Of a stretch of DNA of 64,000 bases, positions 1-64,000 are shown piece after piece (the stretch's first letter is position 1; every line of letters starts with the position of its first letter). The position numbers and the translations under genes were made by a program. Under the pieces are notes generated by a model. The model saw only the letters and a list, made by a program, of their open reading frames with translations, had not been told where the DNA came from and ran no database searches. Source of the DNA: an uncultured Candidatus Poseidoniales archaeon (GTDB lineage: Archaea; Thermoplasmatota; Poseidoniia; Poseidoniales; Thalassarchaeaceae); the NCBI GenBank assembly GCA_963934165.1, contig CAWVXH010000002.1, positions 123,746 through 187,745 on the forward strand, written 5' to 3'.

Positions 1-836
1 AACTCGCCTGAAAATTCATATTCAGTTCGATCCCATTTAGAAAAATTTTCAATCAAAATTTCTACTGCATCGGGGTTGAGATCCGCAGCTAAGATATCCC
101 CGATTAATCCGTCTTCATCAATTAGGTAAGCCAGAGCAGGGCCGACGCCACAAAATGGATCGCATACCCTCAATGGTTCGCCAATTTCTTCTCGTAATTC
201 CTTTGCGTAAGCTAAAGTTTCAAGGCGTTCTGTCTGTAATTTAGTTGAAAAATAAGCACGAGAGGGGTCACAAATAATGTGCCGGCCGGACTCTTTAACC
301 ACAACCCGAGTGTGAGATAATTCAGCCGGAATCTTCGATGTCAATATCTTATCATTATCCCTCGCAGCAATCGGCGTTAATTTCCTAATTCTAAATTCGC
401 CAAAAACACCTTCATCTTCCAAAACTAAACGAATATGGGGGTGGGCAGAAAGTTTTGCTATTGCTATTTGCTCTTTGTAATCTTTAATCGCATCTTCGAT
501 TCGAAGAATCATCATATCACTAATAAATTCGTGAGAGTTTGGCCACGCGTCACCAAATTCGTCTATTTTTTCTTGACCAACTAGGTCTGCTAAGTGACTC
601 CACCAATCTGAATCGAACCGATTATCTAATTTGCCTTCACGCTCGACTAATTCATAATCGTCAAAGAATGGGGAAAAAATTTCTTTTTTTGTAAATAAAA
701 CGGGGATAAGCCTCGCAGTGCCATCATTCGATTGCGTGATACGATATCCGTCGACCAGTAGTTTCCTTTCGCGAAGAAAGCTAATCGCGGATTCAACTTG
801 CCGATTGGGGACCACTAGATGTCGCATCACGTTCAT
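1..836 (-). CDS. trm5: Trm5/Taw2-family tRNA (G37) SAM-dependent methyltransferase, 3' end outside the window
   Basis: Not in the ORF track; translated by hand on the minus strand from ATG 836 (or 827): MRHLVVPNRQ...GEFRIRKL...AYFSTKLQTER...DPFCGVGP. These are the YFS..L..ER and SAM-binding motif I of the Met10/Trm5 family. Confidence 0.8.
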   Translation of the reverse strand, partial: MNVMRHLVVPNRQVESAISFLRERKLLVDGYRITQSNDGTARLIPVLFTKKEIFSPFFDDYELVEREGKLDNRFDSDWWSHLADLVGQEKIDEFGDAWPNSHEFISDMMILRIEDAIKDYKEQIAIAKLSAHPHIRLVLEDEGVFGEFRIRKLTPIAARDNDKILTSKIPAELSHTRVVVKESGRHIICDPSRAYFSTKLQTERLETLAYAKELREEIGEPLRVCDPFCGVGPALAYLIDEDGLIGDILAADLNPDAVEILIENFSKWDRTEYEFSGE

Positions 837-864
837 GACGGGCACGCGTGCCCATCGCTTCACC

Positions 865-1692
865 ATGACGGAGGAAGACTTGGGGGCTGGACTCTGGTTA
901 ATCGGCCTAGGGCCAGGAGATCTTAACCAGATGACGCGCCGTGCCTTAGCCCTCTCACAAGCATGTAAACACCGATTCTTAGAGGGTTATACTGCCGTGT
1001 TACCAATCGAAGAAGAAGGTGCTTTGGAAGGCCTTGTTGGGCCGTGGAGTCGCTTGATGAGAGATGAAGTGGAGAAACCTGAAAAAATTCTTAGTTTGGC
1101 TCAACATTCATCGGTAGCACTCTTGGTTGTTGGCGACCCGATGCAGGCTACAACCCACATAGATTTAGAAGATCGATGTGCTGAACTTAACATACCGTTC
1201 AAGATAATCCCCGGATTATCAGCAACTTCACTTGCAATTTCACTTTCTGGTTTACAATCATACAGATTTGGACGCCAGGTTACGCTGACTTATTCATATG
1301 GTGATTATTTGCCAACTTCCCCCCTAGAATTAATAGAAAAAAATTACAATAATAACCTCCACACCTTAATGCTGCTCGACCTGGATCCAACAGGCATGGG
1401 TATCGAAAAGCCAAACCCAATGACTCCGAAAGTCGCTGTAGAATTACTTGGAAAAATGATTGGAAAAATTGGTGAAGAAAGAGAAGGAAGTCTCGGGCCG
1501 ATTTTACAAATCCCAATTAATGATTGGGACGGAATATTGCTCAGCGATATTAGTACAAATCAACAACGAATTGAAGCGGGAAATCTAGGAAAATTATCCA
1601 ATTATCAAGGAGGGGGGATCCATTCATTCGTCCTTCCGGCAAAGATGACAGATGAAGAAAAAAAGGCATTTATAAGGAGAGGGCGAAAGTAA
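865..1692 (+). CDS. dph5: Diphthine synthase (diphthine methyl ester synthase)
   Basis: LWLIGLG, FLEGYT, LLVVGDPMQATTH, GLQSYRFGRQVT and LHTLMLLD motifs. Start moved to ATG 865 because the longer ORF overlaps trm5. Confidence 0.93.
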   Translation: MTEEDLGAGLWLIGLGPGDLNQMTRRALALSQACKHRFLEGYTAVLPIEEEGALEGLVGPWSRLMRDEVEKPEKILSLAQHSSVALLVVGDPMQATTHIDLEDRCAELNIPFKIIPGLSATSLAISLSGLQSYRFGRQVTLTYSYGDYLPTSPLELIEKNYNNNLHTLMLLDLDPTGMGIEKPNPMTPKVAVELLGKMIGKIGEEREGSLGPILQIPINDWDGILLSDISTNQQRIEAGNLGKLSNYQGGGIHSFVLPAKMTDEEKKAFIRRGRK

Positions 1693-1744
1693 ACAATGTG
1701 GCGAGAGGCTCAAGTCACACTATAGTATGGGAATGTTGTAAATT

Positions 1745-3436
1745 ATGGCCGGACCAGCAGAAGTAAGTTTCCCGGGCGATAAAAACCGCCGGAAAAAGAT
1801 CCGTGTGCGTGGCATCAAACAAGCTTCAAAGCAAATTCAACAACGGCTAGAAAGAAATCTAGAATCATTGCTTGAGGACCCGAGTGTTTTTATCCCAACA
1901 ATAAACACAGAATTAGGAAAACCTCGCCGGGATCCGATGGCAGCCACTATCAAAGAAATAGGTCAATTAACAGCGAAGCGCTATGACCGACGATGGCTCT
2001 CAAAGAGGATGGTTAAGCGTCGTGGTGATATCGTCTGTCGGGCTCTCGCAGGATGTTTACTGGCAGCATTAGAAGAAGATCATACTACGGTTTCGGTTTT
2101 CAAAAATCCAATTTATGGTTCTTCTAGTTTTATTCGGAGAGGGACTGGAAAGCAGTCCCACATGGCCGGTATTCAGAATTACAAAAATCCTAAATTGCGA
2201 TTATTAGTTTTTGATGAACATGCGAAGCACGGTCTTTGGTTTTTCTCTTGGAATGGTGGATTTGTTTATACAGGAAATGTACCGAAAGTTCCTGATGAAT
2301 GGGTTCACTCCACTCTGGATTCTTCCAGCATCCAATTGAATGGTACCGAGACCCGGTGGACGAGGGGCTTGGATGAAAAAACTGTTGAAAACGATGAACG
2401 GACCGATGCTGGATGGTTGAAATTAAACTTTCAAAACGGCACTACTATCGGTCTTTCTCAATCTTCTTTGGCTAAATCAAGCGAAGCTTTCGTACCATCT
2501 ATTGCTCTGAATATGATACCCCCTAAACTTTCTGAGATTGCTGAAGCAGAGTGGATGTGGCGACCTGATGGTTGGCCGGAGGATCGTGAACTCCCCCCAG
2601 AAGGCCGAGAACAATTGGATGGGATTCTGCTAGCTTGGATGTCTATGGCATTAGAGGATACGGCACTCGCGCGTGCATGTAGAGTGAGTATCTTGAATTC
2701 AATAGATGATGGATTTGTCGCAGGTACTAGTTGGTTCGCTCAAGATTGTCAAAAAGATTTTCTTGAGCATTTGAGTGGTACTGCGAATGAGAAGCAGGCC
2801 ATTGAAGTGATTTTAGATTCACTAGACAGCGGCATTCACGTCCGAGCCGATGGACAAACTTTCAATTTAGAAAGTGATGTGATCCGATTCGAAGATTCTG
2901 CATGCCATCCAATTTTAACTTCACTTTGGCCTGAATATGGAGAGTTAGTTCTTGAAGAAACATTCAAATTAACAGGGGATGATGCTGAAGTTATTCATCA
3001 AAAACAAATGAAAAGAAAACAAGGTTTTGGTGCGTTTTTCAAAGAATTAGGAGCTACACTTTCCATCAATCAAAGACTAGACCGGCTGCCCTGGAAGAAC
3101 AATGTGTTGCCTTCGCCGCTTATTATCGCAGATAAATTAGTGAGAAAGGCAGCAGATGATGGAATAGCTGCAACTGTCGCAATCGCTCGCAAAGGAAAGG
3201 GATTAGATTCGGCAATGGGGTGGGCTTGGTTAGTAGTGCAGGACCGAACAGAATCCGATTCTTGGAGATTCGACTCCTCAAGTCGAGATAAGGGAAGTGA
3301 TTGGGTTCCTGCCTTACAAGCGTTGTGGGATGCAGGAGAAGATCTGTTGCTCAAAGACAACTTAGATGCCGTTGAAGATTACAAGGTTGCAATGAGAAGG
3401 TTGGCGGAAGTGACTGGAAGTAAATTACGTCAATGA
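1745..3436 (+). CDS. Hypothetical protein (563 aa)
   Basis: Long ORF with host-like composition and a basic N-terminus; no motif recognised. Confidence 0.75.
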   Translation: MAGPAEVSFPGDKNRRKKIRVRGIKQASKQIQQRLERNLESLLEDPSVFIPTINTELGKPRRDPMAATIKEIGQLTAKRYDRRWLSKRMVKRRGDIVCRALAGCLLAALEEDHTTVSVFKNPIYGSSSFIRRGTGKQSHMAGIQNYKNPKLRLLVFDEHAKHGLWFFSWNGGFVYTGNVPKVPDEWVHSTLDSSSIQLNGTETRWTRGLDEKTVENDERTDAGWLKLNFQNGTTIGLSQSSLAKSSEAFVPSIALNMIPPKLSEIAEAEWMWRPDGWPEDRELPPEGREQLDGILLAWMSMALEDTALARACRVSILNSIDDGFVAGTSWFAQDCQKDFLEHLSGTANEKQAIEVILDSLDSGIHVRADGQTFNLESDVIRFEDSACHPILTSLWPEYGELVLEETFKLTGDDAEVIHQKQMKRKQGFGAFFKELGATLSINQRLDRLPWKNNVLPSPLIIADKLVRKAADDGIAATVAIARKGKGLDSAMGWAWLVVQDRTESDSWRFDSSSRDKGSDWVPALQALWDAGEDLLLKDNLDAVEDYKVAMRRLAEVTGSKLRQ

Positions 3437-3687
3437 AATCGCCCTGTTCAGATGAACTGATATACAACCATTACCAATTCGTATCGATGGTGGACACTGA
3501 CAACGGAACTGGTATTCAGAATCTAGTCGAGACTCCAATCTATGGTGACCTGACCAATCCCCTTTGATTCAACTGTTAATCGGTTATACTAGACTCAGAT
3601 TACCTAATCTGTTTGAATATTGAAGAATAAGCAAGCAACCTACTCATCATAATGTTTCAAGTTCCGTATCATCCCCGCATTACTGGG

Positions 3688-5028
3688 ATGTCCTTGACCG
3701 AACAGCAGAAATCCCCGATGGGAATATTGTTCCTCGTTGTTCTGGTCGACATGATCGGCTTCACAATAGTAATCCCATTCCTGACCTACTTCGTCCAGGA
3801 TCTTGCTGCCGCGGAAGGTATCATGGATGTTGGAAAACGCGATATTTGGGTAGGCATCGTCATCGCTACCTACTCTCTAGCCCAGTTCATTTTCACCCCT
3901 GTGCTTGGCTCTCTCAGCGACAGGATTGGGCGAAGGCCTATCCTGATGTTCGGACTTTTCTCTAACACTGTCTTCTTCACTGTTTTCGGCCTCTCTCAAA
4001 ATTTGTCCATGGCACTCGTAGCACGCTTTCTAGCCGGCGCCGGTAACGGTAACATCGCCGTTGCCCGAGCCTACATTGGAGACATCAGCGAGCCTGAGAT
4101 GATAGCCCGCAGGATGGGTATGATAGGAGCCGCCTTTGGATTAGGTTTCATGATTGGCCCGTTCATCGGAGGGCTCCTTTCCGACCCGGCCAACAGCATC
4201 GGCGCGCCGTTCGATGGGCAACTCTGGATAGACAACCCATATCTACTCCCGTGCTTGTTTTCCAGCACTCTTTCTCTGGTTTCACTAGCTCTCGCTGTTA
4301 CCCGACTCCCTGAAACTCTGACACCCGAGTCACGAAGCTCCTCAGATGGCTCTTTGTTCAGCGGAATGGGAGGGATGATGACTAACCTCGTCAAGGTCAT
4401 GAAGTTACCAACAGTATCTACATTAATTTCGATCAATTTCCTATTCATGGTGGGGTTCAGCATGATGCACGGGACATTCATCCTGTTTACATCGATGGCC
4501 CCCGCTGACGGCGGTCTTGGTTGGAGCGAGCTTGACAACGGCTGGATATTCGCCTTCATTGGACTACTGGGTGTAATCATCCAAGGAGGGCTCGTCGGTC
4601 CGCTGTCTGACAGATTCTCCATGTCCCGTCTGATGATTGTAGGAACACTCTTGTGCGGTGTTGGGATAGCCAGTATTCCGTATGTTCAGCATGATGTAAG
4701 TTGGCTAATTTTCGCATCATCCGCAGGTCTAGCGATAGGTAACGGACTATTCTCGCCAATCCAGTCCTCGGTGCTAACTTTTGAGGCCAAGTCACTGGGT
4801 TACGAACTTGGCATGGTCATGGGGGCGCAGGAAGGCTTTGGTGCCCTAGCGCGCATCATCGGCCCGCTGTTTGCCGCCTACTTGTGGTCTCTTACGGTCC
4901 AAGGAACTGGCCTATGGACCTATCACACTAGCTTCAGAGTAGCAGGAATCATATTCGTCCTAGCCATACTGCTCCAACTCCGATTGAGATTGAATGGCGA
5001 ATCTGTGAAAGAGTCTAGAATATTGTAG
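3688..5028 (+). CDS. MFS transporter, TetA/DHA1-like
   Basis: Motif A GSLSDRIGRRP, ARAYIGD, GFMIGPFIGG, about 12 hydrophobic helices. ATG 3688 lies 32 nt after a TTCAAG promoter motif. Confidence 0.9.
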   Translation: MSLTEQQKSPMGILFLVVLVDMIGFTIVIPFLTYFVQDLAAAEGIMDVGKRDIWVGIVIATYSLAQFIFTPVLGSLSDRIGRRPILMFGLFSNTVFFTVFGLSQNLSMALVARFLAGAGNGNIAVARAYIGDISEPEMIARRMGMIGAAFGLGFMIGPFIGGLLSDPANSIGAPFDGQLWIDNPYLLPCLFSSTLSLVSLALAVTRLPETLTPESRSSSDGSLFSGMGGMMTNLVKVMKLPTVSTLISINFLFMVGFSMMHGTFILFTSMAPADGGLGWSELDNGWIFAFIGLLGVIIQGGLVGPLSDRFSMSRLMIVGTLLCGVGIASIPYVQHDVSWLIFASSAGLAIGNGLFSPIQSSVLTFEAKSLGYELGMVMGAQEGFGALARIIGPLFAAYLWSLTVQGTGLWTYHTSFRVAGIIFVLAILLQLRLRLNGESVKESRIL

Positions 5029-5063
5029 TAATAATTAGGGCGAACGAATGAGTCACCCCTCAG

Positions 5064-5189
5064 TCAATCGGCGTGCTATTCTATCGCGCTGATAATTTTC
5101 CTTTCAATCATGCAATATGGCACCTATTCGTTCTTGCGGGCTCAATCGCACACTATTTCGCAATCCTGAACAGCGTCATTCAGGGTTAG
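5064..5189 (+). pseudogene. 3'-terminal remnant of a hemolysin III/PAQR (YqfA-like) gene
   Basis: Hand translation gives SIGVLFYRADNFPFNHAIWHLFVLAGSIAHYFAILNSVIQG*, carrying the HAIWHLFV..G...H signature. No start codon; in-frame TGA at 5049. Confidence 0.8.
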
Positions 5190-7972
5190 GTGAACACGCT
5201 CTTGCGATGGAAGGAAGATTTAGGATACATTCCAGCCATCTTAATCTCGCTGACCCACTCCTTCCCTTTCTTGCTGTGGCCATACATCACCTCACCGGGA
5301 CTTACCTTCCAGTTCCACTGCTGCTCGAATACCTTGGCATCCTCTAGGTTCTGACACAGCTTCCTAGGCACTACATGGTACATCGACAGGATGTTCTCGC
5401 TTCTTCGGAAGTACTTGGCGATGACTTCTGGGAGCATCTCGCTGAGCCAGGTCTCGCTGACCACCTTGACCTCCCTCGGTATAACATATCGGGGGTTGTC
5501 CAGAGGTCCTAGAATCTCCTGCATCGCCTCGGCGAAAATCTCTGAATCCTCCTCTGAAGCATCCTCTAGGTAAGCCCTCATCCAACCCCCTCCTCTGCTC
5601 CCTCCTCCAACCTTGGCATCGAACTGGATTAGGCCCAAAGCCTGTAGGGAGCAAGCGACAGCCTCCCCGATTGCTTGAATCAGGGATTCGTCTGACCAAG
5701 CGACAAGACCGATCCTGTTAGCCGGAGGGAATCCTTCTCCGAATGATCCTTTGATCTCGATTGCTTCTCTTGGCACTGAGTTGAAGGGTTGTCCAATCCC
5801 CCACAGTTCTCTTGCCCTTCCTCTGTTCCTTGCTCTCATCAACATCTCTTCGTTGAATATCTCCATCGTTTCCGAGACGCCTTCCGGCTCGGCTTCAGTG
5901 AAAGCAGCGTGAACGTGTCCCACCCCCTTCTCAATGGCGCCGTCGTCACAGACTCCGTACAACTGCTTATGCTTCCTCTTGAATCGGAGATAGTCATCGA
6001 ATCCTTTGGTGAACTCGTCAGCCAGGCAGACTATGTCCCAATTGTTAGCTACCTTCTCAGGCCAGTGCTTGTCCAGCCTGAACGACCTTCCTCTCAGTTG
6101 ATTTATACTCATGCTGGTGGTCACTGTGGTCAGATCCACTAGGACGTTGATTCTGCTCGCGTCCCAGCCCTCGCCGAGTAGCCCCCTTGTTCCCACTAGG
6201 CACTTCGTCACTCCATCTTGGAACATCTCGGTAATCATCATCGTATAGTGGCGTGGCAGCCAGTCCTTTCCCTTACCTCTGATTTCGAAGTAACCGCCTC
6301 TCTCGATATAATCGAACTTGATATTCAGATTCCTCTTGGAGACCCACTGCTCAAAACGAGGAAATATCCGCTCTAGGAGGTCGTCGTCCACCAATACGGT
6401 CGTGCCCGTCATCAGCACCGGATCCAGCCTGTCAGTCGACTCACATCCGAGCACCGCTCTGTATGCTGCTACTGCTCCACCGGCGTCATCATCGAGGACG
6501 CCTTCTACCAAGGCAGTAGCCGAGGTCTTCTCGAAGTCGGTCACGATCACTGCCCGAATTTCCGGTCCGAGGGCCTCCATCTCCACCCTCAGTATGTCTC
6601 GCAGAGCATCATACTTGGCGGAGGCGTAAGCCATCACCCTGCCGACAGGTGAAGCACATAGTCTGGGGCCACCCTCAGTAATCTGGACGCCAAGCATCCT
6701 CAGTTTGCTCTTTGCATCCTCAGCAAGGGCATGGTCCTCCTCGCTTTCCGACCTCATTAGACCATTCCTGATGTAGCGATCGAGTATCGTGATCAGCACA
6801 TCCATACTATTGCCTCCGGCCACGAGTTCGGCCGACGGCTGCGGTACACCTTCGGGCAGGTTGAGTCCGGCTGCTGCGAGGTAGGCTCTAGCAGCGTCCG
6901 CGAGCCTCGGGTCTCTTCTCTGGAAAGAGTTCCAGTCCTTCGCTCTGCCAGCCGGCAGAATCAGTCCATCGAGCACTTTGGCGATCCAGACCTCGAGTCT
7001 TGGTGTGCGACCCTTGACGTTCTCCGCCCCCCTCCTCAGTTCACCTAGTAGGCTCTTGAAGTCCTCATCTACATTAGCGATGTATCTCAGTTCTCCCGGA
7101 GAGGGGCGTACGAAGTATGCGAGGTCTTGGTAGGGAGAGAGATTGCCGTCCCTGACTAGGGCAGGAACGGGGACCTCGTAATCAACCTCTCCGAACAGGT
7201 CGAAGTATTGATCGGCCGAGGAGTTGCTGGCTCCCTCCGGAGGAGTGGCAGTGAGACCGAGAACAACTGGATTCCCGAGGAATTCCATGGCCTCGATGAG
7301 AACCCTGCCCCAGTGATCCATCAGGTGATGGCACTCGTCGAGGATGACTAGGCCGACTCCTGCTTCCGAGAGTCTCTTCAGATTGGCCTTCGCGGACTCG
7401 TGGAGGATCCATAGGGCATTCCCATGCTCGGATAGCGAATCCCTGACTTTCTTCCTGTAGTGCCCCATTCTGTCAGAGTAGTATTCGAAGTTCTTCTCCC
7501 GCAGGTCGGCTATCCAGGCCAACGCGCTTTCCCGGTCGTCCGCCTCGACCGAACCGTCGTTCAAGTCAGGAGTCATCAGACTGGAGAGCCACATCTCCAT
7601 CGCAGACTCGTCTAGCTCTCCTCCTCCTCTCTTTGGGAGAGTCACCGACTGGTAGGTCAGCGAGGTCAGTATACCCGGGTTTTCGGGGTCAGTGCCTATT
7701 TCTGACTCCCTGTCATCCAAGTGGAATAGTTCCTTGGCCCTCTCGATCCATTGGGCCTGTATGGCCGAGTTCGGGCTAAGCACCAACGTGGGCAGTCTGA
7801 CTAGGTCTGACCAGACATACAGTCCAAGTACGGTCTTCCCGGAGCCAGGAGGAGCCACGATTAGCAGTTCTCTGGATCCTGATTCCAACTCCTTTCTGAT
7901 TATGCTGGAAGAAGCCACCTGAGACGGCCTGAGTGTTCCCGAGAAGCCAATCTTGCCGAAGCCATCGCTCAT
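5186..7972 (-). CDS. SF2 DEAD/DEAH-box helicase (ResIII/SSL2-like)
   Basis: APPGSGKT (motif I), DECH (II), LTAT (III), GEGWD (V), QLRGR (VI). Visibly GC-richer than its flanks. Confidence 0.9.
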   Translation of the reverse strand: MSDGFGKIGFSGTLRPSQVASSSIIRKELESGSRELLIVAPPGSGKTVLGLYVWSDLVRLPTLVLSPNSAIQAQWIERAKELFHLDDRESEIGTDPENPGILTSLTYQSVTLPKRGGGELDESAMEMWLSSLMTPDLNDGSVEADDRESALAWIADLREKNFEYYSDRMGHYRKKVRDSLSEHGNALWILHESAKANLKRLSEAGVGLVILDECHHLMDHWGRVLIEAMEFLGNPVVLGLTATPPEGASNSSADQYFDLFGEVDYEVPVPALVRDGNLSPYQDLAYFVRPSPGELRYIANVDEDFKSLLGELRRGAENVKGRTPRLEVWIAKVLDGLILPAGRAKDWNSFQRRDPRLADAARAYLAAAGLNLPEGVPQPSAELVAGGNSMDVLITILDRYIRNGLMRSESEEDHALAEDAKSKLRMLGVQITEGGPRLCASPVGRVMAYASAKYDALRDILRVEMEALGPEIRAVIVTDFEKTSATALVEGVLDDDAGGAVAAYRAVLGCESTDRLDPVLMTGTTVLVDDDLLERIFPRFEQWVSKRNLNIKFDYIERGGYFEIRGKGKDWLPRHYTMMITEMFQDGVTKCLVGTRGLLGEGWDASRINVLVDLTTVTTSMSINQLRGRSFRLDKHWPEKVANNWDIVCLADEFTKGFDDYLRFKRKHKQLYGVCDDGAIEKGVGHVHAAFTEAEPEGVSETMEIFNEEMLMRARNRGRARELWGIGQPFNSVPREAIEIKGSFGEGFPPANRIGLVAWSDESLIQAIGEAVACSLQALGLIQFDAKVGGGSRGGGWMRAYLEDASEEDSEIFAEAMQEILGPLDNPRYVIPREVKVVSETWLSEMLPEVIAKYFRRSENILSMYHVVPRKLCQNLEDAKVFEQQWNWKVSPGEVMYGHSKKGKEWVSEIKMAGMYPKSSFHRKSVFT

Positions 7973-8045
7973 ACTAGTTTCATGCTGGGCGGGTTACATG
8001 GTTTACTATTTCCCTATACTGCTGGATTAGAGGGTACCCATCCGA

Positions 8046-8648
8046 TTAGTGGGGGAGGGAAACCCATACTGCTACTGCAAAAAGAGAAAATCCAAGTAAT
8101 CCATTGAGGATTCGTGCCTTTTCTGGCGTGGAGAAAATTTTGCTTAGACCAACTCCGAATAATGCCCATATTAGAACTGCTGGATAGCCTGCTATGGCAT
8201 TAATTGTGACTAAAATAGCCTTGCTTGCGAAACCAGTTCCAAATAAGGTGCCCCATGAAGTCATCATAACAAGGAAGTGAACCCACGCCTTTCCGTTAAC
8301 AATTTGTAACATCAACCCTGTTGTAAATCCTAATCTTTCAGTTTCTGTGTTCTCTTTTTCTTTGGTCGGATCTTGAAATGCTATTTTGTATCCTAAATAA
8401 GCAATATATGCTGCACCAATATATGTCAATAAGAGGAATACCTGTTGATTATCTTCAATGAAGACTGTTGCCATCCCAACTGCCAAGCCAAGTGATGACC
8501 ATCCAACAACCATTCCGATAGTCAAAGGAATTGTTGCTCGAAATCCATGTTGTGAACCATGAGCCGCACATAGCATATTATTGGGGCCTGGTGTGAAACA
8601 CATTGGGACAATAAACACTAGGAGAGCAATAAGTCCCTCGTAATTCAT
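8046..8648 (-). CDS. LysE-family amino-acid exporter (EamB-like)
   Basis: FTPGPNN, GAAYIAYLG and LQIVNGKAW motifs; about 6 transmembrane helices. Confidence 0.88.
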   Translation of the reverse strand: MNYEGLIALLVFIVPMCFTPGPNNMLCAAHGSQHGFRATIPLTIGMVVGWSSLGLAVGMATVFIEDNQQVFLLLTYIGAAYIAYLGYKIAFQDPTKEKENTETERLGFTTGLMLQIVNGKAWVHFLVMMTSWGTLFGTGFASKAILVTINAIAGYPAVLIWALFGVGLSKIFSTPEKARILNGLLGFSLFAVAVWVSLPH

Positions 8649-8669
8649 TACATCACTTCTCGTATACTA

Positions 8670-9872
8670 TCAAGCTAATATTACGAGGTGTTCTTCAGTC
8701 AATGACAGTGCGGTAGAAACATCATTCCACAAGTCTTCTATGTCCTCAATACCGACGCTCATGCGGACGAATCCTGGTAATACTCCGGCTTCGTGGCGTA
8801 CGTCTTCAGGAACAAACATATGGCTGGAATTGAATGGGCATTCTATAAGGCTCTCAACACCACCAAGGCTGGTTGCTTCGAAAATGAGATTTAATGAGCG
8901 TATGAAATACAATGCAGCTGCATCGCCCCCCTTGACGACATATCCCATCATGCCTGTTCCGCGCGGAATAATTCGCTGTGCAACCTCATAATCAGGGCTA
9001 GAAGGAAGGCTGGGGTGATTGACACTTTCAATCATCGGATGGGCTTCAAGTCGCCTGGCAAGTTCTGCCGCATTCGATACATGAATTGGCATTCGTGCGT
9101 GTAATGTACGTATTCCGCGCTCAAGCAGATAGCACATATGAGGATCTGCTGCACCACCAAAGTGTACTTTACGCGGGAAAATTTCAGCCACTAAATCTCG
9201 GCGTCCGACAACAACTCCTGCAATTAAATCAGAATGGCCGCCGAGGTATTTTGTTGCCGAATGAATAACTAAATCGTAGCCGTATTCGATAGGGTTACAA
9301 GCCCAAGGTGATGCAAAGGTATTGTCTACAATTGAAATTAAATTATGCTTCTTAGCGACCGCGTTCATCGCCTCAAGGTCGCATACTTTGATTACAGGAT
9401 TTGTAATGGTCTCAACATAGAGGATTTTTGTATTTGGTTGAATCGCGGCTTCATAAGATGCTGGATCACGCATATCGGCCATCGTGACTTCGATTCCTAA
9501 CCGTGGAAATTCTTCAGTCATCAAACCATAAGTTCCACCATAACAATCGGCACTAGCAACTACGTGGTCTCCACTAGATAAAAGCGCGAGGAGGGTTGTT
9601 GAAATTGCTGACATTCCACTAGCAAAAACTTCACCGTCTTCTGCGCCTTCAAGTGCTGCAATCTTCTTCGCAACTCCCTCTGAATTGATGCTAGAAAGGC
9701 GTGAATAAAGTTCTGTGTGCTGAGCACCATTTGCCCATCCCTGATACCTCTCAGGTGTGAGTTGATAGGTAGAGGTAAGAAAAACTGGAGTTACTGCAGC
9801 CCCCTCAATATTCTGTGTGCCTGACCATACTGCTTTGGTTGCGAACTTTTTGTCGGAATGTTTCTCGTTCAT
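8670..9872 (-). CDS. PLP-dependent Cys/Met metabolism enzyme (cystathionine gamma-synthase/lyase or methionine gamma-lyase family)
   Basis: FASGMSAI, YGGT, ETITNP, DNTFA, SATKYLGGHSD (PLP lysine), SLGGVESL and RMSVGIED motifs. Confidence 0.92.
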   Translation of the reverse strand: MNEKHSDKKFATKAVWSGTQNIEGAAVTPVFLTSTYQLTPERYQGWANGAQHTELYSRLSSINSEGVAKKIAALEGAEDGEVFASGMSAISTTLLALLSSGDHVVASADCYGGTYGLMTEEFPRLGIEVTMADMRDPASYEAAIQPNTKILYVETITNPVIKVCDLEAMNAVAKKHNLISIVDNTFASPWACNPIEYGYDLVIHSATKYLGGHSDLIAGVVVGRRDLVAEIFPRKVHFGGAADPHMCYLLERGIRTLHARMPIHVSNAAELARRLEAHPMIESVNHPSLPSSPDYEVAQRIIPRGTGMMGYVVKGGDAAALYFIRSLNLIFEATSLGGVESLIECPFNSSHMFVPEDVRHEAGVLPGFVRMSVGIEDIEDLWNDVSTALSLTEEHLVILA

Positions 9873-9900
9873 GAATATCCGAGAGGGGGGGTAGAAATCA

Positions 9901-9938
9901 ATTAAACGGTATAATGGTTTAATAATCGTCGGATTATT
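9901..9938. promoter_or_regulatory. Overlapping AT-rich inverted repeats, candidate Lrp operators
   Basis: ATTAAAC-N9-GTTTAAT (9901-9923) and AATAATC-GTCG-GATTATT (9921-9938) lie between the divergent Lrp and PLP-enzyme genes. Confidence 0.45.
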
Positions 9939-9965
9939 GGAAATCTTTTCTGATTAGCCGACTAA

Positions 9966-10478
9966 ATGACGGGAAGAGTTATGTTGACTCGTCAATTCCA
10001 CAATACTGTGCCACTATCTAAACTCGATAAGAAAGACGTAGAAATTGTAAAATTACTAACAAAAGATTCGCGAGCAAGTACACAGGCATATGCAGATTTG
10101 CTAAACATGCCGAGAGTTACCGTACACGATCGGATTCGGCGATTGCAAGACAAAGGTATCGTCAAACGATTTACCATCGATTTGGACCGTCAAGAATTGG
10201 GTTGGCCATTACACGCATTCATCATGGCAAATTGGCAAGGGGAAAGAGGGTTAACCGATAGGAGAAAAGTCGCTTCTGACATTGCCGGATTAGAATTTGT
10301 TGTAGGCTGTCATATCGTAACTGGACAATGGGATTTCATTATCGAAGTGGTAGCTCGAGATATGGCTGATTTAGGAGATTCTATCCTCGATCGACTTTCA
10401 GGAATAACCGGCGTAGGGCATACTCAAACTTTGGTTTCATTCTATAGTTACGATGGAGCGGCGGCTGCTTTGAATTAA
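9966..10478 (+). CDS. Lrp/AsnC transcriptional regulator (true start probably GTG 10008)
   Basis: LDKKDVEIVKLL..DSR, an HTH (TVHDRIRRLQDKGIV) and a RAM domain (VTGQWDF). Confidence 0.93.
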   Translation: MTGRVMLTRQFHNTVPLSKLDKKDVEIVKLLTKDSRASTQAYADLLNMPRVTVHDRIRRLQDKGIVKRFTIDLDRQELGWPLHAFIMANWQGERGLTDRRKVASDIAGLEFVVGCHIVTGQWDFIIEVVARDMADLGDSILDRLSGITGVGHTQTLVSFYSYDGAAAALN

Positions 10479-11534
10479 TCATAATCCAATCGCTGAGAGA
10501 ACCGATTCGAGGTTCGCATCAACGAGTTTTGTCTCTGTTTTCGAATTTTTAATTGCTATATCGGGATCTTTGAGTCCGTGGCCCGTCAATGTTGCAACGA
10601 CAATGCTCCCTGATGGAATTTGCCTTTTTCCTACGGATTTCTGAAGACCGGCAATAGAAGCCGCTGATGCCGGTTCACAAAACACACCAGCATAACGTGC
10701 GAGAAGCCTCTGTGCGTCGAGAATTTCTTCATCACTAACCCAGTCAATCTTGCCCCCTGAATTATTTGCTGCCTCAATAGCTGAATCCCAACTTGCAGGG
10801 TGACCTATGCGTATGGCTGTAGCGACCGTCTCCGGGTTGTCGATGGGCTTTCCGAGAACGAATGGGGCAGCACCTTTTGCTTGCCAACCCATCATTTTCG
10901 GAAGTTTCGAAGATATATTATGGGATTTATATTCATTATAACCCATCCAGTAAGCTGTAATGTTGCCTGCATTACCAACAGGTAAGAAATGGAAATCAGG
11001 AGAGTTTCCTAATTCATCAACGATTTCAAATGCCGCTGTTTTTTGCCCCTGAATGCGGTAGGGGTTGATGCTATTCACTACCTCAAAATCATCAATTCTA
11101 CCGAGTTTTCGCACTATTTCTAGTGCTTCGTCAAAATTTCCTTTTATTGAAATTGTTTGAGCGCCGTGCATCAAAGCTTGTGCTAATTTTCCAAGAGCAA
11201 TTTTGCCTTCTGGAATCAGGACTATGCACTTTATTCCAGCCCTAGCCGCATAGGCAGCCGCAGCCGCACTGGTATTGCCTGTACTTGCGCATACTATTGC
11301 TTTAGCACCATTTTCCACGGCCTTAGTAACCGCCATGCACATTCCTCTATCCTTGAAAGAACCCGTTGGGTTCAAGCCTTCGAATTTTAAAAATAACTCG
11401 AACTCTCCTCCCAGTTTCTCTACGAGTCGTTCGGCTGAAATAAGTGGGGTGTTTCCTTCAGACAATGAGATAATTTCTGTGCTAAGGCCCACTGGGAGGA
11501 AGTTTCGATAAGATTCGATGACCCCCTTAGTCAT
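10479..11534 (-). CDS. thrC: Threonine synthase
   Basis: [39 protein letters not shown] and TGHGLKD motifs. Confidence 0.95.
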
Positions 11535-11669
11535 GGATTGTCGCGTTTGATTGGGCAATTGAACTTCACTGCGTCTTCCTTTGAAAATAACGGATAATAA
11601 AAGAAAAGTTGACTCAGCAACATACCATAGATTGAATGCCGAACTTACCTACGAGCGATTGGTGCCAGC

Positions 11670-13046
11670 ATGAGTGAGTGGACAAAACCAATCGACACCG
11701 GCTTGATTCCCAATGACGGGTCTCATTTTGATGTAATCGTAGTTGGTGGGGGTCCGGCTGGCTCAGCAGCTGCATCATACAATGCCATGAATGGCTGTAA
11801 AGTATTATTGATCGAAAAAAACGTTTGGCCTAGAGACAAAGTTTGTGGCGATGCTGTAGGAGGAAAATCACTTACCCATGTGAAGGAATTGGGTGTTTTT
11901 GATTTAGTCGAATCCACACCTCATTATGTTGTTGATTCAATACTCTTCGGTAGTGCAAATGGAGCTGAGGTTAGGGTCATGTTACCCAAAGATGCATATG
12001 CAAAAATGGGCTTACAGTCAGGTTTCGCTCTACCGAGAATTCAATTCGATTATATGATGTTCAAACGAGCGAACGAAATTGTTCAAGAAAAGGGTGGGGC
12101 CGTCATTCAAGGTCATGATGTTACCGAAATTATTGTTGAGGGGGAGGGGGTTACTTCACAAATTTCTGGAGTGAAATGCAGATTGGGGGGGCGAAGGTCA
12201 GAAGAACCGGAATTAACTTACACATCAGCCCTAACGATAGGTGCTGGAGGCTATAATTGCCCGGTATCTAGAACGATTACTGAGAAAATTTTTCATGAGC
12301 CGCACCGAAACGATAAGCATTTTTGTGGTGGATATAGACAATACTGGGAGAATGTAGGGGGATTGACTGGAGAAGAAGGGCAAATTGAAATACATTTTAT
12401 CGATGAGGTTTTGCCTGGATATTTCTGGCTCTTTCCAATAGGAAATGGCATAGTAAATGTTGGAATAGGTATGTTGATTTCTGAACAAAGAAAACAAAAG
12501 GGAAAGAAAAAATCTCTCAAGCAAATTCAGAAATGGGTCATCGAAGAACATCCACGATTCAAAAATCGTTTTTCTGATTCAACTTTGATCGATGGTTCTT
12601 CAAAAGGATGGCAGCTTCCATTCGGATCTCCTCGAAAGAAAGCCCCCTCGTATCAGCCACGACGATCAGCTATGGCTGGTGCCATGTGCGTTGGAGATGC
12701 TGCTAGTTTGGTTGACCCGTTCAGTGGAGAGGGAATTGGAAATGCACTTCTCTCGGCCAAATTAACCGCTCAATATTTTGAACTTGGTCTGCATTCGAAT
12801 GGTTTTACAAATGAGGCGGCTGAAGAATATATGGTTGCCCTTTGGGATGTGTTGGGTAAAGAATTATCTAATTCATCAAAATTGCAACGGATTATGAAAT
12901 GGAAGAGATTAACAAATTGGTTTGTAAAGAAAGCTTCTAAAAAACCTGAAATTGGTATAATGATGTCGGAAATGATTGCCAGTAAAGAATCTCAAACTGT
13001 CCTTTGGAGCCCGTGGTTCCTAATGAAAACATTACTGCTACCATAG
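11670..13046 (+). CDS. Geranylgeranyl reductase family FAD-dependent oxidoreductase
   Basis: VGGGPAGS, PRDKVCGD, GYFWLFP, NVGIG and VGDAASLVDPFSGEGIGNA motifs. Confidence 0.9.
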   Translation: MSEWTKPIDTGLIPNDGSHFDVIVVGGGPAGSAAASYNAMNGCKVLLIEKNVWPRDKVCGDAVGGKSLTHVKELGVFDLVESTPHYVVDSILFGSANGAEVRVMLPKDAYAKMGLQSGFALPRIQFDYMMFKRANEIVQEKGGAVIQGHDVTEIIVEGEGVTSQISGVKCRLGGRRSEEPELTYTSALTIGAGGYNCPVSRTITEKIFHEPHRNDKHFCGGYRQYWENVGGLTGEEGQIEIHFIDEVLPGYFWLFPIGNGIVNVGIGMLISEQRKQKGKKKSLKQIQKWVIEEHPRFKNRFSDSTLIDGSSKGWQLPFGSPRKKAPSYQPRRSAMAGAMCVGDAASLVDPFSGEGIGNALLSAKLTAQYFELGLHSNGFTNEAAEEYMVALWDVLGKELSNSSKLQRIMKWKRLTNWFVKKASKKPEIGIMMSEMIASKESQTVLWSPWFLMKTLLLP

Positions 13047-13055
13047 GTGAAATAA

Positions 13056-13838
13056 ATGAATGATTTGAATGGAGATTTATCCGGAATCGAAGCGATCTTT
13101 CTTGATCTTGATGGGACCATCTACCTTGGTGGAAACTTAATAGAAGGTTCTATCGAATTTTTAAATCGATGTGAAGAACGGGGGATTCAGCGCTTCTTCT
13201 TATCGAATAATTCCTCTAAATCCGTATCGGAGTATTTAGCAAAACTGAATGGGTTAGGAGTTCCTGCAGAAGGAAAGGACATTTTGCTTTCAACTCACGA
13301 TCTGCTCTCTTGGTTGGCTAAAGAAGGAATTACTGAAACATACCTTGTAGGCACAAAAGGAATGAGTTCAATGCTAAAAGAAGTTGGAATAAAAACACGT
13401 AGTAATCAACCACAATATGTGGTACTTGGCTATGATACTGAAATTAATTATGAAAAATTGACTGCCGCTTCAATTCACCTTCATAATGGAGTGCCGCTTG
13501 TTGCATCCCACCCTGATATGGTCTGCCCTTCACCAGAGGGGGGGTTGCCCGATACTGGGGCATACATGGCGTTATTCAAAGCCACCACTGGAATAAGCCC
13601 CACACATATTTGTGGCAAGCCCAACCCTGGTATGATTCTGCATAAAATCGAAGAATTGGGATTGAAACCGGAGCAATGTGCAATGGTTGGAGATCGCCTT
13701 TACACTGATATGGAAATGGCCGAAAGAGCAGGGGTTCATGGAATTCTTGTTCTTTCAGGAGAAGCGACATCGGAGGACCTGGGGGCCGCCAGTCAAAACC
13801 CGTCATTAGTTGTTGAATCTATTGCTGAACTATGTTAG
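13056..13838 (+). CDS. HAD-IIA (NagD-like) phosphatase
   Basis: DLDGT, LSNNS, GKP and GDRLYTD motifs. Confidence 0.93.
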   Translation: MNDLNGDLSGIEAIFLDLDGTIYLGGNLIEGSIEFLNRCEERGIQRFFLSNNSSKSVSEYLAKLNGLGVPAEGKDILLSTHDLLSWLAKEGITETYLVGTKGMSSMLKEVGIKTRSNQPQYVVLGYDTEINYEKLTAASIHLHNGVPLVASHPDMVCPSPEGGLPDTGAYMALFKATTGISPTHICGKPNPGMILHKIEELGLKPEQCAMVGDRLYTDMEMAERAGVHGILVLSGEATSEDLGAASQNPSLVVESIAELC

Positions 13839-13851
13839 TGGTGCGTTGGTT

Positions 13852-14883
13852 ATGGATTCGAATATTGTTGTTGTAACCGGTGCTAGTGGATATATTGGTT
13901 GTCACATTGTTTCTAACTTACTGGGCCGTGGAAGACATGTTAGAGCTACTGTCCGAGATTTTTCGGATCCTGACAGGGTGGCTCATTTAGAAGCGCTAGA
14001 AATTGGTCAAGGGGGGTCATTAGAAATTGTTGAAATGGATTTGTTTGATATTGATTCTGTCAATAATGCAATTGCGGGGTCAGAAGAGGTCATTCACACA
14101 GCGGCCGCAGTGATGATAATGTCGTCAAATCCGCAATTAAAAATTGTTGACCCTAGCGTTATCGGAACCCAAAACATTGTTACAGCGATAGATAATAGTG
14201 ATTCCGTTAAATGCCTAATCCACACTTCTTCGACCGCAGCGATAAGGCCAACAAAATGGAAAAATGGAACTACACTAACTAGTGAAACATGGGCAGATGA
14301 TGCAACTCTGGAAAATAATCCATATGGATTGGCAAAAGTTAGTTCTGAACGAATTGTCCGAAATTGGCACTCTCAAAAGTCGGTTGATTCAAGGCAAAGA
14401 TTGGTTACAATTCATCCTTGTATGGTTTTCGGGCCACCAATGTCAACCCGTCATCTTCGAGGCTCTCTTGCTCTCATGATGACTGTACTGAGACGAGAGA
14501 TGCCTGTCGTCTTACCCATGCAAATCAATGTTGTAGACGTCCGAGATGTTGCTGAAGCTCATGTCAGAGCATTGACCGAGGGCGATGATGCGGGTCGCTA
14601 TCTTGTAACAGCAGGAGATGTTTCAATGAGGGGGATGGCTAAACTGCTCAAATCTCAATATCCAGACATGAATTTGCCTTCATTTGAACTACCCTACCCG
14701 CTTGCTTTGATTGCTGCTTTGTTCCATCCAAAAATTAGTGTGTCTTGGGCTAGAAGTCATCTTAAGAAAAAAATATATTGGGATTCTTCCCCGGCCAAAA
14801 AAGACCTAGGAATGGATTGGATTTCTCCTGCCGATTCAATTCTAGCGGCAGCAGATAAAGTAATCGAAAATGACTGGGTCTAG
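13852..14883 (+). CDS. NAD-dependent epimerase/dehydratase (aldehyde reductase/DFR-like extended SDR)
   Basis: VTGASGYIG, HTSS, YGLAK (YxxxK) and VDVRDVAEAH motifs. Confidence 0.9.
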   Translation: MDSNIVVVTGASGYIGCHIVSNLLGRGRHVRATVRDFSDPDRVAHLEALEIGQGGSLEIVEMDLFDIDSVNNAIAGSEEVIHTAAAVMIMSSNPQLKIVDPSVIGTQNIVTAIDNSDSVKCLIHTSSTAAIRPTKWKNGTTLTSETWADDATLENNPYGLAKVSSERIVRNWHSQKSVDSRQRLVTIHPCMVFGPPMSTRHLRGSLALMMTVLRREMPVVLPMQINVVDVRDVAEAHVRALTEGDDAGRYLVTAGDVSMRGMAKLLKSQYPDMNLPSFELPYPLALIAALFHPKISVSWARSHLKKKIYWDSSPAKKDLGMDWISPADSILAAADKVIENDWV

Positions 14884-14933
14884 TCGCTCAACGATTCGGT
14901 TAGATTTTGAGGCGGGGTTCTGACGCGGGTTCA

Positions 14934-16466
14934 ATGCGTAACCTAGCCGCGCTTGTTGCACTGTTGTTTATTTCGCCGGTTTTCGCTGGCTGTTTCGGAG
15001 AAGATGATGCTCCGGCGCAAGAACAGAGTGGTCCTTTCGTATTCGAAGAAGGCGTCGTCTCGAGCACAACTTGGTACCATTATCCTGGAACTGTTAATTC
15101 TCCTTTTGCAGTCGATGCAACAGATCCAACGGCAGTCTCAGCGGCGAACATCACGGCGAATCTCAGTGGTAATTCAACCCCTTATTTTTCTTCTAGCACG
15201 TATTATGGAACCGGTTATGATACCTTTGAGCCGACGATTGGAATAACTTCATCGGGCGCGATTTTCTTTACGAATTACAATGGTTTAGGTGATGGTACTC
15301 ATATTATCAGATCCAGAGATCAAGGTCAAACATGGGAAGATGTTGGCCCGTTCGGAGCAATAGATGATGATAGTGGACAGACACCAAATTCAAATGATCC
15401 TTACTTGTATGTCGACAAATTTACCGACCGAATTATCAAATTCGATATGCATGTTTTAGCAGCGATGTTTGTCGAATATTCAGATAATGATGGAGATTCC
15501 TGGTCTGTGCCATTTACTGTCGAAGGATATTACCAACCTCAAGATCACCAGAGTATAGCTTCAATGCCTGCTCCCCCAGGAGTTACTGCCTTCCACGAAG
15601 TCATCTATGTCTATTGCATCAACACCGGTTCATCAGCCAACGGAGCACAATGTTCTCGATCACTCGATGGCGGCCATACTTGGGATGTTCAACAAATTGG
15701 TTACCCGATTGAAAGTTATCCTCAGTGTTCTGGCTTGCACGGGCATGTTGCTGGTGGTTCAGATGGTTCAGTTTACCGAGGAAATCCTTCTTGTGAAGGC
15801 CCTGCGGTGTACCGCTCCTTAGATGGTGGCTATTCTTGGACTGAGCACACGATTACAACTGAGGTTGGAATGCAACAAGGATGGCATTCCCACGAAGTTG
15901 CGGTTGCGGTTGATGAGGGGGGGGCAGTTCATGCCACTTGGATTTCTACCGATGAAATGCCTTGGTACGCATATTCCCAGGACCAAGGTGCCACTTGGTC
16001 CGAGCCGATGATGGTCGCTGCTCCAGGAGTGAAAGAAACAGGTTTTCCAACAATATTTGCGGGAGATTCCGGCCGTGTTGTCATTGGATATATCGGAGAG
16101 ATAAACGATTGTAATGAGGCTAACAACACAACCTCCGGTACTGCTTGTGGATGGGGCGGATACATGGCTGTAATGACCGATGCTTTTGCTGAACATCCTT
16201 TAATTACGAGCGTTGCAGTTAATCTTGAAAGCGATCCGTTAGACATAACTTCTGATTGTGGGAATGTTCGTTGTGGCGGTTTCGGTGATTTCATCGATGT
16301 TGAGATTGATGATGAAGGAAGGCCCTGGATTGCTTTGGCACACAATGCTGGTGGATTTGAAGAGGCTTTAATTGGAACTTTTACAGCCGGTCCTGCACTT
16401 TACGGTGAACTTCGGGCTTTACCTGAATTGCCTTTGGGTGGAAATTCTACTCGACTAATGGGATGA
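14934..16466 (+). CDS. Secreted lipoprotein with Asp-box (BNR) repeats, sialidase-like beta-propeller
   Basis: Signal peptide with lipobox FAGC; five SxDxGxTW-type repeats (SRDQGQTW, SDNDGDSW, SLDGGHTW, SLDGGYSW, SQDQGATW). Confidence 0.85.
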   Translation: MRNLAALVALLFISPVFAGCFGEDDAPAQEQSGPFVFEEGVVSSTTWYHYPGTVNSPFAVDATDPTAVSAANITANLSGNSTPYFSSSTYYGTGYDTFEPTIGITSSGAIFFTNYNGLGDGTHIIRSRDQGQTWEDVGPFGAIDDDSGQTPNSNDPYLYVDKFTDRIIKFDMHVLAAMFVEYSDNDGDSWSVPFTVEGYYQPQDHQSIASMPAPPGVTAFHEVIYVYCINTGSSANGAQCSRSLDGGHTWDVQQIGYPIESYPQCSGLHGHVAGGSDGSVYRGNPSCEGPAVYRSLDGGYSWTEHTITTEVGMQQGWHSHEVAVAVDEGGAVHATWISTDEMPWYAYSQDQGATWSEPMMVAAPGVKETGFPTIFAGDSGRVVIGYIGEINDCNEANNTTSGTACGWGGYMAVMTDAFAEHPLITSVAVNLESDPLDITSDCGNVRCGGFGDFIDVEIDDEGRPWIALAHNAGGFEEALIGTFTAGPALYGELRALPELPLGGNSTRLMG

Positions 16467-16511
16467 GGTTTTGTCCGATTATCTGATGTAGCCGATACGC
16501 CAGCGACGGTT

Positions 16512-17975
16512 GTGAAGACCACTGCGATTGCTTTCGCCCTCTTACTTATTGGGCCTGCAATCGCCGGTTGTTTCGGTGATGATGCACCTGAATCTATGAA
16601 GGCTGAGAGTGTTTTTGACGACATATGTGAAATAGGAATTGTACAAACTACGTGGTATCATTTTGCTAACGCGACCGATGCGACCAAAATTTCGACGGTG
16701 GTTAATGGTTCAGAAATTTTAGTCGACAATAATGCTCCATATTGTGCGCAAGGGACATATTTTGGGATTGGGATGACGACATTCGAGCCGACAATTGGAA
16801 TCACTTCGACAAATAACCTCTACATCAGCAGTTGGGGTAATGGACAAAATGGTGCAACCGCTATCGTACAGTGTTCAGGATTAATTGGATTGATTGAAGA
16901 ATCAAATTATGCTTGTATAGATGTATACGATCCGCCCACGGTTCCTGTTGCAAATTCGAATGACCCCTATGTCTATGTTGATCCATGGACTGATCGTATC
17001 ATGAAATTCGATATGCATGCATTGTTAGGTATGACTGTAGAATGGTCAGATGATGATGGGGATTCATGGAGTCCACCTTCTGTTGCGACTGGTTGGTCGG
17101 TCCAAGATCATCAAACAATTGCTTCTTCACCATATAATGCATTAGCCCATGAAACAACATGGGTATTCTGTGTTAACGGTAATTACCCACATCCAATTTG
17201 TTCCACTAGTCAAGATGGGGGGCTGACTTGGGGGCCCGAAGTTTCTGGTGCACCCGTCGATTGTAATAGCGGAGGGTTGACTGGTCATATGATTGGCGCC
17301 AATGATGGGAATTTCTATCGCGGGAATCCAGGATGCAGTGGCGAAGGATACTCAATTTACCGTAGCAAAAACGGTGGACTGACGTGGACTGAGCATCCAT
17401 TACCAACTGAAACCACTGGCACTGCAGACACTTGGAATGCAGAAGAGGCTCAGATTCATCCCGACGAAGAAAACAATCTGCACGCGATGTGGATGGGCAT
17501 AGACAATTTACCATATTATTCCTATTCGAGAGATGAAGGTGATACTTGGTCTGATCCGATGATGATCGCCCCGCCCGCCGGGCTAATTGGCACAGGATTC
17601 CCTGCTCTCGCTGCTGGTTCAGAAGGGCGAGTTGCTTTCGCTTATCTTGGAGATACTGGAAACGATACATGGAACGGATATATTTCGGTGATTACAGACG
17701 CTTTCAATCCAAATCCATTGATTACTACCGTTCAAATTAATGATTTTGGAGACCCTTTGGATACTACTGCAGATTGTGGGTACAATCGATGCGGAGGATT
17801 TGGAGATTTTATTGATATTCTTATCGACCAATTCGGCCGCCCATGGTTTGGATTATCCCATAATATTGTTGATGAGGGGATTTTCGCAACGTTCACAATT
17901 GGACCGAGTTTGAGAAATGACATGGGGCCATTAGATCCGATGCCGTTTGGTGGTAATCTTACTTTGTCCGCCTAA
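16512..17975 (+). CDS. Paralogous Asp-box (BNR) lipoprotein
   Basis: Lipobox IAGC and Asp boxes; shares FEPTIGITS, NSNDPY, KFDMH, QDHQ and RCGGFGDFID with the upstream gene. Confidence 0.85.
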   Translation: MKTTAIAFALLLIGPAIAGCFGDDAPESMKAESVFDDICEIGIVQTTWYHFANATDATKISTVVNGSEILVDNNAPYCAQGTYFGIGMTTFEPTIGITSTNNLYISSWGNGQNGATAIVQCSGLIGLIEESNYACIDVYDPPTVPVANSNDPYVYVDPWTDRIMKFDMHALLGMTVEWSDDDGDSWSPPSVATGWSVQDHQTIASSPYNALAHETTWVFCVNGNYPHPICSTSQDGGLTWGPEVSGAPVDCNSGGLTGHMIGANDGNFYRGNPGCSGEGYSIYRSKNGGLTWTEHPLPTETTGTADTWNAEEAQIHPDEENNLHAMWMGIDNLPYYSYSRDEGDTWSDPMMIAPPAGLIGTGFPALAAGSEGRVAFAYLGDTGNDTWNGYISVITDAFNPNPLITTVQINDFGDPLDTTADCGYNRCGGFGDFIDILIDQFGRPWFGLSHNIVDEGIFATFTIGPSLRNDMGPLDPMPFGGNLTLSA

Positions 17976-18003
17976 AACAATTTGGTATTATGGAGATTAG
18001 TGA

Positions 18004-18543
18004 ATGGATGATGAGAGGAGACTGACTAGACTTGCCAGTAATGTGGTTCACACCATGCATCAAATCCCTCAACTCAGTTTACTTCCAGTGAATGAGCTAC
18101 AGAATATTCCTCTCGGACGACTTCGCAGGGATGCGACCCGCCTCCATGCTGTGTGTCGATATCAGAAAGGGGTGAAGAAATTAGAGATTTCAGGGCCGGT
18201 CGATGTGCGATGCGTCGATGTTCATCCGGCGGCATTAACCAATGATTGGCAACGTTATGCAGCATTCCTACTATATCATGAATTTCTACACGCACTTGGA
18301 TTTGCTGGTCACGACAAGACTTTTCGAAATCTTGAGGCGCTGTGGCCCGATCTCAAAGCCAGAAATATGGGGAAATCATTTGGAAATCATTTGCATAAAA
18401 GAGCCGCGAAATGGCTGTGGACATGTCCGCAATGCTCCAAAGAGCATCAACGTACTCGCAGAGGAAGAGGGAGATATCGCTGCCGTGAATGCCAAATTGT
18501 TTTGATTGACGTTAAACAATCAGAAAACTTGCGGAGCCAATAA
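18004..18543 (+). CDS. SprT-like zinc metalloprotease with C-terminal zinc ribbon
   Basis: HEFLH..G..GH...F motif followed by CPQC and CREC. Confidence 0.75.
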   Translation: MDDERRLTRLASNVVHTMHQIPQLSLLPVNELQNIPLGRLRRDATRLHAVCRYQKGVKKLEISGPVDVRCVDVHPAALTNDWQRYAAFLLYHEFLHALGFAGHDKTFRNLEALWPDLKARNMGKSFGNHLHKRAAKWLWTCPQCSKEHQRTRRGRGRYRCRECQIVLIDVKQSENLRSQ

Positions 18544-19158
18544 CCAAGCCTGCCAAAGATAGCCGGCTGAAAAGCCAAGCATGAGAATTCCGCATACCCC
18601 GAGAGCCGTTCGATAGCCCTTCTCGGAAAAATTTCCCCTCATTCTATCAAGAATAAGGGCGATAATTGATTTTGTAAGAATTATCGAAAGAAGGAAGGTC
18701 AAAGCATATGCAATAGGAGCCAGTGGTTCTACCTCAACATATAGAGCCATCAAAGGGCCGCCGATGAGGAACCAAAATACATACACATTAGGGTTCAGTA
18801 AATTCGTCAATATGCCTCGTTTGAAGGAATTGGATGTGTCTTTTTGCGCTGTGTCTAAATTGGGTGGTTCAATACTGAAACAATCAACTCCCATTTTAGC
18901 GAGAAAAAGCGCTCCTACGATTGAAATAATTAGTAAGGCAGTTGGATTTGTTGCTAACCATCCGGCCGCAATTAAGCTGACAATAATTAGTGGACCATCT
19001 GTGAATATTGGCGCTGCAGCAGTCCAAAGACCGGCCTTGAAACCGCCGGAAAGAGTTTCTCGGAACACCATTGTCAATAGTGGACCTGGTTTTATTCCTT
19101 CAACAACGCCGAGTGTGGCTCCGGCTAAAGCTAAGGTGAGTATTGGTTCAATTTCCAT
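18520..19158 (-). CDS. LysE-family translocator
   Basis: PGPLL and GILTNLLNP motifs; hydrophobic helices. Confidence 0.85.
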   Translation of the reverse strand: MEIEPILTLALAGATLGVVEGIKPGPLLTMVFRETLSGGFKAGLWTAAAPIFTDGPLIIVSLIAAGWLATNPTALLIISIVGALFLAKMGVDCFSIEPPNLDTAQKDTSNSFKRGILTNLLNPNVYVFWFLIGGPLMALYVEVEPLAPIAYALTFLLSIILTKSIIALILDRMRGNFSEKGYRTALGVCGILMLGFSAGYLWQAWLLAPQVF

Positions 19159-19162
19159 TCAC

Positions 19163-19903
19163 TCAGCGCCTTGATAGTTTTGAGAGGAGTTTTAGAATTT
19201 CAATATACAACCAAATTAATGTAACCATTAGGCCGAAGGCGGCGCGCCACTCGAGTTGCTTGGGCGCCCCTCTCTCTATTCCTTTCTCTATGAAATCAAA
19301 GTCGGCGACAAGACATAGTGCACCTATCCCAATAACGAAAAGAGAGAAACCAATGCCTATTGGCCCGCTTCCATGGATGTAAGGCACCTCAAAACCAAGG
19401 AAAATTCCAATGAAAGAAACCAGATAAATTAGGATTATTGCAAGTAGAGCTGAAGATACTGCGATTGCAAGGTTTCGATCCCATTGAATAATTTTCGCCC
19501 GATAAATCAACAACATTGCCCCTAAGATAAGGAAAGTTAGAGCAGCTGCAAGTATTCCCATCCCAGGGTAGCCAGCATACGTTTCAAAAAATCGTGTGAT
19601 GCCTCCTAATGCCAACCCCTGGAATGCTGCATAACTACAAATCAATACTGGATTGGTGGAGCCAGAAAAAATAACTATCATTGCGAAAATAAATCCACCA
19701 ATGAAGCCTATGATAGCAAGAACGGGCATGAATAAGTAGGTTGCAATTGCTAGAGTTGTTGTGATAATCAATAAAATTGATGTTTTTTCAACAGTCCCTT
19801 CAATACTCATGAATTGAGAATTATCGTCCCACCAAGTTGCGTCCTGATAGTTTGATTTTTCAAAAGTCGAGTCTGAAAGGGCAGGGTTGCCTGAACGGTA
19901 CAT
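19163..19903 (-). CDS. Bax inhibitor-1/YccA family membrane protein
   Basis: RSGNPAL start; DFDFIEKG...PK..EW..AFGLMVTLIWLYIEIL C-terminus. Confidence 0.88.
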   Translation of the reverse strand: MYRSGNPALSDSTFEKSNYQDATWWDDNSQFMSIEGTVEKTSILLIITTTLAIATYLFMPVLAIIGFIGGFIFAMIVIFSGSTNPVLICSYAAFQGLALGGITRFFETYAGYPGMGILAAALTFLILGAMLLIYRAKIIQWDRNLAIAVSSALLAIILIYLVSFIGIFLGFEVPYIHGSGPIGIGFSLFVIGIGALCLVADFDFIEKGIERGAPKQLEWRAAFGLMVTLIWLYIEILKLLSKLSRR

Positions 19904-19955
19904 CAAACAGAAGCGCCTCGACCACCCTTCTCAAGGCTTATGTCGACATAGATAC

Positions 19956-22937
19956 TCAAATCATATCTAAAAGATGCTTTCCAGTGTGGCTCGCTGGATT
20001 GTTTGCGATGTCTTCTGGAGTGCCTTCGGCAACGATATAGCCACCCATTTCGCCGCCCTCTGGGCCAAGATCAATGACCCAATCGGCGCATTTGACGACA
20101 TCTAAATGGTGTTCGATAACAATTACTGTGTGGCCATTTCTGCGAAGCCGCAAAAGAACTTCGATCAATTGGTGAACATCCGCCATAGAGAGTCCGGTCG
20201 TCGGCTCATCTAGAATGTAGATTGTGTGACTTCGAGTTGGCCGATGTAATTCACTTGCTAATTTTACTCGTTGTGCCTCACCACCAGAGAGTGTTGTTGC
20301 TGGCTGGCCGAGCCGAATATATCCTAAACCAACATCTTCTAAAGTTGAAAGAATTCGATAAATTCTTTTTTGATTTTTGAAAAATTCACAAGATTCTACC
20401 ACTGACATTTCTAGAACTTCATGTATGGTTTTTCCTCTCCAAGTCACTTCCAATGTTTCCCTAGTATAGCGCTTTCCTTTACAGATATCGCAAGTTACCC
20501 AAACATCGGGAAGGAAATTCATTTCGAGTTTCATCGAACCTGCTCCTTTGCAAGATTCGCACCTCCCTCCTTTGACATTGAAAGAAAATTGACCTGGTTT
20601 GTATCCTCTCTCTTTCGCAAGGATTGTTTCAGTAAATAGATCTCTAATCGGCCCAAATGCCCCCGTATAAGTAGCTGCATTCGAACGAGGAGTGCGGCCA
20701 ATGGGAGCTTGGTTGATGACTATGGTTTTGTCAATATGTTCGACTCCCTCGATGGAATCGTGTTTTCCAGGTGAGCGGTCACTTCCGTGTAAATCTCTCA
20801 ATAGAGCGGGGGCAAGTGTGGAAGCGATTAGGGAGGATTTGCCAGAGCCGGAAACTCCTGTAATTGAGACCATGCAACCAAGCGGAATTGCAACATCAAT
20901 ATCTTGAAGATTGTTCTGCCTTGCTCCATTAATCTTTATCCACATATCTTTCGTTGGTTTGATTCTATCTTTTGGTATTGGAATTGACTTTTTACCAGAT
21001 AAGTAGGCCCCAGTCACGCTTTCTTTGTGGGATAATAATTCATCGATGCCGCCACTCACGAGTACTCGGCCACCTTGTTTGCCAGCCCCCGGGCCGATGT
21101 CAACTAGCCAATCGGCTTGGCGCAAAGTTGCCTCATCATGCTCAACTACAAGCAATGTATTGCCAAGAGTAGTGAGTTCACGTAGTGTCTCTAGAAGTCG
21201 CCCATTATCACGTGGGTGTAGCCCTATACTCGGTTCGTCGAGTACATACATAACCCCCGTTAATCTCGTTCCGATTTGGGTAGCAAGACGAATTCGTTGA
21301 GACTCCCCTCCAGATAATGTGCTCGCCCTTCTATCTAGAGTAAGATAGTCTAGGCCGACTTGAGCGAGAAATTTCAATCGTGATTCAATTTCCTTGATAA
21401 TTTCCGTACCTATGAAAATCGAACGCTCGTCAAGTTGTTCGGCTCGTGATATCGTCGGGCTGTTTGGTTTTTCTCTATCGAGTTTTTGCCATGTTTCATC
21501 TGACTCGCCCGAGCGCCAATGCTGAACAACCGCTAAGGCTTCTAGGACACTACAAGAAGAAATTGCGGGAAGTGATACTTTACCGACCGTTACTCGACTA
21601 ACCGCGGAATTGAATTTTTGGCCATCGCAATCCAGGCATGGCTCATCATTCATGAAAGCTGCCAAGCGAGAACGGGTTCTGTCTGAGCCGGTTTCAGTAT
21701 AAGTTCGACGAATGCGAGCAAACACACCTTCCCAGGGCCTTACCATTCGATAGGAGGAGCCTTTTTCAGAAGTAAATTCGAAGTGTATTGCTGTACTTCC
21801 ACTTCCATGCAGTAACACGTCTTGGGCATCTTCTTCCAATTCACTAAACTTGATATCCGGCGAATATCCATAGTGTTCGCAAACATGTTTCATTTGCGTG
21901 CGATACCACCCCGACATCATCGAACTACGAAATGGTCTAATGCATCCTTCAGCAACTGTTGCAGTTCGATCGATTACGAGATCCGCGGAAAATTCCCTCT
22001 GAACGCCCAATCCTTGACAGGTGGGGCAAGCTCCCAATGGGTTGTTGAAAGAAAATACACGTGGCGTCATTTCTGGCAAAAAGGCCCCATGCTTAGGACA
22101 AGCAAATTCTTCGGAATAGGGGATTTTTTCGCCCTGTTTGGTCTTGAATTTTTGTTCAGAAATATCAGAGCCTTTTTCTGGTTTGACCGATTCAAGGCTT
22201 TCAACCGCAATCGTGCCGCCACCAAGCCTTATTCCTGTTTCAACTCCCTCAGTTAGGCGCTGTCGATTCTCCCTAATCAATCGTAATCGGTCGATTCGGA
22301 CATCGATATCGTGACGAAGATTTTTTTCTAAGATAGGGGGGTTTTCAAAACTGGCATCTCGCCCATTCACCACTCCTTCAAGATAGCCTTGCTCGACTAA
22401 TCCTGAAAACAAATCGGCGTGTGTGCCTTTCCGATTACGGATTACTGGGCTCCAAACTGCAATCGCATGACTCTCGAATCGCCACAAAACATCATCAACA
22501 ATTTCTTGGACGGTTCGACGGGCAACCTCATCGCCACATTCGGGGCAATGAGGAATTCCCACTCGAGCCCATAGCAGTCGCATATAATCCATGATTTCAG
22601 TAACTGTCGCAACGGTTGAGCGAGGGTTATGGCTTCCTTGTTTTTGATCGATGCTAATCGCAGGAGAAAGGCCTTCGATAGAATCGCAATCTGGCTTTTT
22701 CATTTGTCCGAGGAATTGCCTGGCGTATGAGCTCAGACTCTCGACATACCGCCGTTGCCCTTCAGCATAGAGTGTGTCAAATGCTAAGCTAGATTTACCG
22801 CTACCTGAAACGCCAGAAATTACGACAAATTTTCCTCGTGGAATACTAACATCGATATTCTTCAGATTATGAGTTCGGGCGCCGCGAACCTCGATCCATC
22901 CTCGATCTAAGTGGCGATTATTATTCTCGGCCGCCAC
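19956..22937 (-). CDS. uvrA: Excinuclease ABC subunit A
   Basis: GARTHNLK, two GVSGSGKSSL Walker A motifs, LSGGESQR/LSGGEAQR, and zinc fingers. Confidence 0.98.
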   Translation of the reverse strand: MAAENNNRHLDRGWIEVRGARTHNLKNIDVSIPRGKFVVISGVSGSGKSSLAFDTLYAEGQRRYVESLSSYARQFLGQMKKPDCDSIEGLSPAISIDQKQGSHNPRSTVATVTEIMDYMRLLWARVGIPHCPECGDEVARRTVQEIVDDVLWRFESHAIAVWSPVIRNRKGTHADLFSGLVEQGYLEGVVNGRDASFENPPILEKNLRHDIDVRIDRLRLIRENRQRLTEGVETGIRLGGGTIAVESLESVKPEKGSDISEQKFKTKQGEKIPYSEEFACPKHGAFLPEMTPRVFSFNNPLGACPTCQGLGVQREFSADLVIDRTATVAEGCIRPFRSSMMSGWYRTQMKHVCEHYGYSPDIKFSELEEDAQDVLLHGSGSTAIHFEFTSEKGSSYRMVRPWEGVFARIRRTYTETGSDRTRSRLAAFMNDEPCLDCDGQKFNSAVSRVTVGKVSLPAISSCSVLEALAVVQHWRSGESDETWQKLDREKPNSPTISRAEQLDERSIFIGTEIIKEIESRLKFLAQVGLDYLTLDRRASTLSGGESQRIRLATQIGTRLTGVMYVLDEPSIGLHPRDNGRLLETLRELTTLGNTLLVVEHDEATLRQADWLVDIGPGAGKQGGRVLVSGGIDELLSHKESVTGAYLSGKKSIPIPKDRIKPTKDMWIKINGARQNNLQDIDVAIPLGCMVSITGVSGSGKSSLIASTLAPALLRDLHGSDRSPGKHDSIEGVEHIDKTIVINQAPIGRTPRSNAATYTGAFGPIRDLFTETILAKERGYKPGQFSFNVKGGRCESCKGAGSMKLEMNFLPDVWVTCDICKGKRYTRETLEVTWRGKTIHEVLEMSVVESCEFFKNQKRIYRILSTLEDVGLGYIRLGQPATTLSGGEAQRVKLASELHRPTRSHTIYILDEPTTGLSMADVHQLIEVLLRLRRNGHTVIVIEHHLDVVKCADWVIDLGPEGGEMGGYIVAEGTPEDIANNPASHTGKHLLDMI

Positions 22938-23009
22938 GTCCTAATCCCCTTGCGCAGGTTAAGCGTGATATCGGCCGCCCTTGAATTCATGGTTCAAAGA
23001 ATAATAAAA

Positions 23010-24218
23010 TTATTCATTCCACCAGAAAGCATCAATGTTTTCTCCTGTCCCAGCATCGATGCCAGGGGGAAGGATGGAAAGCGCATTGTGAGCGACTAGA
23101 CTGTGTATATTGCCACTACCTTGATGGGTGTGCGTAGTAGCAATTAATTCGTCGTTTTTAGAAGTAATTTTGATTCGACGCAAACAAATTTTGTTTTTGG
23201 CCCCTATGATTGGATCTTGTAATCTCGCCCGTACATATTTACCAAGAGCGTTTGCGTGCGCCCCTGCACCTAAATTGAAAGAAATCCATGGTGCTACTAT
23301 CATCAAAAAGACAACGTGGCTGCTTACAGGATTGCCGGGTAATCCAAAAATTGGTACGCCATTCCATTCACCAAAAAGGGGCGGCCCCCCGGGGCGCATT
23401 TTGACCCGCCAGAATTTCATATCACCCTCTTCCTCCATTAATTTTCGTACGAAATCCCATTCACCCATACTAACTCCACCACTAGTCAAAATTGCATCAC
23501 ATTCAGATGCTGCGGCAGTCAAAGCCGCCCTTAGAGAATCGATTGAATCTGTTACTGGTTCAAATCGAATCGCCTGACCACCCATTTTATCAATTAATAC
23601 ACTAATTCCATATGAGTTGGACTCGTAAATTTCACCGGGTAATAACTCAGTGCCTGGAGGTTTTAGTTCATCACCGGTACTAATAATTGCAATTTTTGGT
23701 TTTTTGACTACTTTAACCTCGGCGAAACCCATCGTCGCTGTCAAGGAAATCGATGCTGCGGACATTCTTGTGCCTGCAGATAGGGTTTCTTCCCCCCTTG
23801 ACAAGTTTTCTGATTTTTTTCGGATGTAATTCTTGTTTGCTGGGCCGGTCAAAGTAACTTTGTCACCCTTGACTTGACTGTTTTCAACAACAACAATTGC
23901 ATCAGCACCAGCAGGCATTGGAGCTCCTGTCATAATTTGGCATGCCTGGCCGGTTCTGATTTTAGGTGGTTGTTCACCTCCCGCTTTACTTGCCCCTACT
24001 ATTTTCAAAACTGTAATTTCACTCAAAAAATCTGAAGAACATACTGCCCAGCCATCCATTGCAGAGTTATCGAATCGAGGATCGTCAACTTTTGAATTCA
24101 ACGATTCGGCGAGGGTGCGGCCATGCAATTTTGATAAGTCGACTATTTCTGTACCTAAATTCATTGTCGATTTACAAGCCAATTCAATGGCACGCTCGAC
24201 AGATACTCCTTTCTCCAC
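23010..24218 (-). CDS. moeA: Molybdopterin molybdenumtransferase
   Basis: SAMDGWA, IMTGAPMP, STGDEL, SGGVSMG and GLPGNPVS motifs. Confidence 0.95.
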   Translation of the reverse strand: MEKGVSVERAIELACKSTMNLGTEIVDLSKLHGRTLAESLNSKVDDPRFDNSAMDGWAVCSSDFLSEITVLKIVGASKAGGEQPPKIRTGQACQIMTGAPMPAGADAIVVVENSQVKGDKVTLTGPANKNYIRKKSENLSRGEETLSAGTRMSAASISLTATMGFAEVKVVKKPKIAIISTGDELKPPGTELLPGEIYESNSYGISVLIDKMGGQAIRFEPVTDSIDSLRAALTAAASECDAILTSGGVSMGEWDFVRKLMEEEGDMKFWRVKMRPGGPPLFGEWNGVPIFGLPGNPVSSHVVFLMIVAPWISFNLGAGAHANALGKYVRARLQDPIIGAKNKICLRRIKITSKNDELIATTHTHQGSGNIHSLVAHNALSILPPGIDAGTGENIDAFWWNE

Positions 24219-24269
24219 GACCGTTGAGGTGGCGTTTAGTTCAAGTGTTCTTCCTGTATCGGTTCGAAT

Positions 24270-25037
24270 GTGCTCGATTTAGAATTAGTAATTCTGATAT
24301 TATCCCTCGGAGTCGTTGCAGCACTATACTCATCCGTAGGACATGGCGGTGGTTCCGGATATATCGCAATCCTATCTTTATCTGTATTTGCGATGTCTGA
24401 TCCTAACTGGTTAAAGCAACACGCATGGAGTTTGAATTTGGTTGTCGCAGCAATTTCATTCTATCATTTCCATTCTCTCGGGCACCATCGTTCAGCACTC
24501 ACAATTCCATTCGTTCTTGCAAGTGTACCGATGGCGTTTATTGGTGGATACTTGGCTGTTACGGGCAATGTATATGATTTGCTTCTTTCATTAATTTTAA
24601 TATTGGCTGCAATACGTCTCTTAACCTCAAAATCTGAAGATTACGATACATCTATTCGGCACCCTAGCTGGAAAGTGATTTTGCCGTGGGGAGCAGGAAT
24701 TGGCCTGATTAGTGGAATTGTAGGTATTGGTGGTGGCATACTCCTATCTCCTCTTCTAATGCTTAGAGGATGGGCTACACCAAAAATGGCCGCCGCAACA
24801 TCAGCGGCTTTCATTTGGGTAAACTCTGCAGCTGGACTTATTGGGAGTGCGTCTGTAAATGGGATTTTAATGCAATCAGAATTAATTATACCTGCAATTC
24901 CAATGGTAATTATTGGAGGGTTATTCGGTTCAAAATTAGGTGCTGCCTCTGCCAATCAATCATTAGTCAGAAAAATATTGGTGGCCGTCTTATTATTAGC
25001 GGCGGTAAAAAGATTAGCGGATTTAGTTGGTTTTTGA
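24270..25037 (+). CDS. Sulfite exporter TauE/SafE (TSUP) family membrane protein
   Basis: SSVGHGGGSGY, GIVGIGGGI and AAATSAAFIWVNS motifs. Confidence 0.88.
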   Translation: MLDLELVILILSLGVVAALYSSVGHGGGSGYIAILSLSVFAMSDPNWLKQHAWSLNLVVAAISFYHFHSLGHHRSALTIPFVLASVPMAFIGGYLAVTGNVYDLLLSLILILAAIRLLTSKSEDYDTSIRHPSWKVILPWGAGIGLISGIVGIGGGILLSPLLMLRGWATPKMAAATSAAFIWVNSAAGLIGSASVNGILMQSELIIPAIPMVIIGGLFGSKLGAASANQSLVRKILVAVLLLAAVKRLADLVGF

Positions 25038-25044
25038 ATACTGT

Positions 25045-25608
25045 TTATACGCCCATCATATCTGAATGCCCACACTCTGAATAAGCGCAGATGACTTTGT
25101 ATCTCTCAAGAGAAGGTTGAGGGATTTGCATTATTGAGCCACACATACTACATTGATGGCTGATGATTTCTGGCTCCTTAGATTCTTCTTCTTCATACGC
25201 GTCGAGAATATTATCGGTTGCTGTCCAACCAATTTGGTCCGTGTATGTATCTTCTTCTTCTTCGATTTTTTTTGCCCTTAGACCGAGTTTGATTTTGATC
25301 CTACGGCCTTTCTTTTTAGCAGGGGGCTTTTTTCTCCTTGGTTTCCCAGACGGTTTTTGCGGCCTGCCTTTCGGTGCAGGTCTTTTTCCCTTAGCTGGGC
25401 GTTTGCCTTTAGGAAGTGGGGGGCCCTTCGACTTAGGCCGGGATTGAGAGGGGGGCTTTCCAGGGGGAGGGGGTGGTGATTTGGGTTTGGCCGAAGGAGG
25501 AGGAGGGGGGTTATTCGGCGCCTTCGGAGATTGGGGGGGCATCGGGGGTTTCGGGGGTTTTGCCTTCGGCAGCCGCTTTGGTGGCGGGGGTGGAACCTTG
25601 TCTGCCAT
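25045..25608 (-). CDS. Pro/Lys-rich hypothetical protein with C-terminal zinc ribbon
   Basis: Low-complexity P/K N-terminus, an acidic segment, then CSMC...CAYSEC. Confidence 0.7.
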   Translation of the reverse strand: MADKVPPPPPKRLPKAKPPKPPMPPQSPKAPNNPPPPPSAKPKSPPPPPGKPPSQSRPKSKGPPLPKGKRPAKGKRPAPKGRPQKPSGKPRRKKPPAKKKGRRIKIKLGLRAKKIEEEEDTYTDQIGWTATDNILDAYEEEESKEPEIISHQCSMCGSIMQIPQPSLERYKVICAYSECGHSDMMGV

Positions 25609-25677
25609 GGCTATCTTCTCTTGGCAAAGCGGGTTACTCTTTCAAAGAATCGGGGTTATGTTATCGTTCAGAAAATA

Positions 25678-26220
25678 TTATGCTGGGAATTTGACTAGTG
25701 AAATTGACTCGATTGGATTCAATCTTTTAGAGCCCCCGAGGCCTTCTAATTCGATAACAAATAAGCTAGAAATTACTTCGCCACCTAATTTCTCACATAA
25801 TTTAACACAAGCTTCTACGGTACCCCCAGTAGCAAGAAGATCGTCGATAATAATGATTTTTTGGCCCTTTGATATTGCGTCATCGTGCATTTCTAGTGTA
25901 TTCGACCCATATTCTAAAGAATATTCTATTTTTATTTTTGAAAAAGGCAGTTTCCCTGGTTTCCTAACAGGAACGAAACCTATACCTAAATGGGCTGCTA
26001 ATAAAGAGCCGAAGATAAATCCTCGAGATTCGGGCCCTAGAACCAAATCAGGTTGCCAATTATTTTCTTGTATAATTTCTGAAAATGTTTCTGTGATTTT
26101 TTTAAGTAGCGTTCCGTCCGAAAGAATTGGAGAAATATCTCTAAACATTATGCCCTCGATAGGGAAATTAGGAATTGTCCTAATTGTTGATTTGAGGATC
26201 TTTTCTATTTTATCTGGCAT
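25678..26220 (-). CDS. apt: Adenine phosphoribosyltransferase
   Basis: PNFPIEGIMFRDI, ESRGF, RKPGKLP, LEYG and IIDDLLATGGT motifs. Confidence 0.96.
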   Translation of the reverse strand: MPDKIEKILKSTIRTIPNFPIEGIMFRDISPILSDGTLLKKITETFSEIIQENNWQPDLVLGPESRGFIFGSLLAAHLGIGFVPVRKPGKLPFSKIKIEYSLEYGSNTLEMHDDAISKGQKIIIIDDLLATGGTVEACVKLCEKLGGEVISSLFVIELEGLGGSKRLNPIESISLVKFPA

Positions 26221-26243
26221 GCTAATCGCTCCGTGTGAGGGAG

Positions 26244-26275
26244 AGGGACCCCGGATCAATATGACCCGGGGCCCT
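26244..26275 (-). terminator. GC-rich stem-loop between the NCS2 permease and apt
   Basis: Minus strand AGGGCCCCGGGTCA-TAT-TGATCCGGGGTCCCT forms a 14-bp stem with one bulge and one G-U pair. Confidence 0.55.
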
Positions 26276-26289
26276 TTGCGTCATTAGGC

Positions 26290-27795
26290 TCAGAGTCCGC
26301 CTATGAGGAACTCAAAGGTAGTCTCACTACCTGGACCGAGGTAGAACATTAGCATCAATACCGCTAATCCTGCCACAATCTTATTGATGTCGTTAAATCG
26401 TCCTGTTCCCACCATTATTGCACAGTAGGAAATAAGACCCCATGCAATACCGTCTGCGATAGAGTATGTGAATGGCATCATGACCATTGTTATGAATGCA
26501 GGTACTGCAATGGATTTATCGTTCCAGTTGATATCTGCAGCTTGCCGCATCATCATTGCTCCAACAATAACAAGAGCCGAGGCCATTGCAAATTGTGGAA
26601 TTGCTTCGAATAATCCTGAAAAGAATAATCCTGATAGCATTAACACACCAACAGTAGCGGCGGTTAATCCAGTACGGCCACCTTCTTCTATTCCAGCAGC
26701 AGATTCAATGTATGTTGTAGTAGTACTTGTTCCAAACATTGCGCCTACGATTGTTGCTGCAGCGTCGGACATGAAAGCTTCGTCTGAGTTCATTAATTCG
26801 TCATTTTCATCTACATATCCGGCTTGACGGCCGACGGAATAAAGTGTTCCGGCAGTATCAAAAATATCTACGAAAAGGAAGGTGATCATAACTAGTAAGA
26901 ATTCTCCTATTGGCGTACCGTCGCCTCCAACGTCACCAAGTGCTCCAGCCGCCTTTCCAAATGTGGCGGATGGCCATTCTGGCATACTAAATATGGCGTC
27001 TAATGCTGGTGCAGTTGCTACTCCATGGCCTGCCACCCCTGCTACGAAGTCGGGGGTGTAGTCGCATACGGTTCCTACATCTGTGTCGAAACAGTAGTTA
27101 ATGACTGCATATCCTTCATTATAGGGATCGGTTACTCCTAGGGCCCAGCCAATTACTGAAACTCCTAAAATTCCGAAAATTATTGCGCCTTTGATTTCTC
27201 TGGCCATCATAATTGCAATGGCCAGTAATCCAATCATAGCCCAGAACGCACCTGATGTCATGGGATCCATTGCTGCTGTATCGCCCAAATTTACAAGAGT
27301 GGCGTTATCGTGCTGTACCCAACCCATTTCACGAAGGCCGATGATTGCTAGGAACATTCCTATTCCTGCGCCGGTTGCTATCTTTAAGTCGGTTGGTATT
27401 GCATTAATCATTGCAGTTCTTACACCGACTTGAGGTAGTGATAATATCAAGAATAATACACCTTCAACAAGTACTGCTGCTAGTGCAACTTCCCAAGGTA
27501 TTGCCATTGCCCAAGGCGCAGCTACGGTGAATGCGAAGTAGGCATTCAACCCCATTCCCGGCGCCATAGCAAAGGGTAATTTCGCCCAAAACGCCATAGC
27601 CATACAACCTACAAACGCAGCCATTGCTGTAGCAAACAACGCATCCGCAAACGGGATACCTGCCACACTCAACATTGACGGATTGACCAACAGGATGTAG
27701 GCCATTGTCAGGAAGGTTGATGCGCCTGCCTTAATTTCAGTCTCGACAGTGCTTCCAGCCTCTGTCACTCCAAACATTTTATCTAATTGTTCCAT
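26290..27795 (-). CDS. NCS2 (AzgA-like) purine permease
   Basis: TFLTMAYI, APGMGLNAYF, DIFDTAGT and YIESAAGI..GGRTG motifs; sits directly upstream of apt. Confidence 0.93.
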   Translation of the reverse strand: MEQLDKMFGVTEAGSTVETEIKAGASTFLTMAYILLVNPSMLSVAGIPFADALFATAMAAFVGCMAMAFWAKLPFAMAPGMGLNAYFAFTVAAPWAMAIPWEVALAAVLVEGVLFLILSLPQVGVRTAMINAIPTDLKIATGAGIGMFLAIIGLREMGWVQHDNATLVNLGDTAAMDPMTSGAFWAMIGLLAIAIMMAREIKGAIIFGILGVSVIGWALGVTDPYNEGYAVINYCFDTDVGTVCDYTPDFVAGVAGHGVATAPALDAIFSMPEWPSATFGKAAGALGDVGGDGTPIGEFLLVMITFLFVDIFDTAGTLYSVGRQAGYVDENDELMNSDEAFMSDAAATIVGAMFGTSTTTTYIESAAGIEEGGRTGLTAATVGVLMLSGLFFSGLFEAIPQFAMASALVIVGAMMMRQAADINWNDKSIAVPAFITMVMMPFTYSIADGIAWGLISYCAIMVGTGRFNDINKIVAGLAVLMLMFYLGPGSETTFEFLIGGL

Positions 27796-27826
27796 TTTTC
27801 ATTTCATCTCCTTATTTTGATTAATT

Positions 27827-27863
27827 CTGACGCGGCGTCAGCCGCATACACAGGCGTTAACGC
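27827..27863. promoter_or_regulatory. Palindromes upstream of the purine permease-apt pair
   Basis: CTGACGC-G-GCGTCAG (27827-27841) and GCGTTAACGC (27854-27863); SD-like AAGGAGATGA before the ATG. Confidence 0.45.
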
Positions 27864-27895
27864 ACAAAGCCTATGAATTTCACTGAAGAATGAAA

Positions 27896-29206
27896 TCAAG
27901 ATTCTATTTGTATTGGCCTTCCATTAACTGGAAGGTGTGTATCCATTTCTTCACTTAATTCGGAAAAAATATCATTTCGGCCATCATCAGGAGCATGGAA
28001 AAGAATTAGGTGTTTTGGCTTACATTCTCTTGCAAAATTACACAATTCACTATGGCCCGCATGATTAGAAAGTTGAAATTGAGTGATCTCTAAATCTATT
28101 TGAATAAGATTGCGGAAAATATTGAGTTTACCCTCATCTAGAAGTTTCCGTCCGCCCGATCCTTCTGCTTGATACCCTGTCAATAAAATTTCATTGGCTA
28201 GATCGTGCCGCAACCTATTGAGATACCACAATGCGGGCCCTCCATCCAACATCCCACTGGTTGTTACAATTACATCCGCAGTAAGCGCCTTTTTCCTATC
28301 AGATTTTCCAGAAACACGCTTAACCCACCTCCACATATCTTTGAGTCGATTCGGGTCACGAATATGTTGTGGATTGTCGAACCAATGTGAAGTAATTCTC
28401 GTCCCCATTCCATCAAAATGAACATTGAGATGGGGGGCATATTGATGTAAAATCATGAGAATGTCCTGGCCCCGTCCCGATGCAAAGGCAGGAATTAGGG
28501 CCACCCCCCTCTTTCCTACGATTTCGATTACTTTTTTGACTAGCTTTTGCTCTTCTTTTGGGCGATTCGGGTGCTCTCTTCCCCCATAAGTCCCCTCTAA
28601 ACAGAGTATGTCGCATTCCACGGGAATTGCCCCAAGGGTGTTCGGACTGTCTCGAGTATCAATATCACCGGACCAAAGGATACTATGAGTTGGGGTTTTG
28701 ATTTCAACCATAGCCGCGCCAGGTAAATGTCCCGCCCGATGCAATCGGCATTTCCACGCACCTACCTTGAACCATTCTCCATATTCATGTGGGTACCAAG
28801 AATCTAGGGCATATTCCATATCTCGTTTGTCCCAAGCTAATGGATATCCTTCAATGCTTGAAACTTTATACGTATCGCGCCACATTATTTCAGAGACATC
28901 TGCAGTTAAACTTGTTCCATGTAAACGAATGTTTTGATGTTGGGTTAGCCACGGGGCCATTCCAATATGATCAATGTGACTATGAGTGATTATAGCATCA
29001 GAAATTGGGGGACATTCGTCCGGATATTTTGGGGGGCGGGTTGGGGCTAATCCATAGTCAATCAATAATCTTGTACCGGTTGAATCTTCGATAACACACC
29101 CAACATTCCCTACTTCATTCCCCCCACCAAGAAAATGAAATTGGATTCCTGAATCGATGTCCTTTGAAGAATATTTAGTGGTGCGCCCCGGCGTGTAAAG
29201 AACCAT
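27896..29206 (-). CDS. Metallo-beta-lactamase/beta-CASP ribonuclease (aCPSF2-like)
   Basis: LGGGNEVG, THSHIDHIG, AGHLPG, GRGQD, GYQAEGS and NHAG motifs. Confidence 0.9.
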   Translation of the reverse strand: MVLYTPGRTTKYSSKDIDSGIQFHFLGGGNEVGNVGCVIEDSTGTRLLIDYGLAPTRPPKYPDECPPISDAIITHSHIDHIGMAPWLTQHQNIRLHGTSLTADVSEIMWRDTYKVSSIEGYPLAWDKRDMEYALDSWYPHEYGEWFKVGAWKCRLHRAGHLPGAAMVEIKTPTHSILWSGDIDTRDSPNTLGAIPVECDILCLEGTYGGREHPNRPKEEQKLVKKVIEIVGKRGVALIPAFASGRGQDILMILHQYAPHLNVHFDGMGTRITSHWFDNPQHIRDPNRLKDMWRWVKRVSGKSDRKKALTADVIVTTSGMLDGGPALWYLNRLRHDLANEILLTGYQAEGSGGRKLLDEGKLNIFRNLIQIDLEITQFQLSNHAGHSELCNFARECKPKHLILFHAPDDGRNDIFSELSEEMDTHLPVNGRPIQIES

Positions 29207-29468
29207 TTCATCTCACGGAGTGGGTGATTAGTGATGAGGGAATCGGATAGGACCCCCCTGGGTTCCACTGTAATGTTGATTTTCTTCTTTTTTGGTTAAA
29301 GTATTTTATTTTAGATATGATTAATACCCTTCAGTGTCAGAAGCCTAATGAATATCGTTAATCAATAAATAGAAGCCATTTTTATTAGATTTATTTCGAT
29401 ATAATTTAATTTCTAGTGGAAGTTGGGGGGTTGGGGTAATTTGAGAAACACAACCCTACCCACACCAT

Positions 29469-29660
29469 TTGTTGAAAACTCCTGATCACTCACTAATCAT
29501 CAATGATTCTCGTTGCTTTGGTTGCGCAGCTTGTGTAGCGATTTGCCCTCTTGATGCTTTATCTTTAAACAATCTTTTAATCGATGTTGAAGAAAAGAAA
29601 TGCACTCATTGTGAGCTTTGCTTACCCATATGTCCTGTTTTTGCGATAGAAATAAGGTGA
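29469..29660 (+). CDS. 2x[4Fe-4S] ferredoxin
   Basis: CFGCAACVAICP and CTHCELCLPICP. Confidence 0.92.
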   Translation: MLKTPDHSLIINDSRCFGCAACVAICPLDALSLNNLLIDVEEKKCTHCELCLPICPVFAIEIR

Positions 29661-30289
29661 TGGCATTGAGGAATGTAGCAATTATTGGATCAACGATTGA
29701 TGCATATATTTGTGCTCATCAAATACTTGATAATGATAACAATACACTAATCACTCTTTTTGATGAATCGGCAGAAGCAGGATTTGCTGAAGACGCCCCT
29801 GGTATTTTCCTCAATTGGCCTTTAGTATCTACCAAGTGGTATTCAGGCCTTTTTCGACAAACCCCAAACCAATCTTCAACTGCCGTTCGCTACGCCTGGT
29901 TCTTAAAATCAATAGCGATAGCTCTTTCAAAACGAAATGCAACCTTTCTTCTACGAACAAAAATCACAAAAACATCTGGTAACATTGTCGAGTTCGAAGG
30001 CGCTGGATTAATCCCCAAATCCACCCAATCATTTGATAATATATTTGATTTTAGAAAAGAAAAATCAAATCAAATGTGGAACGGGGGAATCTCCACTAAT
30101 ATTTTAGAAGATAATTATGATGTTATTGGAAAACGTGTTGATGGAACCATAGAGGTGTGGTGGCAGGGCGAAAATAGAAATGAAGAGGTTTGGTTACAAA
30201 CAATGTCTTGGTGCGGAACAGATCCTCGTAATGCTTTAGAAGATATGATTGGGAATGGAATAATAACCGCAAACACAATCAAATCTTGA
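29660..30289 (+). CDS. Hypothetical protein with degenerate GGR-like FAD-binding fold
   Basis: Start overlaps the ferredoxin stop. NVAIIGSTIDAY..A resembles a Rossmann start whose GxGxxG has decayed. Confidence 0.6.
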   Translation: MALRNVAIIGSTIDAYICAHQILDNDNNTLITLFDESAEAGFAEDAPGIFLNWPLVSTKWYSGLFRQTPNQSSTAVRYAWFLKSIAIALSKRNATFLLRTKITKTSGNIVEFEGAGLIPKSTQSFDNIFDFRKEKSNQMWNGGISTNILEDNYDVIGKRVDGTIEVWWQGENRNEEVWLQTMSWCGTDPRNALEDMIGNGIITANTIKS

Positions 30290-30335
30290 AGGGCACTTTC
30301 TGAAACCTTAGAATCTAAGCGCTACTCGAAAGAGC

Positions 30336-31145
30336 ATGGGTGCCCCAAATCGAGTTGTGAATTATGTCTGTAATAGACAATCTCTTGCACGCCACGCCAT
30401 TCTAATCGATCCCGCCGATCAATCACCTACAGTTGCAGCAAAGCGGGCAATTGCTGCTGTTACTGCGGGCAGCCGCATGATTCTGGTGGGCGGTTCAACT
30501 GGCACAGACATGAGCAACGTTCACGACACGATAATTGCAATTCAAGAATCTCTTGAATTGATTAATTGGGCGGCAACTCAGTCTTCAGAACAAGGTGAAA
30601 AAGATTGGAAAGTACCGGTTGTTCTTTTCCCACAAGGCTCCTCCTCATTGTCGCCAGCAGCCGATGCGATAACTTTCATGATGCTCATGAACAGCACCTC
30701 TCCACAATATCTCATAGAGGAACAAGTCATTGGCGCCCCCTTTATCAAAAAGGCAGGAATAACACCTCTCTCTATGGGCTATCTTGTTTGTGCACCGGGT
30801 GGCCGGGTGGGGCAAGTCGGCCAAGTCGACTTGATCAAATCAAGTGATACGGAACGTGTCTCATCATATGCTATAACAGCAGAATTTTATGGCTTCAAAA
30901 TACTTTACTTAGAGGCAGGAAGTGGTGCGGCCAAGCCAGTTTCGGCCCAATTGATTGAAACCGCCAGAGAATCATGTGAATTGACAATAATAGTTGGGGG
31001 GGGGATTCGAGACGGGGCTGCTGCGAAAACCGCGGTTAGAGCCGGAGCAGACTGGATAATCACAGGCAATCTAACCGAATCATATAATGACGCCGACGAG
31101 CTACAAAACGCAATCTCTCAATTCATCGAGGAAATGAACTCTTGA
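30336..31145 (+). CDS. Geranylgeranylglyceryl phosphate synthase (GGGPS, group II-like)
   Basis: LIDP, ILVGGS, LFP, YLEAGSGA, VGGGIR and ITGN motifs. Confidence 0.92.
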   Translation: MGAPNRVVNYVCNRQSLARHAILIDPADQSPTVAAKRAIAAVTAGSRMILVGGSTGTDMSNVHDTIIAIQESLELINWAATQSSEQGEKDWKVPVVLFPQGSSSLSPAADAITFMMLMNSTSPQYLIEEQVIGAPFIKKAGITPLSMGYLVCAPGGRVGQVGQVDLIKSSDTERVSSYAITAEFYGFKILYLEAGSGAAKPVSAQLIETARESCELTIIVGGGIRDGAAAKTAVRAGADWIITGNLTESYNDADELQNAISQFIEEMNS

Positions 31146-31148
31146 AAG

Positions 31149-31610
31149 TCAATCCTCTTTTATTTTCTTCATTAATTTATCTAATTGCTCTTCCATATCT
31201 AATATTAAGAGAAGCAACTCTTCTTCAGATTGTAACAACCTTACATTTTCCTTTTGCAATTCCTCAAAACGTCCTGATGTCTGGACATTATTATTTTCAA
31301 GGATCCTAGCTTCTGCATTTTCCAAAAACAACTCTAACTGAGCAATTCTTGTTTTGGCAACCCGAAGCTCTTCTTCAATACGTGAAGTGCGGGCCCGGTC
31401 ATTTACTTCCTGATTTGACGATGACAATTCTATTTCCAGGGCACGTAAGCGCTGTCGTGTATTCGCCAACTCCTGCTCGGATCGAATTAACTCATCCCAG
31501 ACAGTTATCACCTCTTCAATCAGTTGAGTATTAGAAAAAATCGCAAGTCGTTCGGAGAGGGAACCCCCTCTTTCATCAGAAAACCTCTCCTCGACGTTCT
31601 TAGATGCCAT
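31149..31610 (-). CDS. Coiled-coil hypothetical protein
   Basis: E/L/R-rich heptad pattern; start uncertain (31610-31643). Confidence 0.65.
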   Translation of the reverse strand: MASKNVEERFSDERGGSLSERLAIFSNTQLIEEVITVWDELIRSEQELANTRQRLRALEIELSSSNQEVNDRARTSRIEEELRVAKTRIAQLELFLENAEARILENNNVQTSGRFEELQKENVRLLQSEEELLLLILDMEEQLDKLMKKIKED

Positions 31611-31747
31611 ATTCAACCACATTGCATCCAACACAGGACACACTTGAACCTTGAGTAAGAGTCTATGATTAAGGCACCAAATTCATACCCAAACTAACAT
31701 CACCAACTTTAGTGGCGTTTATATCAAGGCCGAAAGTCGCCGGCGCC

Positions 31748-31978
31748 ATGAAGGCTTACCGTGTGATTGGAACATTCCGTAATGGACGGACGAATCAAGA
31801 GTTCACCACAGATATTGTTGCAGAAGATGAAGGGGACGCTGAACACCGTATTTTCTCTAATTTTGGTAGCCGCCACGGGTCGCCACGGAGAAACATCAAC
31901 ATTATTTCACTTGAGCAAATCAAACCCTCAGAGTCTATCGCGCCAGTAGTGGTTTCTCACTTCAGGGGCGGCGAGTAA
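31748..31978 (+). CDS. rpl18a: 50S ribosomal protein L18Ae (LX/eL20)
   Basis: MKAYRVIG..F...AE...AEHRIFSNFGSRH...RRNI.I; canonical TTTATA box 30 nt upstream. Confidence 0.92.
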   Translation: MKAYRVIGTFRNGRTNQEFTTDIVAEDEGDAEHRIFSNFGSRHGSPRRNINIISLEQIKPSESIAPVVVSHFRGGE

Positions 31979-32850
31979 TCAAAATCAGAGTACCCCAGCG
32001 TCAGATGGGCGTCCCCGAATCTAGTGGAATAGGCAGTTTTTATCTCATCGGTGAAGAAAGCCTCCCATTTTCTTAGTTTACCAGTTGAGATGTGGTGATG
32101 GGCCTCTATTTCTTCCTTAGTCATCCTATTCATATCATGGGCCCCTGCAACTTTCACACAATCCCTAACAATCTCTTCTTCAAAATTCAACCACCTAAAA
32201 ATCCGCTCAAATGAACCATCATAATCATTCATCATATCCTCCATTTTGATTGTTAGAACATTTTCCATGGTCCTCCATCCAACCATCTGCTGGACGGTGA
32301 TTCCCGCATAACCATCCATTTCGAAGACAAGACCCTCATCATCCCCCAGGCGACGCAAGTTTTCTTGGTAAGATATCCCCCCTAAGGACTCAACAAAACT
32401 CTCTCGTTGCCCTAGAGTGGCGCCATCCAATGGCCAAGGCACTTGGGGGAACCTTCTTTCAGGATTAGTGAAGTCAGTATTCAGGCACCACTGCTCGTCA
32501 CAGCGTTGATGGTACAGATATCCAGACACGATGACATCACGGGGATCTCTGATTATGCGCACCCCCCTATGCTCCTCTCCGATGACGCCCTCATCGACCA
32601 TACCGTGAATCAATTGAATCACGTCGGTGTTTTCTGGAATCTCCTTCACCAGCCCCCTGAGCCCACAAAACTTCCAACCCCTTTTTCTTGCGAGATCTCT
32701 GAAGACCGATCTAGTCAATTTAGTCCCAACTTTATGATGTGTGAGGAGGAACACCGGTGCGTCCAAACCACTCCCAAATACACTTCTTCGAATGTAGAGA
32801 ATAAACTGTCTAACTATCCACAATCCCGGCACATACATCCAGACAACCAC
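31957..32850 (-). CDS. PAPS-dependent sulfotransferase domain protein
   Basis: 5'-PSB-like THHKVGTKL, 3'-PB IIRDPRDVIVSGYLYH, KMEDM, and C-terminal G..RKW...F. Start taken at GTG 32850 (alternative ATG 32838); 3' end overlaps rpl18a by 22 bp. Confidence 0.85.
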   Translation of the reverse strand: MVVWMYVPGLWIVRQFILYIRRSVFGSGLDAPVFLLTHHKVGTKLTRSVFRDLARKRGWKFCGLRGLVKEIPENTDVIQLIHGMVDEGVIGEEHRGVRIIRDPRDVIVSGYLYHQRCDEQWCLNTDFTNPERRFPQVPWPLDGATLGQRESFVESLGGISYQENLRRLGDDEGLVFEMDGYAGITVQQMVGWRTMENVLTIKMEDMMNDYDGSFERIFRWLNFEEEIVRDCVKVAGAHDMNRMTKEEIEAHHHISTGKLRKWEAFFTDEIKTAYSTRFGDAHLTLGYSDFDYSPPLK

Positions 32851-32956
32851 TGGCTTGCGGGCGAACATCCAACATGAAACAATCGGAACCAACCAAACCA
32901 CACGAGTGACGGTTGGGCGCAACGGTGAAAACAGAATCATGAGAGGCGATGCTGTG

Positions 32957-33508
32957 ATGAAGAAATCCTTCATGCGTCAGTATTGGCGCATTCAACAAAG
33001 CCAAACCCTGATTTCAATGGGATTTTGGTGTACAACTCTTACCCTCCTCCTCTGGCCGTTGGTGAGTTGGAGATTCAAAGCGATGGACCCAGTATTCGGA
33101 ATACAACCAACTTATCTTGGTTTAATTGGGATTAGCCTAGGGGTCCTGTCTATCGTTCTGTTAATTGGCTGGGTTTACGATGTTTCATTCGGCCTTTGGC
33201 GCGAACACCTAACGGTTGTGCAAGAACGAAATCCATTTACAACATACAAAGTAAATGCACCATTTGGTATGCTACTTGCACAAACTAATACAATTTTGAG
33301 AAAAATGTCTGATGATGATGATGAGATACAACGCCATTGTGATTTCGTCGATCGTTGGTTAGAATGGAATTCGGAACAGGAAATTTGGGCCAGAACAATG
33401 TCTTCTTGGAAAGAAATTGTAGGGGACGAAGACCCTTTCCTCTATCATCTAAGTGAAGAGGCACGAACAAAGCTTGAAACTGCTGCAGATGAAATGCAAG
33501 ATTTTTGA
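32957..33508 (+). CDS. Hypothetical membrane protein (two TM helices)
   Basis: Two hydrophobic segments and an acidic C-terminus; stop overlaps the cysQ start. Start uncertain (32939, 32957 or 32972). Confidence 0.7.
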   Translation: MKKSFMRQYWRIQQSQTLISMGFWCTTLTLLLWPLVSWRFKAMDPVFGIQPTYLGLIGISLGVLSIVLLIGWVYDVSFGLWREHLTVVQERNPFTTYKVNAPFGMLLAQTNTILRKMSDDDDEIQRHCDFVDRWLEWNSEQEIWARTMSSWKEIVGDEDPFLYHLSEEARTKLETAADEMQDF

Positions 33509-34317
33509 TCGGAGTGACGCCCTTGGACGCAGAATCTATTGTCAAACTTGCAGAAGAGGCCGGGCTTGCAATTTTAGAAATATATAATCGCGCAGAAGGA
33601 TTTGATATTTGTAAGAAAAGTGACAATTCGCCTTTGACAGAAGCCGACATCGCAGCGCACAACGTCATTGTCGAGGGATTACAGTCATTGAATAACTTCC
33701 CAATTGTTTCGGAGGAAGGTAACGTAGGCGACCCTCTTTCGACTAACACTTGTTGGTTGGTCGACCCCCTCGATGGGACAAAGGAATTTATCAAGCGGAA
33801 TGGGATGTTTACAGTTAATATTGCCTTGATGAAGAAAAAAGGTAAACGTTGGTCACCACTTTTTGGGGTTGTTCATGCGCCCGTGACGAATACTACTTGG
33901 TGGGGAGGGGCATTACATCCTTCAGAAAGACAGGGCCCAAGTGGTTCCGGTTTGATGAGAGTAAACCCATCAAATCCCCCAAACCCAACAAGGCTAGTCG
34001 CAAGCGGATCACACAGAGGGGAGAAAGACGAATCTTTTGCAAAAACTCTCGGAAATTATGACTTAATTAGAATGGGCTCTTCTCTGAAGGCTTGTATTGT
34101 AGCTGAAGGTAATGCCGACTTATATCCTCGGTTTGGCCCCACTTCTTGTTGGGATATAGCAGCAGCACACGCAGTCGTCGCCGGCGCTGGGGGTTGTGTG
34201 TTAGGGCCTTCTGGCAAAACGCTTGATTATGATTTAGTTGACGATATTTTAAACCCATATTTCATAGTTGCAGCCGACAATCGTTGGAACGAGCAATGGA
34301 TAGCTCATCAGGACTGA
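33505..34317 (+). CDS. cysQ: 3'(2'),5'-bisphosphate nucleotidase (PAP phosphatase)
   Basis: KSDNSPLTEAD, SEE, WLVDPLDGTKEFI, GSSLK and YPRFGPTSCWDIAAAHA motifs. Confidence 0.93.
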   Translation: MIGVTPLDAESIVKLAEEAGLAILEIYNRAEGFDICKKSDNSPLTEADIAAHNVIVEGLQSLNNFPIVSEEGNVGDPLSTNTCWLVDPLDGTKEFIKRNGMFTVNIALMKKKGKRWSPLFGVVHAPVTNTTWWGGALHPSERQGPSGSGLMRVNPSNPPNPTRLVASGSHRGEKDESFAKTLGNYDLIRMGSSLKACIVAEGNADLYPRFGPTSCWDIAAAHAVVAGAGGCVLGPSGKTLDYDLVDDILNPYFIVAADNRWNEQWIAHQD

Positions 34318-35201
34318 ATCCACCAATCGGGGTTTGAAAAACCAGTCAACTCTTCCAAAAGTAAAAGGTCTTCATTCACCTTTTCTGCTAGAATCAATCG
34401 TTGCTCATCAGTGATTCCTCGCTTTTCAGGAGCTTTACTAGATAGAACTGGTATTTTGTATACATCCACACCCCTTCTTTGCAACCGCTTCACAACAGGT
34501 CCCTTTACGAAATTAGGTAATAAATTTGCAAGGCTACGAAATAGGCGGCCGAATAAAGTGGGGCGCCGCCTCTCAGAAGCAGTATTTGTGTTGTGTACCA
34601 TATCTAAATCAAAGGAAGAATCCTCGACGCCAATGTGCTCACAAATTTCTTTCAACACCTTCAATGGTTCCATCCGCATTCTCTTTGCCTCAATAATCAA
34701 AATAGAATCCAAATCAAAAAATTCCAACCACCTTGAGATGGAAGAACCATAGAGCGTATCGCACTGTAAACGAGAGTCAGACCAAGCCACCTCAAAATCA
34801 TTCCAATCCATATTATTTTCTTTATCTTCCTCTGTGCTGATGACCATATTCCAATGAGAAATCGTGCGACTGACCGGCTCCCGCAGAGAAACAATCAATT
34901 TCGCATCAGGCCAAGTTTCACTAATTCTCTGGGGGGCTGTTGGACAGGCCAATGCGTGAACCGAACAATCTATTCGAACTCCACTTTCTACGAAACAGCC
35001 AGCATACGCCTCCCAATTCGGTGGCGAAGCGTCTCTAGAAAAAGTTCCTTTGTGCGTGGCTACAATATTCGGCTCCTTAGGATCAGATACACAAATACCT
35101 GGGTGTTGAGAAAGGGCATCTGCTAACCAAGTGGTGCCTGCTTTGGGTGCACCCAGAAGAAAAGCACCGACGTCAGGAACCACTGGCTGACCGGCCTCCA
35201 T
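34308..35201 (-). CDS. PAPS-dependent sulfotransferase (heparan-sulfate-ST-like fold)
   Basis: GAPKAGTTWL...L.QHP, KEP, and KLIVSLREPVSRTISHW motifs. Confidence 0.88.
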   Translation of the reverse strand: MEAGQPVVPDVGAFLLGAPKAGTTWLADALSQHPGICVSDPKEPNIVATHKGTFSRDASPPNWEAYAGCFVESGVRIDCSVHALACPTAPQRISETWPDAKLIVSLREPVSRTISHWNMVISTEEDKENNMDWNDFEVAWSDSRLQCDTLYGSSISRWLEFFDLDSILIIEAKRMRMEPLKVLKEICEHIGVEDSSFDLDMVHNTNTASERRRPTLFGRLFRSLANLLPNFVKGPVVKRLQRRGVDVYKIPVLSSKAPEKRGITDEQRLILAEKVNEDLLLLEELTGFSNPDWWIQS

Positions 35202-35309
35202 AGAACCCCCGCTCGCCCTTCAGATATAGGAATTCACACTTTAATGGAGACCCCAACCATCCGTCGCAATGAAATACAGACCATATTTCGACCCAGCCCC
35301 AGAGGTGTA

Positions 35310-36197
35310 ATGATGAGCAACAAGGTAGTTTGGTTTACAGGCCTTTCAGGAGCAGGAAAAACGACAATCGCTATGGCAGCGGCAGACAGATATGGTTGTG
35401 AAGTGCTTGATGGCGACACGATTAGAGACTTCTTCGCGAACCACGACTTCAGCCGCGAAGGACGAGAAAGACACCTTCTCGGTATTGCTAAGATGGCGAA
35501 TATGATCTCGAAGCACACAGATGTTCTTTGTTCATTCATCACTCCTTACGAAGACGTTCGAGAGAAGATTCTAGAAATTCTCCCAGACAATGCAGTAATG
35601 GTACACATCTCAACCTCTCTCGAAGTTTGCGAGGAAAGAGATGTGAAAGGCCTCTACGCAAAGGCCCGCACCGGCGAGATATCCAGTTTTACAGGCATTA
35701 GCGACCCCTTCGATGAACCAAAGTGTGCACACATCACTTTGAATTCTAGTGGTAGTGAAGGCAATTCAGTTGACGATATGGTAAAGCAACTAGCACACTT
35801 GTTTGAGAAACCCAAGGCAACCCTTCTTCCAGGTCGCTGGCAACCCTTGCATGTTGGGCACGAATGGCTCATTCAGAGAGAACTCGACCAAGGTAAGAGA
35901 GTAGTAGTTGGTATCCGAGATACCCCAGTATCAGATTCAGACCCCTTCTCAACAGATGTTCGCAAGAGGATGATTGAGCATAGGTACGCCGACGAAGATG
36001 TTGAGGCATGGGTCATGCCTGATATTGAAGCAATTTCTTACGGCCGCAAAGTGGGCTATGAACTCCGTGAGGCTGACAATATACCCCCAGAGGTATTCGC
36101 AGTATCTGCTACGGGCGTCCGTGGTGGAAACAGAGCTAATGTTTCTGACAGAGTCATGGAATTCATGATCAATGAAGGAATTTGGGACGGCGAATAA
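35310..36197 (+). CDS. cysC: Adenylyl-sulfate kinase fused to a C-terminal HxGH nucleotidyltransferase domain
   Basis: Kinase motifs WFTGLSGAGKTT, LDGD, RDVKGLY, FTGISDPFDEP. C-domain motifs GRWQPLHVGH, GIRDT, ISYGRKVGY, VSATGVR. Confidence 0.92.
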   Translation: MMSNKVVWFTGLSGAGKTTIAMAAADRYGCEVLDGDTIRDFFANHDFSREGRERHLLGIAKMANMISKHTDVLCSFITPYEDVREKILEILPDNAVMVHISTSLEVCEERDVKGLYAKARTGEISSFTGISDPFDEPKCAHITLNSSGSEGNSVDDMVKQLAHLFEKPKATLLPGRWQPLHVGHEWLIQRELDQGKRVVVGIRDTPVSDSDPFSTDVRKRMIEHRYADEDVEAWVMPDIEAISYGRKVGYELREADNIPPEVFAVSATGVRGGNRANVSDRVMEFMINEGIWDGE

Positions 36198-36232
36198 TCC
36201 CACCCCCCACCTTCTTCTCTGCACTCTTTTGG

Positions 36233-36251
36233 CGGCGATTTCACATCGCCG
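36233..36251 (+). terminator. Stem-loop after cysC
   Basis: CGGCGAT-TTCAC-ATCGCCG, preceded by a pyrimidine-rich tract. Confidence 0.4.
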
Positions 36252-36308
36252 AAGACAATCTTAGCCTAAGCGACGGCTTCATTGCACTCCTACACCCCCC
36301 ATGGCTCA

Positions 36309-36860
36309 ATGAGTACACCCGACAGGGCCGAACTGCAGCGAATTGCCCAAACCGTTGACACTAATCGTAAGCGGATGGAAGCCCTTGAACAACAGATTGG
36401 CAGATTGGAGCAAATCCGTATTGAACAAGTACAAACCATCGAAACATTGGCTGCGATTCCACCTGAAGGGGCCAAAGGGGCGATGATTCCATTGGGTTCT
36501 GGCGTGCAAATCATCGCCGATATTCCATCAAATCCTGGTGTAGTAATCGATATTGGTAGTCGCGTGCAGGCTGAAAGCACTCTTTCAGAAGCGTTTGATA
36601 CAATATCGGAAAGAGGTGAGGAATTATTGCGCCTCATAGAAAATTTAACAGAAGAGTTCAATAATTTGGAGCAAGAAACCCTTGTTTTAGCAAATATTTT
36701 CAATGAACAAATCACCGAACTCCAAGGCACAGAACCCGAATTATTCGGTAATGTTGGCGAAGAACCCCCCCCATCAACCAAGGCGGTGCCGATAACAACC
36801 GAATCGAAACCCAAGCGGCGCAAGAGGAAGCGCGGCACCGAGTTTACATTGGATGATTGA
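36309..36860 (+). CDS. pfdA: Prefoldin alpha subunit
   Basis: Coiled coils flanking MIPLGSGV and VVIDIGS beta-hairpins; directly upstream of ftsY as in the archaeal gene string. Confidence 0.85.
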   Translation: MSTPDRAELQRIAQTVDTNRKRMEALEQQIGRLEQIRIEQVQTIETLAAIPPEGAKGAMIPLGSGVQIIADIPSNPGVVIDIGSRVQAESTLSEAFDTISERGEELLRLIENLTEEFNNLEQETLVLANIFNEQITELQGTEPELFGNVGEEPPPSTKAVPITTESKPKRRKRKRGTEFTLDD

Positions 36861-36869
36861 GGTGTGTGA

Positions 36870-38156
36870 ATGGGATTATTTGATCGATTCAAAAAACAAG
36901 CCAAAGATGTGGTAGAAGAAGAAATCGCCGTTGAAGAAGGCTCAATTGAAGCAGAACTGGCTATTATCGAGCGACGAAAATTACTCGAGGCTATAGAGAA
37001 AGCAAAATTGACCGCACCCCCGCCCCCACCTCCTGGGTTTGAAGACTTTCAAGTAAAAGTCGAAGATGGATGGGATGATTTTCAAGAACAATTGGTCCCT
37101 GATCCATTTTCTCAGCCCGGGGATAAAAAACAAAGAAAACGAGCAGAAAGAGCAGCATCGGTTGAGCTTAGTGACTTGGTTGATACAGAATCAAAGCCAA
37201 AAGTTCGTGATAGAATGAAATCAACGACAGGTAGGAAACTAATAGCTGTGGAGCCAGCTACTTTCAATATAGATTTAAGCGAATCAGAAGTTTCTCGAGG
37301 AGGTCAAATAATCAAGAATAGCCCCGTATTGGACAAAATTCTTGAAGACCTTGAATTTGAATTATTAAGTGCAGATATGGGGCTCTCTGCGACACAAGAG
37401 GTAGTCGCCGCCCTGAGGGCAAACTTGATCGGCGCGCGAATTTCGAAGAAACAATCTTTAACGGAAGTTGTTGATTTAGCGCTCCGTAAATCGTTACTTG
37501 GATTATTGGAAGCCGGCTATTGGGATTTTGACAAAACCATCCAAGCATTTGTCGCTGCCGGTGGTCCGGTTTCGATAATGATTGTTGGAGTAAACGGCAC
37601 AGGAAAGACCACAACCACTGCAAAAATTGCACATCGCCTCTCAAATGAGGGATATTCAGTAGTGCTTGCAGCTGCCGATACATTCCGTGCCGGGGCAATT
37701 GACCAACTTGCCGCTCACAGCGAGCGCCTTGGTGTTCGTTGTGTTCGTAGTCAACGAGGAGGGGATTCAGCAGCGATCGCTCGTGATGCGATTGAGAGTG
37801 CGAGGGCAAAGGGTGACGACATTGTCATCATTGATACAGCCGGCCGGATGCAAAACAAGACCAATTTAATGGAAGAATTACGAAAAGTACACCGGGTCAG
37901 CCGCCCTCACTTGGTGTTATTTGTAGCAGATGCTCTGGCTGGAAATGACGCCGTAACTCAAGCGACCGTGTTCCAGAAAATTTTGAGTTTTGATGGCGCA
38001 GTGCTTTGTAAATTAGACACAGATGCAAAGGGGGGCGCAGCATTATCGATAGCTCATGCTACAGGTAGACCAATCGTACTCGCTGGTGTCGGGCAAGGCT
38101 ACGAGGATTTGTTAAACTTCGACCCAGAGTGGTTTATTGACTCGATAATTCAGTAA
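36870..38156 (+). CDS. ftsY: Signal recognition particle receptor FtsY
   Basis: GVNGTGKTTT, DTFRAGA, DTAGR, KLDTDAKGG and GVGQ motifs. Confidence 0.97.
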   Translation: MGLFDRFKKQAKDVVEEEIAVEEGSIEAELAIIERRKLLEAIEKAKLTAPPPPPPGFEDFQVKVEDGWDDFQEQLVPDPFSQPGDKKQRKRAERAASVELSDLVDTESKPKVRDRMKSTTGRKLIAVEPATFNIDLSESEVSRGGQIIKNSPVLDKILEDLEFELLSADMGLSATQEVVAALRANLIGARISKKQSLTEVVDLALRKSLLGLLEAGYWDFDKTIQAFVAAGGPVSIMIVGVNGTGKTTTTAKIAHRLSNEGYSVVLAAADTFRAGAIDQLAAHSERLGVRCVRSQRGGDSAAIARDAIESARAKGDDIVIIDTAGRMQNKTNLMEELRKVHRVSRPHLVLFVADALAGNDAVTQATVFQKILSFDGAVLCKLDTDAKGGAALSIAHATGRPIVLAGVGQGYEDLLNFDPEWFIDSIIQ

Positions 38157-38206
38157 ATGTAACGACCGAGTCGTTCATGAAGAAATCCTTTCGTGTGGTG
38201 TTTATC

Positions 38207-38863
38207 ATGGCGGGCGAAGAGACAAAGACGGCTCTCGTCGTCGTCGACAATCCAATTATTGAAGGTAGACTCAAAAGCGTCTTGTCTCGAAGGGGGTGGG
38301 CCATCGAAATTTGTGATGATGGGGATAAAGCCGTAGATGAATATGTCAAACTTCGCCCCGATTTGACTTTCCTTGCACTAGACATACCTTCGATGGACGG
38401 CCACGTGGCAGCATTAGAGATTCGCGAATCTCATGCTACTGCTCGGTTGGTTTTTGTCACCAGTAAATCGCGCCTGGAAAAAGCAGAAGATGCAGCATAT
38501 TCAGCAGGAGCGGTAGCAACCTTAGTTACGCCCCTGACAAAACTACAAATTGATGAAAGTTGGAATATGATAATGGGAAAAATTCCCGAGGCGCCAGGAG
38601 TTGCCGACCTCGATGCCCTCTATCCCAAAATGGAGGTGGCTGAACCACTGTTGCCACCGATTTCAATTATGCCTGAAATGCCCCCACTTCCCGCGATGCC
38701 GCCGGTCACCACTGAACCGTCTTCAGTAAAGGCAAAAAGCAAAAAATTACGCAATTTCCTGCTGCTATTGATAATTGCGGGAGGGTCAATCGGAGTTGCA
38801 AATTTTTTAGGTTATATTGACATACAACCAGTAATCGATAATTTACTCGCTTTCGTCGAGTAG
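38207..38863 (+). CDS. Receiver-domain protein (atypical) with Pro-rich linker and C-terminal TM helix
   Basis: CheY-like pattern DGDKAVDEY...RPDLTFLALDIPSMDG...AGA; canonical Asp and Lys appear substituted. Confidence 0.8.
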   Translation: MAGEETKTALVVVDNPIIEGRLKSVLSRRGWAIEICDDGDKAVDEYVKLRPDLTFLALDIPSMDGHVAALEIRESHATARLVFVTSKSRLEKAEDAAYSAGAVATLVTPLTKLQIDESWNMIMGKIPEAPGVADLDALYPKMEVAEPLLPPISIMPEMPPLPAMPPVTTEPSSVKAKSKKLRNFLLLLIIAGGSIGVANFLGYIDIQPVIDNLLAFVE

Positions 38864-38927
38864 GATCGCTGGCACTGAAGTAGTATCTCACTGCCCTGCT
38901 GCACGCTCGTAATCACTTCGATTTTCA
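38804..38927 (+). repeat. Left copy of a ~125-bp imperfect direct repeat
   Basis: Matches 40991-41115 with about 10 substitutions and 1 indel by manual alignment. Confidence 0.95.
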
Positions 38928-39116
38928 AGTCGCCAATTTGACGGCCCCCTTGCGATTAATGGGTATTCAGACAATTATCAACGTTGCAAAAATCGCCTCA
39001 TTTCGGATATCATCCAATTCTGCTCGGCTGACGATAATGTCACTCCGAATTGTTTAGAAATATGTATTCGCAAAAAATACACCTATTAAATAGGCTAAAG
39101 AAATCGGAATGGGGGC

Positions 39117-40862
39117 ATGCATAATCGAAAAGCATGTATTGCCCTAATAATGACCGCCTGTCTTATGACTATGCCAATAGCCCTGGCAGACTCCAATGAT
39201 GACATACCAACTAATGCGACAAACACTGGTGTACACGACTCGCTCGTGGCCGCTCTGGACAAAGCAAATCTCGTTGCAACTCTGCAGGGAGAAGGTCCGT
39301 TCACTGTCTTCGCACCCACTGATCAGGCCTTCGCCGATGCCGGCATTGACTTGGACTCCTTCGACACCGACGAGGAGATTGCAGCGCTAACTGACATTCT
39401 GCTGTACCACGTGTACTCAGGAACTGTCTACGCTGCTGACGTCACTGACGGCATGACAGTCGTCATGGCGAATGCAGACCACCTTACTTTCTATGTAATG
39501 GACGACACAGTCTCTATGGGAGACGGATCGACTGTAACTATTGCAGACGTAGCCGCCTCAAACGGTGTAATCCACGTCATTGACAAGGTCCTGATGCCTC
39601 CAGCAGACGTATTCGACATACCCACGACTGCTCAGGGAACAGGTATCCACGACTCTCTCGTAGCGGCCGTTATCCAGGCAGATCTTCTTGAGACTCTACA
39701 GGGTGAAGGCCCATTCACAGTCTTCGCACCCACGGATCAGGCCTTTACCGACGCGGGCATCGACTTAGCTGCACTCGACACAGAGGAAGGAAAGGCAGCG
39801 CTAACTGACATCCTGCTCTACCACGTAGTTTCGGGCAGCGTCGAATCATCGGCTGTAACAGATGGTATGACAGCTGCTGCTGTCAACGGCGACGATCTCA
39901 GCTTCTCTGTCGGAGAGGGTGTAATGGTCAACGATGCCAACGTTATCCTTGCTGATGTAATCACAACCAATGGTGTAATCCACGTCATTGACAAGGTGCT
40001 AATGCCACCAGCCGATCTCGTAGATATTGCAGCCGTAGCAATGTCAACAGGAGTGCATGAATCATTAGTTGCCGCTCTAGTTAAGGCTGACTTAGTCAGC
40101 ACACTACAAGGAGATGGACCGTTCACAGTATTCGCTCCAACCGATCAAGCATTCACTGATGCTGGAATTGATTTAGATGCATTCAGCACAGATGAAGAGA
40201 TTACCGCTCTAGCAAATATCTTACTATACCACGTTTACTCAGGCGCAGTCAATGCAGCTGATGTAACCGACGGATTAACTGTTGCAATGGTTAACGGTGA
40301 TGATGCTACATTCACAGTAACAGATGGAACTGTAATGGTAGGGGATGCAACCGTAACTACAGCTGATGTAATGGCATCAAACGGAGTTATTCACGTCATC
40401 GACAAGGTGCTAATGCCACCAGCTGATGAACCAGTTATTCCTGAGGGATGTGATTTCGTAATCGGATTAAGTGACGATGGAACGGCTTTCGATAACACCG
40501 ATCTAAGTATTGCTGTGGGCCAGACCGTATGCTGGATTTGGAATGACGCAACTATGGCACACAATATCGCGCAAATAAAAGAAGAAGGAGATACGACAAG
40601 AGATGCTGCTGGAGAGTACAGCGGTACTGCAGCTACAACAATTGATTATCGCATCACTTTTACCGAAGATGAAATGTTCTATTACATCTGTGAACCTCAT
40701 GCAACAATGGGGATGAATGGACAAGTAGTTGTTGGAACTGGAATCAGTAAAACACCTACTACAGTAGTAGATTCAGATAACAATATCCCTGGATTTACAG
40801 CGGGTATTGCTGCAATAGCACTAATCGGTGCATTGGTTATCTCCGGCGCACGCCGTAGATAA
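39117..40862 (+). CDS. Cell-surface protein: 3 fasciclin (FAS1) domains + cupredoxin + PGF-CTERM
   Basis: Three TVFAPTDQAF...YHV...NGVIHVIDKVL repeats; HN and YICEPHATMGM type-1 copper ligands; IPGF, TM helix and RRR tail. Confidence 0.93.
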   Translation: MHNRKACIALIMTACLMTMPIALADSNDDIPTNATNTGVHDSLVAALDKANLVATLQGEGPFTVFAPTDQAFADAGIDLDSFDTDEEIAALTDILLYHVYSGTVYAADVTDGMTVVMANADHLTFYVMDDTVSMGDGSTVTIADVAASNGVIHVIDKVLMPPADVFDIPTTAQGTGIHDSLVAAVIQADLLETLQGEGPFTVFAPTDQAFTDAGIDLAALDTEEGKAALTDILLYHVVSGSVESSAVTDGMTAAAVNGDDLSFSVGEGVMVNDANVILADVITTNGVIHVIDKVLMPPADLVDIAAVAMSTGVHESLVAALVKADLVSTLQGDGPFTVFAPTDQAFTDAGIDLDAFSTDEEITALANILLYHVYSGAVNAADVTDGLTVAMVNGDDATFTVTDGTVMVGDATVTTADVMASNGVIHVIDKVLMPPADEPVIPEGCDFVIGLSDDGTAFDNTDLSIAVGQTVCWIWNDATMAHNIAQIKEEGDTTRDAAGEYSGTAATTIDYRITFTEDEMFYYICEPHATMGMNGQVVVGTGISKTPTTVVDSDNNIPGFTAGIAAIALIGALVISGARRR

Positions 40863-40884
40863 TCGGACTTAACCAAACCGTCGA

Positions 40885-40912
40885 CCCCTCTCGTCTCATG
40901 GACGACGAGGGG
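40885..40912 (+). terminator. Stem-loop after the fasciclin gene
   Basis: CCCCTCTCGTC-TCATG-GACGACGAGGGG. Confidence 0.5.
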
Positions 40913-40990
40913 GCTCGGCCCCCTTAGGGTGCTGAAAATCGTCCTTAAAGAGGAAATAGAGGAACTGGTGATTATTCTTTTACCTCGCTA

Positions 40991-41115
40991 TTTTTAGGTT
41001 ATATTGACATACAACCACTAATCGAGAAATCACTCGCTTTCGTCGAGTAGGATCGCCGGCACTGAAGTAGAAATCTCACTGCCCTGCGGCGCGCTCGTGA
41101 TTACTTCGATTTTCA
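40991..41115 (+). repeat. Right copy of the ~125-bp imperfect direct repeat
   Basis: Matches 38804-38927; contains the intact 3' end of the 41030-41269 gene. Confidence 0.95.
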
Positions 41116-41269
41116 GCGAAACATCGTCTCGTAAACTCTCGTCTAAATTTTCGAGGCGATATCCAAGTCGCCACCTTGTCAACAAGTTTTTTCCGATTAA
41201 ATAACTAATAATCGCAATCGTACAAATCGCTGCAAACCAAGTTAATAATTCAGCAAAGCCCAATTTCAT
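41030..41269 (-). CDS. Small membrane protein
   Basis: MKLGFAELLTWFAAICTIAII...; ATGA overlap with the pyrF stop. Confidence 0.7.
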   Translation of the reverse strand: MKLGFAELLTWFAAICTIAIISYLIGKNLLTRWRLGYRLENLDESLRDDVSLKIEVITSAPQGSEISTSVPAILLDESE

Positions 41270-42066
41270 CTCTCTCTTTCGAGCAAAGCGTTCCACGATG
41301 CATCAGCATATGCCTTTGCAGCGGATTTCCTATCTTTTACTCGGTAAATTCCAGAACCGACGATAATTGCATCTGCCCCCGCCATCACGGAATCATGTGG
41401 ATTCCCATACCTTTGCCCCATTTTTGCTGCACTAGAATCAAGATTAACCCCGGGTGTCCAAATCATTTGTCCTCCCCCGACCAATTCTCGCAAAGCACTC
41501 ACTTCGACTGGAGAACTGCCATTTCCAATATATCCGATAACGTGCGGAGAGCCTTTGCCGGTGGCGATAGTTTCCTCAGTATATTCACCGGTCAACAAGT
41601 TGCCTTGACTCGACATTTGCGCGAGTAAAAGCACACCCCCTATTCGTTGCACATCATCCCATCCAGCAGCAATTCCATCGATAATATCTGGCCCAGAAAT
41701 CCGGTGGGCGGTAACGATATCTGCCCATGAACGAATATCGTAAACTCCCGCCATTTGTTTTTGAGAAATTGCACCGATATCGGCAAACTTTCGATCCTCA
41801 AAAAGAAGTAGATTGTTCTCAGTAGCAGCTTCGACTAATTTCAGCCAATTTTCTGAAGAAAAATCCTCAATGATATCGACATGAGTCTTCAAAGCAGCGA
41901 TATGTGGACCAACTTCATTGACCAAGTTCACTAATTCATCGATAGTGCATAGGTCGGCAGCGAGACAAACGAGTGATTGTTTTTCGTAAGCGGTTTCCAT
42001 GAAGCGATGAGCGATAGGATTTGCACAACTTCTCCAGCGCGTGCCCCACACCTCATCGGGTTGCAT
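41266..42066 (-). CDS. pyrF: Orotidine-5'-phosphate decarboxylase
   Basis: CLAAD, LKTHVD, FEDRKFADIG, TPGV, GQRY and IIVG motifs. Confidence 0.95.
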   Translation of the reverse strand: MQPDEVWGTRWRSCANPIAHRFMETAYEKQSLVCLAADLCTIDELVNLVNEVGPHIAALKTHVDIIEDFSSENWLKLVEAATENNLLLFEDRKFADIGAISQKQMAGVYDIRSWADIVTAHRISGPDIIDGIAAGWDDVQRIGGVLLLAQMSSQGNLLTGEYTEETIATGKGSPHVIGYIGNGSSPVEVSALRELVGGGQMIWTPGVNLDSSAAKMGQRYGNPHDSVMAGADAIIVGSGIYRVKDRKSAAKAYADASWNALLERER

Positions 42067-42188
42067 CGGGCCACTCCGCTGCTGCAAGTATCTCAAGCCT
42101 TTCCCTTCGATTGAAAACTCAGGCCTACGGCCTGCACCGGTTTGTTCATGGACACGCCGCTATGGCGGCGCATTACCGAGGAAGGCAT

Positions 42189-45100
42189 ATGGCGACCCCA
42201 CCGATTTTTTCATACGAGGTGACTACCAAGGATGTCGAAGGTTTACCCGATGCACGAGGCAATTCGATTAAGGCAATGCTCGCTTCGAATTATGGAATTG
42301 AGGTTGGTACAGTACGAGTGATATTAGGGTATCAGGTCCGCGCTGAAATGACGAATGAAGATGCTCAACGCTCAGTTTTCGATTTATTCGCAGATCCCGT
42401 AATTGAGGAAGGGTGCGTGAACGAAACATTACTCGATAACAAAATGATTTTTCCTATCGCCCCACAAATAGCCATCACGACAGGGTTCAAACCCGGCGTT
42501 ACGGATAACGCAGCACAAGCAGGCCTCGATGGTTTGCTGACAATTTTCCCAAGTATTTCAGAGCGAGCAGAGGTTGCGACGAGCCGGAGCTATCTATTCT
42601 GGGGGGTGCCGGAAGAAATCTCATCAGAATGGCTAGCAAGCAAATTGCACAACCGTATGATAGAGCGGGCAATAATTGCGGATTCAATAGATTGCAAAGC
42701 GGGTAATTGGCCATCGTTAGATTTTCCCGACCGCCCGGCACTACAACAACAAAAACCGGCAACCGTCAATCTCGAAGTTTCTGATGAAAAATTAATCGAG
42801 ATTAGTCAAAACGGATTATTAGCACTCAACCTAGGGGAAATGCAAGCAATCCAGGCACACTATCGAAATGAAAAAGTTAGAATCGCAAGAGGGACGAGAG
42901 AACTTGTACCAAACGCTCCAACCGACGTCGAACTTGAGTGTTTAGCCCAGACATGGTCTGAACATTGCTCGCACAAGATTTTCGCTGCAAAAATTCACCA
43001 TGTCGATACCGAAACCGGCGAAGATTGCTCTATAGATTCACTTTTCAAAACTCACATTATGACGCCAACACTAGACATTCAATCCAAAGTAGATTGGCTC
43101 CTTTCGATTTTCCACGACAATTCAGGGGTAATCGCTTGGAACGATGATTGGAGTCTTTGTATGAAAGCTGAAACCCACAACTCACCAAGTGCTTTGGATC
43201 CATTTGGTGGTGCAATGACCGGAATCGTCGGTGTTAACCGAGATATTTTGGGAACAGGTCTTGGGGCGCGTCCAATTGCAAATACAGATGTTTTTTGTTT
43301 CGGCCCTCCGAATTATTCTGGCCCAATTCCTGAAGGTTTATTCCACCCTTCCCGTGTTTTTCGAGGAGTACATGCCGGTGTCCGGGCTGGAGGAAACGAG
43401 TCTGGCATTCCAACCGTGAACGGGGCAATTATATTCGATGAACGATACCTAGGCAAACCTTTGGTTTACTGTGGGACGGTAGGATTGATGCCACGTCGGT
43501 TACCCGATGGCCGTGAATCACACATCAAGACGCCAACACCAGGGGACATCGTCTACATGGTTGGCGGCCGAGTTGGTTCTGATGGAATTCATGGCGCCAC
43601 CTTTTCCAGCCTTGAATTAACTGAAGAAAGCCCATCTTCGGCGGTACAAATTGGTGATCCAATCACTCAGAAGAAGATGATAGACATGGTGCTTGAAGCG
43701 AGGGATTTAGGCTTGATTCAAGTCATTACCGACAATGGTGCAGGAGGGCTTTCGAGCAGTGTTGGTGAGATGGCCGAGTTAACTGGTGGAGCCGACTTGG
43801 ATCTCTCGGTTGTGCCATTGAAACAAGCGGGCCTCTCGGCATGGGAGATATTAGTGTCCGAGTCACAAGAGAGGATGACAATTGGAGTAAGTGCGGCCGA
43901 TTGCGAAGCTTTCGAAAAACTTGCTGATCTTCATGAAGTCGAAGCGACCGCAGTCGGGATTTTTACCGACTCCGGTTCATTTATCGTTCGATTCGGAGAA
44001 CAAACGGTTGCTGATTTACCAATTTCTTTCCTTTACGACGGCTGTCCACAATTACAACTTGAATCTGAATGGGTACCACCTGCTCATGAACCGATTATTT
44101 TTCCTCAAGCCAACGCAGACGAGATGGGAGCAATCCTTTGCCAGTTGATGGCTCGCCCGAATGTTGCCAGCAAAGAATGGTGGGTTCGCTCCTATGATCA
44201 CGAAGTAATCGCCCAATCTGTAATCAAGCCATTTTGCGGCGTCAATCATGATGCCCCTGGCGACGCGGCAGTCATCGCCCCAATACAAGGACAAACACAA
44301 GGTGCAGTTATTTCAAATGGAATCGCTCCACGATATTCAGACATTGACGCATATGCTATGGCGGCAGCCAGTATCGACGAAGCTCTAAGAAATGCAGTTT
44401 GTGTTGGAGTTGATTTGGAGCTCATCGCCGGCCTAGACAACTTTTGTTGGCCTGACCCAGTCGAGTCCGCGAAAACTCCTGACGGGCGTTTCAAATTAGC
44501 ACAACTAGTTCGTGCAAATCGCGCTCTTGATGATGTATGTCGTGCATACAATTTACCCTGTATAAGCGGTAAAGATTCTATGAAAAACGATGCAATATTA
44601 GATGGGAAGAAGATCAGTGTCCCCCCAACATTATTGTTCAGTTTGATAGGCAATCATTCCGATGTTCGGAAGGCCGTTTCAAGCGATTTCAAGAATGTTG
44701 GTGACCACATATATTTGCTCGGGGAAACACATCAAGAATTAGGGGCAAGCGAGTTATCTTTCATGTTTAGAGACGACTCTGGGGGTCAAAGCGGAATTGG
44801 GGGGGCAGTACCAGAAATCGATGCTGCGCGGAACCTTTCGATGTATCGATCACTTACCGCTGCGATGGAGGCAGGTCTTGTAGCCAGCGCTCACGATTGT
44901 AGTGACGGAGGACTTGCTACTACTGTTGCAGAATGTTGCTTCGGCAGCGATTCGGGCAGTATAATCGACATATCACCGATTACATCCGATTGTAGCCGTA
45001 TCGATGCATGGGGGGCCCTATTTGGAGAATCTTTAGGAAGAATTTTAGTGAGTGTGAAAACCATTGACTGCGCCGCATTTGAAGCGGCGATGAAAGGTAA

Positions 45101-45236
45101 CGCCTGCTACGCACTGGGCCGCGTTGAGGCAGGCGAACAAATCACTTTTAGCAATGGTGATGATGCGATTCTGAGTGCATCAATGGCCGTTTTAAGAGTT
45201 GCTTGGAAAGGCACACTAGACGGGGGTGCGAACTAA
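42189..45236 (+). CDS. purL: Phosphoribosylformylglycinamidine synthase subunit PurL (with N-terminal PurS-like region)
   Basis: QTWSEHCSHKIF, KAETHNSPS, DNGAGG, SESQERM, ISGKDS and HDCSDGG motifs. Confidence 0.96.
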   Translation: MATPPIFSYEVTTKDVEGLPDARGNSIKAMLASNYGIEVGTVRVILGYQVRAEMTNEDAQRSVFDLFADPVIEEGCVNETLLDNKMIFPIAPQIAITTGFKPGVTDNAAQAGLDGLLTIFPSISERAEVATSRSYLFWGVPEEISSEWLASKLHNRMIERAIIADSIDCKAGNWPSLDFPDRPALQQQKPATVNLEVSDEKLIEISQNGLLALNLGEMQAIQAHYRNEKVRIARGTRELVPNAPTDVELECLAQTWSEHCSHKIFAAKIHHVDTETGEDCSIDSLFKTHIMTPTLDIQSKVDWLLSIFHDNSGVIAWNDDWSLCMKAETHNSPSALDPFGGAMTGIVGVNRDILGTGLGARPIANTDVFCFGPPNYSGPIPEGLFHPSRVFRGVHAGVRAGGNESGIPTVNGAIIFDERYLGKPLVYCGTVGLMPRRLPDGRESHIKTPTPGDIVYMVGGRVGSDGIHGATFSSLELTEESPSSAVQIGDPITQKKMIDMVLEARDLGLIQVITDNGAGGLSSSVGEMAELTGGADLDLSVVPLKQAGLSAWEILVSESQERMTIGVSAADCEAFEKLADLHEVEATAVGIFTDSGSFIVRFGEQTVADLPISFLYDGCPQLQLESEWVPPAHEPIIFPQANADEMGAILCQLMARPNVASKEWWVRSYDHEVIAQSVIKPFCGVNHDAPGDAAVIAPIQGQTQGAVISNGIAPRYSDIDAYAMAAASIDEALRNAVCVGVDLELIAGLDNFCWPDPVESAKTPDGRFKLAQLVRANRALDDVCRAYNLPCISGKDSMKNDAILDGKKISVPPTLLFSLIGNHSDVRKAVSSDFKNVGDHIYLLGETHQELGASELSFMFRDDSGGQSGIGGAVPEIDAARNLSMYRSLTAAMEAGLVASAHDCSDGGLATTVAECCFGSDSGSIIDISPITSDCSRIDAWGALFGESLGRILVSVKTIDCAAFEAAMKGNACYALGRVEAGEQITFSNGDDAILSASMAVLRVAWKGTLDGGAN

Positions 45237-46060
45237 TGGTTGACACTCCACGAGTTGCCGTTCTTTCTGGATTCGGAATCAACTGTGAGACCGAGACAAT
45301 GGCAGTATTCGAAATGGCTGGAGCCAAGGCGGAGCGAGTCCATGTCAATAGGCTCGTTAATGGTGAGAAACGCCTAAATGATTACCACATAATGGCAGTT
45401 CCCGGTGGGTTCTCATTCGGCGATCACCTAGGCAGCGGACGCCTAATGGGCAACCGCCTTCGCTTTGGACTGCGCGAACAAGTCCGTGATTTTGTCAAGG
45501 CAGGCAAACCAGTAATTGGTATCTGTAACGGTTTTCAAGTCCTAGTAAAAATGGGTTTGTTGCCTGGAGATGAAGAAGTCAGCCTGACACAAACTGCTTC
45601 CCTCGCTCTCAACGACTCTGGGCATTACGAAAATCGCTGGGCGACCCTCGAGTTTGATCCTAACAGCCCATGCATATGGACAAAAGGCTTGACCCGCATT
45701 CGAGTGCCGGTCCGCCACGGGGAAGGTAAATTTGTCACAGGAGACAGAAAACTACTCGACCACTGGGCAGGAACCGGCCAATTGGTCGTTCGATATGTCA
45801 ACCCGATTACTGAATATCCAGCGGCCAGCGATGAAGTTCTTCCTTATCCAATATCGCCGAATCAGAGTTGGCGAAATATTGCTGGCGTTTGCGATCCATC
45901 TGGCCTTGTTTTCGGCCTTATGCCTCATCCTGAAGCCAACCATTCAACATGGTTAGGTGCGACATGGACGCGTGAAGTATCAAATCTAGAGGACCATGGT
46001 GAAGGCGAAGGAATGCATATATTCCATAATGCTGTAGCCTATGCACGGAGCAACCTTTGA
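45236..46060 (+). CDS. purQ: FGAM synthase glutaminase subunit PurQ
   Basis: GINCE, PGGFSFGD, GICNGFQ, HGEG and GLMPHPE motifs. Confidence 0.96.
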   Translation: MVDTPRVAVLSGFGINCETETMAVFEMAGAKAERVHVNRLVNGEKRLNDYHIMAVPGGFSFGDHLGSGRLMGNRLRFGLREQVRDFVKAGKPVIGICNGFQVLVKMGLLPGDEEVSLTQTASLALNDSGHYENRWATLEFDPNSPCIWTKGLTRIRVPVRHGEGKFVTGDRKLLDHWAGTGQLVVRYVNPITEYPAASDEVLPYPISPNQSWRNIAGVCDPSGLVFGLMPHPEANHSTWLGATWTREVSNLEDHGEGEGMHIFHNAVAYARSNL

Positions 46061-46071
46061 GTGGTGAAAAT

Positions 46072-46968
46072 ATGGCCGACCCATTTATTATAGTTAAAGA
46101 ACCGTCGTCATTAATCGAAATTTTGACATTAATTCATCCATCAGCGAAGAAAAACTCCCTTCGTCGAATGATTGATCGCGGCCGGGTTAGGGTCGGCCTG
46201 GAACGAGCAACTCGAGCCAATGCAAAAATATTAGCTGGGACTAAAGTTACCATTCTCTCATCAGCGGATGGGGATACGCCAAAGCGGAACCAAAAACTCG
46301 AAATGCCCGAACCATCAATCCTTTTCTCAGACACTGAAATAATTGTTGCCGACAAACCCGCAGGACTTCTCGCTGTTGCTACTGACCGGGGCGAATTCGA
46401 TACAATGTTTGACAGAGTGGCGAAATGGGCATGGGCTAACGGCCAAACACGCGCCTATCTCGTTCATCGACTCGACAGAGAAACATCTGGTTGTATGATA
46501 TTTTCCCGCTCGGCAGAAGCTCGAGATTATCTTCAATCCCAATTTAAAGCTCGAACGGTGGAACGAATTTATCATGCAGTTATCCATGGTAAACCTGCTA
46601 ATGAATCAGGTACTGAAACTACCCGAATCCAAGAAACAAAAGATAAGCGGGTTAGACTTGTATCGCCAGGCCGCCGGGCCGGAAAGGAAGCAATAACCCA
46701 TTGGAATCTAGAGGAAGAAGGCCCGGTTCACAGTTTGATTAGAATCAAAATAGACACCGGCCGGAGAGCTCAAATTAGACTTCACATGGCCGCTTTGACT
46801 ACGCCAGTTGTTGGTGATACTAGGCATGGATTTGGAAAAGCCAGTGTCAATCGGCTTTGCCTCCACGCATCATCGATCGAGTTTGATCATCCAAATGGTG
46901 CCCGGCAATCCGTTGAGAGCCCAATTCCAAAGCAATTACTTTCTGAATTGAATCGTAGATTGGGCTAA
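46072..46968 (+). CDS. RluA/RluD-family pseudouridine synthase with S4-like N-terminus
   Basis: DKPAGL, VHRLDRETSG, TGRRAQIRLH, PVVGD and LCLHA motifs. Confidence 0.92.
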   Translation: MADPFIIVKEPSSLIEILTLIHPSAKKNSLRRMIDRGRVRVGLERATRANAKILAGTKVTILSSADGDTPKRNQKLEMPEPSILFSDTEIIVADKPAGLLAVATDRGEFDTMFDRVAKWAWANGQTRAYLVHRLDRETSGCMIFSRSAEARDYLQSQFKARTVERIYHAVIHGKPANESGTETTRIQETKDKRVRLVSPGRRAGKEAITHWNLEEEGPVHSLIRIKIDTGRRAQIRLHMAALTTPVVGDTRHGFGKASVNRLCLHASSIEFDHPNGARQSVESPIPKQLLSELNRRLG

Positions 46969-46986
46969 ATCAATCAAAATATATTC

Positions 46987-48510
46987 TCACCTTTTTGTTT
47001 CTATTATTCGAGTGGGCATGTATTTTTTGATTAAGATGGCGGCGATGAAAGCAATTGCAGCAGCCACATAGACTGAAGCAACCATCCCTTCTACAAATGC
47101 CAACTGAGCATTTTCAATTAATTGCGCCCCGACTAAATTTCCTTCATTCAACAGATCCTCCCCCATTCTCATTGCTGCTGGGAACGATTCAAAGGGTAAT
47201 TGTCCCAGATATTCTAATCCTTCAGGCATCACCATATTTCTTTGATAATATTCATTCAGAACAGACCCCCCTATCGCAATACCAAGGGCCCCCCCAATCT
47301 CCCTACTGGTGTCATTAGTAGCACTACCAACCCCTGCCTTATCGGCAGGAATTGAATCCATGACTAAGGTAGTAGCCGGCGCCATGGTGAGTCCCATCCC
47401 GAGTCCTAATAGGAAGAATATCAGTGCGAGCTTAGTGTAATCAGTATCGATGGTTACAGTAGTGAAAATCAACATACCAATAGTAACTAATGTAAGCCCC
47501 GAAGCTACGACATTATTACTGCCGAATTTCTCTACAAGACGATCAGAATTTGCCGCTGCCGGCATCAAACCAAGAGGTAAAGGTAAGAATCTCAAAGCCG
47601 CTTCCAAAGCGGTGTGCTCTCTAACTAATTGGAAGTGCAACATCTGTGTGAACATGAATGAAAACATCACATAGAAAGTGAACATTAGTGCAACTAAACC
47701 CATTGTAAATCCTCTATCTTTGAAGAAATCAAGAGGCAACATAGGGAATTTTGTCTGACGCTCCCAGTAAACGAATACAGCAGATAAAACGACACCTAGC
47801 GCCCCCATTCCTAAAATTTCATAAGAACCCCAACCTATACTTGGCCCTTCAATAATTGCATAGAGAATAGAACCAAGAGCAGCAATTGAAAGTATAGCAC
47901 CAATCGGGTCGAGGGGCCTTTTTTGTTCATCCTTAGTTTTCGGCACAAGTAACAAACCAAGTAACAGCGCTAGGATAATAATTGGTACATTTATCCAGAA
48001 AACCATTTGCCAGTCATAGTTCTCAACCGCCCATCCTCCTACTATCAAACCAATAGGCGCACCGACACCAGCCATTGCCGCCCAGATTCCAACAGCCTTC
48101 CCCCTTTCTTCAGGAGGAAATACAACTACGACTACAGAGAGAGTTGCGGGCATCACTAAAGCGGCCCCAAGTCCCATAACGGCTCTCGCAGCAATCACTT
48201 CGTTAGATGAGGAGGCATACATAGCAGTAAGTGCAGATGCTCCGGCCACCATAATCAATCCAAGTTGTAAGGCCCCTTTTCTTCCGAATCTATCTCCAAT
48301 AGCCCCCATTACAAGTAGGGTTCCACCGAAGATCAGTGCATAGGCGTCCATTATCCATTGAAGCTCTGTATTGTCCGCTTGAAGATCCTTAGACAACTCA
48401 GGCAATGCGACGTTTAGAGTCACATTATTGAGCATCACTATTATGAGGCTGAGACTCATTACTCCAAGAATAATCCATCTTCGACTATGTATTAATTCAT
48501 CTCTTTCCAC
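46987..48510 (-). CDS. MFS drug:H+ antiporter DHA2 (EmrB/QacA) family
   Basis: LNVALP, LQWIMDAY, GDRFGRK and FWINVP motifs; about 14 TM helices. Confidence 0.92.
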   Translation of the reverse strand: MERDELIHSRRWIILGVMSLSLIIVMLNNVTLNVALPELSKDLQADNTELQWIMDAYALIFGGTLLVMGAIGDRFGRKGALQLGLIMVAGASALTAMYASSSNEVIAARAVMGLGAALVMPATLSVVVVVFPPEERGKAVGIWAAMAGVGAPIGLIVGGWAVENYDWQMVFWINVPIIILALLLGLLLVPKTKDEQKRPLDPIGAILSIAALGSILYAIIEGPSIGWGSYEILGMGALGVVLSAVFVYWERQTKFPMLPLDFFKDRGFTMGLVALMFTFYVMFSFMFTQMLHFQLVREHTALEAALRFLPLPLGLMPAAANSDRLVEKFGSNNVVASGLTLVTIGMLIFTTVTIDTDYTKLALIFFLLGLGMGLTMAPATTLVMDSIPADKAGVGSATNDTSREIGGALGIAIGGSVLNEYYQRNMVMPEGLEYLGQLPFESFPAAMRMGEDLLNEGNLVGAQLIENAQLAFVEGMVASVYVAAAIAFIAAILIKKYMPTRIIETKR

Positions 48511-48637
48511 ACTTTATCCAAAGAGAGGCGGTATAATAATAGAGAAGCATCAATAATCTCACTCACTCAAACCAATCATATTATTCTATGATCATCAATT
48601 CGTAGCCTTCATCTCCCTTATCGCTACGCCTTGAAAC

Positions 48638-49150
48638 ATGTCCCTTCCTCGGCGAGCGATGGAACAGATGGGTTTCGCCATTTGTTGCCTCACCTGCGAT
48701 GCCGACGATGTTGCCGGCTCCCCCCGGTGCAAATCTTGTATATCGAGCCATATTCGTACTCGTGATAAGATTGCAGACGGCCCCGCTGAAAGTAAAGCGG
48801 ACCGTCTTTCTCGAGAATTTGTTACGATGCTTGCGAAACCGATCGATTATATTGATGACTCAATTCATGGAGAAGCAATGACTCAATACAAAATGCTGAT
48901 TGATTCCCATCATGGCCTTACTCCTGCCACTACAACGAAAGAAATTCAAGCCAAGTTTGAGGCATTAAAAAATAAGAAGTCGAAGTCACTAATCCGAAAT
49001 GTTGCGAGTAATCGTGTTTGGGGGGAAGAGGCATTGGGGGCTGAAGAAAGGGAGGAATTACTCATTAAAATAGCCGGTGAACCAAAACAAAAAATCCCAA
49101 CATGGGAAGAATTATTGGAAGAGGTTGGTGACCTTCTCGACAGCGATTGA
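48638..49150 (+). CDS. Hypothetical protein with N-terminal Cys cluster
   Basis: CCLTC...RCKSC; TTCAT promoter motif 30 nt upstream. Confidence 0.7.
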   Translation: MSLPRRAMEQMGFAICCLTCDADDVAGSPRCKSCISSHIRTRDKIADGPAESKADRLSREFVTMLAKPIDYIDDSIHGEAMTQYKMLIDSHHGLTPATTTKEIQAKFEALKNKKSKSLIRNVASNRVWGEEALGAEEREELLIKIAGEPKQKIPTWEELLEEVGDLLDSD

Positions 49151-49193
49151 GGTTACGAGCCTTCAAACGATATGGTTCCTGCAGGTGTTTGAA

Positions 49194-50042
49194 ATGTCAG
49201 AGAAACGTGACCCCCGTGCTCATTGGCTGGACGAAGATCCATTCGATAAACTCGGTAATTCTTCGAAAACCCACACTCGTACACGGGACGATGGAAATTG
49301 GCGAAAGCCACACGTCCGCGTGGTCCATTCCAATCAAGGTGCCCAACCCTTTTTCCGGTCCTTCGGAACGTCTCAGCCACCGCATCAATCGCCGATACAC
49401 ACTGGTTCGATTTGGCATTTTTCGAAAATAGAAATTGAGCATTTGACGCAAGCGACGATTGCATTTTCGTTGGCACTTGCTTTTATGTCGGTTCAGGGGT
49501 TATTTGGAGCAATTCAAAATCCGCTATTATTTCTTATTGGTGGCGCTCTTTATGCAGCAGCTATTGGTCCTGCATTTTTACTTCATGAAATTGCCCATAA
49601 AATCGTCGCACGAAAATATGGTTGTTGGGCAGAGTTTAGAGCATCTCCTTCTGGTTTGAAATGGGGAGTAATTATCGCCGCAGCTTTCGGTTTTGTCTTT
49701 ATGGCGCCTGGTGCGGTGATGGTGGCGGGACAAACAACCAAGGCGCAATTTGGGAAAATTGCCATCGCCGGCCCTCTTGTGAATGTCGCCCTATGGGTTT
49801 TTGGAATTGGAATGATTCTTTTACTAAATGGATTAAACCCTTTTCTCGACGAGTTTTTGAAAATATGGCTGATGGGAAACGCAATTTTAGCAGCGTTTAA
49901 TATGCTGCCATTTGGGCCGTTAGACGGCAAGAAAATCAAAGCCTGGTCCGATCCGATTTTCTGGGTATCTTTTGTTACGATTCTAAGCATCGCATATCAT
50001 ACAATAATTACTGGAAACATATTCTCTATGATGGGCGTATAA
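49194..50042 (+). CDS. Site-2 protease (M50) family membrane metalloprotease
   Basis: HEIAH, AGPLVN and FNMLPFGPLDGKK motifs. Confidence 0.92.
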   Translation: MSEKRDPRAHWLDEDPFDKLGNSSKTHTRTRDDGNWRKPHVRVVHSNQGAQPFFRSFGTSQPPHQSPIHTGSIWHFSKIEIEHLTQATIAFSLALAFMSVQGLFGAIQNPLLFLIGGALYAAAIGPAFLLHEIAHKIVARKYGCWAEFRASPSGLKWGVIIAAAFGFVFMAPGAVMVAGQTTKAQFGKIAIAGPLVNVALWVFGIGMILLLNGLNPFLDEFLKIWLMGNAILAAFNMLPFGPLDGKKIKAWSDPIFWVSFVTILSIAYHTIITGNIFSMMGV

Positions 50043-50044
50043 GG

Positions 50045-50116
50045 TGCATCGCGGACACAAAAAAGAATTGAAATAAATTTTGGTAAGAGGAGAGGTGACA
50101 GAAATTCCGCGATGCA
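50045..50116. repeat. Perfect 11-bp inverted repeat enclosing a 50-nt spacer
   Basis: TGCATCGCGGA (50045-50055) and TCCGCGATGCA (50106-50116), between convergent genes. Confidence 0.75.
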
Positions 50117-50161
50117 AACAGAATTTAGCAAACATGTCTATTAATATTAAGCCGGCATGTG

Positions 50162-51883
50162 TCAAAGATATTCATTTAACACTGGTTTTTCATCACAATG
50201 GAAGAAGGTCAATAACGCCCACCAAGTAATCATGTCCAAGCTGTTGACAAGGTTTGCAACTCCAGTATTTGGGTCTCCGTAATCCTTACCGGTAGTATCC
50301 ATCCAATCCTCCATTTCTTCGAGAGTATCGCAAGTCTGATGATAGCACCAGTATCCATCGACCAAGCCACCAAATCCGACAGTAACAGTACCTAGGTTAT
50401 CCTGGAAACTTGCGTGATCACTCCTTGCAGTAGTATCTTCATAAATGATAACTTCAGGTCGCTCAGAATCGATCCACGAATCGGTCTTCCAAGTATCTGC
50501 TGAATAGTTCACTCCAATTAAAGTGCCAATTTCATTTTCCAAACCCAGAGCGTCTGAGCCGATCCAATTCGATAGGCCAACCATGCCTGGCTGATTGATG
50601 ACATCATGATCGAGAGATGGCCCGATGTAAACTCGCATTGGCCAAACCTCGGCATCTTTCGGATACCCCCCCTCATCTATTTGTGGATCCGGATCACCGT
50701 GAGGAGCACCTCCACCGCCTGGCCAGTTTACTCCAGCCATATCGAGATTGATGTAGTTGGTGACAGTGACTTCAGGATGATCTTCTGCGACATAATATTC
50801 GGTCCAATAATCAGAGCCTCGCTTTCCGCCCTCTTCTCCAGACCAGAGGCAGAATACCATTGTTCGTCGTGACTCAAAATCAGCTAAAACACGCGCCGTC
50901 TCGAGTACCATCGATGTTCCAGCGGTATTGTCGTAAGCCCCGACTCGGGTGCCATAACTTCGTGATCCTGTGACATGAGGGTCTAGCAGTACAGCATTAG
51001 CAGGAGGCGCTATATCGAAGTGAGCGCCGAAAACTAACCATTCGTTTATCACTTCACTTCCCCATTTGTAAGCACAGATATTGTATGCTTCTGGATTTTG
51101 TGAACCAAGAATATCGGTAAACTCATATCTATGAGTTTTTACCTCAAGGCCAAAGGAACTCAACTCGTTTGCAAGATAAGCAGCCCCATCTTCGTAGGAT
51201 GGATTTCCCTGGCCCGCCCAGCGGTCGTAGTACCCCTCGCGGCCGTCAGTATCGAATAGGGAAATAGCCGGATCGGTGATTTCAAAGAGGCGGTCATAGA
51301 CTACTTTTCCGTGCATTATTCCAGTCGAGTGAGCGCCCCCCTCATCGATTCCTATAGCCATATCTCGTACGATTGAAGCAGATTTAATCAGAACTTTACC
51401 GCCGGTTTCAGTACTATAGTTCATCGAATCATAAGTTGAATTCTCATTGGCAGCAACTCTCTGTACGGCATCGGGCAATCTTCCCCCACCCCCTCCATTA
51501 GACATCCATGTCACCCAAGATTCCGCTTGCTGGCGTATCGGCCAATTTTGCCGTCCGATTACACCGAACATGAAAATCATTGTATCGGCTCTTGGCGGTG
51601 CTAAGATTGAAATTGTCTCTTGTTCGCCGGATTTTAAATCAATTACTGTTGAATTTTGTACAAACCCCGTCACCGGATCAATCAATAAATATGGAATAAA
51701 AACCGACATCGAAACTTTTGCTTTGAATTCCACATCTTGAAAAATACCCCCAGTCATCATTTCGATATCGACAGATAAATCACCATTTCGAGGTTTGTTG
51801 TTTTCTTCTCCAAAACAACCGCTTATTGTTGCAAGTAACATGATAATTATCATGCTGGATGCTAACATCCCCCGCGAAGCCAT
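50162..51883 (-). CDS. M28 family aminopeptidase, lipoprotein
   Basis: Lipobox ISGC; GAHFD, GAYDN, GEEGG, NLDM, RSDH and YH motifs. Confidence 0.92.
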   Translation of the reverse strand: MASRGMLASSMIIIMLLATISGCFGEENNKPRNGDLSVDIEMMTGGIFQDVEFKAKVSMSVFIPYLLIDPVTGFVQNSTVIDLKSGEQETISILAPPRADTMIFMFGVIGRQNWPIRQQAESWVTWMSNGGGGGRLPDAVQRVAANENSTYDSMNYSTETGGKVLIKSASIVRDMAIGIDEGGAHSTGIMHGKVVYDRLFEITDPAISLFDTDGREGYYDRWAGQGNPSYEDGAAYLANELSSFGLEVKTHRYEFTDILGSQNPEAYNICAYKWGSEVINEWLVFGAHFDIAPPANAVLLDPHVTGSRSYGTRVGAYDNTAGTSMVLETARVLADFESRRTMVFCLWSGEEGGKRGSDYWTEYYVAEDHPEVTVTNYINLDMAGVNWPGGGGAPHGDPDPQIDEGGYPKDAEVWPMRVYIGPSLDHDVINQPGMVGLSNWIGSDALGLENEIGTLIGVNYSADTWKTDSWIDSERPEVIIYEDTTARSDHASFQDNLGTVTVGFGGLVDGYWCYHQTCDTLEEMEDWMDTTGKDYGDPNTGVANLVNSLDMITWWALLTFFHCDEKPVLNEYL

Positions 51884-51922
51884 GAATTGCCGAGATATTC
51901 ACTACTGTTGAATGCGCCGGGC

Positions 51923-52720
51923 TCACGCATTGAATTGCGATAAGCATGTTAGGGACCCATCCGCTTCACGGATAGCATCCATGTCTACTGTTGTGATACT
52001 GAATCCAGCGTCGAGCAATAATTGGCGGGTTGTAGAATATCCTGCTGCGATAATAACCCTATCTCCAGAATACCCCATAGTATTCGCAGCATAACTTTCA
52101 GAATTTGGCACCCAAATTATTTCATCAGCAAGGTGCCCTATTTGATTGATACTAAGATGTCCTTCTGCTGCGACAAGAGTTCCTGGACGTGGGGATGAAA
52201 AGATAGTTGTTAGGTGCAAGGTAGAATCTGGAATTTCAATGAATTCAACTTTAAAGCCAGCATCTTTAACATATTTCGCTAGGAATTCAGCTCCTGCCCG
52301 ATTAGTTCGAGTTGAGATGCCAATTAGATAACGATCATCCAAGAAAACCACATCACCACCATCTAAAGTGCAATTGGAATTCATATGGATAATTTCAGCA
52401 TCCTCACTCAAGAATTCAATAATTGCCGCCTGCTCACCTTCACGAGACGCATGTCCCATTTTGGGGATGATTGCCTTTTTGCCGACCATCACGGCAACAT
52501 CTTCGACGAAACAACAATCCGGATGATTATCGAGTGCTGAAAGGACAGTTACCTCGGTTCCATGTGCACGAAGGGCGGCAACATAGGCATCATGTGTTCC
52601 TTGTGCTGCGATTGCATCGGGAGTTACCGTGCCGAAAAAAACAGAGATAGCTTGGTGAAAATTTTTTGATACACAACGGACGACTGCGGATTGACGGCTC
52701 CGATCGAAGGTACCAGGCAT
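51923..52720 (-). CDS. Dimethylarginine dimethylaminohydrolase / amidinotransferase family
   Basis: PDCCFVED, LDGGD, RTN, LHL, AAN and GSLTCLS motifs (Asp/His/Cys triad). Confidence 0.88.
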   Translation of the reverse strand: MPGTFDRSRQSAVVRCVSKNFHQAISVFFGTVTPDAIAAQGTHDAYVAALRAHGTEVTVLSALDNHPDCCFVEDVAVMVGKKAIIPKMGHASREGEQAAIIEFLSEDAEIIHMNSNCTLDGGDVVFLDDRYLIGISTRTNRAGAEFLAKYVKDAGFKVEFIEIPDSTLHLTTIFSSPRPGTLVAAEGHLSINQIGHLADEIIWVPNSESYAANTMGYSGDRVIIAAGYSTTRQLLLDAGFSITTVDMDAIREADGSLTCLSQFNA

Positions 52721-52871
52721 GAATCGCCGTCCGCCCTTCCATTCATAATCATTCGGAATCCGGAAACTATTTTCCGTAATTATTATCTAAATAACCAAAA
52801 CATCCCGAAACCGCTGACTAAGAGAAGCGTCGACCTATTTATTCATGTACGGGCGCAACTTGCGATAAATT

Positions 52872-53294
52872 GTGAAAGAGTTCCTTGAAGCATTGGATGA
52901 GAATGGAATGCGGGCGAGCCCAGTTTTTTCTGCTGAAATTAAAAACTATCTTATCGATATTGATGGTACGATAGGTGAAGATATACCTAATGAAGAACCC
53001 GAGAGAATGGTGACAGCCGAAGCTTATCCTGATGCATTAGAAACAATCAATCGTTGGTACGACGAAGGCCATCAAATATGTTTTTTTACTGCAAGAACTG
53101 AAGAGCACCGTGAAGATACCGAAGTTTGGCTTAATGAAAAAGGATTCAAATTTCATTCCCTTTTGTTTGGAAAACCACGAGGTGGAAATTACCATTGGAT
53201 CGATAATCACAGTGTAAAAGCCACACAATATAAGTCTAAATTTACTGATTTAATACGTCGTAATATTGAAATCGAAGTATTTGATGATAATTAA
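52872..53294 (+). CDS. Small HAD-superfamily phosphatase
   Basis: DIDGT, FFTAR, WL, GKP and WIDN motifs. Confidence 0.8.
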   Translation: MKEFLEALDENGMRASPVFSAEIKNYLIDIDGTIGEDIPNEEPERMVTAEAYPDALETINRWYDEGHQICFFTARTEEHREDTEVWLNEKGFKFHSLLFGKPRGGNYHWIDNHSVKATQYKSKFTDLIRRNIEIEVFDDN

Positions 53295-53295
53295 G

Positions 53296-53652
53296 TCAAG
53301 ACACATTTCCAATAGTTTGTGCAGCCCAAATGCCGATGCCATATGCGATAAGTGTAAAAATAATTGAAGAGGCCATTGCAACTTCAAATCCAATGTTTTT
53401 TCTTAACATAATTGGTAAAGTGATAAATAATACTAATGATGGTAAAACAAGCCATAGAATTCCTTCAGCAAACTCTGCAACTTTTTCTACATCAGATGTT
53501 TCATTATAGAGGGAACTGAGGGCAATAATGCTCGCCAGCGGCAGTGAGATAACCAGGGCCCCGAAGGTTGCCGACCTCTTTGCAATCTCGCTGGCTGTCA
53601 CTATTACGGCTCCGCTAAACAATCCTTTTCCCACTAGGCTGATCCAGTTCAT
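53296..53652 (-). CDS. Small membrane protein (DUF3147-like)
   Basis: SEIAKRS..FGAL..SLPL.S and W.VLPSL..F patterns. Confidence 0.7.
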   Translation of the reverse strand: MNWISLVGKGLFSGAVIVTASEIAKRSATFGALVISLPLASIIALSSLYNETSDVEKVAEFAEGILWLVLPSLVLFITLPIMLRKNIGFEVAMASSIIFTLIAYGIGIWAAQTIGNVS

Positions 53653-53676
53653 AGTGTTCGAAAGTGCTCTAGGCAC

Positions 53677-55944
53677 TCAATCATGTCGCTGTCTTGTGTA
53701 CCCTAGAATGGCCATCATAGCTAGCGCACCTGCCAGCCCAATCATTACGTAATTCGGTTCTTTCTCCCATTTAGAAGAATCGAAGGGGTATGCGTCTGCG
53801 TTGTTTCCGACGCCGTCGCCGTCCGCGTCCTGCCACTCGTCCACATCCATTGGAAAAGCGTCCGAATTGTCTCCGAAGCCGTCCCCATCGGTGTCTATCC
53901 ACTCTAGGGGGTCTGTTGGGAAGGCGTCGGTGTTGTCTCCCACTCCATCGCCGTCCAAGTCACTCCACTCGTTTACTTCGTTTGGAAAGGCATCCGAGTT
54001 GTCACCAACTCCGTCGTCGTCTGCGTCAGACCACTCATTTGGGTCGCTTGGAAATGCGTCTGCGTTATCTCCTACTCCATCATTGTCTGTATCGAGCCAC
54101 TCGGTTGGGTCGTATTGGAAGGCATCTTCTTCATCGAGGATGTTGTTGATATCAACTGGGTCTGGGTATCCATCGTTGTCATCATCAGGATCAATAGCGT
54201 TGCACAGTCCATCTCCGACAATTACATCGTCATCGGTTCCGTACACGCCATCAGCTCCAACGTCAGTCTCATTGTCCACAGGCATTACATCTGCGTTTCT
54301 TGGATCTCCTTGGCCACCAGCAGCAGCACAAATTGCTTCTGTTACATCGAGCCATCCGTCACCATCGTCGTCCTGGTCAGTATTGTCTCCAATACCGTCA
54401 CCATCTAGATCATTGGTCTCACTTGGGTCCATTGGGAATGCATCGTCTATATCGACGACCCAATCCCCGTCGTCGTCAATGTCAAGGGCGTCGCACTCAC
54501 CATCGCTGTCTAAATCAGATGGTACTGAGCTAACATCCAACCAATCAGTCAGACAATCGACTTCTTGGTCGTTGTTCCAATTGTCTCCATCAGCATCTTC
54601 ATCCACCTCATCACAGACTCCATCGCTGTCTAAATCAGATGGTACTGAGCTAATATCCAACCAATCAGTCAGACAATCGACTTCTTGGTCGTTGTTCCAA
54701 TTGTCTCCATCAGCATCTTCATCCACCTCATCACAGACTCCATCTAAATCGGTGTCAGTGTACAATTCTCCGTTTATTGGATCGCAATCAGTTAAGTCAG
54801 AAACTTCATCCCCATCCGTATCTCTATCGAGTGGGTTTGTGCCGATATTTGCTTCTTCCAAGTCGGTCAGCCCATCATTATCATCATCTGTGTCCGCGTT
54901 GTCCCCGATGCCGTCATCGTCGTTATCCAACCATTCTCCGGAGTCGTACACGAAGGCGTCTACGTCGTCTCGATGCCCATCCCCGTCTGAGTCCCTAACA
55001 AAATCCTCAAGCGCCCAACCTAGGGTTTCGCTCGGCCATTTATCGTCGTTAAGAAGAGGGGCGTGACTCGCGTTATTGATTCTCCAGTGCGTCACTCTGT
55101 TTCCATCGGTGCAGTTCAGATGCTCGAGATTGTCGGTCTCGGCCACACCGTCAGAGTTGGTTAAATCAATGCTGCCAAGGTTAGTCCAACTCATTTCACA
55201 TCCCGACCTGTCGGCCCAAAAGGTAGTAGTCTGGGGGGCCGAGGGATACATTCCTCCAAACATCGATCCCCCATCATATTGTACGACGGTGTCTCCAGTA
55301 CCATGCACGTGCAGAATGTTCGGCCTTCCTGTGTCGGGGCAGTTGTTGGAGAAATCGTTCCATGTCGCGCCATTAAGTGATACGATTGACTCGATTATCC
55401 CCCCCCGTTCACACGCCATTCTGTGACTCATGAAAGCACCGTTTGAGTGACCTATCAGCACCACTCCCTCCGGGTCTGCCCCATAGTTCTGGACGGCTTG
55501 GTCAATCAGACTCTCAAGGAAGGTAACATCGTCTACTTGGGTGTTGAACAGGTTGCAGCAGGCATCTGTTGCATTCCAATATCTCATCCCTATGATGTTC
55601 ATAGAACCGTCAGGGGTGAGCAACAGATGCTCGTTCGCGTGGACACTGTCATACAGGCTCATCCACCAGGCGTTGAAGGATCCGGAACTGGAGTAACCAT
55701 GCAGAGCGACGACTAGGGGAAGTGGGCGTTCGTAGTCATGCCCCCCAGGCATAGTCAGAGTAGCGCCCCTGTTGGATGATCCAAGGGTGGCATCTGTGTG
55801 TTCGTCAGTATATGTGATGGGGCCGCCGTAGTCGGTTTCAAGATGAGCTAAGCCCCTCTCCAATTCAACGTGGGATACAACTGCGAGTGACTGGCTCATT
55901 ATCACCAACACAACCAGAGTCACAGGAACAGTACTGGCTCGCAT
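53677..55944 (-). CDS. Secreted PHB-depolymerase/LpqC-type esterase with thrombospondin type 3 repeats and C-terminal membrane anchor
   Basis: VALHG, WN..ACC, DDV.F, GHSNG lipase box and HGT.D; many DxDxDGxGDNxDAFP repeats; TM helix plus basic tail. Confidence 0.88.
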   Translation of the reverse strand: MRASTVPVTLVVLVIMSQSLAVVSHVELERGLAHLETDYGGPITYTDEHTDATLGSSNRGATLTMPGGHDYERPLPLVVALHGYSSSGSFNAWWMSLYDSVHANEHLLLTPDGSMNIIGMRYWNATDACCNLFNTQVDDVTFLESLIDQAVQNYGADPEGVVLIGHSNGAFMSHRMACERGGIIESIVSLNGATWNDFSNNCPDTGRPNILHVHGTGDTVVQYDGGSMFGGMYPSAPQTTTFWADRSGCEMSWTNLGSIDLTNSDGVAETDNLEHLNCTDGNRVTHWRINNASHAPLLNDDKWPSETLGWALEDFVRDSDGDGHRDDVDAFVYDSGEWLDNDDDGIGDNADTDDDNDGLTDLEEANIGTNPLDRDTDGDEVSDLTDCDPINGELYTDTDLDGVCDEVDEDADGDNWNNDQEVDCLTDWLDISSVPSDLDSDGVCDEVDEDADGDNWNNDQEVDCLTDWLDVSSVPSDLDSDGECDALDIDDDGDWVVDIDDAFPMDPSETNDLDGDGIGDNTDQDDDGDGWLDVTEAICAAAGGQGDPRNADVMPVDNETDVGADGVYGTDDDVIVGDGLCNAIDPDDDNDGYPDPVDINNILDEEDAFQYDPTEWLDTDNDGVGDNADAFPSDPNEWSDADDDGVGDNSDAFPNEVNEWSDLDGDGVGDNTDAFPTDPLEWIDTDGDGFGDNSDAFPMDVDEWQDADGDGVGNNADAYPFDSSKWEKEPNYVMIGLAGALAMMAILGYTRQRHD
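54500..54744. repeat. 120-bp tandem duplication inside the TSP3 region
   Basis: 54500-54619 and 54620-54739 are identical except for one base (taaCatcc vs taaTatcc). Confidence 0.95.
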
Positions 55945-56004
55945 GGTTCTAGAGCGAGGGGGACGCTCTTTCAAACTGCCCCGTAATCATTAGTGCCGTA
56001 AGGA

Positions 56005-56089
56005 TGGTGCAGAGGACAGGATTTGAACCTGCGAAGCACTACGCACTGGGACCTCATCCCAGCCCCTTTGACCACTCGGGTACCTCTGC
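56005..56089 (-). tRNA. tRNA-Leu(GAG), CCA encoded, no intron
   Basis: Acceptor GCAGAGG/CCTCTGC, D-loop AGTGGTCAAA, anticodon arm CTGGG-ATGAGGT-CCCAG, long variable arm, T-loop GGTTCAAATCC, ACCA end. Confidence 0.96.
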
Positions 56090-56257
56090 TTTGAAGTGAG
56101 CGAGCGCCCATCCCTATTTCAGAATGGCGAATGCGAGAGGCACGTTTAGAATTTGATACGTCTTCGGTGATGCCACCAAAGGTTATTTTCTTTCCCTTAG
56201 CACTATAGCAAACCCCATCATACTCGCACTCATTCTCAATTCGAGAGAAACGATTGG

Positions 56258-56716
56258 TCATCCCTGAACGACTAAATCGCCAACTTCTACAAATCCTTCT
56301 GTCAGAACTTTTGCATACCAGCGCGACCACCCTCGATATTCTTCATGAGAAATTCGCTTAGAATTTTGGTCGCTGAAAGAATCGCGAATGATATTGCATG
56401 GTGGAGCGGGAGTGGTCAACTCGATTAGAGCATCACCGATGGATAACTCCATCCCCACTTCTAATGAATCCCAATCGAAGTCTTTGATCGTCAGATTTTC
56501 CCCAGTCGTGCCGACATCAATCGGATGCCCTTCAGCTTGGAGCATCTCAATTTTTTCTAGAGAATATAGACATACAGCACGCAATGGGCCGCCGTGGTAA
56601 CGCAAATCTTTCTGTTTATCCCCTTCAACTCCGTTATAGCAGAGTCGAGCCAAATTTATTTGAGGTTTTGGTACTCCGCCATTTGGATTAGCATTGACCG
56701 AATGAATAATTCCCAT
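56258..56716 (-). CDS. MOSC domain protein
   Basis: GGVPK, GVEGD, HGGP.RAV, GENL, PC and WYAKVL.EG motifs. Confidence 0.9.
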   Translation of the reverse strand: MGIIHSVNANPNGGVPKPQINLARLCYNGVEGDKQKDLRYHGGPLRAVCLYSLEKIEMLQAEGHPIDVGTTGENLTIKDFDWDSLEVGMELSIGDALIELTTPAPPCNIIRDSFSDQNSKRISHEEYRGWSRWYAKVLTEGFVEVGDLVVQG

Positions 56717-56741
56717 GTGCTCCCTCTTTTCTCATTTATTT

Positions 56742-57671
56742 TTAAATTTCAGTTAGAAATTCAACAGATTCTTCCAACCTTTTCATCATCAATAAATATC
56801 TTCCAGCATGTTCTGAATCTTCTTCATCCAAGACAAATTTTCGATAACGCCAAGCAGCGATCGAGAGGCTGGCGTACCGATACAATTCAGGTAAAGCTGC
56901 TCTTTCTTCTGGCGTTAATGGGCGCACCGATTCATATCCCGATAAGAGTGAAAACCATAATTCTTTGACGGGTTTTTCATCAATCCAGCAGCACCCGATA
57001 AACGCTACTACCAAATCAATTGCCAGTATGTTATAACAAATATCCTCAAAATCAAGAATGGCTAAAACTTCTCCAGGGTGCCCTAGGATATTGTCCTGAA
57101 AAAGGTCGCCATGGATCACGCCTTTGGGCAAATTTAAAGGAATATTTCCATCTATTTTTATTATTTCATCTTCTAACATTCGTAAAAATGGTGACCATTT
57201 ATCTTCAGATTCCGCACGTTCTAAAAGCTCTGGCCAAATATCGATTCCCATCGAATAAAAAGTTCCGAAATGTCCTGCATTAGGGACGGCGTGGAGGCCA
57301 GCAATAGCAAGGCCGAGAGATTTCAATGAAGCAGTATCCTTTGAGATCCACGGGGCATCGATGAATGGAATTAGAATCCAAGCAAAACCATCTACTACAA
57401 TCATACTTTCTCCATTTTTCAATTTGAGAGGGGCAGGTGTGGACACCCCATGTTTTGCAATCCAATCTATGCTCGAATTCATTTCCTGAACTTCAGCAGG
57501 ATTCTTTTCACGCCAAATTTTCAGAACAACTTTTGTTCCGTCATCGCATGTTACTAGATAATTTGAATTTGCCCAGCCGCCAGAAAGGACCCCGATTTTT
57601 GAGAATGAACCATAATTGGCTAACTCAAGAAGTTCTCCTACTTTGTCAAGATTAATTTTTGTATCAATCAA
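56742..57671 (-). CDS. Homoserine kinase type II / APH-family kinase
   Basis: G..NSNY, HGDLFQDN and ILDF motifs. TTG start overlaps the glycosyltransferase stop; thrC is present in the window. Confidence 0.8.
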   Translation of the reverse strand: MIDTKINLDKVGELLELANYGSFSKIGVLSGGWANSNYLVTCDDGTKVVLKIWREKNPAEVQEMNSSIDWIAKHGVSTPAPLKLKNGESMIVVDGFAWILIPFIDAPWISKDTASLKSLGLAIAGLHAVPNAGHFGTFYSMGIDIWPELLERAESEDKWSPFLRMLEDEIIKIDGNIPLNLPKGVIHGDLFQDNILGHPGEVLAILDFEDICYNILAIDLVVAFIGCCWIDEKPVKELWFSLLSGYESVRPLTPEERAALPELYRYASLSIAAWRYRKFVLDEEDSEHAGRYLLMMKRLEESVEFLTEI

Positions 57672-58933
57672 ATAGAATCCTCCATTGAAAGCATGGAATT
57701 TAACTTGGATTGTAACCTTTCTGCATGATTTTTGGGACTTAATCCTAATTCTGTGAGCCTCTTTAGGCCCGAAACCGACCAACGAGATCTCATTTCGAAA
57801 TCTTGTGCCTGCTCAAATGCTTCCCCCCATCCCCTTAGGTCATGACGTGAAATCAATCGGCCATTTTCCCCATCAATTATTGTTTCTCGATAACCCCCCT
57901 CATCGACAAAAATTGGTGGGACACCAATCGCCATTGCTTCGATTGGGGTTAATCCAAAAGCTTCTCCGTGAGCGAGTCCGATTACTGCAACAGAATTTCT
58001 TAGAACTGCTTGCATAGTTTCAGAATTAATACCTGAAAGAATATAAATATCTACTTCTATATTTTTTCCAAACAATCTTAATGATTCATTTTCCTTGATA
58101 TTACCACCGCCGATAACTACCAATGCAAGCCCTGAATTTTTGATGCACTCAACCGTTTCGTAAATTCCTTTGAAGCGAGAAATTCTACCTACAGTGACTA
58201 GATAAGAGCCATTCGGTGGTAAATTCAGTTTGTCCAGAGTAAGGTTTTCACTCTCGGAAAAGTTTCTAGAAAATTCAGAAAGATCTACTGAGGGATAGAG
58301 TATTTCTCCTTGTATTTGATAAATTCTTAATAAATTAGCCGCAGAAAATTTCGAATTCGCAGAAACCTCCCACCGAGAATTATTTTTGAATAAAGAAAAA
58401 TAATTCTCGATTTTCTTCCGTTGGAAAATTTGTAATAAATGCATTAGAGGCGGCTTCCAACGTCCGCCCCCATCCGGTTTTAGGTGGCTGATATCATCAT
58501 GCAGTCCAGGTTTAGATTCTAAAAAATGCAAATGCATTGGCTTAGTTTTAGGCACAAGTTGTGTAAATTCCATTGAACCATTTCCTCCGGTTAAATGTAT
58601 GATGTCGGCCCATCCTATTGCATCGTCAATCGAGGGGCTGTCTCGCCAAGCTTTAGCAGAACTGCGTTCTTGTCCCGCAGTTATTTCATTGAATAGGCCG
58701 CCTTTCGAAATCCATTGCTCTTCAGGGACAAGAACGGTAATGCCTTGATTTTGAAGAAATGATTTTTGTGAATCAAGGATGTTCAAGCAAGCAAATTTAA
58801 CGTGGAAATATTTTGAGATTTCAGGTAAATTTCGGAGTAAATCTCTGGCCGCTCCACCATTTACATTCATTGCCGCTTTGACAACGAGTAGCTTTGGCCG
58901 CAAATCACTCACAAGGTTTCGTAGAGATGACAC
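57668..58933 (-). CDS. GT4 family glycosyltransferase
   Basis: ANSKF, LYPSVD, VGRISRFKG and EAFGLTPIEAMAIGVP motifs. Confidence 0.92.
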   Translation of the reverse strand: MSSLRNLVSDLRPKLLVVKAAMNVNGGAARDLLRNLPEISKYFHVKFACLNILDSQKSFLQNQGITVLVPEEQWISKGGLFNEITAGQERSSAKAWRDSPSIDDAIGWADIIHLTGGNGSMEFTQLVPKTKPMHLHFLESKPGLHDDISHLKPDGGGRWKPPLMHLLQIFQRKKIENYFSLFKNNSRWEVSANSKFSAANLLRIYQIQGEILYPSVDLSEFSRNFSESENLTLDKLNLPPNGSYLVTVGRISRFKGIYETVECIKNSGLALVVIGGGNIKENESLRLFGKNIEVDIYILSGINSETMQAVLRNSVAVIGLAHGEAFGLTPIEAMAIGVPPIFVDEGGYRETIIDGENGRLISRHDLRGWGEAFEQAQDFEMRSRWSVSGLKRLTELGLSPKNHAERLQSKLNSMLSMEDSI

Positions 58934-59056
58934 GCTAAGGCATATCGGTCCCTCATTTCCCTAAAATATCAGGTATTTTTTTCGAATTCAAAATATAATA
59001 TTTGAGGCAATGATTGAATTGAGTGTATTGAAGAACTTGAAGTCAGTCGTGAGTTC

Positions 59057-59383
59057 ATGATTGACATAGCATCATTTGTTCTATGTGGTTTTCAAGATAT
59101 GATTGTCAGTGCATTTGGAAGTAGCCTTGGTTGGTTGGTTGGACACCTAATCGTCCTCGGTCTAGTGTGCCTTACGTACAAAATTTTCAATAATCGCCAA
59201 CATATTATTTCCCATTCTCCTTGGGATATATCAACTCTCAAGTCCATCGCTATTTTCCTTGTATTAACTGCCGTTCAATACTACATTTTCACAAACACTT
59301 TCGAGTTCCCGACAAACGAATCTGTTGGACTTGCATCCGTATCTACAATCCTAATTCGTTGGCACATTCTCGTGCTTGGATAA
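59057..59383 (+). CDS. Small hypothetical membrane protein
   Basis: Three hydrophobic segments in 108 aa. Confidence 0.65.
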   Translation: MIDIASFVLCGFQDMIVSAFGSSLGWLVGHLIVLGLVCLTYKIFNNRQHIISHSPWDISTLKSIAIFLVLTAVQYYIFTNTFEFPTNESVGLASVSTILIRWHILVLG

Positions 59384-59395
59384 GGCGCTTAGACA

Positions 59396-60352
59396 TCACT
59401 GTTCATATTCATAATCACGGTTTTTTCGGCGGGAAACAACCAATCCAATGATGATGAATACGACCAATCCTATACCGCCACCAATAATAGGCAATTGTTC
59501 TTTGTTCAGTCCTAATTGATCAATAATGGAATTGTTACCACCAAGTTCAATTCCCAGTCCGGTGGATTTTGGTTTCACAGTTAGTTGTAATTTAGTGTTT
59601 TGATTACAAGAATCTGTGGTACGGACGGTGTTGTCAAGGATTATCATGCACCCTTTCCATTCTGAAGAAATTTCATCCGGCGTCTCGAGTGTGAATTGAC
59701 AAGAAGCAACCCCATCACCATTGTTTATGGTTAAATCACAAGGTTGCGATTTATCGATAAAACCTGCCGGCCAACGAGGGGAATTCCCACCGTGCTCAAA
59801 AAGCTCAAGATGAGCAATTACCTTCACACCGTCACGGTTTCCATCACATCGGTAGGTTGCAGAGAAGATGACAATTTCTCCCGCTTCAATCGTGCCACCC
59901 CCCTGTCCCATGGTGACTTCGCAATCCAATGTTTCAGCAATTGTAATGGTGAACGAGTCACTTTCAGTTGATGTAATTAAACTGACTGCGATATCATTTG
60001 CTTCAACAACCTTTGCTGAAATATTTGCTTCATAATCTCCAAAAATTAACGCACTAGAACTATCTATTGCAACCATGAATTGCTGTGTGTCTCCTGCGCC
60101 TAAAGTGATTTCTTCGGGATGAGCCAAATTAATATCTGATTCTGATGTCAGTTCGATTTTTTCTACATATTGAGTGGGATTTTCAATTTCACATGTCACG
60201 AACGCGGCGTCAATTCCAATTTCGACAGAATCTTCTAAACATTCTAAAGTGATATTAGGAATTATTGCCGGTTGAGCCGAGGTTTGTAAAAAAATCGGGC
60301 TGAAACCAACCATGAAAAGACATATTGCTACCGTCAATACACGCCCCTTCAT
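59396..60352 (-). CDS. Secreted, C-terminally anchored beta-rich protein (possibly choice-of-anchor T family)
   Basis: Signal peptide, Cys pairs, C..ENPT..EKI pattern, TM helix plus RRK tail. Family name recalled, not searched. Confidence 0.65.
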   Translation of the reverse strand: MKGRVLTVAICLFMVGFSPIFLQTSAQPAIIPNITLECLEDSVEIGIDAAFVTCEIENPTQYVEKIELTSESDINLAHPEEITLGAGDTQQFMVAIDSSSALIFGDYEANISAKVVEANDIAVSLITSTESDSFTITIAETLDCEVTMGQGGGTIEAGEIVIFSATYRCDGNRDGVKVIAHLELFEHGGNSPRWPAGFIDKSQPCDLTINNGDGVASCQFTLETPDEISSEWKGCMIILDNTVRTTDSCNQNTKLQLTVKPKSTGLGIELGGNNSIIDQLGLNKEQLPIIGGGIGLVVFIIIGLVVSRRKNRDYEYEQ

Positions 60353-60460
60353 GCTTCTCGCTTCGGCGATTGTGGGATAGCATTTATCCTATCGAGTGTG
60401 AAAATATGCGAATTTTCCGACTCAAAGGATTCATGACGGCCCTTTGGCTCGAACGCTTTG

Positions 60461-62032
60461 ATGAGCGAGGATGCAGGTAGGCCACAAGTGGTAATCGTGC
60501 CCGAGCAAACCTCGGTTACGAGCGGCACGGACGTGCAAGATAAATTAATTTCCGCCGCTCGTGTTTTCGCAGATTTGTTGAAGCCAACTTTTGGTCCGCG
60601 TGGTCTTGACAAAATGCTCTATAAAACCGATGGAAATACTGCAGTTACCAACGACGGCGCGAAGATTGTGGCGGAGTTGTTGGTCAAACACCCTGCGGCA
60701 AAAATGATGGTAGCGATGGCGAATTCTCAAGAGGAAAATTGTGGTGATGGTGTGACGACAACAATGTTGCTATGCGGCTCGCTTCTTCAAGAGGCAAACA
60801 CATTACTGCGAAAAGGCCTACATCCTCTTACCCTTGTCAACGGTTACCGTAAATCCTTCCAAATAGCTTGTGAACAAATGGAAAAAGACAAGCAAAACGC
60901 ATCTTCCGAGCGCTTGCTCGGCGTTGCCCAAACCACTCTTACTGGAAAGGCAGCTGAGGGATCACTCGACCATTTTTCCGAATTGATTGTCGAGGCATTA
61001 ACGATTCTTTCTAAATCTCGTAAAACTCCTCATGCTGAACATGTCGCTATGTTCAAATCTAATTCCGCCGGGCCGGGCGAATCTCGTCTTATTAGGGGCG
61101 TTGCTTTTCGCCGGCGAGTTTTGATGGACAATTTACCAAACAAATTGGTCGACGCAAAAGTCGCTGTTATTTCTGGTGATTTAAAAATTCGTAAAATGTC
61201 ACGTGATGCTGAAATTCAAATCAGCTCTGCAGATCAACTCGATGCTTTTGTTGATGCTGAGCACGATAGGAAGAGAGATATTGCAGATATGATAATCGCT
61301 AGTGGGACAAATATTATTCTTTGTGGCGGCGAAATAGACAGGGATATTCTCCATCGATTAGCCGATTCAAAAATTCTTGCAATAGGTGAATTGGACTCAT
61401 CAGAAGTCAACAACTCAGCGGATGCTACTGGAGCAAATTTACTCGAATCAGTAATGGATATTCAATCATCTGACTTGGGGGATTGTGGCTCCTTAGTTTG
61501 GGAACGTCGTGAAGCCAGCGACATGGTTGAGGATATTATTCGTATTGATAATTGTATAAATCCACGAGTTCTAACTATCGAAGTCGGTGGCTCGGGAGAT
61601 TTAGGTACCGATGAAATAATTCGTGGCTTACACGATGGATTGCGAGCCACTTCGGGGGCGCTTGAAGAAGACTCAGTGTTGCCTGGAGCAGGTGCAATTC
61701 ATGCTCGAATCGCTCTGGCGATACGTAATGCGAGTGAAAGTGAACCGGGTCGAGGACGTCTTGCAATGGATGCTTTCTCCCGCGCTCTCGAGACCATTCC
61801 CGCCACCCTCGTAGAAAACTCAGGTGGCGAGCCGCTAGATCGCATACTCGAACTTAGATCGGCAACAAATAGCAATTCGACGTTTCAGGGCATTACTATC
61901 AGCGGCAATGTGGGAGAAGTAATCGGCGTGTGGCATCCTTTTTCGGTAATAGAGGAATCTTTGCAATCTGCAACCGAGACAGCAATTAGTATGTTGAGAA
62001 TCGATCAGGTTATCTCTGCTCGCGGCGATTGA
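60461..62032 (+). CDS. Group II chaperonin (thermosome) subunit, divergent
   Basis: TFGPRGLDKM, TNDGA, HPAAK, GDGVTT, PGAGA and LRIDQVI motifs. Confidence 0.92.
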   Translation: MSEDAGRPQVVIVPEQTSVTSGTDVQDKLISAARVFADLLKPTFGPRGLDKMLYKTDGNTAVTNDGAKIVAELLVKHPAAKMMVAMANSQEENCGDGVTTTMLLCGSLLQEANTLLRKGLHPLTLVNGYRKSFQIACEQMEKDKQNASSERLLGVAQTTLTGKAAEGSLDHFSELIVEALTILSKSRKTPHAEHVAMFKSNSAGPGESRLIRGVAFRRRVLMDNLPNKLVDAKVAVISGDLKIRKMSRDAEIQISSADQLDAFVDAEHDRKRDIADMIIASGTNIILCGGEIDRDILHRLADSKILAIGELDSSEVNNSADATGANLLESVMDIQSSDLGDCGSLVWERREASDMVEDIIRIDNCINPRVLTIEVGGSGDLGTDEIIRGLHDGLRATSGALEEDSVLPGAGAIHARIALAIRNASESEPGRGRLAMDAFSRALETIPATLVENSGGEPLDRILELRSATNSNSTFQGITISGNVGEVIGVWHPFSVIEESLQSATETAISMLRIDQVISARGD

Positions 62033-62079
62033 AACCATTGATAACGAACTCTTCAAACCGCATGCCGCCACGTCGTGTT

Positions 62080-63672
62080 ATGGCAGCACCCCGCGCCTTG
62101 CTCAGCGTCTTCCACAAAGATGGAATTGTCGAACTCGCAAAATCATTATCGAACATGGGCTGGAAAATTCTTTCCACTGGTGGAACAAGTCGAAAATTGC
62201 GTGACTCGGGTATCGAAGTCATCGATGTAAGTGATGCGACAGGTCACCCTGAATGCTTCGACGGTCGAGTAAAAACCCTTCATCCGGCAGTTCATGGAGG
62301 AATTTTGGTGCGCCGAGAGCGAGCAGATGATATGGAAACACTCGCACAATTAGGTTACGGGACCATTGATTTGGTCTGTGTTAACCTCTATCCTTTCGAA
62401 GATGTTGCTGCAAAAGATCCGCCCGCCGAACTTGCTGAATTAATCGAAATGATTGATATTGGTGGGCCTACGATGATACGAAGTGCAGCAAAAAATCACA
62501 AAGACTGTTTGGTATTGACAAATTCTGAACAATACGATAAGATCATGCAAGCCCTTTCTTCGGCAGATGGAAAACCATCAGCTATAGATCTCGACACACG
62601 CCGAACCCTCGCTCTTGCAGCCTACCAATGCACCGCCGCATATGACACGGCAGTGAGCAATGAGCTTGAATCAAGATTTATTGGTGGTGAGGTTCCAAAC
62701 CGAATACATGTTGCGAGTGAGCTCGGAACCGAATTAAGATATGGTGAGAATCCACATCAACCCGCTGCGTTTTATCCCGCATCATCTTCAAGCGGCCCCA
62801 AAGGTTTAGCTTCAGCCGTTCAACACGGCGGCAAGGAATTATCCTTCAATAATTATCTTGATTTGGACGGGGCTTTGCGAATTGCTCGCGGCTTATTGCG
62901 GGACTTGAATCAAGAACGTAACCACGCATGCGTGGTAATCAAACACTCTAATCCGTGTGGTGCTGCAGTCGATTTGACCCAGGTCGGAGCTTGGAATAAT
63001 GCTTTAGCGAGTGACCCAGAATCTGCTTTTGGTTGCGTTATAGCGTTCACAAGTATCGTTGAAAAAGCCACAGCTGAAGCCATTGGTAGTCATTTTCTGG
63101 AGTGCATCATTGCACCCGGTTTCGACGATGAAGCCCTTGAAATCCTCTCGTCGAAAAAGAATAGAAGAATGTTAACAATTCCTAAATTCTTACCACGTGA
63201 AGATGAAGTTAGAATACGTCAAATTGATGGTGGTTGGGTGGCCCAAATTCAAGGCCCACCGAGTATTGATTGGGATTCGGTAAAATGTGTCACTCAAATA
63301 AAAACCGATGCAAATCTTGTTGCTTTAGCCAGTTTTGGTTCAACAGTTCTCTCTGAGGTTAAATCCAATTCTGTCGTTCTCGTCTCCCAGTCAGAAACTG
63401 GTTTTGCGACGGTCGGAATTGGACCTGGTCAAACGAGTCGAGTCGAGGCGGTTAGAATCGCTGCTCGGCGAGCAGGCAAAAGGGCAATCGGCTCGATGAT
63501 GGTTTCAGACGCATTTTTTCCATTCCGCGACGGTATAGATACCGCACACGAAATCGGCGTTACTGCAGTTGTTCAACCAGGAGGTTCGATGAGAGATCAG
63601 GAATGTATTGATGCCGCCGACGAACATAAGATGTCGATGTTGTTTACTGGACAGCGACTTTTCCTTCATTGA
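62080..63672 (+). CDS. purH: Bifunctional AICAR formyltransferase/IMP cyclohydrolase
   Basis: ALLSV, STGGT, GRVKTLHP, IDIGGP, LRYGENPHQ, KHSNPCG, SDAFFPF and QPGGS motifs. Confidence 0.97.
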   Translation: MAAPRALLSVFHKDGIVELAKSLSNMGWKILSTGGTSRKLRDSGIEVIDVSDATGHPECFDGRVKTLHPAVHGGILVRRERADDMETLAQLGYGTIDLVCVNLYPFEDVAAKDPPAELAELIEMIDIGGPTMIRSAAKNHKDCLVLTNSEQYDKIMQALSSADGKPSAIDLDTRRTLALAAYQCTAAYDTAVSNELESRFIGGEVPNRIHVASELGTELRYGENPHQPAAFYPASSSSGPKGLASAVQHGGKELSFNNYLDLDGALRIARGLLRDLNQERNHACVVIKHSNPCGAAVDLTQVGAWNNALASDPESAFGCVIAFTSIVEKATAEAIGSHFLECIIAPGFDDEALEILSSKKNRRMLTIPKFLPREDEVRIRQIDGGWVAQIQGPPSIDWDSVKCVTQIKTDANLVALASFGSTVLSEVKSNSVVLVSQSETGFATVGIGPGQTSRVEAVRIAARRAGKRAIGSMMVSDAFFPFRDGIDTAHEIGVTAVVQPGGSMRDQECIDAADEHKMSMLFTGQRLFLH

Positions 63673-64000
63673 TTTTGTTGTTTATTGACAGTTCGGGAGC
63701 GCCTACCCTTTCTATTTCTTCTCTGATGCTTAGGGGCAGCCTCTTTTTGTGGCCTATTTCCAAAGTGTTTTTTCTTCTTTTTTTCACTTGAATCAGAACT
63801 TGATGCATTGGCTGTTTTCTTCGAATTATATCGCTTGTTCTTTTCCCAAGGCCGTTCTTTCTCGGGGCGATTTCCACCACGCTTCCGTGAGTTTCTGCTA
63901 CCATTTTTTTCAGGCCGTTTTTGATTGGAGTTTTTCCCTTTTCTCTGATTTTTCCATTCAAAGCTATGGGCGCGCGGCGCACTCTTTTTTTGAGAAGAAT
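63666..64000 (-). CDS. K/R/N-rich C-terminal tail of a gene starting beyond the window (possibly a DEAD-box RNA helicase tail)
   Basis: Open frame SSQKKSAPRAHSFEWKNQRKGKNSNQKRPEKNGSRNSRKRGGNRPEKERPWEK...RRNRKGRRSRTVNKQQNQ* ending at TGA 63666. This is a different frame from the listed 112-aa ORF. Confidence 0.55.
   Translation of the reverse strand, partial: SSQKKSAPRAHSFEWKNQRKGKNSNQKRPEKNGSRNSRKRGGNRPEKERPWEKNKRYNSKKTANASSSDSSEKKKKKHFGNRPQKEAAPKHQRRNRKGRRSRTVNKQQNQ

Follow-up and report, generated by a model that had tools for sequence, protein, structure and literature searches.

The locus studied here lies in a 64,000-nucleotide stretch of DNA (the window) from an uncultured Candidatus Poseidoniales archaeon and raises the question of how sulfotransferases may be supplied with PAPS in this organism. 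To our knowledge, only two types of sulfate-activating enzymes are known, Sat and CysDN, and neither PF01747 (Sat) nor TIGR02039 (CysD) gave a match across the 1.47 Mb genome (55 contigs, 82.74% complete). An earlier note on this DNA had described a sulfation cluster placed between the gene for ribosomal protein L18Ae (rpl18a) and the pfdA-ftsY pair, and every gene it had named there was recovered in its position by ORF, Pfam and NCBIfam analysis (Table 1). Its statement that rpl18a and pfdA are usually adjacent and are split here by the cluster also held up. Among 61 sampled Thermoplasmatota genomes, all 41 with matches to both genes carried them on one contig, with a gap of at most 308 bp in 38 cases; the three wide gaps belong to the present genome (4424 bp), G005 (4703 bp) and G002 (1035 bp).

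Table 1. Predicted features of the locus and the profile matches supporting them (positions in the window).
Feature	Position	Strand	Evidence
L18Ae (ribosomal protein L18Ae/LX), left flank	31712-31978	+	NF001981 52.6 bits (cut-off 40); PF01775 45 bits
ST1, sulfotransferase	31957-32973	-	Sulfotransfer_1 32.6 bits (cut-off 22), residues 137-315
Membrane protein, 183 aa, two-helix	32957-33508 (best start 32957)	+	No Pfam or NCBIfam family
CysQ, 3'(2'),5'-bisphosphate nucleotidase	33505-34317	+	TIGR01331 230.7 bits (cut-off 228.8); Inositol_P 146.2 bits
ST2, carbohydrate-type PAPS-dependent sulfotransferase	34308-35201	-	Sulfotransfer_1 47.7 bits (cut-off 22); Sulfotransfer_3 43.8 bits (cut-off 27)
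CysC fusion ORF	35244-36197	+	APS_kinase 134.7 bits, residues 27-166; CTP_transf_like 25.4 bits, residues 194-260
APS kinase domain of the 294-aa fusion	35313-35810	+	PF01583 134.7 bits; TIGR00455 133.2 bits
miniNT domain of the fusion, ~125 aa, HxGH/ISxTxxR nucleotidyltransferase	35811-36197	+	CTP_transf_like 25.4 bits
pfdA (prefoldin alpha), right flank	36282-36860	+	TIGR00293 60 bits (cut-off 53.9)
ftsY (SRP receptor), conserved partner of pfdA	36870-38156	+	TIGR00064 304.7 bits (cut-off 260.7)

The CysC fusion, which the earlier note had correctly recorded yet treated as a detail, turned out to be the most interesting part of the locus. Because nearly all of 120 relatives among the matches listed are 294 amino acids long, the protein most likely starts at M24 (35313) and has the same length. 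Strong homology identifies its N-terminal half as a probable APS kinase, which fills positions 3-151 of the 152 positions of the PF01583 profile, scores just below the TIGR00455 cut-off of 138.7 bits and matches APS kinases of solved structure, among them 5cb6 (3.3e-29), 2yvu and human PAPSS1, to which its P-loop, DGD and KGLYxKAR stretches align. The fusion reaches 131 bits against NF004040 (cut-off 669), and Pfam and NCBIfam scans detected neither a GTPase nor a PP-loop domain in it. Metatranscriptome contigs from four runs of four studies, mostly at least 99% identical, cover parts of the cluster, and the fusion gene is covered nearly whole in all four runs; this shows the presence of these sequences in RNA libraries, short of proof of transcription.

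Both Sulfotransfer_1 matches of the genome, ST1 and ST2, lie inside the cluster. The solved relatives of ST2 are 3rnl (2.2e-14) and heparan sulfate 3-O-sulfotransferases (about 1e-7), to which its PKxGTT and RxPxxRxxS stretches were matched, and its alignment with heparan-sulfate 3-O- and N-sulfotransferases extends across both PAPS-binding motifs; we take the PKxGT-type motif to bind the 5'-phosphosulfate and the RxxxxRxxS-type motif to bind the 3'-phosphate. For ST1, a sequence comparison with solved structures gave no relative at E ≤ 0.1, and its translation contains the stretches 'RDPRDVIVS' and 'HHKVGT', noticed by eye, which are presumably its PAPS-binding motifs. PAPS binding by the sulfotransferases is backed by alignment to solved enzymes for ST2 and may hold for ST1. 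The ST1 frame listed comprises 338 amino acids, whereas its relatives occupy frames of 283-312 amino acids, and its 5' end as listed runs into the divergent membrane gene. An internal start at 32868 or 32838 is therefore probable. CysQ clears its TIGR01331 cut-off narrowly. The membrane protein had been counted as a component of the cluster and has to be removed from it, since its gene is a resident of the order, present in 137 of 151 Poseidoniales genomes and in all 22 genera, mostly without any PAPS gene; the nearest Atlas clusters of the protein are Thermoplasmatota hypothetical proteins.

The same 151 Poseidoniales genomes, most of them incomplete MAGs and, being related, non-independent observations, were surveyed for the routes to PAPS. 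The fusion was found in 32, CysD in 19 and Sat in none of the 151 genomes, and the 19 CysD genomes are exactly those 19 with a CysC match inside a CysN/CysC frame of ~644 amino acids. Fusion and CysD occur together in a single genome, G132, where the contig with the fusion is 93-94% identical to the genes of the other family and the membrane gene is present twice; this double carriage is likely due to misbinning. Among the fusion carriers that lack both CysD and Sat are G027, assembled as one contig of 1.6 Mb, and G023, which is 97% complete. At the locus itself, the gene order of G121 is L18Ae-ST-membrane-CysQ-ST2-CysD-CysNC-pfdA-ftsY, and that of G027, from the same genus, is L18Ae-ST-membrane-CysQ-ST2-fusion-pfdA-ftsY. 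The same exchange of CysD plus CysNC for the fusion distinguishes G103 and G107 from G000 and G149 in the genus of the present genome, so the swap in situ was seen within two genera at otherwise syntenic loci, and the CysD and CysNC proteins at the swapped loci exceed curated cut-offs. A sulfotransferase is present in 31 of the 32 fusion genomes and 14 of the 19 CysD genomes, and CysQ in 27 and 10 of them, respectively; apart from the membrane protein, the PAPS module, CysQ and the sulfotransferases are kept together, in agreement with the co-conservation anticipated earlier. Twelve genomes contain a sulfotransferase without the PAPS module; because the flanking pfdA is missing too in four of five checked, the locus is probably unassembled in them.

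The cassette very probably supplies PAPS for sulfation and not for assimilation. Sat, cysD, cysN, cysH and sulfite reductase had been reported missing from the window, and the absence of Sat and CysD from the genome as a whole (see above) extends to sulfite reductase, with no PF01077 match in the 82.74% complete assembly; for cysH, the sole PAPS_reduct match is marginal at 22.5 bits. Sulfite reductase (NIR_SIR) was absent from all five genomes checked, two of them near complete (one in a single contig, one 97% complete), and no PAPS reductase of CysH grade was found, as the PAPS_reduct matches are either CysD itself or score 22-26 bits. On the negative side, no sulfate transporter was identified, a weak PF00916 match being a Xan_ur_permease. 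That the cassette serves assimilatory sulfate reduction, with the sulfotransferases incidental, appears very improbable to us, although the cysD, cysN and cysC genes of Marine Group IIb are discussed by Orellana et al. 2019 (PMC6864105) in a section headed "potential for assimilatory sulfate reduction". Sulfate activation in this group is therefore already partly published, and a passage of the same paper itself gives sulfotransferases as users of PAPS. Against assimilation stand also the lack of both reductases and the joint travel of CysQ and sulfotransferases with the PAPS module. Together with the motif alignment of ST2, these points favour the sulfation reading already preferred in the earlier note.

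It remains to account for the source of APS, for which the C-terminal miniNT domain is the candidate. Its family is characterised by the motifs GRWQPxHxGH, IRDTP..NP, PDI..YGRxVGY and ISATxIR, and G8, R9, H14, H17, S99, T101 and R104 are (near-)invariant across 40 sequences of 31-44% identity, as are two family-specific arginines in addition to the HxGH and ISxTxxR motifs. The AF2 model (pLDDT 92.7) matches the ATP sulfurylase of T. thermophilus (1v47_B) with Z 9.4 and an rmsd of 2.9 over 119 aligned residues at 20% identity, followed by other Sat-type structures (2gks, Z 7.8; 1j70, Z 6.0; 1x6v, Z 5.6). By sequence, PF01747, the Sat catalytic domain, did not match the fusion protein, three distant family members stayed below its threshold (21.5-23.7 bits, cut-off 24.3), and the family profile aligned to three Sat sequences by hhalign with a probability of only 22%. 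As modelled, miniNT shares the catalytic-domain fold of Sat-type ATP sulfurylase and lies outside the Sat family by sequence.

In sequence as well as in fold, miniNT is closest to the NMN and phosphopantetheine adenylyltransferases. Archaeal NMNATs (1f9a, 1hyb; TIGR01527) are the best match, with 1f9a at 1.1e-13 and Z 13.0, ahead of PPAT at Z 12.1 and of NadR chains at Z 9.0-10.4, and they share the GRxQPxHxGH, NP, PDI and SxTxxR motifs with miniNT. In contrast to them, miniNT is about 40 residues shorter and has its own IRDTP and YGRxVGY motifs; the alignment is confined to the N-terminal two thirds, and the score against TIGR01527 is 22.4 bits (cut-off 181.2). Homology to the NMNAT-like protein encoded by a separate gene of the same genome stops at the PDI motif, after which a shorter, family-specific YGRxVGY segment takes the place of the NMNAT part.

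In its design, the fusion resembles the bifunctional PAPS synthases (human PAPSS1, 1x6v; Aquifex aeolicus, 2gks), which likewise join an adenylyltransferase of the HxxH superfamily and an APS kinase in one polypeptide; their APS kinase domain is clearly homologous to that of the fusion, and the miniNT model superposes on their catalytic domain. Unlike Sat, however, miniNT comes from the NMNAT branch and has ~125 amino acids, whereas the aligned region of Sat chains spans roughly 200 residues and the whole enzyme more; the PUA-like domain, which we take to be a Sat-type feature, is missing. The CysD plus CysN/CysC system of the sister genomes shares gene position and neighbours (CysQ, sulfotransferases, pfdA) with the fusion, and presumably also PAPS as its output, but it is GTP-driven and unrelated in fold, combining a PP-loop ATP pyrophosphatase with a GTPase, and the CysC domains of the two systems share only about 40% identity. 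NadR (NMNAT plus ribosylnicotinamide kinase) and CoA synthase (PPAT plus dephospho-CoA kinase) show an analogous combination of a small HxGH adenylyltransferase with a P-loop kinase that works on its product or substrate, and NadR and PPAT chains match the miniNT fold at Z 9-12, yet the kinase of the fusion is a full APS kinase, and patchy carriage in a sulfation context does not fit an essential role in NAD or CoA synthesis.

In the wider family, PF01583 was detected in 64 of 73 scanned miniNT representatives, on either side of miniNT. At 72 loci from many phyla, an APS kinase is fused in 47, encoded by an adjacent gene in 17 and neither in 8 cases, so that cellular miniNT is linked to APS kinase (64 of 72 loci) and not to NAD genes. 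Among 50 genomes bearing miniNT, three contain Sat and five a CysD above the cut-off, in keeping with complementarity; against it, Sat, CysD or a short CysD-like gene occurs somewhere in 17. The only counter-example among the 72 loci is L093 from an Acidobacteriota MAG, where an APS kinase-miniNT fusion has as direct neighbours genes for CysN (344.3 bits, cut-off 336.1) and for a short CysD (NF003587, 344.2 bits, cut-off 195). Short kinase-miniNT fusions with all family motifs are also found in cultured phages of Xylella, Stenotrophomonas and Xanthomonas, where no sulfation genes surround them; the copy in Xylella phage Bacata adjoins a gene for a NADAR-domain protein. As neighbours of miniNT, methyl-cycle and sugar genes are commoner than sulfotransferases in the second half of this wider set of loci.

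These phages, the CysDN genes in L093 and the closeness to NMNAT and NadR would suit another adenylyl transfer by miniNT, NAD-related and NadR-like, with APS made by an unrecognised enzyme or taken up from the environment. We consider this rather unlikely, because it leaves the exact exchange with CysD plus CysNC and the near-perfect mutual exclusion unexplained, and because a housekeeping function in NAD metabolism is ill-suited to carriage in 32 of 151 genomes. A separate NMNAT-like gene is also present in the genome. The kinase half is moreover a full APS kinase and not a ribosylnicotinamide kinase, and the low TIGR01527 score and the loss of homology after PDI set miniNT apart from NMNAT. 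The APS-kinase-like domain of fungal ATP sulfurylase is a degenerate enzyme domain that acts as an allosteric module in the same pathway. By analogy, miniNT, which is much shorter than any characterised relative, could be a non-catalytic nucleotide-binding module that regulates or oligomerises the APS kinase, with no endogenous APS synthesis or with another route to it. This appears improbable, since the ATP-binding residues are (near-)invariant, since the 17 loci where miniNT stands alone beside an APS kinase gene are unexpected for a pure appendage, and since the source of APS would stay unexplained in 31 of the 32 fusion genomes.

We therefore lean towards miniNT as a candidate non-canonical sulfate adenylyltransferase, and, with the same modest preference, towards the locus as a cassette native to Thalassarchaeaceae (Marine Group IIb) that activates sulfate and carries out sulfation, with miniNT supplying APS. 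In the proposed pathway, miniNT would transfer the adenylyl group of ATP to sulfate, yielding APS and pyrophosphate, and the fused APS kinase would phosphorylate APS at once to PAPS, pulling the unfavourable first reaction forward. ST1 and ST2 would then pass the sulfate of PAPS to acceptors, for which sugars in surface glycans are the likeliest candidates, and CysQ, judged by homology, would hydrolyse the inhibitory by-product PAP. The end products would be sulfate esters and not cysteine, and in sister genomes CysD plus CysN/CysC would take the place of the fusion in an otherwise identical pathway. The cluster would deserve the term self-contained, as used in the earlier note, only if miniNT indeed makes APS, and then without the membrane protein.

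The chances are about even that miniNT represents a third, miniature class of ATP sulfurylase of ~110-125 amino acids, derived from NMNAT, active only when coupled to APS kinase and serving as the main or only PAPS route in many small-genome lineages. These would include Marine Group IIb/III archaea, CPR bacteria, DPANN archaea, Omnitrophota and Marinimicrobia, some phages having taken up the domain. If this is true, genome readings of sulfur metabolism would change, PAPS synthesis would have to be credited to organisms whose APS kinase looks like an "orphan", and annotation pipelines would now be wrongly scoring miniNT lineages as incapable of sulfate activation; a compact one-gene PAPS synthase would also become available to biotechnology. 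It would further explain the sulfotransferase supply in abundant ocean archaea and many reduced-genome bacteria.

Strains differ in the sulfotransferases at the L18Ae-pfdA site, and in one case a sugar-activation cassette is found there instead. The earlier note had supposed the sulfotransferases to be variable and perhaps to alter virus receptors; the first of these points agrees with the turnover of sulfotransferase content at the locus among close relatives. The L18Ae-pfdA interval is best explained as a variable glycan-modification site, and the differences between strains in its sulfotransferases, or in the presence of the sugar-activation cassette, suggest that the cell surface varies from strain to strain in one of the most abundant groups of surface-ocean archaea.

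The gene cluster that the earlier note had placed between the L18Ae gene and pfdA-ftsY was found to be correct by ORF analysis and by searches against Pfam and NCBIfam. In the protein encoded by its last gene, a full APS kinase (CysC) domain at residues 27-166 is followed by a match to CTP_transf_like at residues 194-260, which represents a C-terminal HxGH nucleotidyltransferase domain of about 125 aa (here called miniNT). Because nearly all close relatives among the 120 matches listed are 294 aa long, translation of the fusion probably starts at M24 (position 35313).

Genes of the cluster and other features of the window (window positions; scores in bits, with curated cut-offs where available)
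Feature	Position	Strand	Evidence
MFS transporter gene	3652-5028		
Stretch of raised G+C	4001-8000		0.51-0.56 vs. about 0.44
ResIII/DEAD helicase-like gene, 928 aa	5186-7972	-	
L18Ae	31712-31978	+	NF001981 52.6 (cut-off 40)
ST1 sulfotransferase	31957-32973	-	Sulfotransfer_1 32.6
Membrane protein, 183 aa, two helices	32957-33508	+	no family matched
CysQ	33505-34317	+	TIGR01331 230.7 (cut-off 228.8)
ST2 sulfotransferase	34308-35201	-	Sulfotransfer_1 47.7, Sulfotransfer_3 43.8
APS kinase-miniNT fusion	35244-36197 (ORF)	+	PF01583 134.7, CTP_transf_like 25.4
pfdA	36282-36860	+	TIGR00293 60 (cut-off 53.9)
ftsY	36870-38156	+	TIGR00064 304.7 (cut-off 260.7)
Receiver-domain protein	38177-38863		hydrophobic C-terminal tail
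Fasciclin-domain protein, 581 aa	39117-40862		three fasciclin domains, plastocyanin-like copper domain

With a GC content of 0.44-0.49, the cluster resembles the rest of the window, and this comparison gave no compositional sign of recent transfer. A promoter and terminator scan, whose model does not include archaeal promoters, returned no more sites than in shuffled sequence, and an Rfam scan of the window yielded one tRNA only. Metatranscriptome contigs from four runs of four studies, mostly at least 99% identical, span portions of the cluster, including almost the entire fusion gene; since such libraries can contain DNA, this indicates presence in RNA libraries and does not by itself prove transcription. 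The contigs over the fusion gene start at 35310-35318 in all four runs, beside the predicted start codon, which points weakly to the end of a transcript there. Downstream of ftsY, the receiver-domain protein is followed by the fasciclin-domain protein. Further upstream in the window, the stretch of raised G+C spans the 3' end of the MFS transporter gene and the helicase-like gene, and contains no rRNA according to Rfam.

The usual adjacency of L18Ae and pfdA, on which the earlier note had relied, was borne out by a comparison of 61 sampled Thermoplasmatota genomes. Both genes were matched in 41 of them and lie at most 308 bp apart on one contig in 38 of these 41, with three Poseidoniaceae at 173-180 bp. 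The exceptions are the host, where the cluster splits the junction (4424 bp between the model matches), and two further members of its family, the sampled genomes G005 (4703 bp) and G002 (1035 bp). The site is empty in G002, where pfdA simply carries a long N-terminal extension. In G005, from a related genus that lacks PAPS genes, the site (locus L137, G005:C7:50300-57800) is occupied by a cassette of a group-1 glycosyltransferase, a GHMP-kinase/NTP-transferase fusion, and a Polysacc_synt_2 protein (ORFs 608-1837, 1828-4056, and 4066-5070). This junction appears to be a hotspot of genes building or modifying glycans, an observation in support of surface glycans as the sulfated material.

The turnover of sulfotransferases raised in the earlier note is also apparent, as the content of the locus differs between genomes. 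In G149, whose fusion is 98% identical (locus L039, 10694-14737), ST1 is replaced by a 1347-aa protein without a Pfam family and a different sulfotransferase. Genomes G077, G103, G107, and G023 contain no sulfotransferase at the locus, with some elsewhere in the genome; CysQ is missing from the locus of G021 and from that of G045, which includes an alpha/beta hydrolase. The membrane protein, which had been counted as part of the cluster, turned out to be encoded by a resident gene: it is present in 137 of 151 Poseidoniales genomes and in all 22 genera, usually at other genomic positions and in genomes that lack PAPS genes. Its neighbourhoods differ between the two families, and an Atlas search with it recovered hypothetical Thermoplasmatota clusters only.

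Regarding the supply of PAPS, the absence of sat and cysD reported for the window extends to the whole host genome (1.47 Mb in 55 contigs, 82.74% complete), in which neither Sat (PF01747) nor CysD (TIGR02039) was matched. Sulfite reductase gave no match there, PAPS_reduct gave a single weak one (22.5 bits), and the only two Sulfotransfer_1 genes are those inside the cluster. An APS kinase would be of no use if APS were not supplied, and attention therefore falls on the domain fused to the kinase. Because sulfite reductase was absent from all five genomes examined, including both types of activation module, no match to a CysH-grade PAPS reductase was obtained in the genomes examined, and ST2 can be aligned with heparan-sulfate sulfotransferases, the pathway appears to serve sulfation rather than cysteine synthesis, as the earlier note had proposed. 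We consider it highly probable that the cluster is a sulfation cassette. A sulfate transporter was not identified; weak PF00916 matches close to the locus come from a gene for a Xan_ur_permease (101.5 bits). Passages of Orellana et al. 2019 (PMC6864105) report cysD, cysN, and cysC in MAGs of Marine Group IIb (MGIIb, the Thalassarchaeaceae), name sulfotransferases as the users of PAPS, and describe the three genes as missing from MGIIa.

The distribution of the fusion was analyzed in one sample of 151 Poseidoniales genomes searched with every query, counting matches that cover the miniNT or fragments of at least 80% identity at contig ends. The fusion occurs in 32 genomes and CysD above its cut-off in 19, the same 19 that show a CysC match inside a CysN/CysC (CysNC) frame of about 644 aa, while Sat occurs in none. 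Fusion and CysD were found together in a single genome (G132), where a contig (C43) carrying the fusion, CysQ, and an additional membrane-gene copy is 93-94% identical to genes of the other family and is probably misbinned. Carriers of the fusion without CysD or Sat include G027, which consists of a single contig of 1.6 Mb, and G023, which is 97% complete.

The two modules also replace each other in place. Within genus g6, the order L18Ae-ST-membrane-CysQ-ST2-CysD-CysNC-pfdA-ftsY in G121 (ST, sulfotransferase) corresponds to L18Ae-ST-membrane-CysQ-ST2-fusion-pfdA-ftsY in G027. In the host's own genus, G103 and G107 show membrane-CysQ-CysD-CysNC-pfdA-ftsY, and G000 and G149 contain the fusion at the same position. 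CysD and CysNC exceed their curated cut-offs in both G103 (534.7 bits against 413 and 1014.7 bits against 715, respectively) and G121. Because two score classes are apparent for CysD (about 500-518 and about 410-416 bits) and the swap can be observed within each of two genera, the exchange of modules must have happened more than once. Judged from gene order, such in-place replacement is the pattern to be expected if the miniNT did the job of CysD and CysN. Sulfotransferases accompany the fusion in 31 of 32 genomes and CysD in 14 of 19; for CysQ, the counts are 27 and 10, respectively, and the nine CysD genomes that lack it are all Poseidoniaceae with CysDNC in another context. In twelve genomes with sulfotransferases, no PAPS module was detected, and none of the ten checked has an APS kinase. 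Four of five such genomes checked also lack pfdA, and in the fifth the contig extends only 400 bp upstream of pfdA, which suggests a gap in assembly rather than a true absence of the locus. Matches to the fusion often lie at contig ends (G075, G109, G111, G009, G099, G095, and G035), which agrees with a strain-variable region that interrupts assemblies. The region around the locus appears hard to assemble or bin.

Within the miniNT, the ATP-binding motifs GRxQPxHxGH and ISxTxxR are invariant or nearly so, and the motifs IRDTP and YGRxVGY, with one conserved arginine each, are specific to the family. A model predicted by AlphaFold on the family alignment was confident (pLDDT 92.7, pTM 0.84), whereas a full-length AF2 model of the fusion from its single sequence (pLDDT 39.3, pTM 0.30) was unusable for domain packing. 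NMNATs and PPATs ranked first in Foldseek. ATP sulfurylases were absent from the best 50 ranks of Foldseek against the PDB but were recovered by a Foldseek-independent search, which aligned NMNAT 1f9a (Z 13.0, rmsd 2.7, 123 residues), PPAT 4nah (Z 12.1, rmsd 2.9, 120 residues), the Thermus thermophilus ATP sulfurylase 1v47 (Z 9.4, rmsd 2.9, 119 residues, 20% identity), and the Aquifex Sat-APS kinase 2gks (Z 7.8, rmsd 3.4, 119 residues). The miniNT belongs, in shortened form, to the HxGH superfamily, which also includes Sat. It lies outside the Sat family itself, because it has no PF01747 match and hhalign against three Sat sequences gave 22% probability in an out-of-register alignment that is not usable for homology.

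The miniNT family extends well beyond the Poseidoniales. An exhaustive scan of 1.84 billion representatives revealed 669 relatives at E<=0.001. Of 73 representatives scanned for domains, chosen mainly for length from 150 listed, 64 contain an APS kinase domain, which may precede or follow the miniNT. A search of one genome per species with the pattern [LF]FIGRWQP, derived from a 12-sequence alignment and biased towards that sub-motif, yielded 72 loci from CPR bacteria, Omnitrophota, Planctomycetia, DPANN archaea, Marinimicrobia, Marine Group III, Bacteroidota, Acidobacteriota, and Proteobacteria; the miniNT is fused to an APS kinase in 47 of these, has one as its neighbour in 17, and shows neither arrangement in 8. 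Of these genomes, 50 were searched for Sat and CysD and 22 left out: Sat occurs in 3, CysD above cut-off in 5, and a shorter CysD-like gene in 9 more, which matches model positions 1-205 only. The first 37 loci have 125 neighbouring ORFs, in which Sulfotransfer_3 (12 ORFs) is one of the commonest families; Sulfotransfer_1 (4), Inositol_P (3), methyltransferases, ADI/DDAH-like, and radical SAM/B12-binding proteins were also seen. The 115 neighbours of the other 35 loci include fewer sulfotransferases (4, plus 3 arylsulfotransferases), and methyl-cycle and sugar genes are commoner there. A short fusion of 256 aa in G102 (Poseidoniaceae), which matches the miniNT family profile with 99.8% probability, adjoins a sulfotransferase of 79.8 bits. 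Many of the loci L054-L082 (Omnitrophota and Planctomycetia) share one gene order, in which the fusion is preceded by ORFs of about 341, 468, and 294 aa and followed by ORFs of about 255 and 485 aa; this arrangement may represent a pathway for a sulfated small molecule.

Other functions of the miniNT have to be weighed against sulfate activation. By sequence, its nearest relatives are archaeal NMN adenylyltransferases: the single sequence matches 1f9a with an E-value of 0.0034 and a 40-sequence family profile with 1.1e-13, the N-terminal two thirds alone being aligned. The protein scores 22.4 bits against TIGR01527 (cut-off 181.2), a separate NMNAT-like gene is present on contig 4 of the host genome, and the alignment of the miniNT profile with this gene ends at a shared PDI motif; on these sequence comparisons, the miniNT is distinct from the cell's own NMNAT. 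A CoA-synthase-like combination of PPAT and dephospho-CoA kinase was rejected because the fusion is distributed patchily (32 of 151 genomes) and is swapped with CysDNC. An NAD-related role is a less probable alternative, suggested by phage homologues. The Atlas clusters nearest to the miniNT domain are from phages, and 19 phage records match it. Fusions of about 245 aa, combining a short kinase (APS_kinase 32-38 bits, N-terminal half only) with a miniNT that keeps all family motifs, occur in Xylella, Stenotrophomonas, Xanthomonas, and Clavibacter phages, and in Xylella phage Bacata (L134, 4157-5333) the fusion adjoins a NADAR-domain gene, and no sulfation genes were seen around it. L134 and L135 (Stenotrophomonas phage DLP_6, 3590-4321) are from cultured siphophages. 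In addition, an Acidobacteriota MAG (L093, 3809-6951) encodes CysN and a short CysD (267 aa), both above curated cut-offs, divergently beside its APS kinase-miniNT fusion. It is the sole such case among the 72 loci, and the miniNT is not a replacement for CysDN there. This co-occurrence and the phage context are the main grounds for caution.

Literature searches returned no paper on the APS kinase-miniNT fusion or the miniNT domain, which is the most interesting feature of the cluster. Its mutual exclusion and in situ exchange with CysDN, its linkage to APS kinase, its conserved catalytic motifs, and its predicted ATP-sulfurylase-compatible fold make it a good candidate for sulfate activation, and we regard the chances as slightly better than even that the miniNT would represent a third, miniature way to activate sulfate.

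What the first reader, a model, noticed from the sequence alone, without database searches (positions are those of the whole stretch)
35310..36197. APS kinase fused to a ~125-aa HxGH nucleotidyltransferase: candidate minimal PAPS synthase with a new type of ATP sulfurylase
Seen: after an intact CysC domain, about 35811-36197 encodes GRWQPLHVGH...GIRDT...ISYGRKVGY...VSATGVR. Known: Sat-type ATP sulfurylases are HxGH-superfamily enzymes with NPxHxxH, GRD and SGT..R motifs but are about three times longer; metazoan PAPS synthases have the same kinase-then-sulfurylase order; GRFQPxHxGH is typical of NMNAT/cytidylyltransferases. Inference: APS synthesis is the only step missing from this cluster, so the small domain may make APS, giving a 295-aa bifunctional enzyme.
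Basis: partly seen in the sequence, partly recalled or inferred. Interest (0 to 1): 0.85.

Follow-up and report, generated by a model that had tools for sequence, protein, structure and literature searches.

The report
Minimal PAPS synthase, new sulfurylase candidate
A marine archaeon fuses an ordinary APS kinase to a tiny nucleotide-transferase domain that sits exactly where relatives carry the classical sulfate-activating genes, so it is probably a previously unrecognised kind of ATP sulfurylase.

Summary
Window 35310-36197 (+) encodes a 295-aa protein: an intact APS kinase (PF01583, 3e-39) followed by a ~125-aa HxGH nucleotidyltransferase (NT; PF01467). It lies beside two sulfotransferases and a CysQ-like PAP phosphatase.

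The NT belongs to a distinct, widespread family. Its nearest relatives are archaeal NadM NMN adenylyltransferases, not Sat.

Four lines point to ATP sulfurylase activity:
- In 151 Poseidoniales genomes, Sat was found in none. CysD (19) and the fusion (31) exclude each other except on one probably mis-binned contig.
- In congeneric genomes cysD-cysNC occupies exactly the fusion's slot.
- The NT is fused to, or abuts, an APS kinase in both orders across many phyla and in phages.
- A separate NadM is present in 150 of 151 genomes.

Against this: some bacteria carry CysD or Sat as well, and no biochemistry exists. I found no description in four literature searches.

Verdict: probable new, non-orthologous ATP sulfurylase forming a minimal PAPS synthase. 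Confidence about 0.7.

The parts
35310..36197 (+). Fusion gene, 295 aa: APS kinase followed by a small HxGH nucleotidyltransferase (candidate minimal PAPS synthase)
   Evidence: ORF; Pfam; ~294-aa homologues; RNA-library contigs cover 35311-36266; AF2 full-length model pLDDT 92.3, pTM 0.75
35310..35800 (+). APS kinase (CysC) domain, residues ~1-165
   Evidence: PF01583 3e-39. TIGR00455 133.2 bits against a cut-off of 138.7; NF002059 2.3e-42. P-loop, LDGD, ISP-like and KGLY...FTG...P motifs are conserved in alignment A4
35811..36194 (+). Small nucleotidyltransferase domain (~125 aa), candidate ATP sulfurylase. Motifs: GRWQPLHVGH, IRDT, DPF, PDI, YGRKVGY, SATGVR
   Evidence: PF01467. Family alignment A1 gives the invariant residues. 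AF2 model pLDDT 93.6. Fold nearest to NMNAT and PPAT
34308..35201 (-). Sulfotransferase, divergent from the fusion gene (PAPS consumer)
   Evidence: PF00685 1.8e-12, PF13469 4.7e-11. Homologues occur in 48 of 151 Poseidoniales genomes, only in genera that have the fusion or CysD
33505..34317 (+). CysQ-like 3'(2'),5'-bisphosphate nucleotidase (PAP removal)
   Evidence: PF00459 1.7e-42; syntenic next to cysD-cysNC in G103, G107 and G121
31957..32973 (-). Second sulfotransferase
   Evidence: PF00685 6.9e-8; no counterpart in L022-L024
32855..33508 (+). Conserved 217-aa membrane protein of unknown family. It overlaps the start of the CysQ-like gene and may belong to the module
   Evidence: No Pfam hit; 76-81% identical and syntenic in three related genomes

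Best explanation
The gene encodes a two-domain PAPS synthase.

Proposed mechanism:
- The C-terminal ~125-aa domain is an offshoot of the NadM-type NMN adenylyltransferases. It has lost the segment that is longer in NMNAT and gained two conserved arginines (in IRDT and in YGRxVGY).
- It binds MgATP through its HxGH and ISATxIR motifs and transfers AMP to sulfate, giving APS and PPi. This is ATP sulfurylase activity, without GTP.
- The fused APS kinase phosphorylates APS at once to PAPS. That pulls the unfavourable first step forward.
- The adjacent sulfotransferases use the PAPS, and the adjacent CysQ-like phosphatase removes PAP.

Shown here: the domain architecture, family membership, gene context, phyletic complementarity with CysDN, in-situ replacement, and presence in RNA libraries.

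Inferred: sulfate as the second substrate, channelling between the domains, and the roles of the arginines.
For: (a) Own genome (82.7% complete). No Sat was found. There was no CysD-grade match: one PAPS_reduct hit at the 22.5-bit cut-off, and none. The only APS kinase is this gene. No sulfite reductase was found, so PAPS probably serves sulfation.

(b) 151 Poseidoniales genomes. Sat 0 of 151. CysD 19 of 151. Fusion orthologues 31 of 151. The overlap is 1 (G132, on a 3.3-kb contig).
- Genus g1: fusion in G000, G081, G149; CysD in G069, G103, G107, G127.
- Genus g6: fusion in 9 genomes, CysD in 2.

(c) Of the 49 APS-kinase matches with E <= 1e-20, 19 lie in ~640-aa CysN-CysC ORFs and 29 in the ~300-aa fusion. 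One is a 151-aa fragment.

(d) Synteny. In G103, G107 (same genus) and G121, cysD-cysNC sits between the CysQ-like gene (plus the sulfotransferase in G121) and prefoldin-FtsY. That is exactly the fusion's place. The kinase parts are only ~40% identical.

(e) Fusion evidence.
- Among 150 family representatives: 46 kinase-NT, 25 NT-kinase, 79 without a kinase hit.
- In 42 non-MGII genome loci: 33 fused (both orders), 6 adjacent, 3 alone.
- In 80 viral loci: 11 fused, 60 with a kinase gene in the locus, 9 alone.
- All ten partner kinases tested pass PF01583.

(f) Sulfotransferase is the commonest family among 143 flanking ORFs (13 Sulfotransfer_3, 3 Sulfotransfer_1). One representative fuses the NT to a DHHA1 domain.

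(g) The usual small HxGH enzymes are encoded separately: NadM, PPAT-DPCK and a RibL-like gene. NadM is in 150 of 151 genomes.

(h) Of 15 sampled non-MGII carrier genomes, 12 showed neither Sat nor CysD over the cut-off.

(i) Family-specific invariant residues are R43, R86 and Y90, alongside the catalytic H21, H24 and R111. 11 of 45 members give sub-threshold hits to the C-terminal part of the Sat model. None of 9 NadM controls does.
Against: There is no biochemical datum.

The family's closest sequence and fold relatives are NMNAT and PPAT, not Sat.

Co-occurrence with canonical sulfurylases exists. An Acidobacteriota locus (L093) has cysD-cysN divergently adjacent to an NT-kinase fusion. CysD is present in the Lewinellaceae and Scalindua genomes. 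Sat is present in one Pyrinomonadaceae genome.

Seven of the 48 sulfotransferase-bearing MGII genomes showed neither system. One of these is explained by a contig end. Four lack the CysQ-like gene too.

Many partner kinases in phages and Thaumarchaeota are short forms that lack the C-terminal third of the APS-kinase model. Those modules may do something else.

Most genomes used are incomplete MAGs, and related genomes are not independent samples.
Confidence: 0.7

Rival explanations
1. The small domain adenylylates some other phosphorylated or anionic substrate. The APS-kinase-like domain then 3'-phosphorylates that product (the PPAT-then-DPCK logic of CoA synthesis), or supplies its substrate (the logic of NadR or RibF). 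On this reading the pair makes a nucleotide other than PAPS.
For: The sequence and fold are nearest NMNAT and PPAT. Many phage and thaumarchaeal partner kinases are truncated, covering model positions 4-110 only. Co-occurrence with CysDN or Sat occurs in some bacteria.
Against: Our kinase domain is a near-trusted-score APS kinase with all its motifs. The cassette replaces cysD-cysNC in situ, beside conserved sulfotransferase and CysQ-like genes. Sulfotransferases are the top flanking family elsewhere. NadM, PPAT and RibL-like genes exist separately. In one search's alignment the family has 'xxIxYGR' where the MGII NadM proteins have a conserved DDPPNWVxHA segment.
Confidence: 0.13
2. The small domain is a non-catalytic nucleotide-binding or regulatory module of the APS kinase, comparable to the APS-kinase-like allosteric domain of fungal Sat. 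APS would come from an unrecognised enzyme or from uptake.
For: No activity data exist. The domain is unusually short: the model shows only three long strands and a long coil between residues 77 and 99.
Against: The catalytic HxGH and SxTxxR residues are invariant or nearly so across a family at 30-45% identity. The domain also occurs as a free-standing gene next to the kinase, which is unusual for a regulatory appendage. No other APS source was found in genomes lacking Sat and CysD.
Confidence: 0.08
3. The domain acts on APS or PAPS in another direction. Examples are APS pyrophosphorolysis for ATP gain, an ADP-sulfurylase-type reaction, or transfer of the adenylyl group from APS to another acceptor. 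It would not synthesise APS.
For: The linkage to APS kinase only shows a shared metabolite. Sulfurylase reactions are reversible.
Against: This leaves the fusion-bearing MGII genomes without any APS source, although sulfotransferase and PAP phosphatase are retained. No APS reductase or sulfite-oxidation context was seen in the window.
Confidence: 0.05

Closest known systems
Metazoan PAPS synthase (PAPSS1/2) and bacterial Sat-CysC fusions
   Same: A single polypeptide holds an APS kinase and a HIGH-motif adenylyltransferase. The domain order is kinase first, as in PAPSS. The presumed product is PAPS for sulfotransferases.
   Different: The second domain is ~125 aa, not ~400. It has no Sat N-terminal domain and no hit to PF01747 for our protein. 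Fold match to Sat is Z 9.2 to 5.3 (PAPSS1 5.7), against 12.9 for NMNAT. The whole protein is 295 aa.
CysD-CysN(C) GTP-coupled ATP sulfurylase
   Same: It occupies the same genomic slot and pathway position in sister genomes, and the two exclude each other within genera g1 and g6.
   Different: It is unrelated in fold: CysD is a PAPS-reductase-like ATP pyrophosphatase working with a GTPase. The fusion has no GTPase, so any energetic pull must come from the fused kinase and from PPi removal (inference).
Archaeal NadM-type NMN adenylyltransferase (e.g. MJ0541, PDB 1f9a)
   Same: It is the best sequence match (profile E 1.8e-16) and the best fold match (Z 12.9, rmsd 2.7 over 123 residues). It shares the GRxQPxHxGH, NP(F/Y/W)(S/T) and PDI motifs.
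   Different: NCBIfam NMNAT scores are far below the cut-offs (34.5 against 127; 24.5 against 181). The family has IRDT where NadM has IGSS, and YGRxVGY where NadM has the longer DDPPNWVxHA segment. It is about 25 residues shorter between profile positions 80 and 90. It is patchy and tied to APS kinase, whereas NadM is in 150 of 151 genomes.
Two-step 'adenylylate, then 3'-phosphorylate' fusions such as PPAT-DPCK (the own genome's L005; human CoA synthase, recalled)
   Same: The logic is the same: a small HxGH adenylyltransferase is joined to a P-loop kinase that phosphorylates the 3'-OH of the adenylylated product.
   Different: The kinase family is different (APS kinase, not DPCK), and so is the context (sulfotransferases, PAP phosphatase).

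Membership tests
APS kinase (CysC; PF01583 / TIGR00455) | Match to the family model over its whole length above the curated score | tested here: met
   PF01583 134.9 bits (cut-off 21.1), model positions 3-151 of 152. TIGR00455 133.2 bits, just under its equivalog cut-off of 138.7
APS kinase (CysC; PF01583 / TIGR00455) | P-loop, LDGD, ISP-type and KGLY..FTG..P motifs (the motif list is recalled) | tested here: met
   GLSGAGKTT, LDGDTIR, FITPY and KGLYAKARTGEISSFTGISDPFDEP are in the translation. The same columns are conserved in A4
Sat-type ATP sulfurylase (PF01747) | Match to the Sat catalytic-domain model | tested here: not met
   Our protein has no PF01747 hit at E <= 0.01. 11 of 45 family members give sub-threshold hits, best 6.4e-6. 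P0206 reaches 23.8 bits against a cut-off of 24.3, on model positions 151-211 only
Sat-type ATP sulfurylase (PF01747) | Sat fold: an N-terminal beta-barrel domain plus a ~200-aa catalytic domain | tested here: not met
   The domain is ~125 aa. It aligns with the Sat catalytic cores at Z 9.2 (1v47), 7.5 (2gks), 6.4 and 6.0, below NMNAT 12.9 and PPAT 12.0. There is no room for an N-terminal Sat domain
CysD/CysN sulfate adenylyltransferase | CysD (TIGR02039) plus a CysN GTPase | tested here: not met
   No CysD match in G000. The fusion has no such domains
NadM-type NMN adenylyltransferase (TIGR01527 / NF002243) | Score above the curated cut-off, full-length match | tested here: not met
   34.5 bits against 127 and 24.5 against 181.2, covering only the N-terminal ~70 model positions
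NadM-type NMN adenylyltransferase (TIGR01527 / NF002243) | The conserved segment after the PDI strand, which holds the Asn and Trp that contact nicotinamide (that role is recalled, not checked) | tested here: not met
   The MGII NadM proteins keep DDPPNWVxHA. The family has xxIxYGR there and is shorter
HIGH-motif nucleotidyltransferase superfamily (PF01467 CTP_transf_like) | HxGH motif, C-terminal SxTxxR motif, Rossmann-like fold | tested here: met
   PF01467 25.5-25.9 bits against a cut-off of 21. H21, G23, H24, S106, T108 and R111 are conserved. Fold matches Z 10-13
Bifunctional PAPS synthase (functional class) | ATP sulfurylase activity of the second domain | not testable with these tools
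   Only comparative-genomic support is available

The most novel reading that the evidence does not exclude
The ~115-125-aa 'GRWQPxHxGH / IRDT / YGRxVGY' family is a third, independently evolved ATP sulfurylase. It derives from an NMN adenylyltransferase and works without GTP. It works only in obligate partnership with APS kinase, fused in either order or as an abutting gene, and that partnership substitutes channelling for GTP hydrolysis. Together the two form a portable PAPS-synthesis module. The module has displaced cysDN-cysC in abundant marine archaea and is spread among CPR/DPANN organisms, planctomycetes, Omnitrophota, Bacteroidota and tailed phages. On this reading phages could carry their own sulfate-activation system.
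Probability: 0.55. Interest if true: 0.9.

Novelty: new variant of a known kind. Interest (0 to 1): 0.8.

Why it matters
Sulfate activation is the entry to all sulfation and to assimilatory and dissimilatory sulfate reduction. To my knowledge only two enzyme types are known for it, Sat and CysDN.

A third, very small, GTP-independent type would have several consequences:
- It would correct pathway calls in metagenomics. These genes are now named only 'adenylyl-sulfate kinase' or 'cytidyltransferase-like', so carriers look as if they cannot activate sulfate.
- It would explain how some of the ocean's most abundant archaea (MGIIb) make PAPS.
- It would give a 295-aa PAPS synthase useful for enzymatic sulfation.
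- It would be a clean case of an enzyme recruited from NAD synthesis to sulfur metabolism.
- The phage-borne copies would raise the question of what phages sulfate.

Tried and rejected
Housekeeping NMNAT. Rejected: a separate NadM is present in G000 and in 150 of 151 Poseidoniales genomes.

PPAT or FAD synthetase. Rejected for the same reason: PPAT-DPCK and a RibL-like gene are present.

Assembly chimera. Rejected.

Shortened Sat. Rejected on sequence and fold ranking. In the Foldseek 'pdb' list no Sat chain was among the rows shown. VIA-align did list Sat chains at Z 5.3-9.2.

The equation of the family's R-D (IRDT) with Sat's GRD motif could not be tested. No residue-level structural alignment or model coordinates were available to me (one search shows that only FASTA files are held).

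The role of the NMNAT Asn/Trp segment is recalled. A literature search for it gave no usable source.

Literature. Searches found no description of an APS kinase fused to a small nucleotidyltransferase or of a new ATP sulfurylase type. Of these, bear directly on that question. From PMC6864105 I read one passage: MGIIb MAGs encode cysD, cysN and cysC for PAPS and sulfotransferases, and the fusion is not mentioned there. Its supplements were not seen and may list the gene. The library lacks most subscription journals, so 'not in print' holds only for these searches.

RNA evidence. Logan contigs of four seawater RNA libraries cover the gene. The tool warns that DNA can be present in such libraries, so transcription is suggested, not shown. 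Parts of the flanks without cover mean nothing.

The seven sulfotransferase-bearing genomes without either activation system were followed up for five. G073's contig ends at the locus. G067, G007, G059 and G141 also lack the CysQ-like gene. G025 and G083 were not followed up.
Full report
**What is there**

Window 35244-36197 (+) is one open frame. Two in-frame ATGs lie at 35310 and 35313. The nearest homologues are 293-294 aa. Contigs from four seawater RNA libraries start at 35311-35318.

Pfam finds an APS kinase over residues 5-144 (PF01583, 3e-39, 134.9 bits). It finds the N-terminal half of the cytidylyltransferase-like model over residues 172-239 (PF01467, 1.7e-5, 25.5 bits against a cut-off of 21). 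NCBIfam puts the kinase just under the equivalog cut-off of TIGR00455 (133.2 against 138.7). It gives only weak NMNAT and PPAT hits for the C-terminal part (best 34.5 bits against a cut-off of 127).

The P-loop, LDGD, FITPY and KGLY...FTG...P stretches of APS kinases are present and conserved among relatives. The motif list itself is recalled.

AlphaFold models are confident for the C-domain (pLDDT 93.6) and for the whole protein (pLDDT 92.3, pTM 0.75).

**Surroundings**

- A sulfotransferase lies divergently upstream at 34308-35201 (-).
- Before it is a CysQ-like bisphosphate nucleotidase at 33505-34317 (+).
- Before that is a 217-aa membrane protein without a family at 32855-33508 (+).
- A second sulfotransferase lies at 31957-32973 (-).
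- Downstream come prefoldin and FtsY.

Every step of a sulfation cycle is thus encoded locally except APS synthesis.

The genome (1.47 Mb, 55 contigs, 82.7% complete) is a Marine Group IIb archaeon. I judge this from the names on close homologues and on related loci. In it I found no Sat, no CysD, no other APS kinase and no sulfite reductase.

**The small domain is a family of its own**

A search of 1.84 billion representative proteins with the 135-aa C-terminal part gave 688 hits at E <= 1e-3 and 223 at E <= 1e-10.

An alignment of our domain with 44 free-standing members (30-43% identical to ours) shows:
- invariant R16, H24, P52, R86, G89 and R111;
- nearly invariant G15, P19, H21, G23, G35, R43, P77, G85, V88, Y90, S106 and T108.

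These make up the motifs GRWQPxHxGH, IRDT, NP(Y/F)T, PDI, YGRxVGY and ISATxIR.

A profile of this alignment finds the archaeal NMN adenylyltransferases best in the PDB (MJ0541, 1.8e-16), then PPAT (about 1e-5). No Sat is among the 60 rows shown.

Foldseek gives PPAT and NMNAT at E about 1e-4. VIA-align against 48,161 chains gives:
- NMNAT 1f9a: Z 12.9 (rmsd 2.7, 123 residues aligned);
- PPAT: Z 12.0;
- other NMNAT and NaMNAT: Z 9-11;
- Sat chains: Z 9.2 (T. thermophilus 1v47), 7.5, 6.4, 6.0, 5.8 and 5.3;
- human PAPSS1: Z 5.7.

So the domain belongs to the HIGH-motif nucleotidyltransferase superfamily. It is nearest to NadM and is not a shortened Sat.

Against nine Poseidoniales NadM proteins, the family has:
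- W for F in the first motif;
- IRDT where NadM has IGSS;
- xxIxYGRxVGY where NadM has the longer DDPPNWVxHA...G.

The profile alignment to 1f9a also skips about 25 NMNAT residues there. From memory, that NMNAT segment carries the Asn and Trp that hold the nicotinamide. I could not check this.

11 of the 45 members give sub-threshold hits to the Sat Pfam model (best 6.4e-6). One representative reaches 23.8 bits against 24.3, on Sat model positions 151-211. None of nine NadM controls does so at E <= 0.1. This is a weak signal.

**It is not one of the usual small HxGH enzymes**

The genome has three other PF01467 genes:
- a RibL-like gene next to riboflavin genes;
- a NadM-type NMNAT, with a full-length match to NF002243 (2.2e-23);
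- a PPAT fused to GTP-dependent dephospho-CoA kinase.

The NadM orthologue is present in 150 of 151 Poseidoniales genomes. The fused domain is in only 31.

**Phyletic complementarity**

All counts refer to 151 Poseidoniales genomes, of which 58 are at least 90% complete.

- Sat: 0 of 151.
- CysD over its cut-off: 19. These are four in genus g1, two in g6, three of three in g13 and ten of ten in g17.
- Orthologues of the small domain (E <= 3e-26): 31. These are G000, G081 and G149 in g1; nine of twelve in g6; seven of seven in g7; eight of nine in g9; two in g4; one in g5; and G132.
- A further 13 genomes gave only weak hits. These coincide with their NadM genes (coordinates). The exception is a 261-aa ORF in G102 with weak kinase and NT matches.

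The two sets share only G132, a genome of the other family. There the fusion lies on a 3.3-kb contig that is 94% identical to ours, with a sulfotransferase 83-93% identical to ours. I read this as mis-binning; that is an inference.

Within genus g1 and within genus g6 the two systems alternate between genomes. Related genomes are not independent, so I count this as at least two within-genus switches, not as a statistic.

Of the 49 APS-kinase matches with E <= 1e-20, 19 lie in ~640-aa CysN-CysC frames next to CysD and 29 in the ~300-aa fusion. One is a 151-aa fragment on a short contig. The many hits around 1e-5 are P-loops of FtsY and the like.

Homologues of the window's sulfotransferase occur in 48 of 151 genomes. 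They occur only in genera that have one of the two activation systems. 41 of the 48 have the fusion or CysD. Of the seven others:
- G073's contig ends 175 bases beyond the sulfotransferase;
- G067, G007, G059 and G141 also lack the CysQ-like gene;
- G025 and G083 were not followed up.

Conversely, 3 of 31 fusion genomes (G009, G023, G075) and 5 of 19 CysD genomes had no hit with this sulfotransferase query.

**In-situ replacement**

I compared the window's ORFs with 16-kb stretches around cysD in G103 and G107 (same genus) and G121 (genus g6).

The gene order is the same on both sides:
- on one side: PcrB-like gene, small ORF, membrane protein, CysQ-like gene;
- on the other side: prefoldin, FtsY, response regulator, next gene.

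Identities across these flanks are 45-81%. Between the two sides, those genomes carry cysD plus cysN-cysC, and ours carries the kinase-NT fusion. G121 also keeps the sulfotransferase (64% identical).

The kinase parts are only about 40% identical. The cassette was therefore exchanged, not remodelled.

What CysD plus the CysN GTPase did must be done by something in the new cassette. The only new element is the small domain. This is the strongest argument.

**Linkage to APS kinase elsewhere**

Among the 150 best representatives: 46 are kinase-NT, 25 are NT-kinase, 61 are NT alone at 165 aa or less, and 18 are longer without a phmmer kinase hit. One of those 18 does pass PF01583.

A scan of one genome per prokaryotic species found at least 571 loci. 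Of the best 80, 38 are MGIIb. The other 42 come from Omnitrophota, Planctomycetota including Scalindua, Saprospiraceae and Lewinellaceae, Pyrinomonadaceae and other Acidobacteriota, Woesearchaeota, Nanoarchaeota, Iainarchaeum, Patescibacteria, Saccharibacteria, Thaumarchaeota, Marine Group III, a gammaproteobacterium, Marinoscillum and a plasmid of the cultured Haladaptatus pallidirubidus. In these 42 loci:
- the NT is fused N-terminally to the kinase in 23;
- fused C-terminally in 10;
- encoded as an abutting separate gene in 6 (both orders);
- alone in 3, one of them at a contig end.

Two fusion orders plus split forms mean repeated, independent joining of the same two activities.

Among 143 ORFs flanking these 42 loci, sulfotransferases are the commonest family (13 Sulfotransfer_3, 3 Sulfotransfer_1). 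They are followed by methyltransferases, ADI-like amidinotransferases and B12/radical-SAM enzymes. One representative joins the NT to a DHHA1 domain and another to DUF6717.

In IMG/VR, 352 loci encode the family. Of the best 80, 11 are fused, 60 have an APS-kinase-like gene in the locus (mostly abutting) and 9 have the NT alone. Ten partner kinases tested all pass PF01583. Four are full length (147-231 bits). Six are short forms that cover only model positions 4-110 (41-84 bits).

**Canonical sulfurylases in other carriers**

Of 15 non-MGII carrier genomes sampled, 12 showed neither Sat nor CysD over the cut-off. These include a complete 4.5-Mb Pyrinomonadaceae chromosome and the 6.3-Mb Haladaptatus genome. 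Two had CysD (Lewinellaceae, Scalindua) and one had Sat. Completeness of these genomes was not given.

One Acidobacteriota locus (L093, not among the 15) has cysD-cysN divergently next to an NT-kinase fusion.

Co-occurrence therefore exists. It does not refute the reading, since two sulfate-activating systems in one genome are known (nodPQ beside cysDN in rhizobia; recalled). It does count against a strict one-or-the-other rule.

**Mechanism proposed**

The small domain binds MgATP with HxGH and ISATxIR, as all members of the superfamily do. This follows from established knowledge of the superfamily.

The family-specific arginines R43 and R86, and Y90, replace NadM's NMN-side residues. I infer that they form a pocket for a small oxyanion.

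Sulfate attacks the alpha-phosphate, giving APS and PPi. This reaction is strongly unfavourable on its own (established for Sat). The near-obligate coupling to APS kinase seen here would supply the pull that CysN's GTP hydrolysis supplies in the displaced system (inference).

PAPS then feeds the two neighbouring sulfotransferases. The CysQ-like enzyme clears PAP. With no sulfite reductase found, the pathway probably serves sulfation, not assimilation.

**Rivals**

- Another adenylylated product, made on PPAT-DPCK or NadR logic. This best fits the short-kinase phage modules. It fits our locus poorly.
- A regulatory pseudo-enzyme. This is hard to square with invariant catalytic residues and free-standing genes.
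- A different reaction on APS. This leaves no APS source.

I put these at 0.13, 0.08 and 0.05, and the sulfurylase reading at 0.7.

**Novelty**

The gene is annotated in public sources only as 'adenylyl-sulfate kinase' or 'cytidyltransferase-like protein'. Six full-text searches found no paper describing this fusion or a third ATP sulfurylase type. The one MGII paper passage read speaks only of cysD, cysN and cysC.

I class it as a new variant of a known kind: a PAPS synthase whose sulfurylase half is a new, non-orthologous family. Interest is 0.8. The claim is specific, widely distributed, ecologically relevant and directly testable with one small protein.

Noticed in passing
L105-L184 (IMG/VR contigs): Tailed-phage-like viral contigs carry the same small NT next to, or fused with, an APS-kinase-family gene (71 of the 80 best loci). 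phrog_10255, named 'kinase', matches the NT at its positions 135-225. What a phage would sulfate, or whether the short-kinase modules make another nucleotide, is open.
   Followed up: partly
L076, L083, L095, L103, L139, L153, L162, L176: A short class of APS-kinase-family proteins (111-156 aa) covers only model positions 4-110 of PF01583. It lacks the C-terminal third and always abuts the NT gene. It occurs in Thaumarchaeota, MGIII, Saccharibacteria and phages.
   Followed up: partly
L070, L072, L074, L075, L079, L081, L082, L085, L090, L092, L096 (Omnitrophota and Planctomycetota loci): Judging by ORF sizes, spacing and the Pfam tallies (radical SAM + B12-binding 9, ADI-like 11, methyltransferases 12, sulfotransferases 13 of 143 flanking ORFs), a recurring cluster surrounds the NT-kinase fusion. 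It looks like a biosynthetic cluster for a sulfated product. The assignment of families to individual ORFs was not made.
   Followed up: no
window 32855-33508 (+): A 217-aa predicted membrane protein with no Pfam family. Its end overlaps the start of the CysQ-like gene. It is syntenic and 76-81% identical in G103, G107 and G121. It may be part of the sulfation module (a transporter or an anchor?).
   Followed up: no
window 31957-32973 (-): A second sulfotransferase (PF00685, 6.9e-8) that has no counterpart in the three syntenic genomes compared. It appears to be a lineage-specific insertion next to the module.
   Followed up: no
window 35311-35318: Contigs from four independent seawater RNA libraries all begin within 8 bases of the start codon 35310/35313. 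This is a weak hint of a leaderless transcript. Contigs cannot prove a transcript start.
   Followed up: no
G132:C43 (L013): A 3.3-kb contig in an MGIIa-family genome bin carries the fusion (94% identical to ours) and a sulfotransferase (83-93% identical), while the bin also has its own cysD-cysNC. It is probably a mis-binned MGIIb contig.
   Followed up: partly
G102:C19:6927-7667: A 261-aa ORF in an MGIIa-family genome has weak APS-kinase (5.5e-10) and weak NT (5.9e-12, 34% identity) matches. It may be a divergent or decaying version of the fusion.
   Followed up: no
P0246, P0156, L125:4039-4983: Other partners of the module: NT + DHHA1 domain (432 aa), NT + DUF6717 (249 aa), and APS kinase + HAD hydrolase (315 aa, in a viral contig). 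The DHH and HAD domains could be PAP or PPi phosphatases.
   Followed up: no
L004 and L186-L193 (Poseidoniales NadM): The MGII NadM proteins have (E/Q)GWR(V/I)R in the alignment region where the NT family has ISATxIR (archaeal NMNAT has SGTxxR). They score below the NCBIfam NMNAT cut-offs (82.7 against 127) although they are universal in the order.
   Followed up: no
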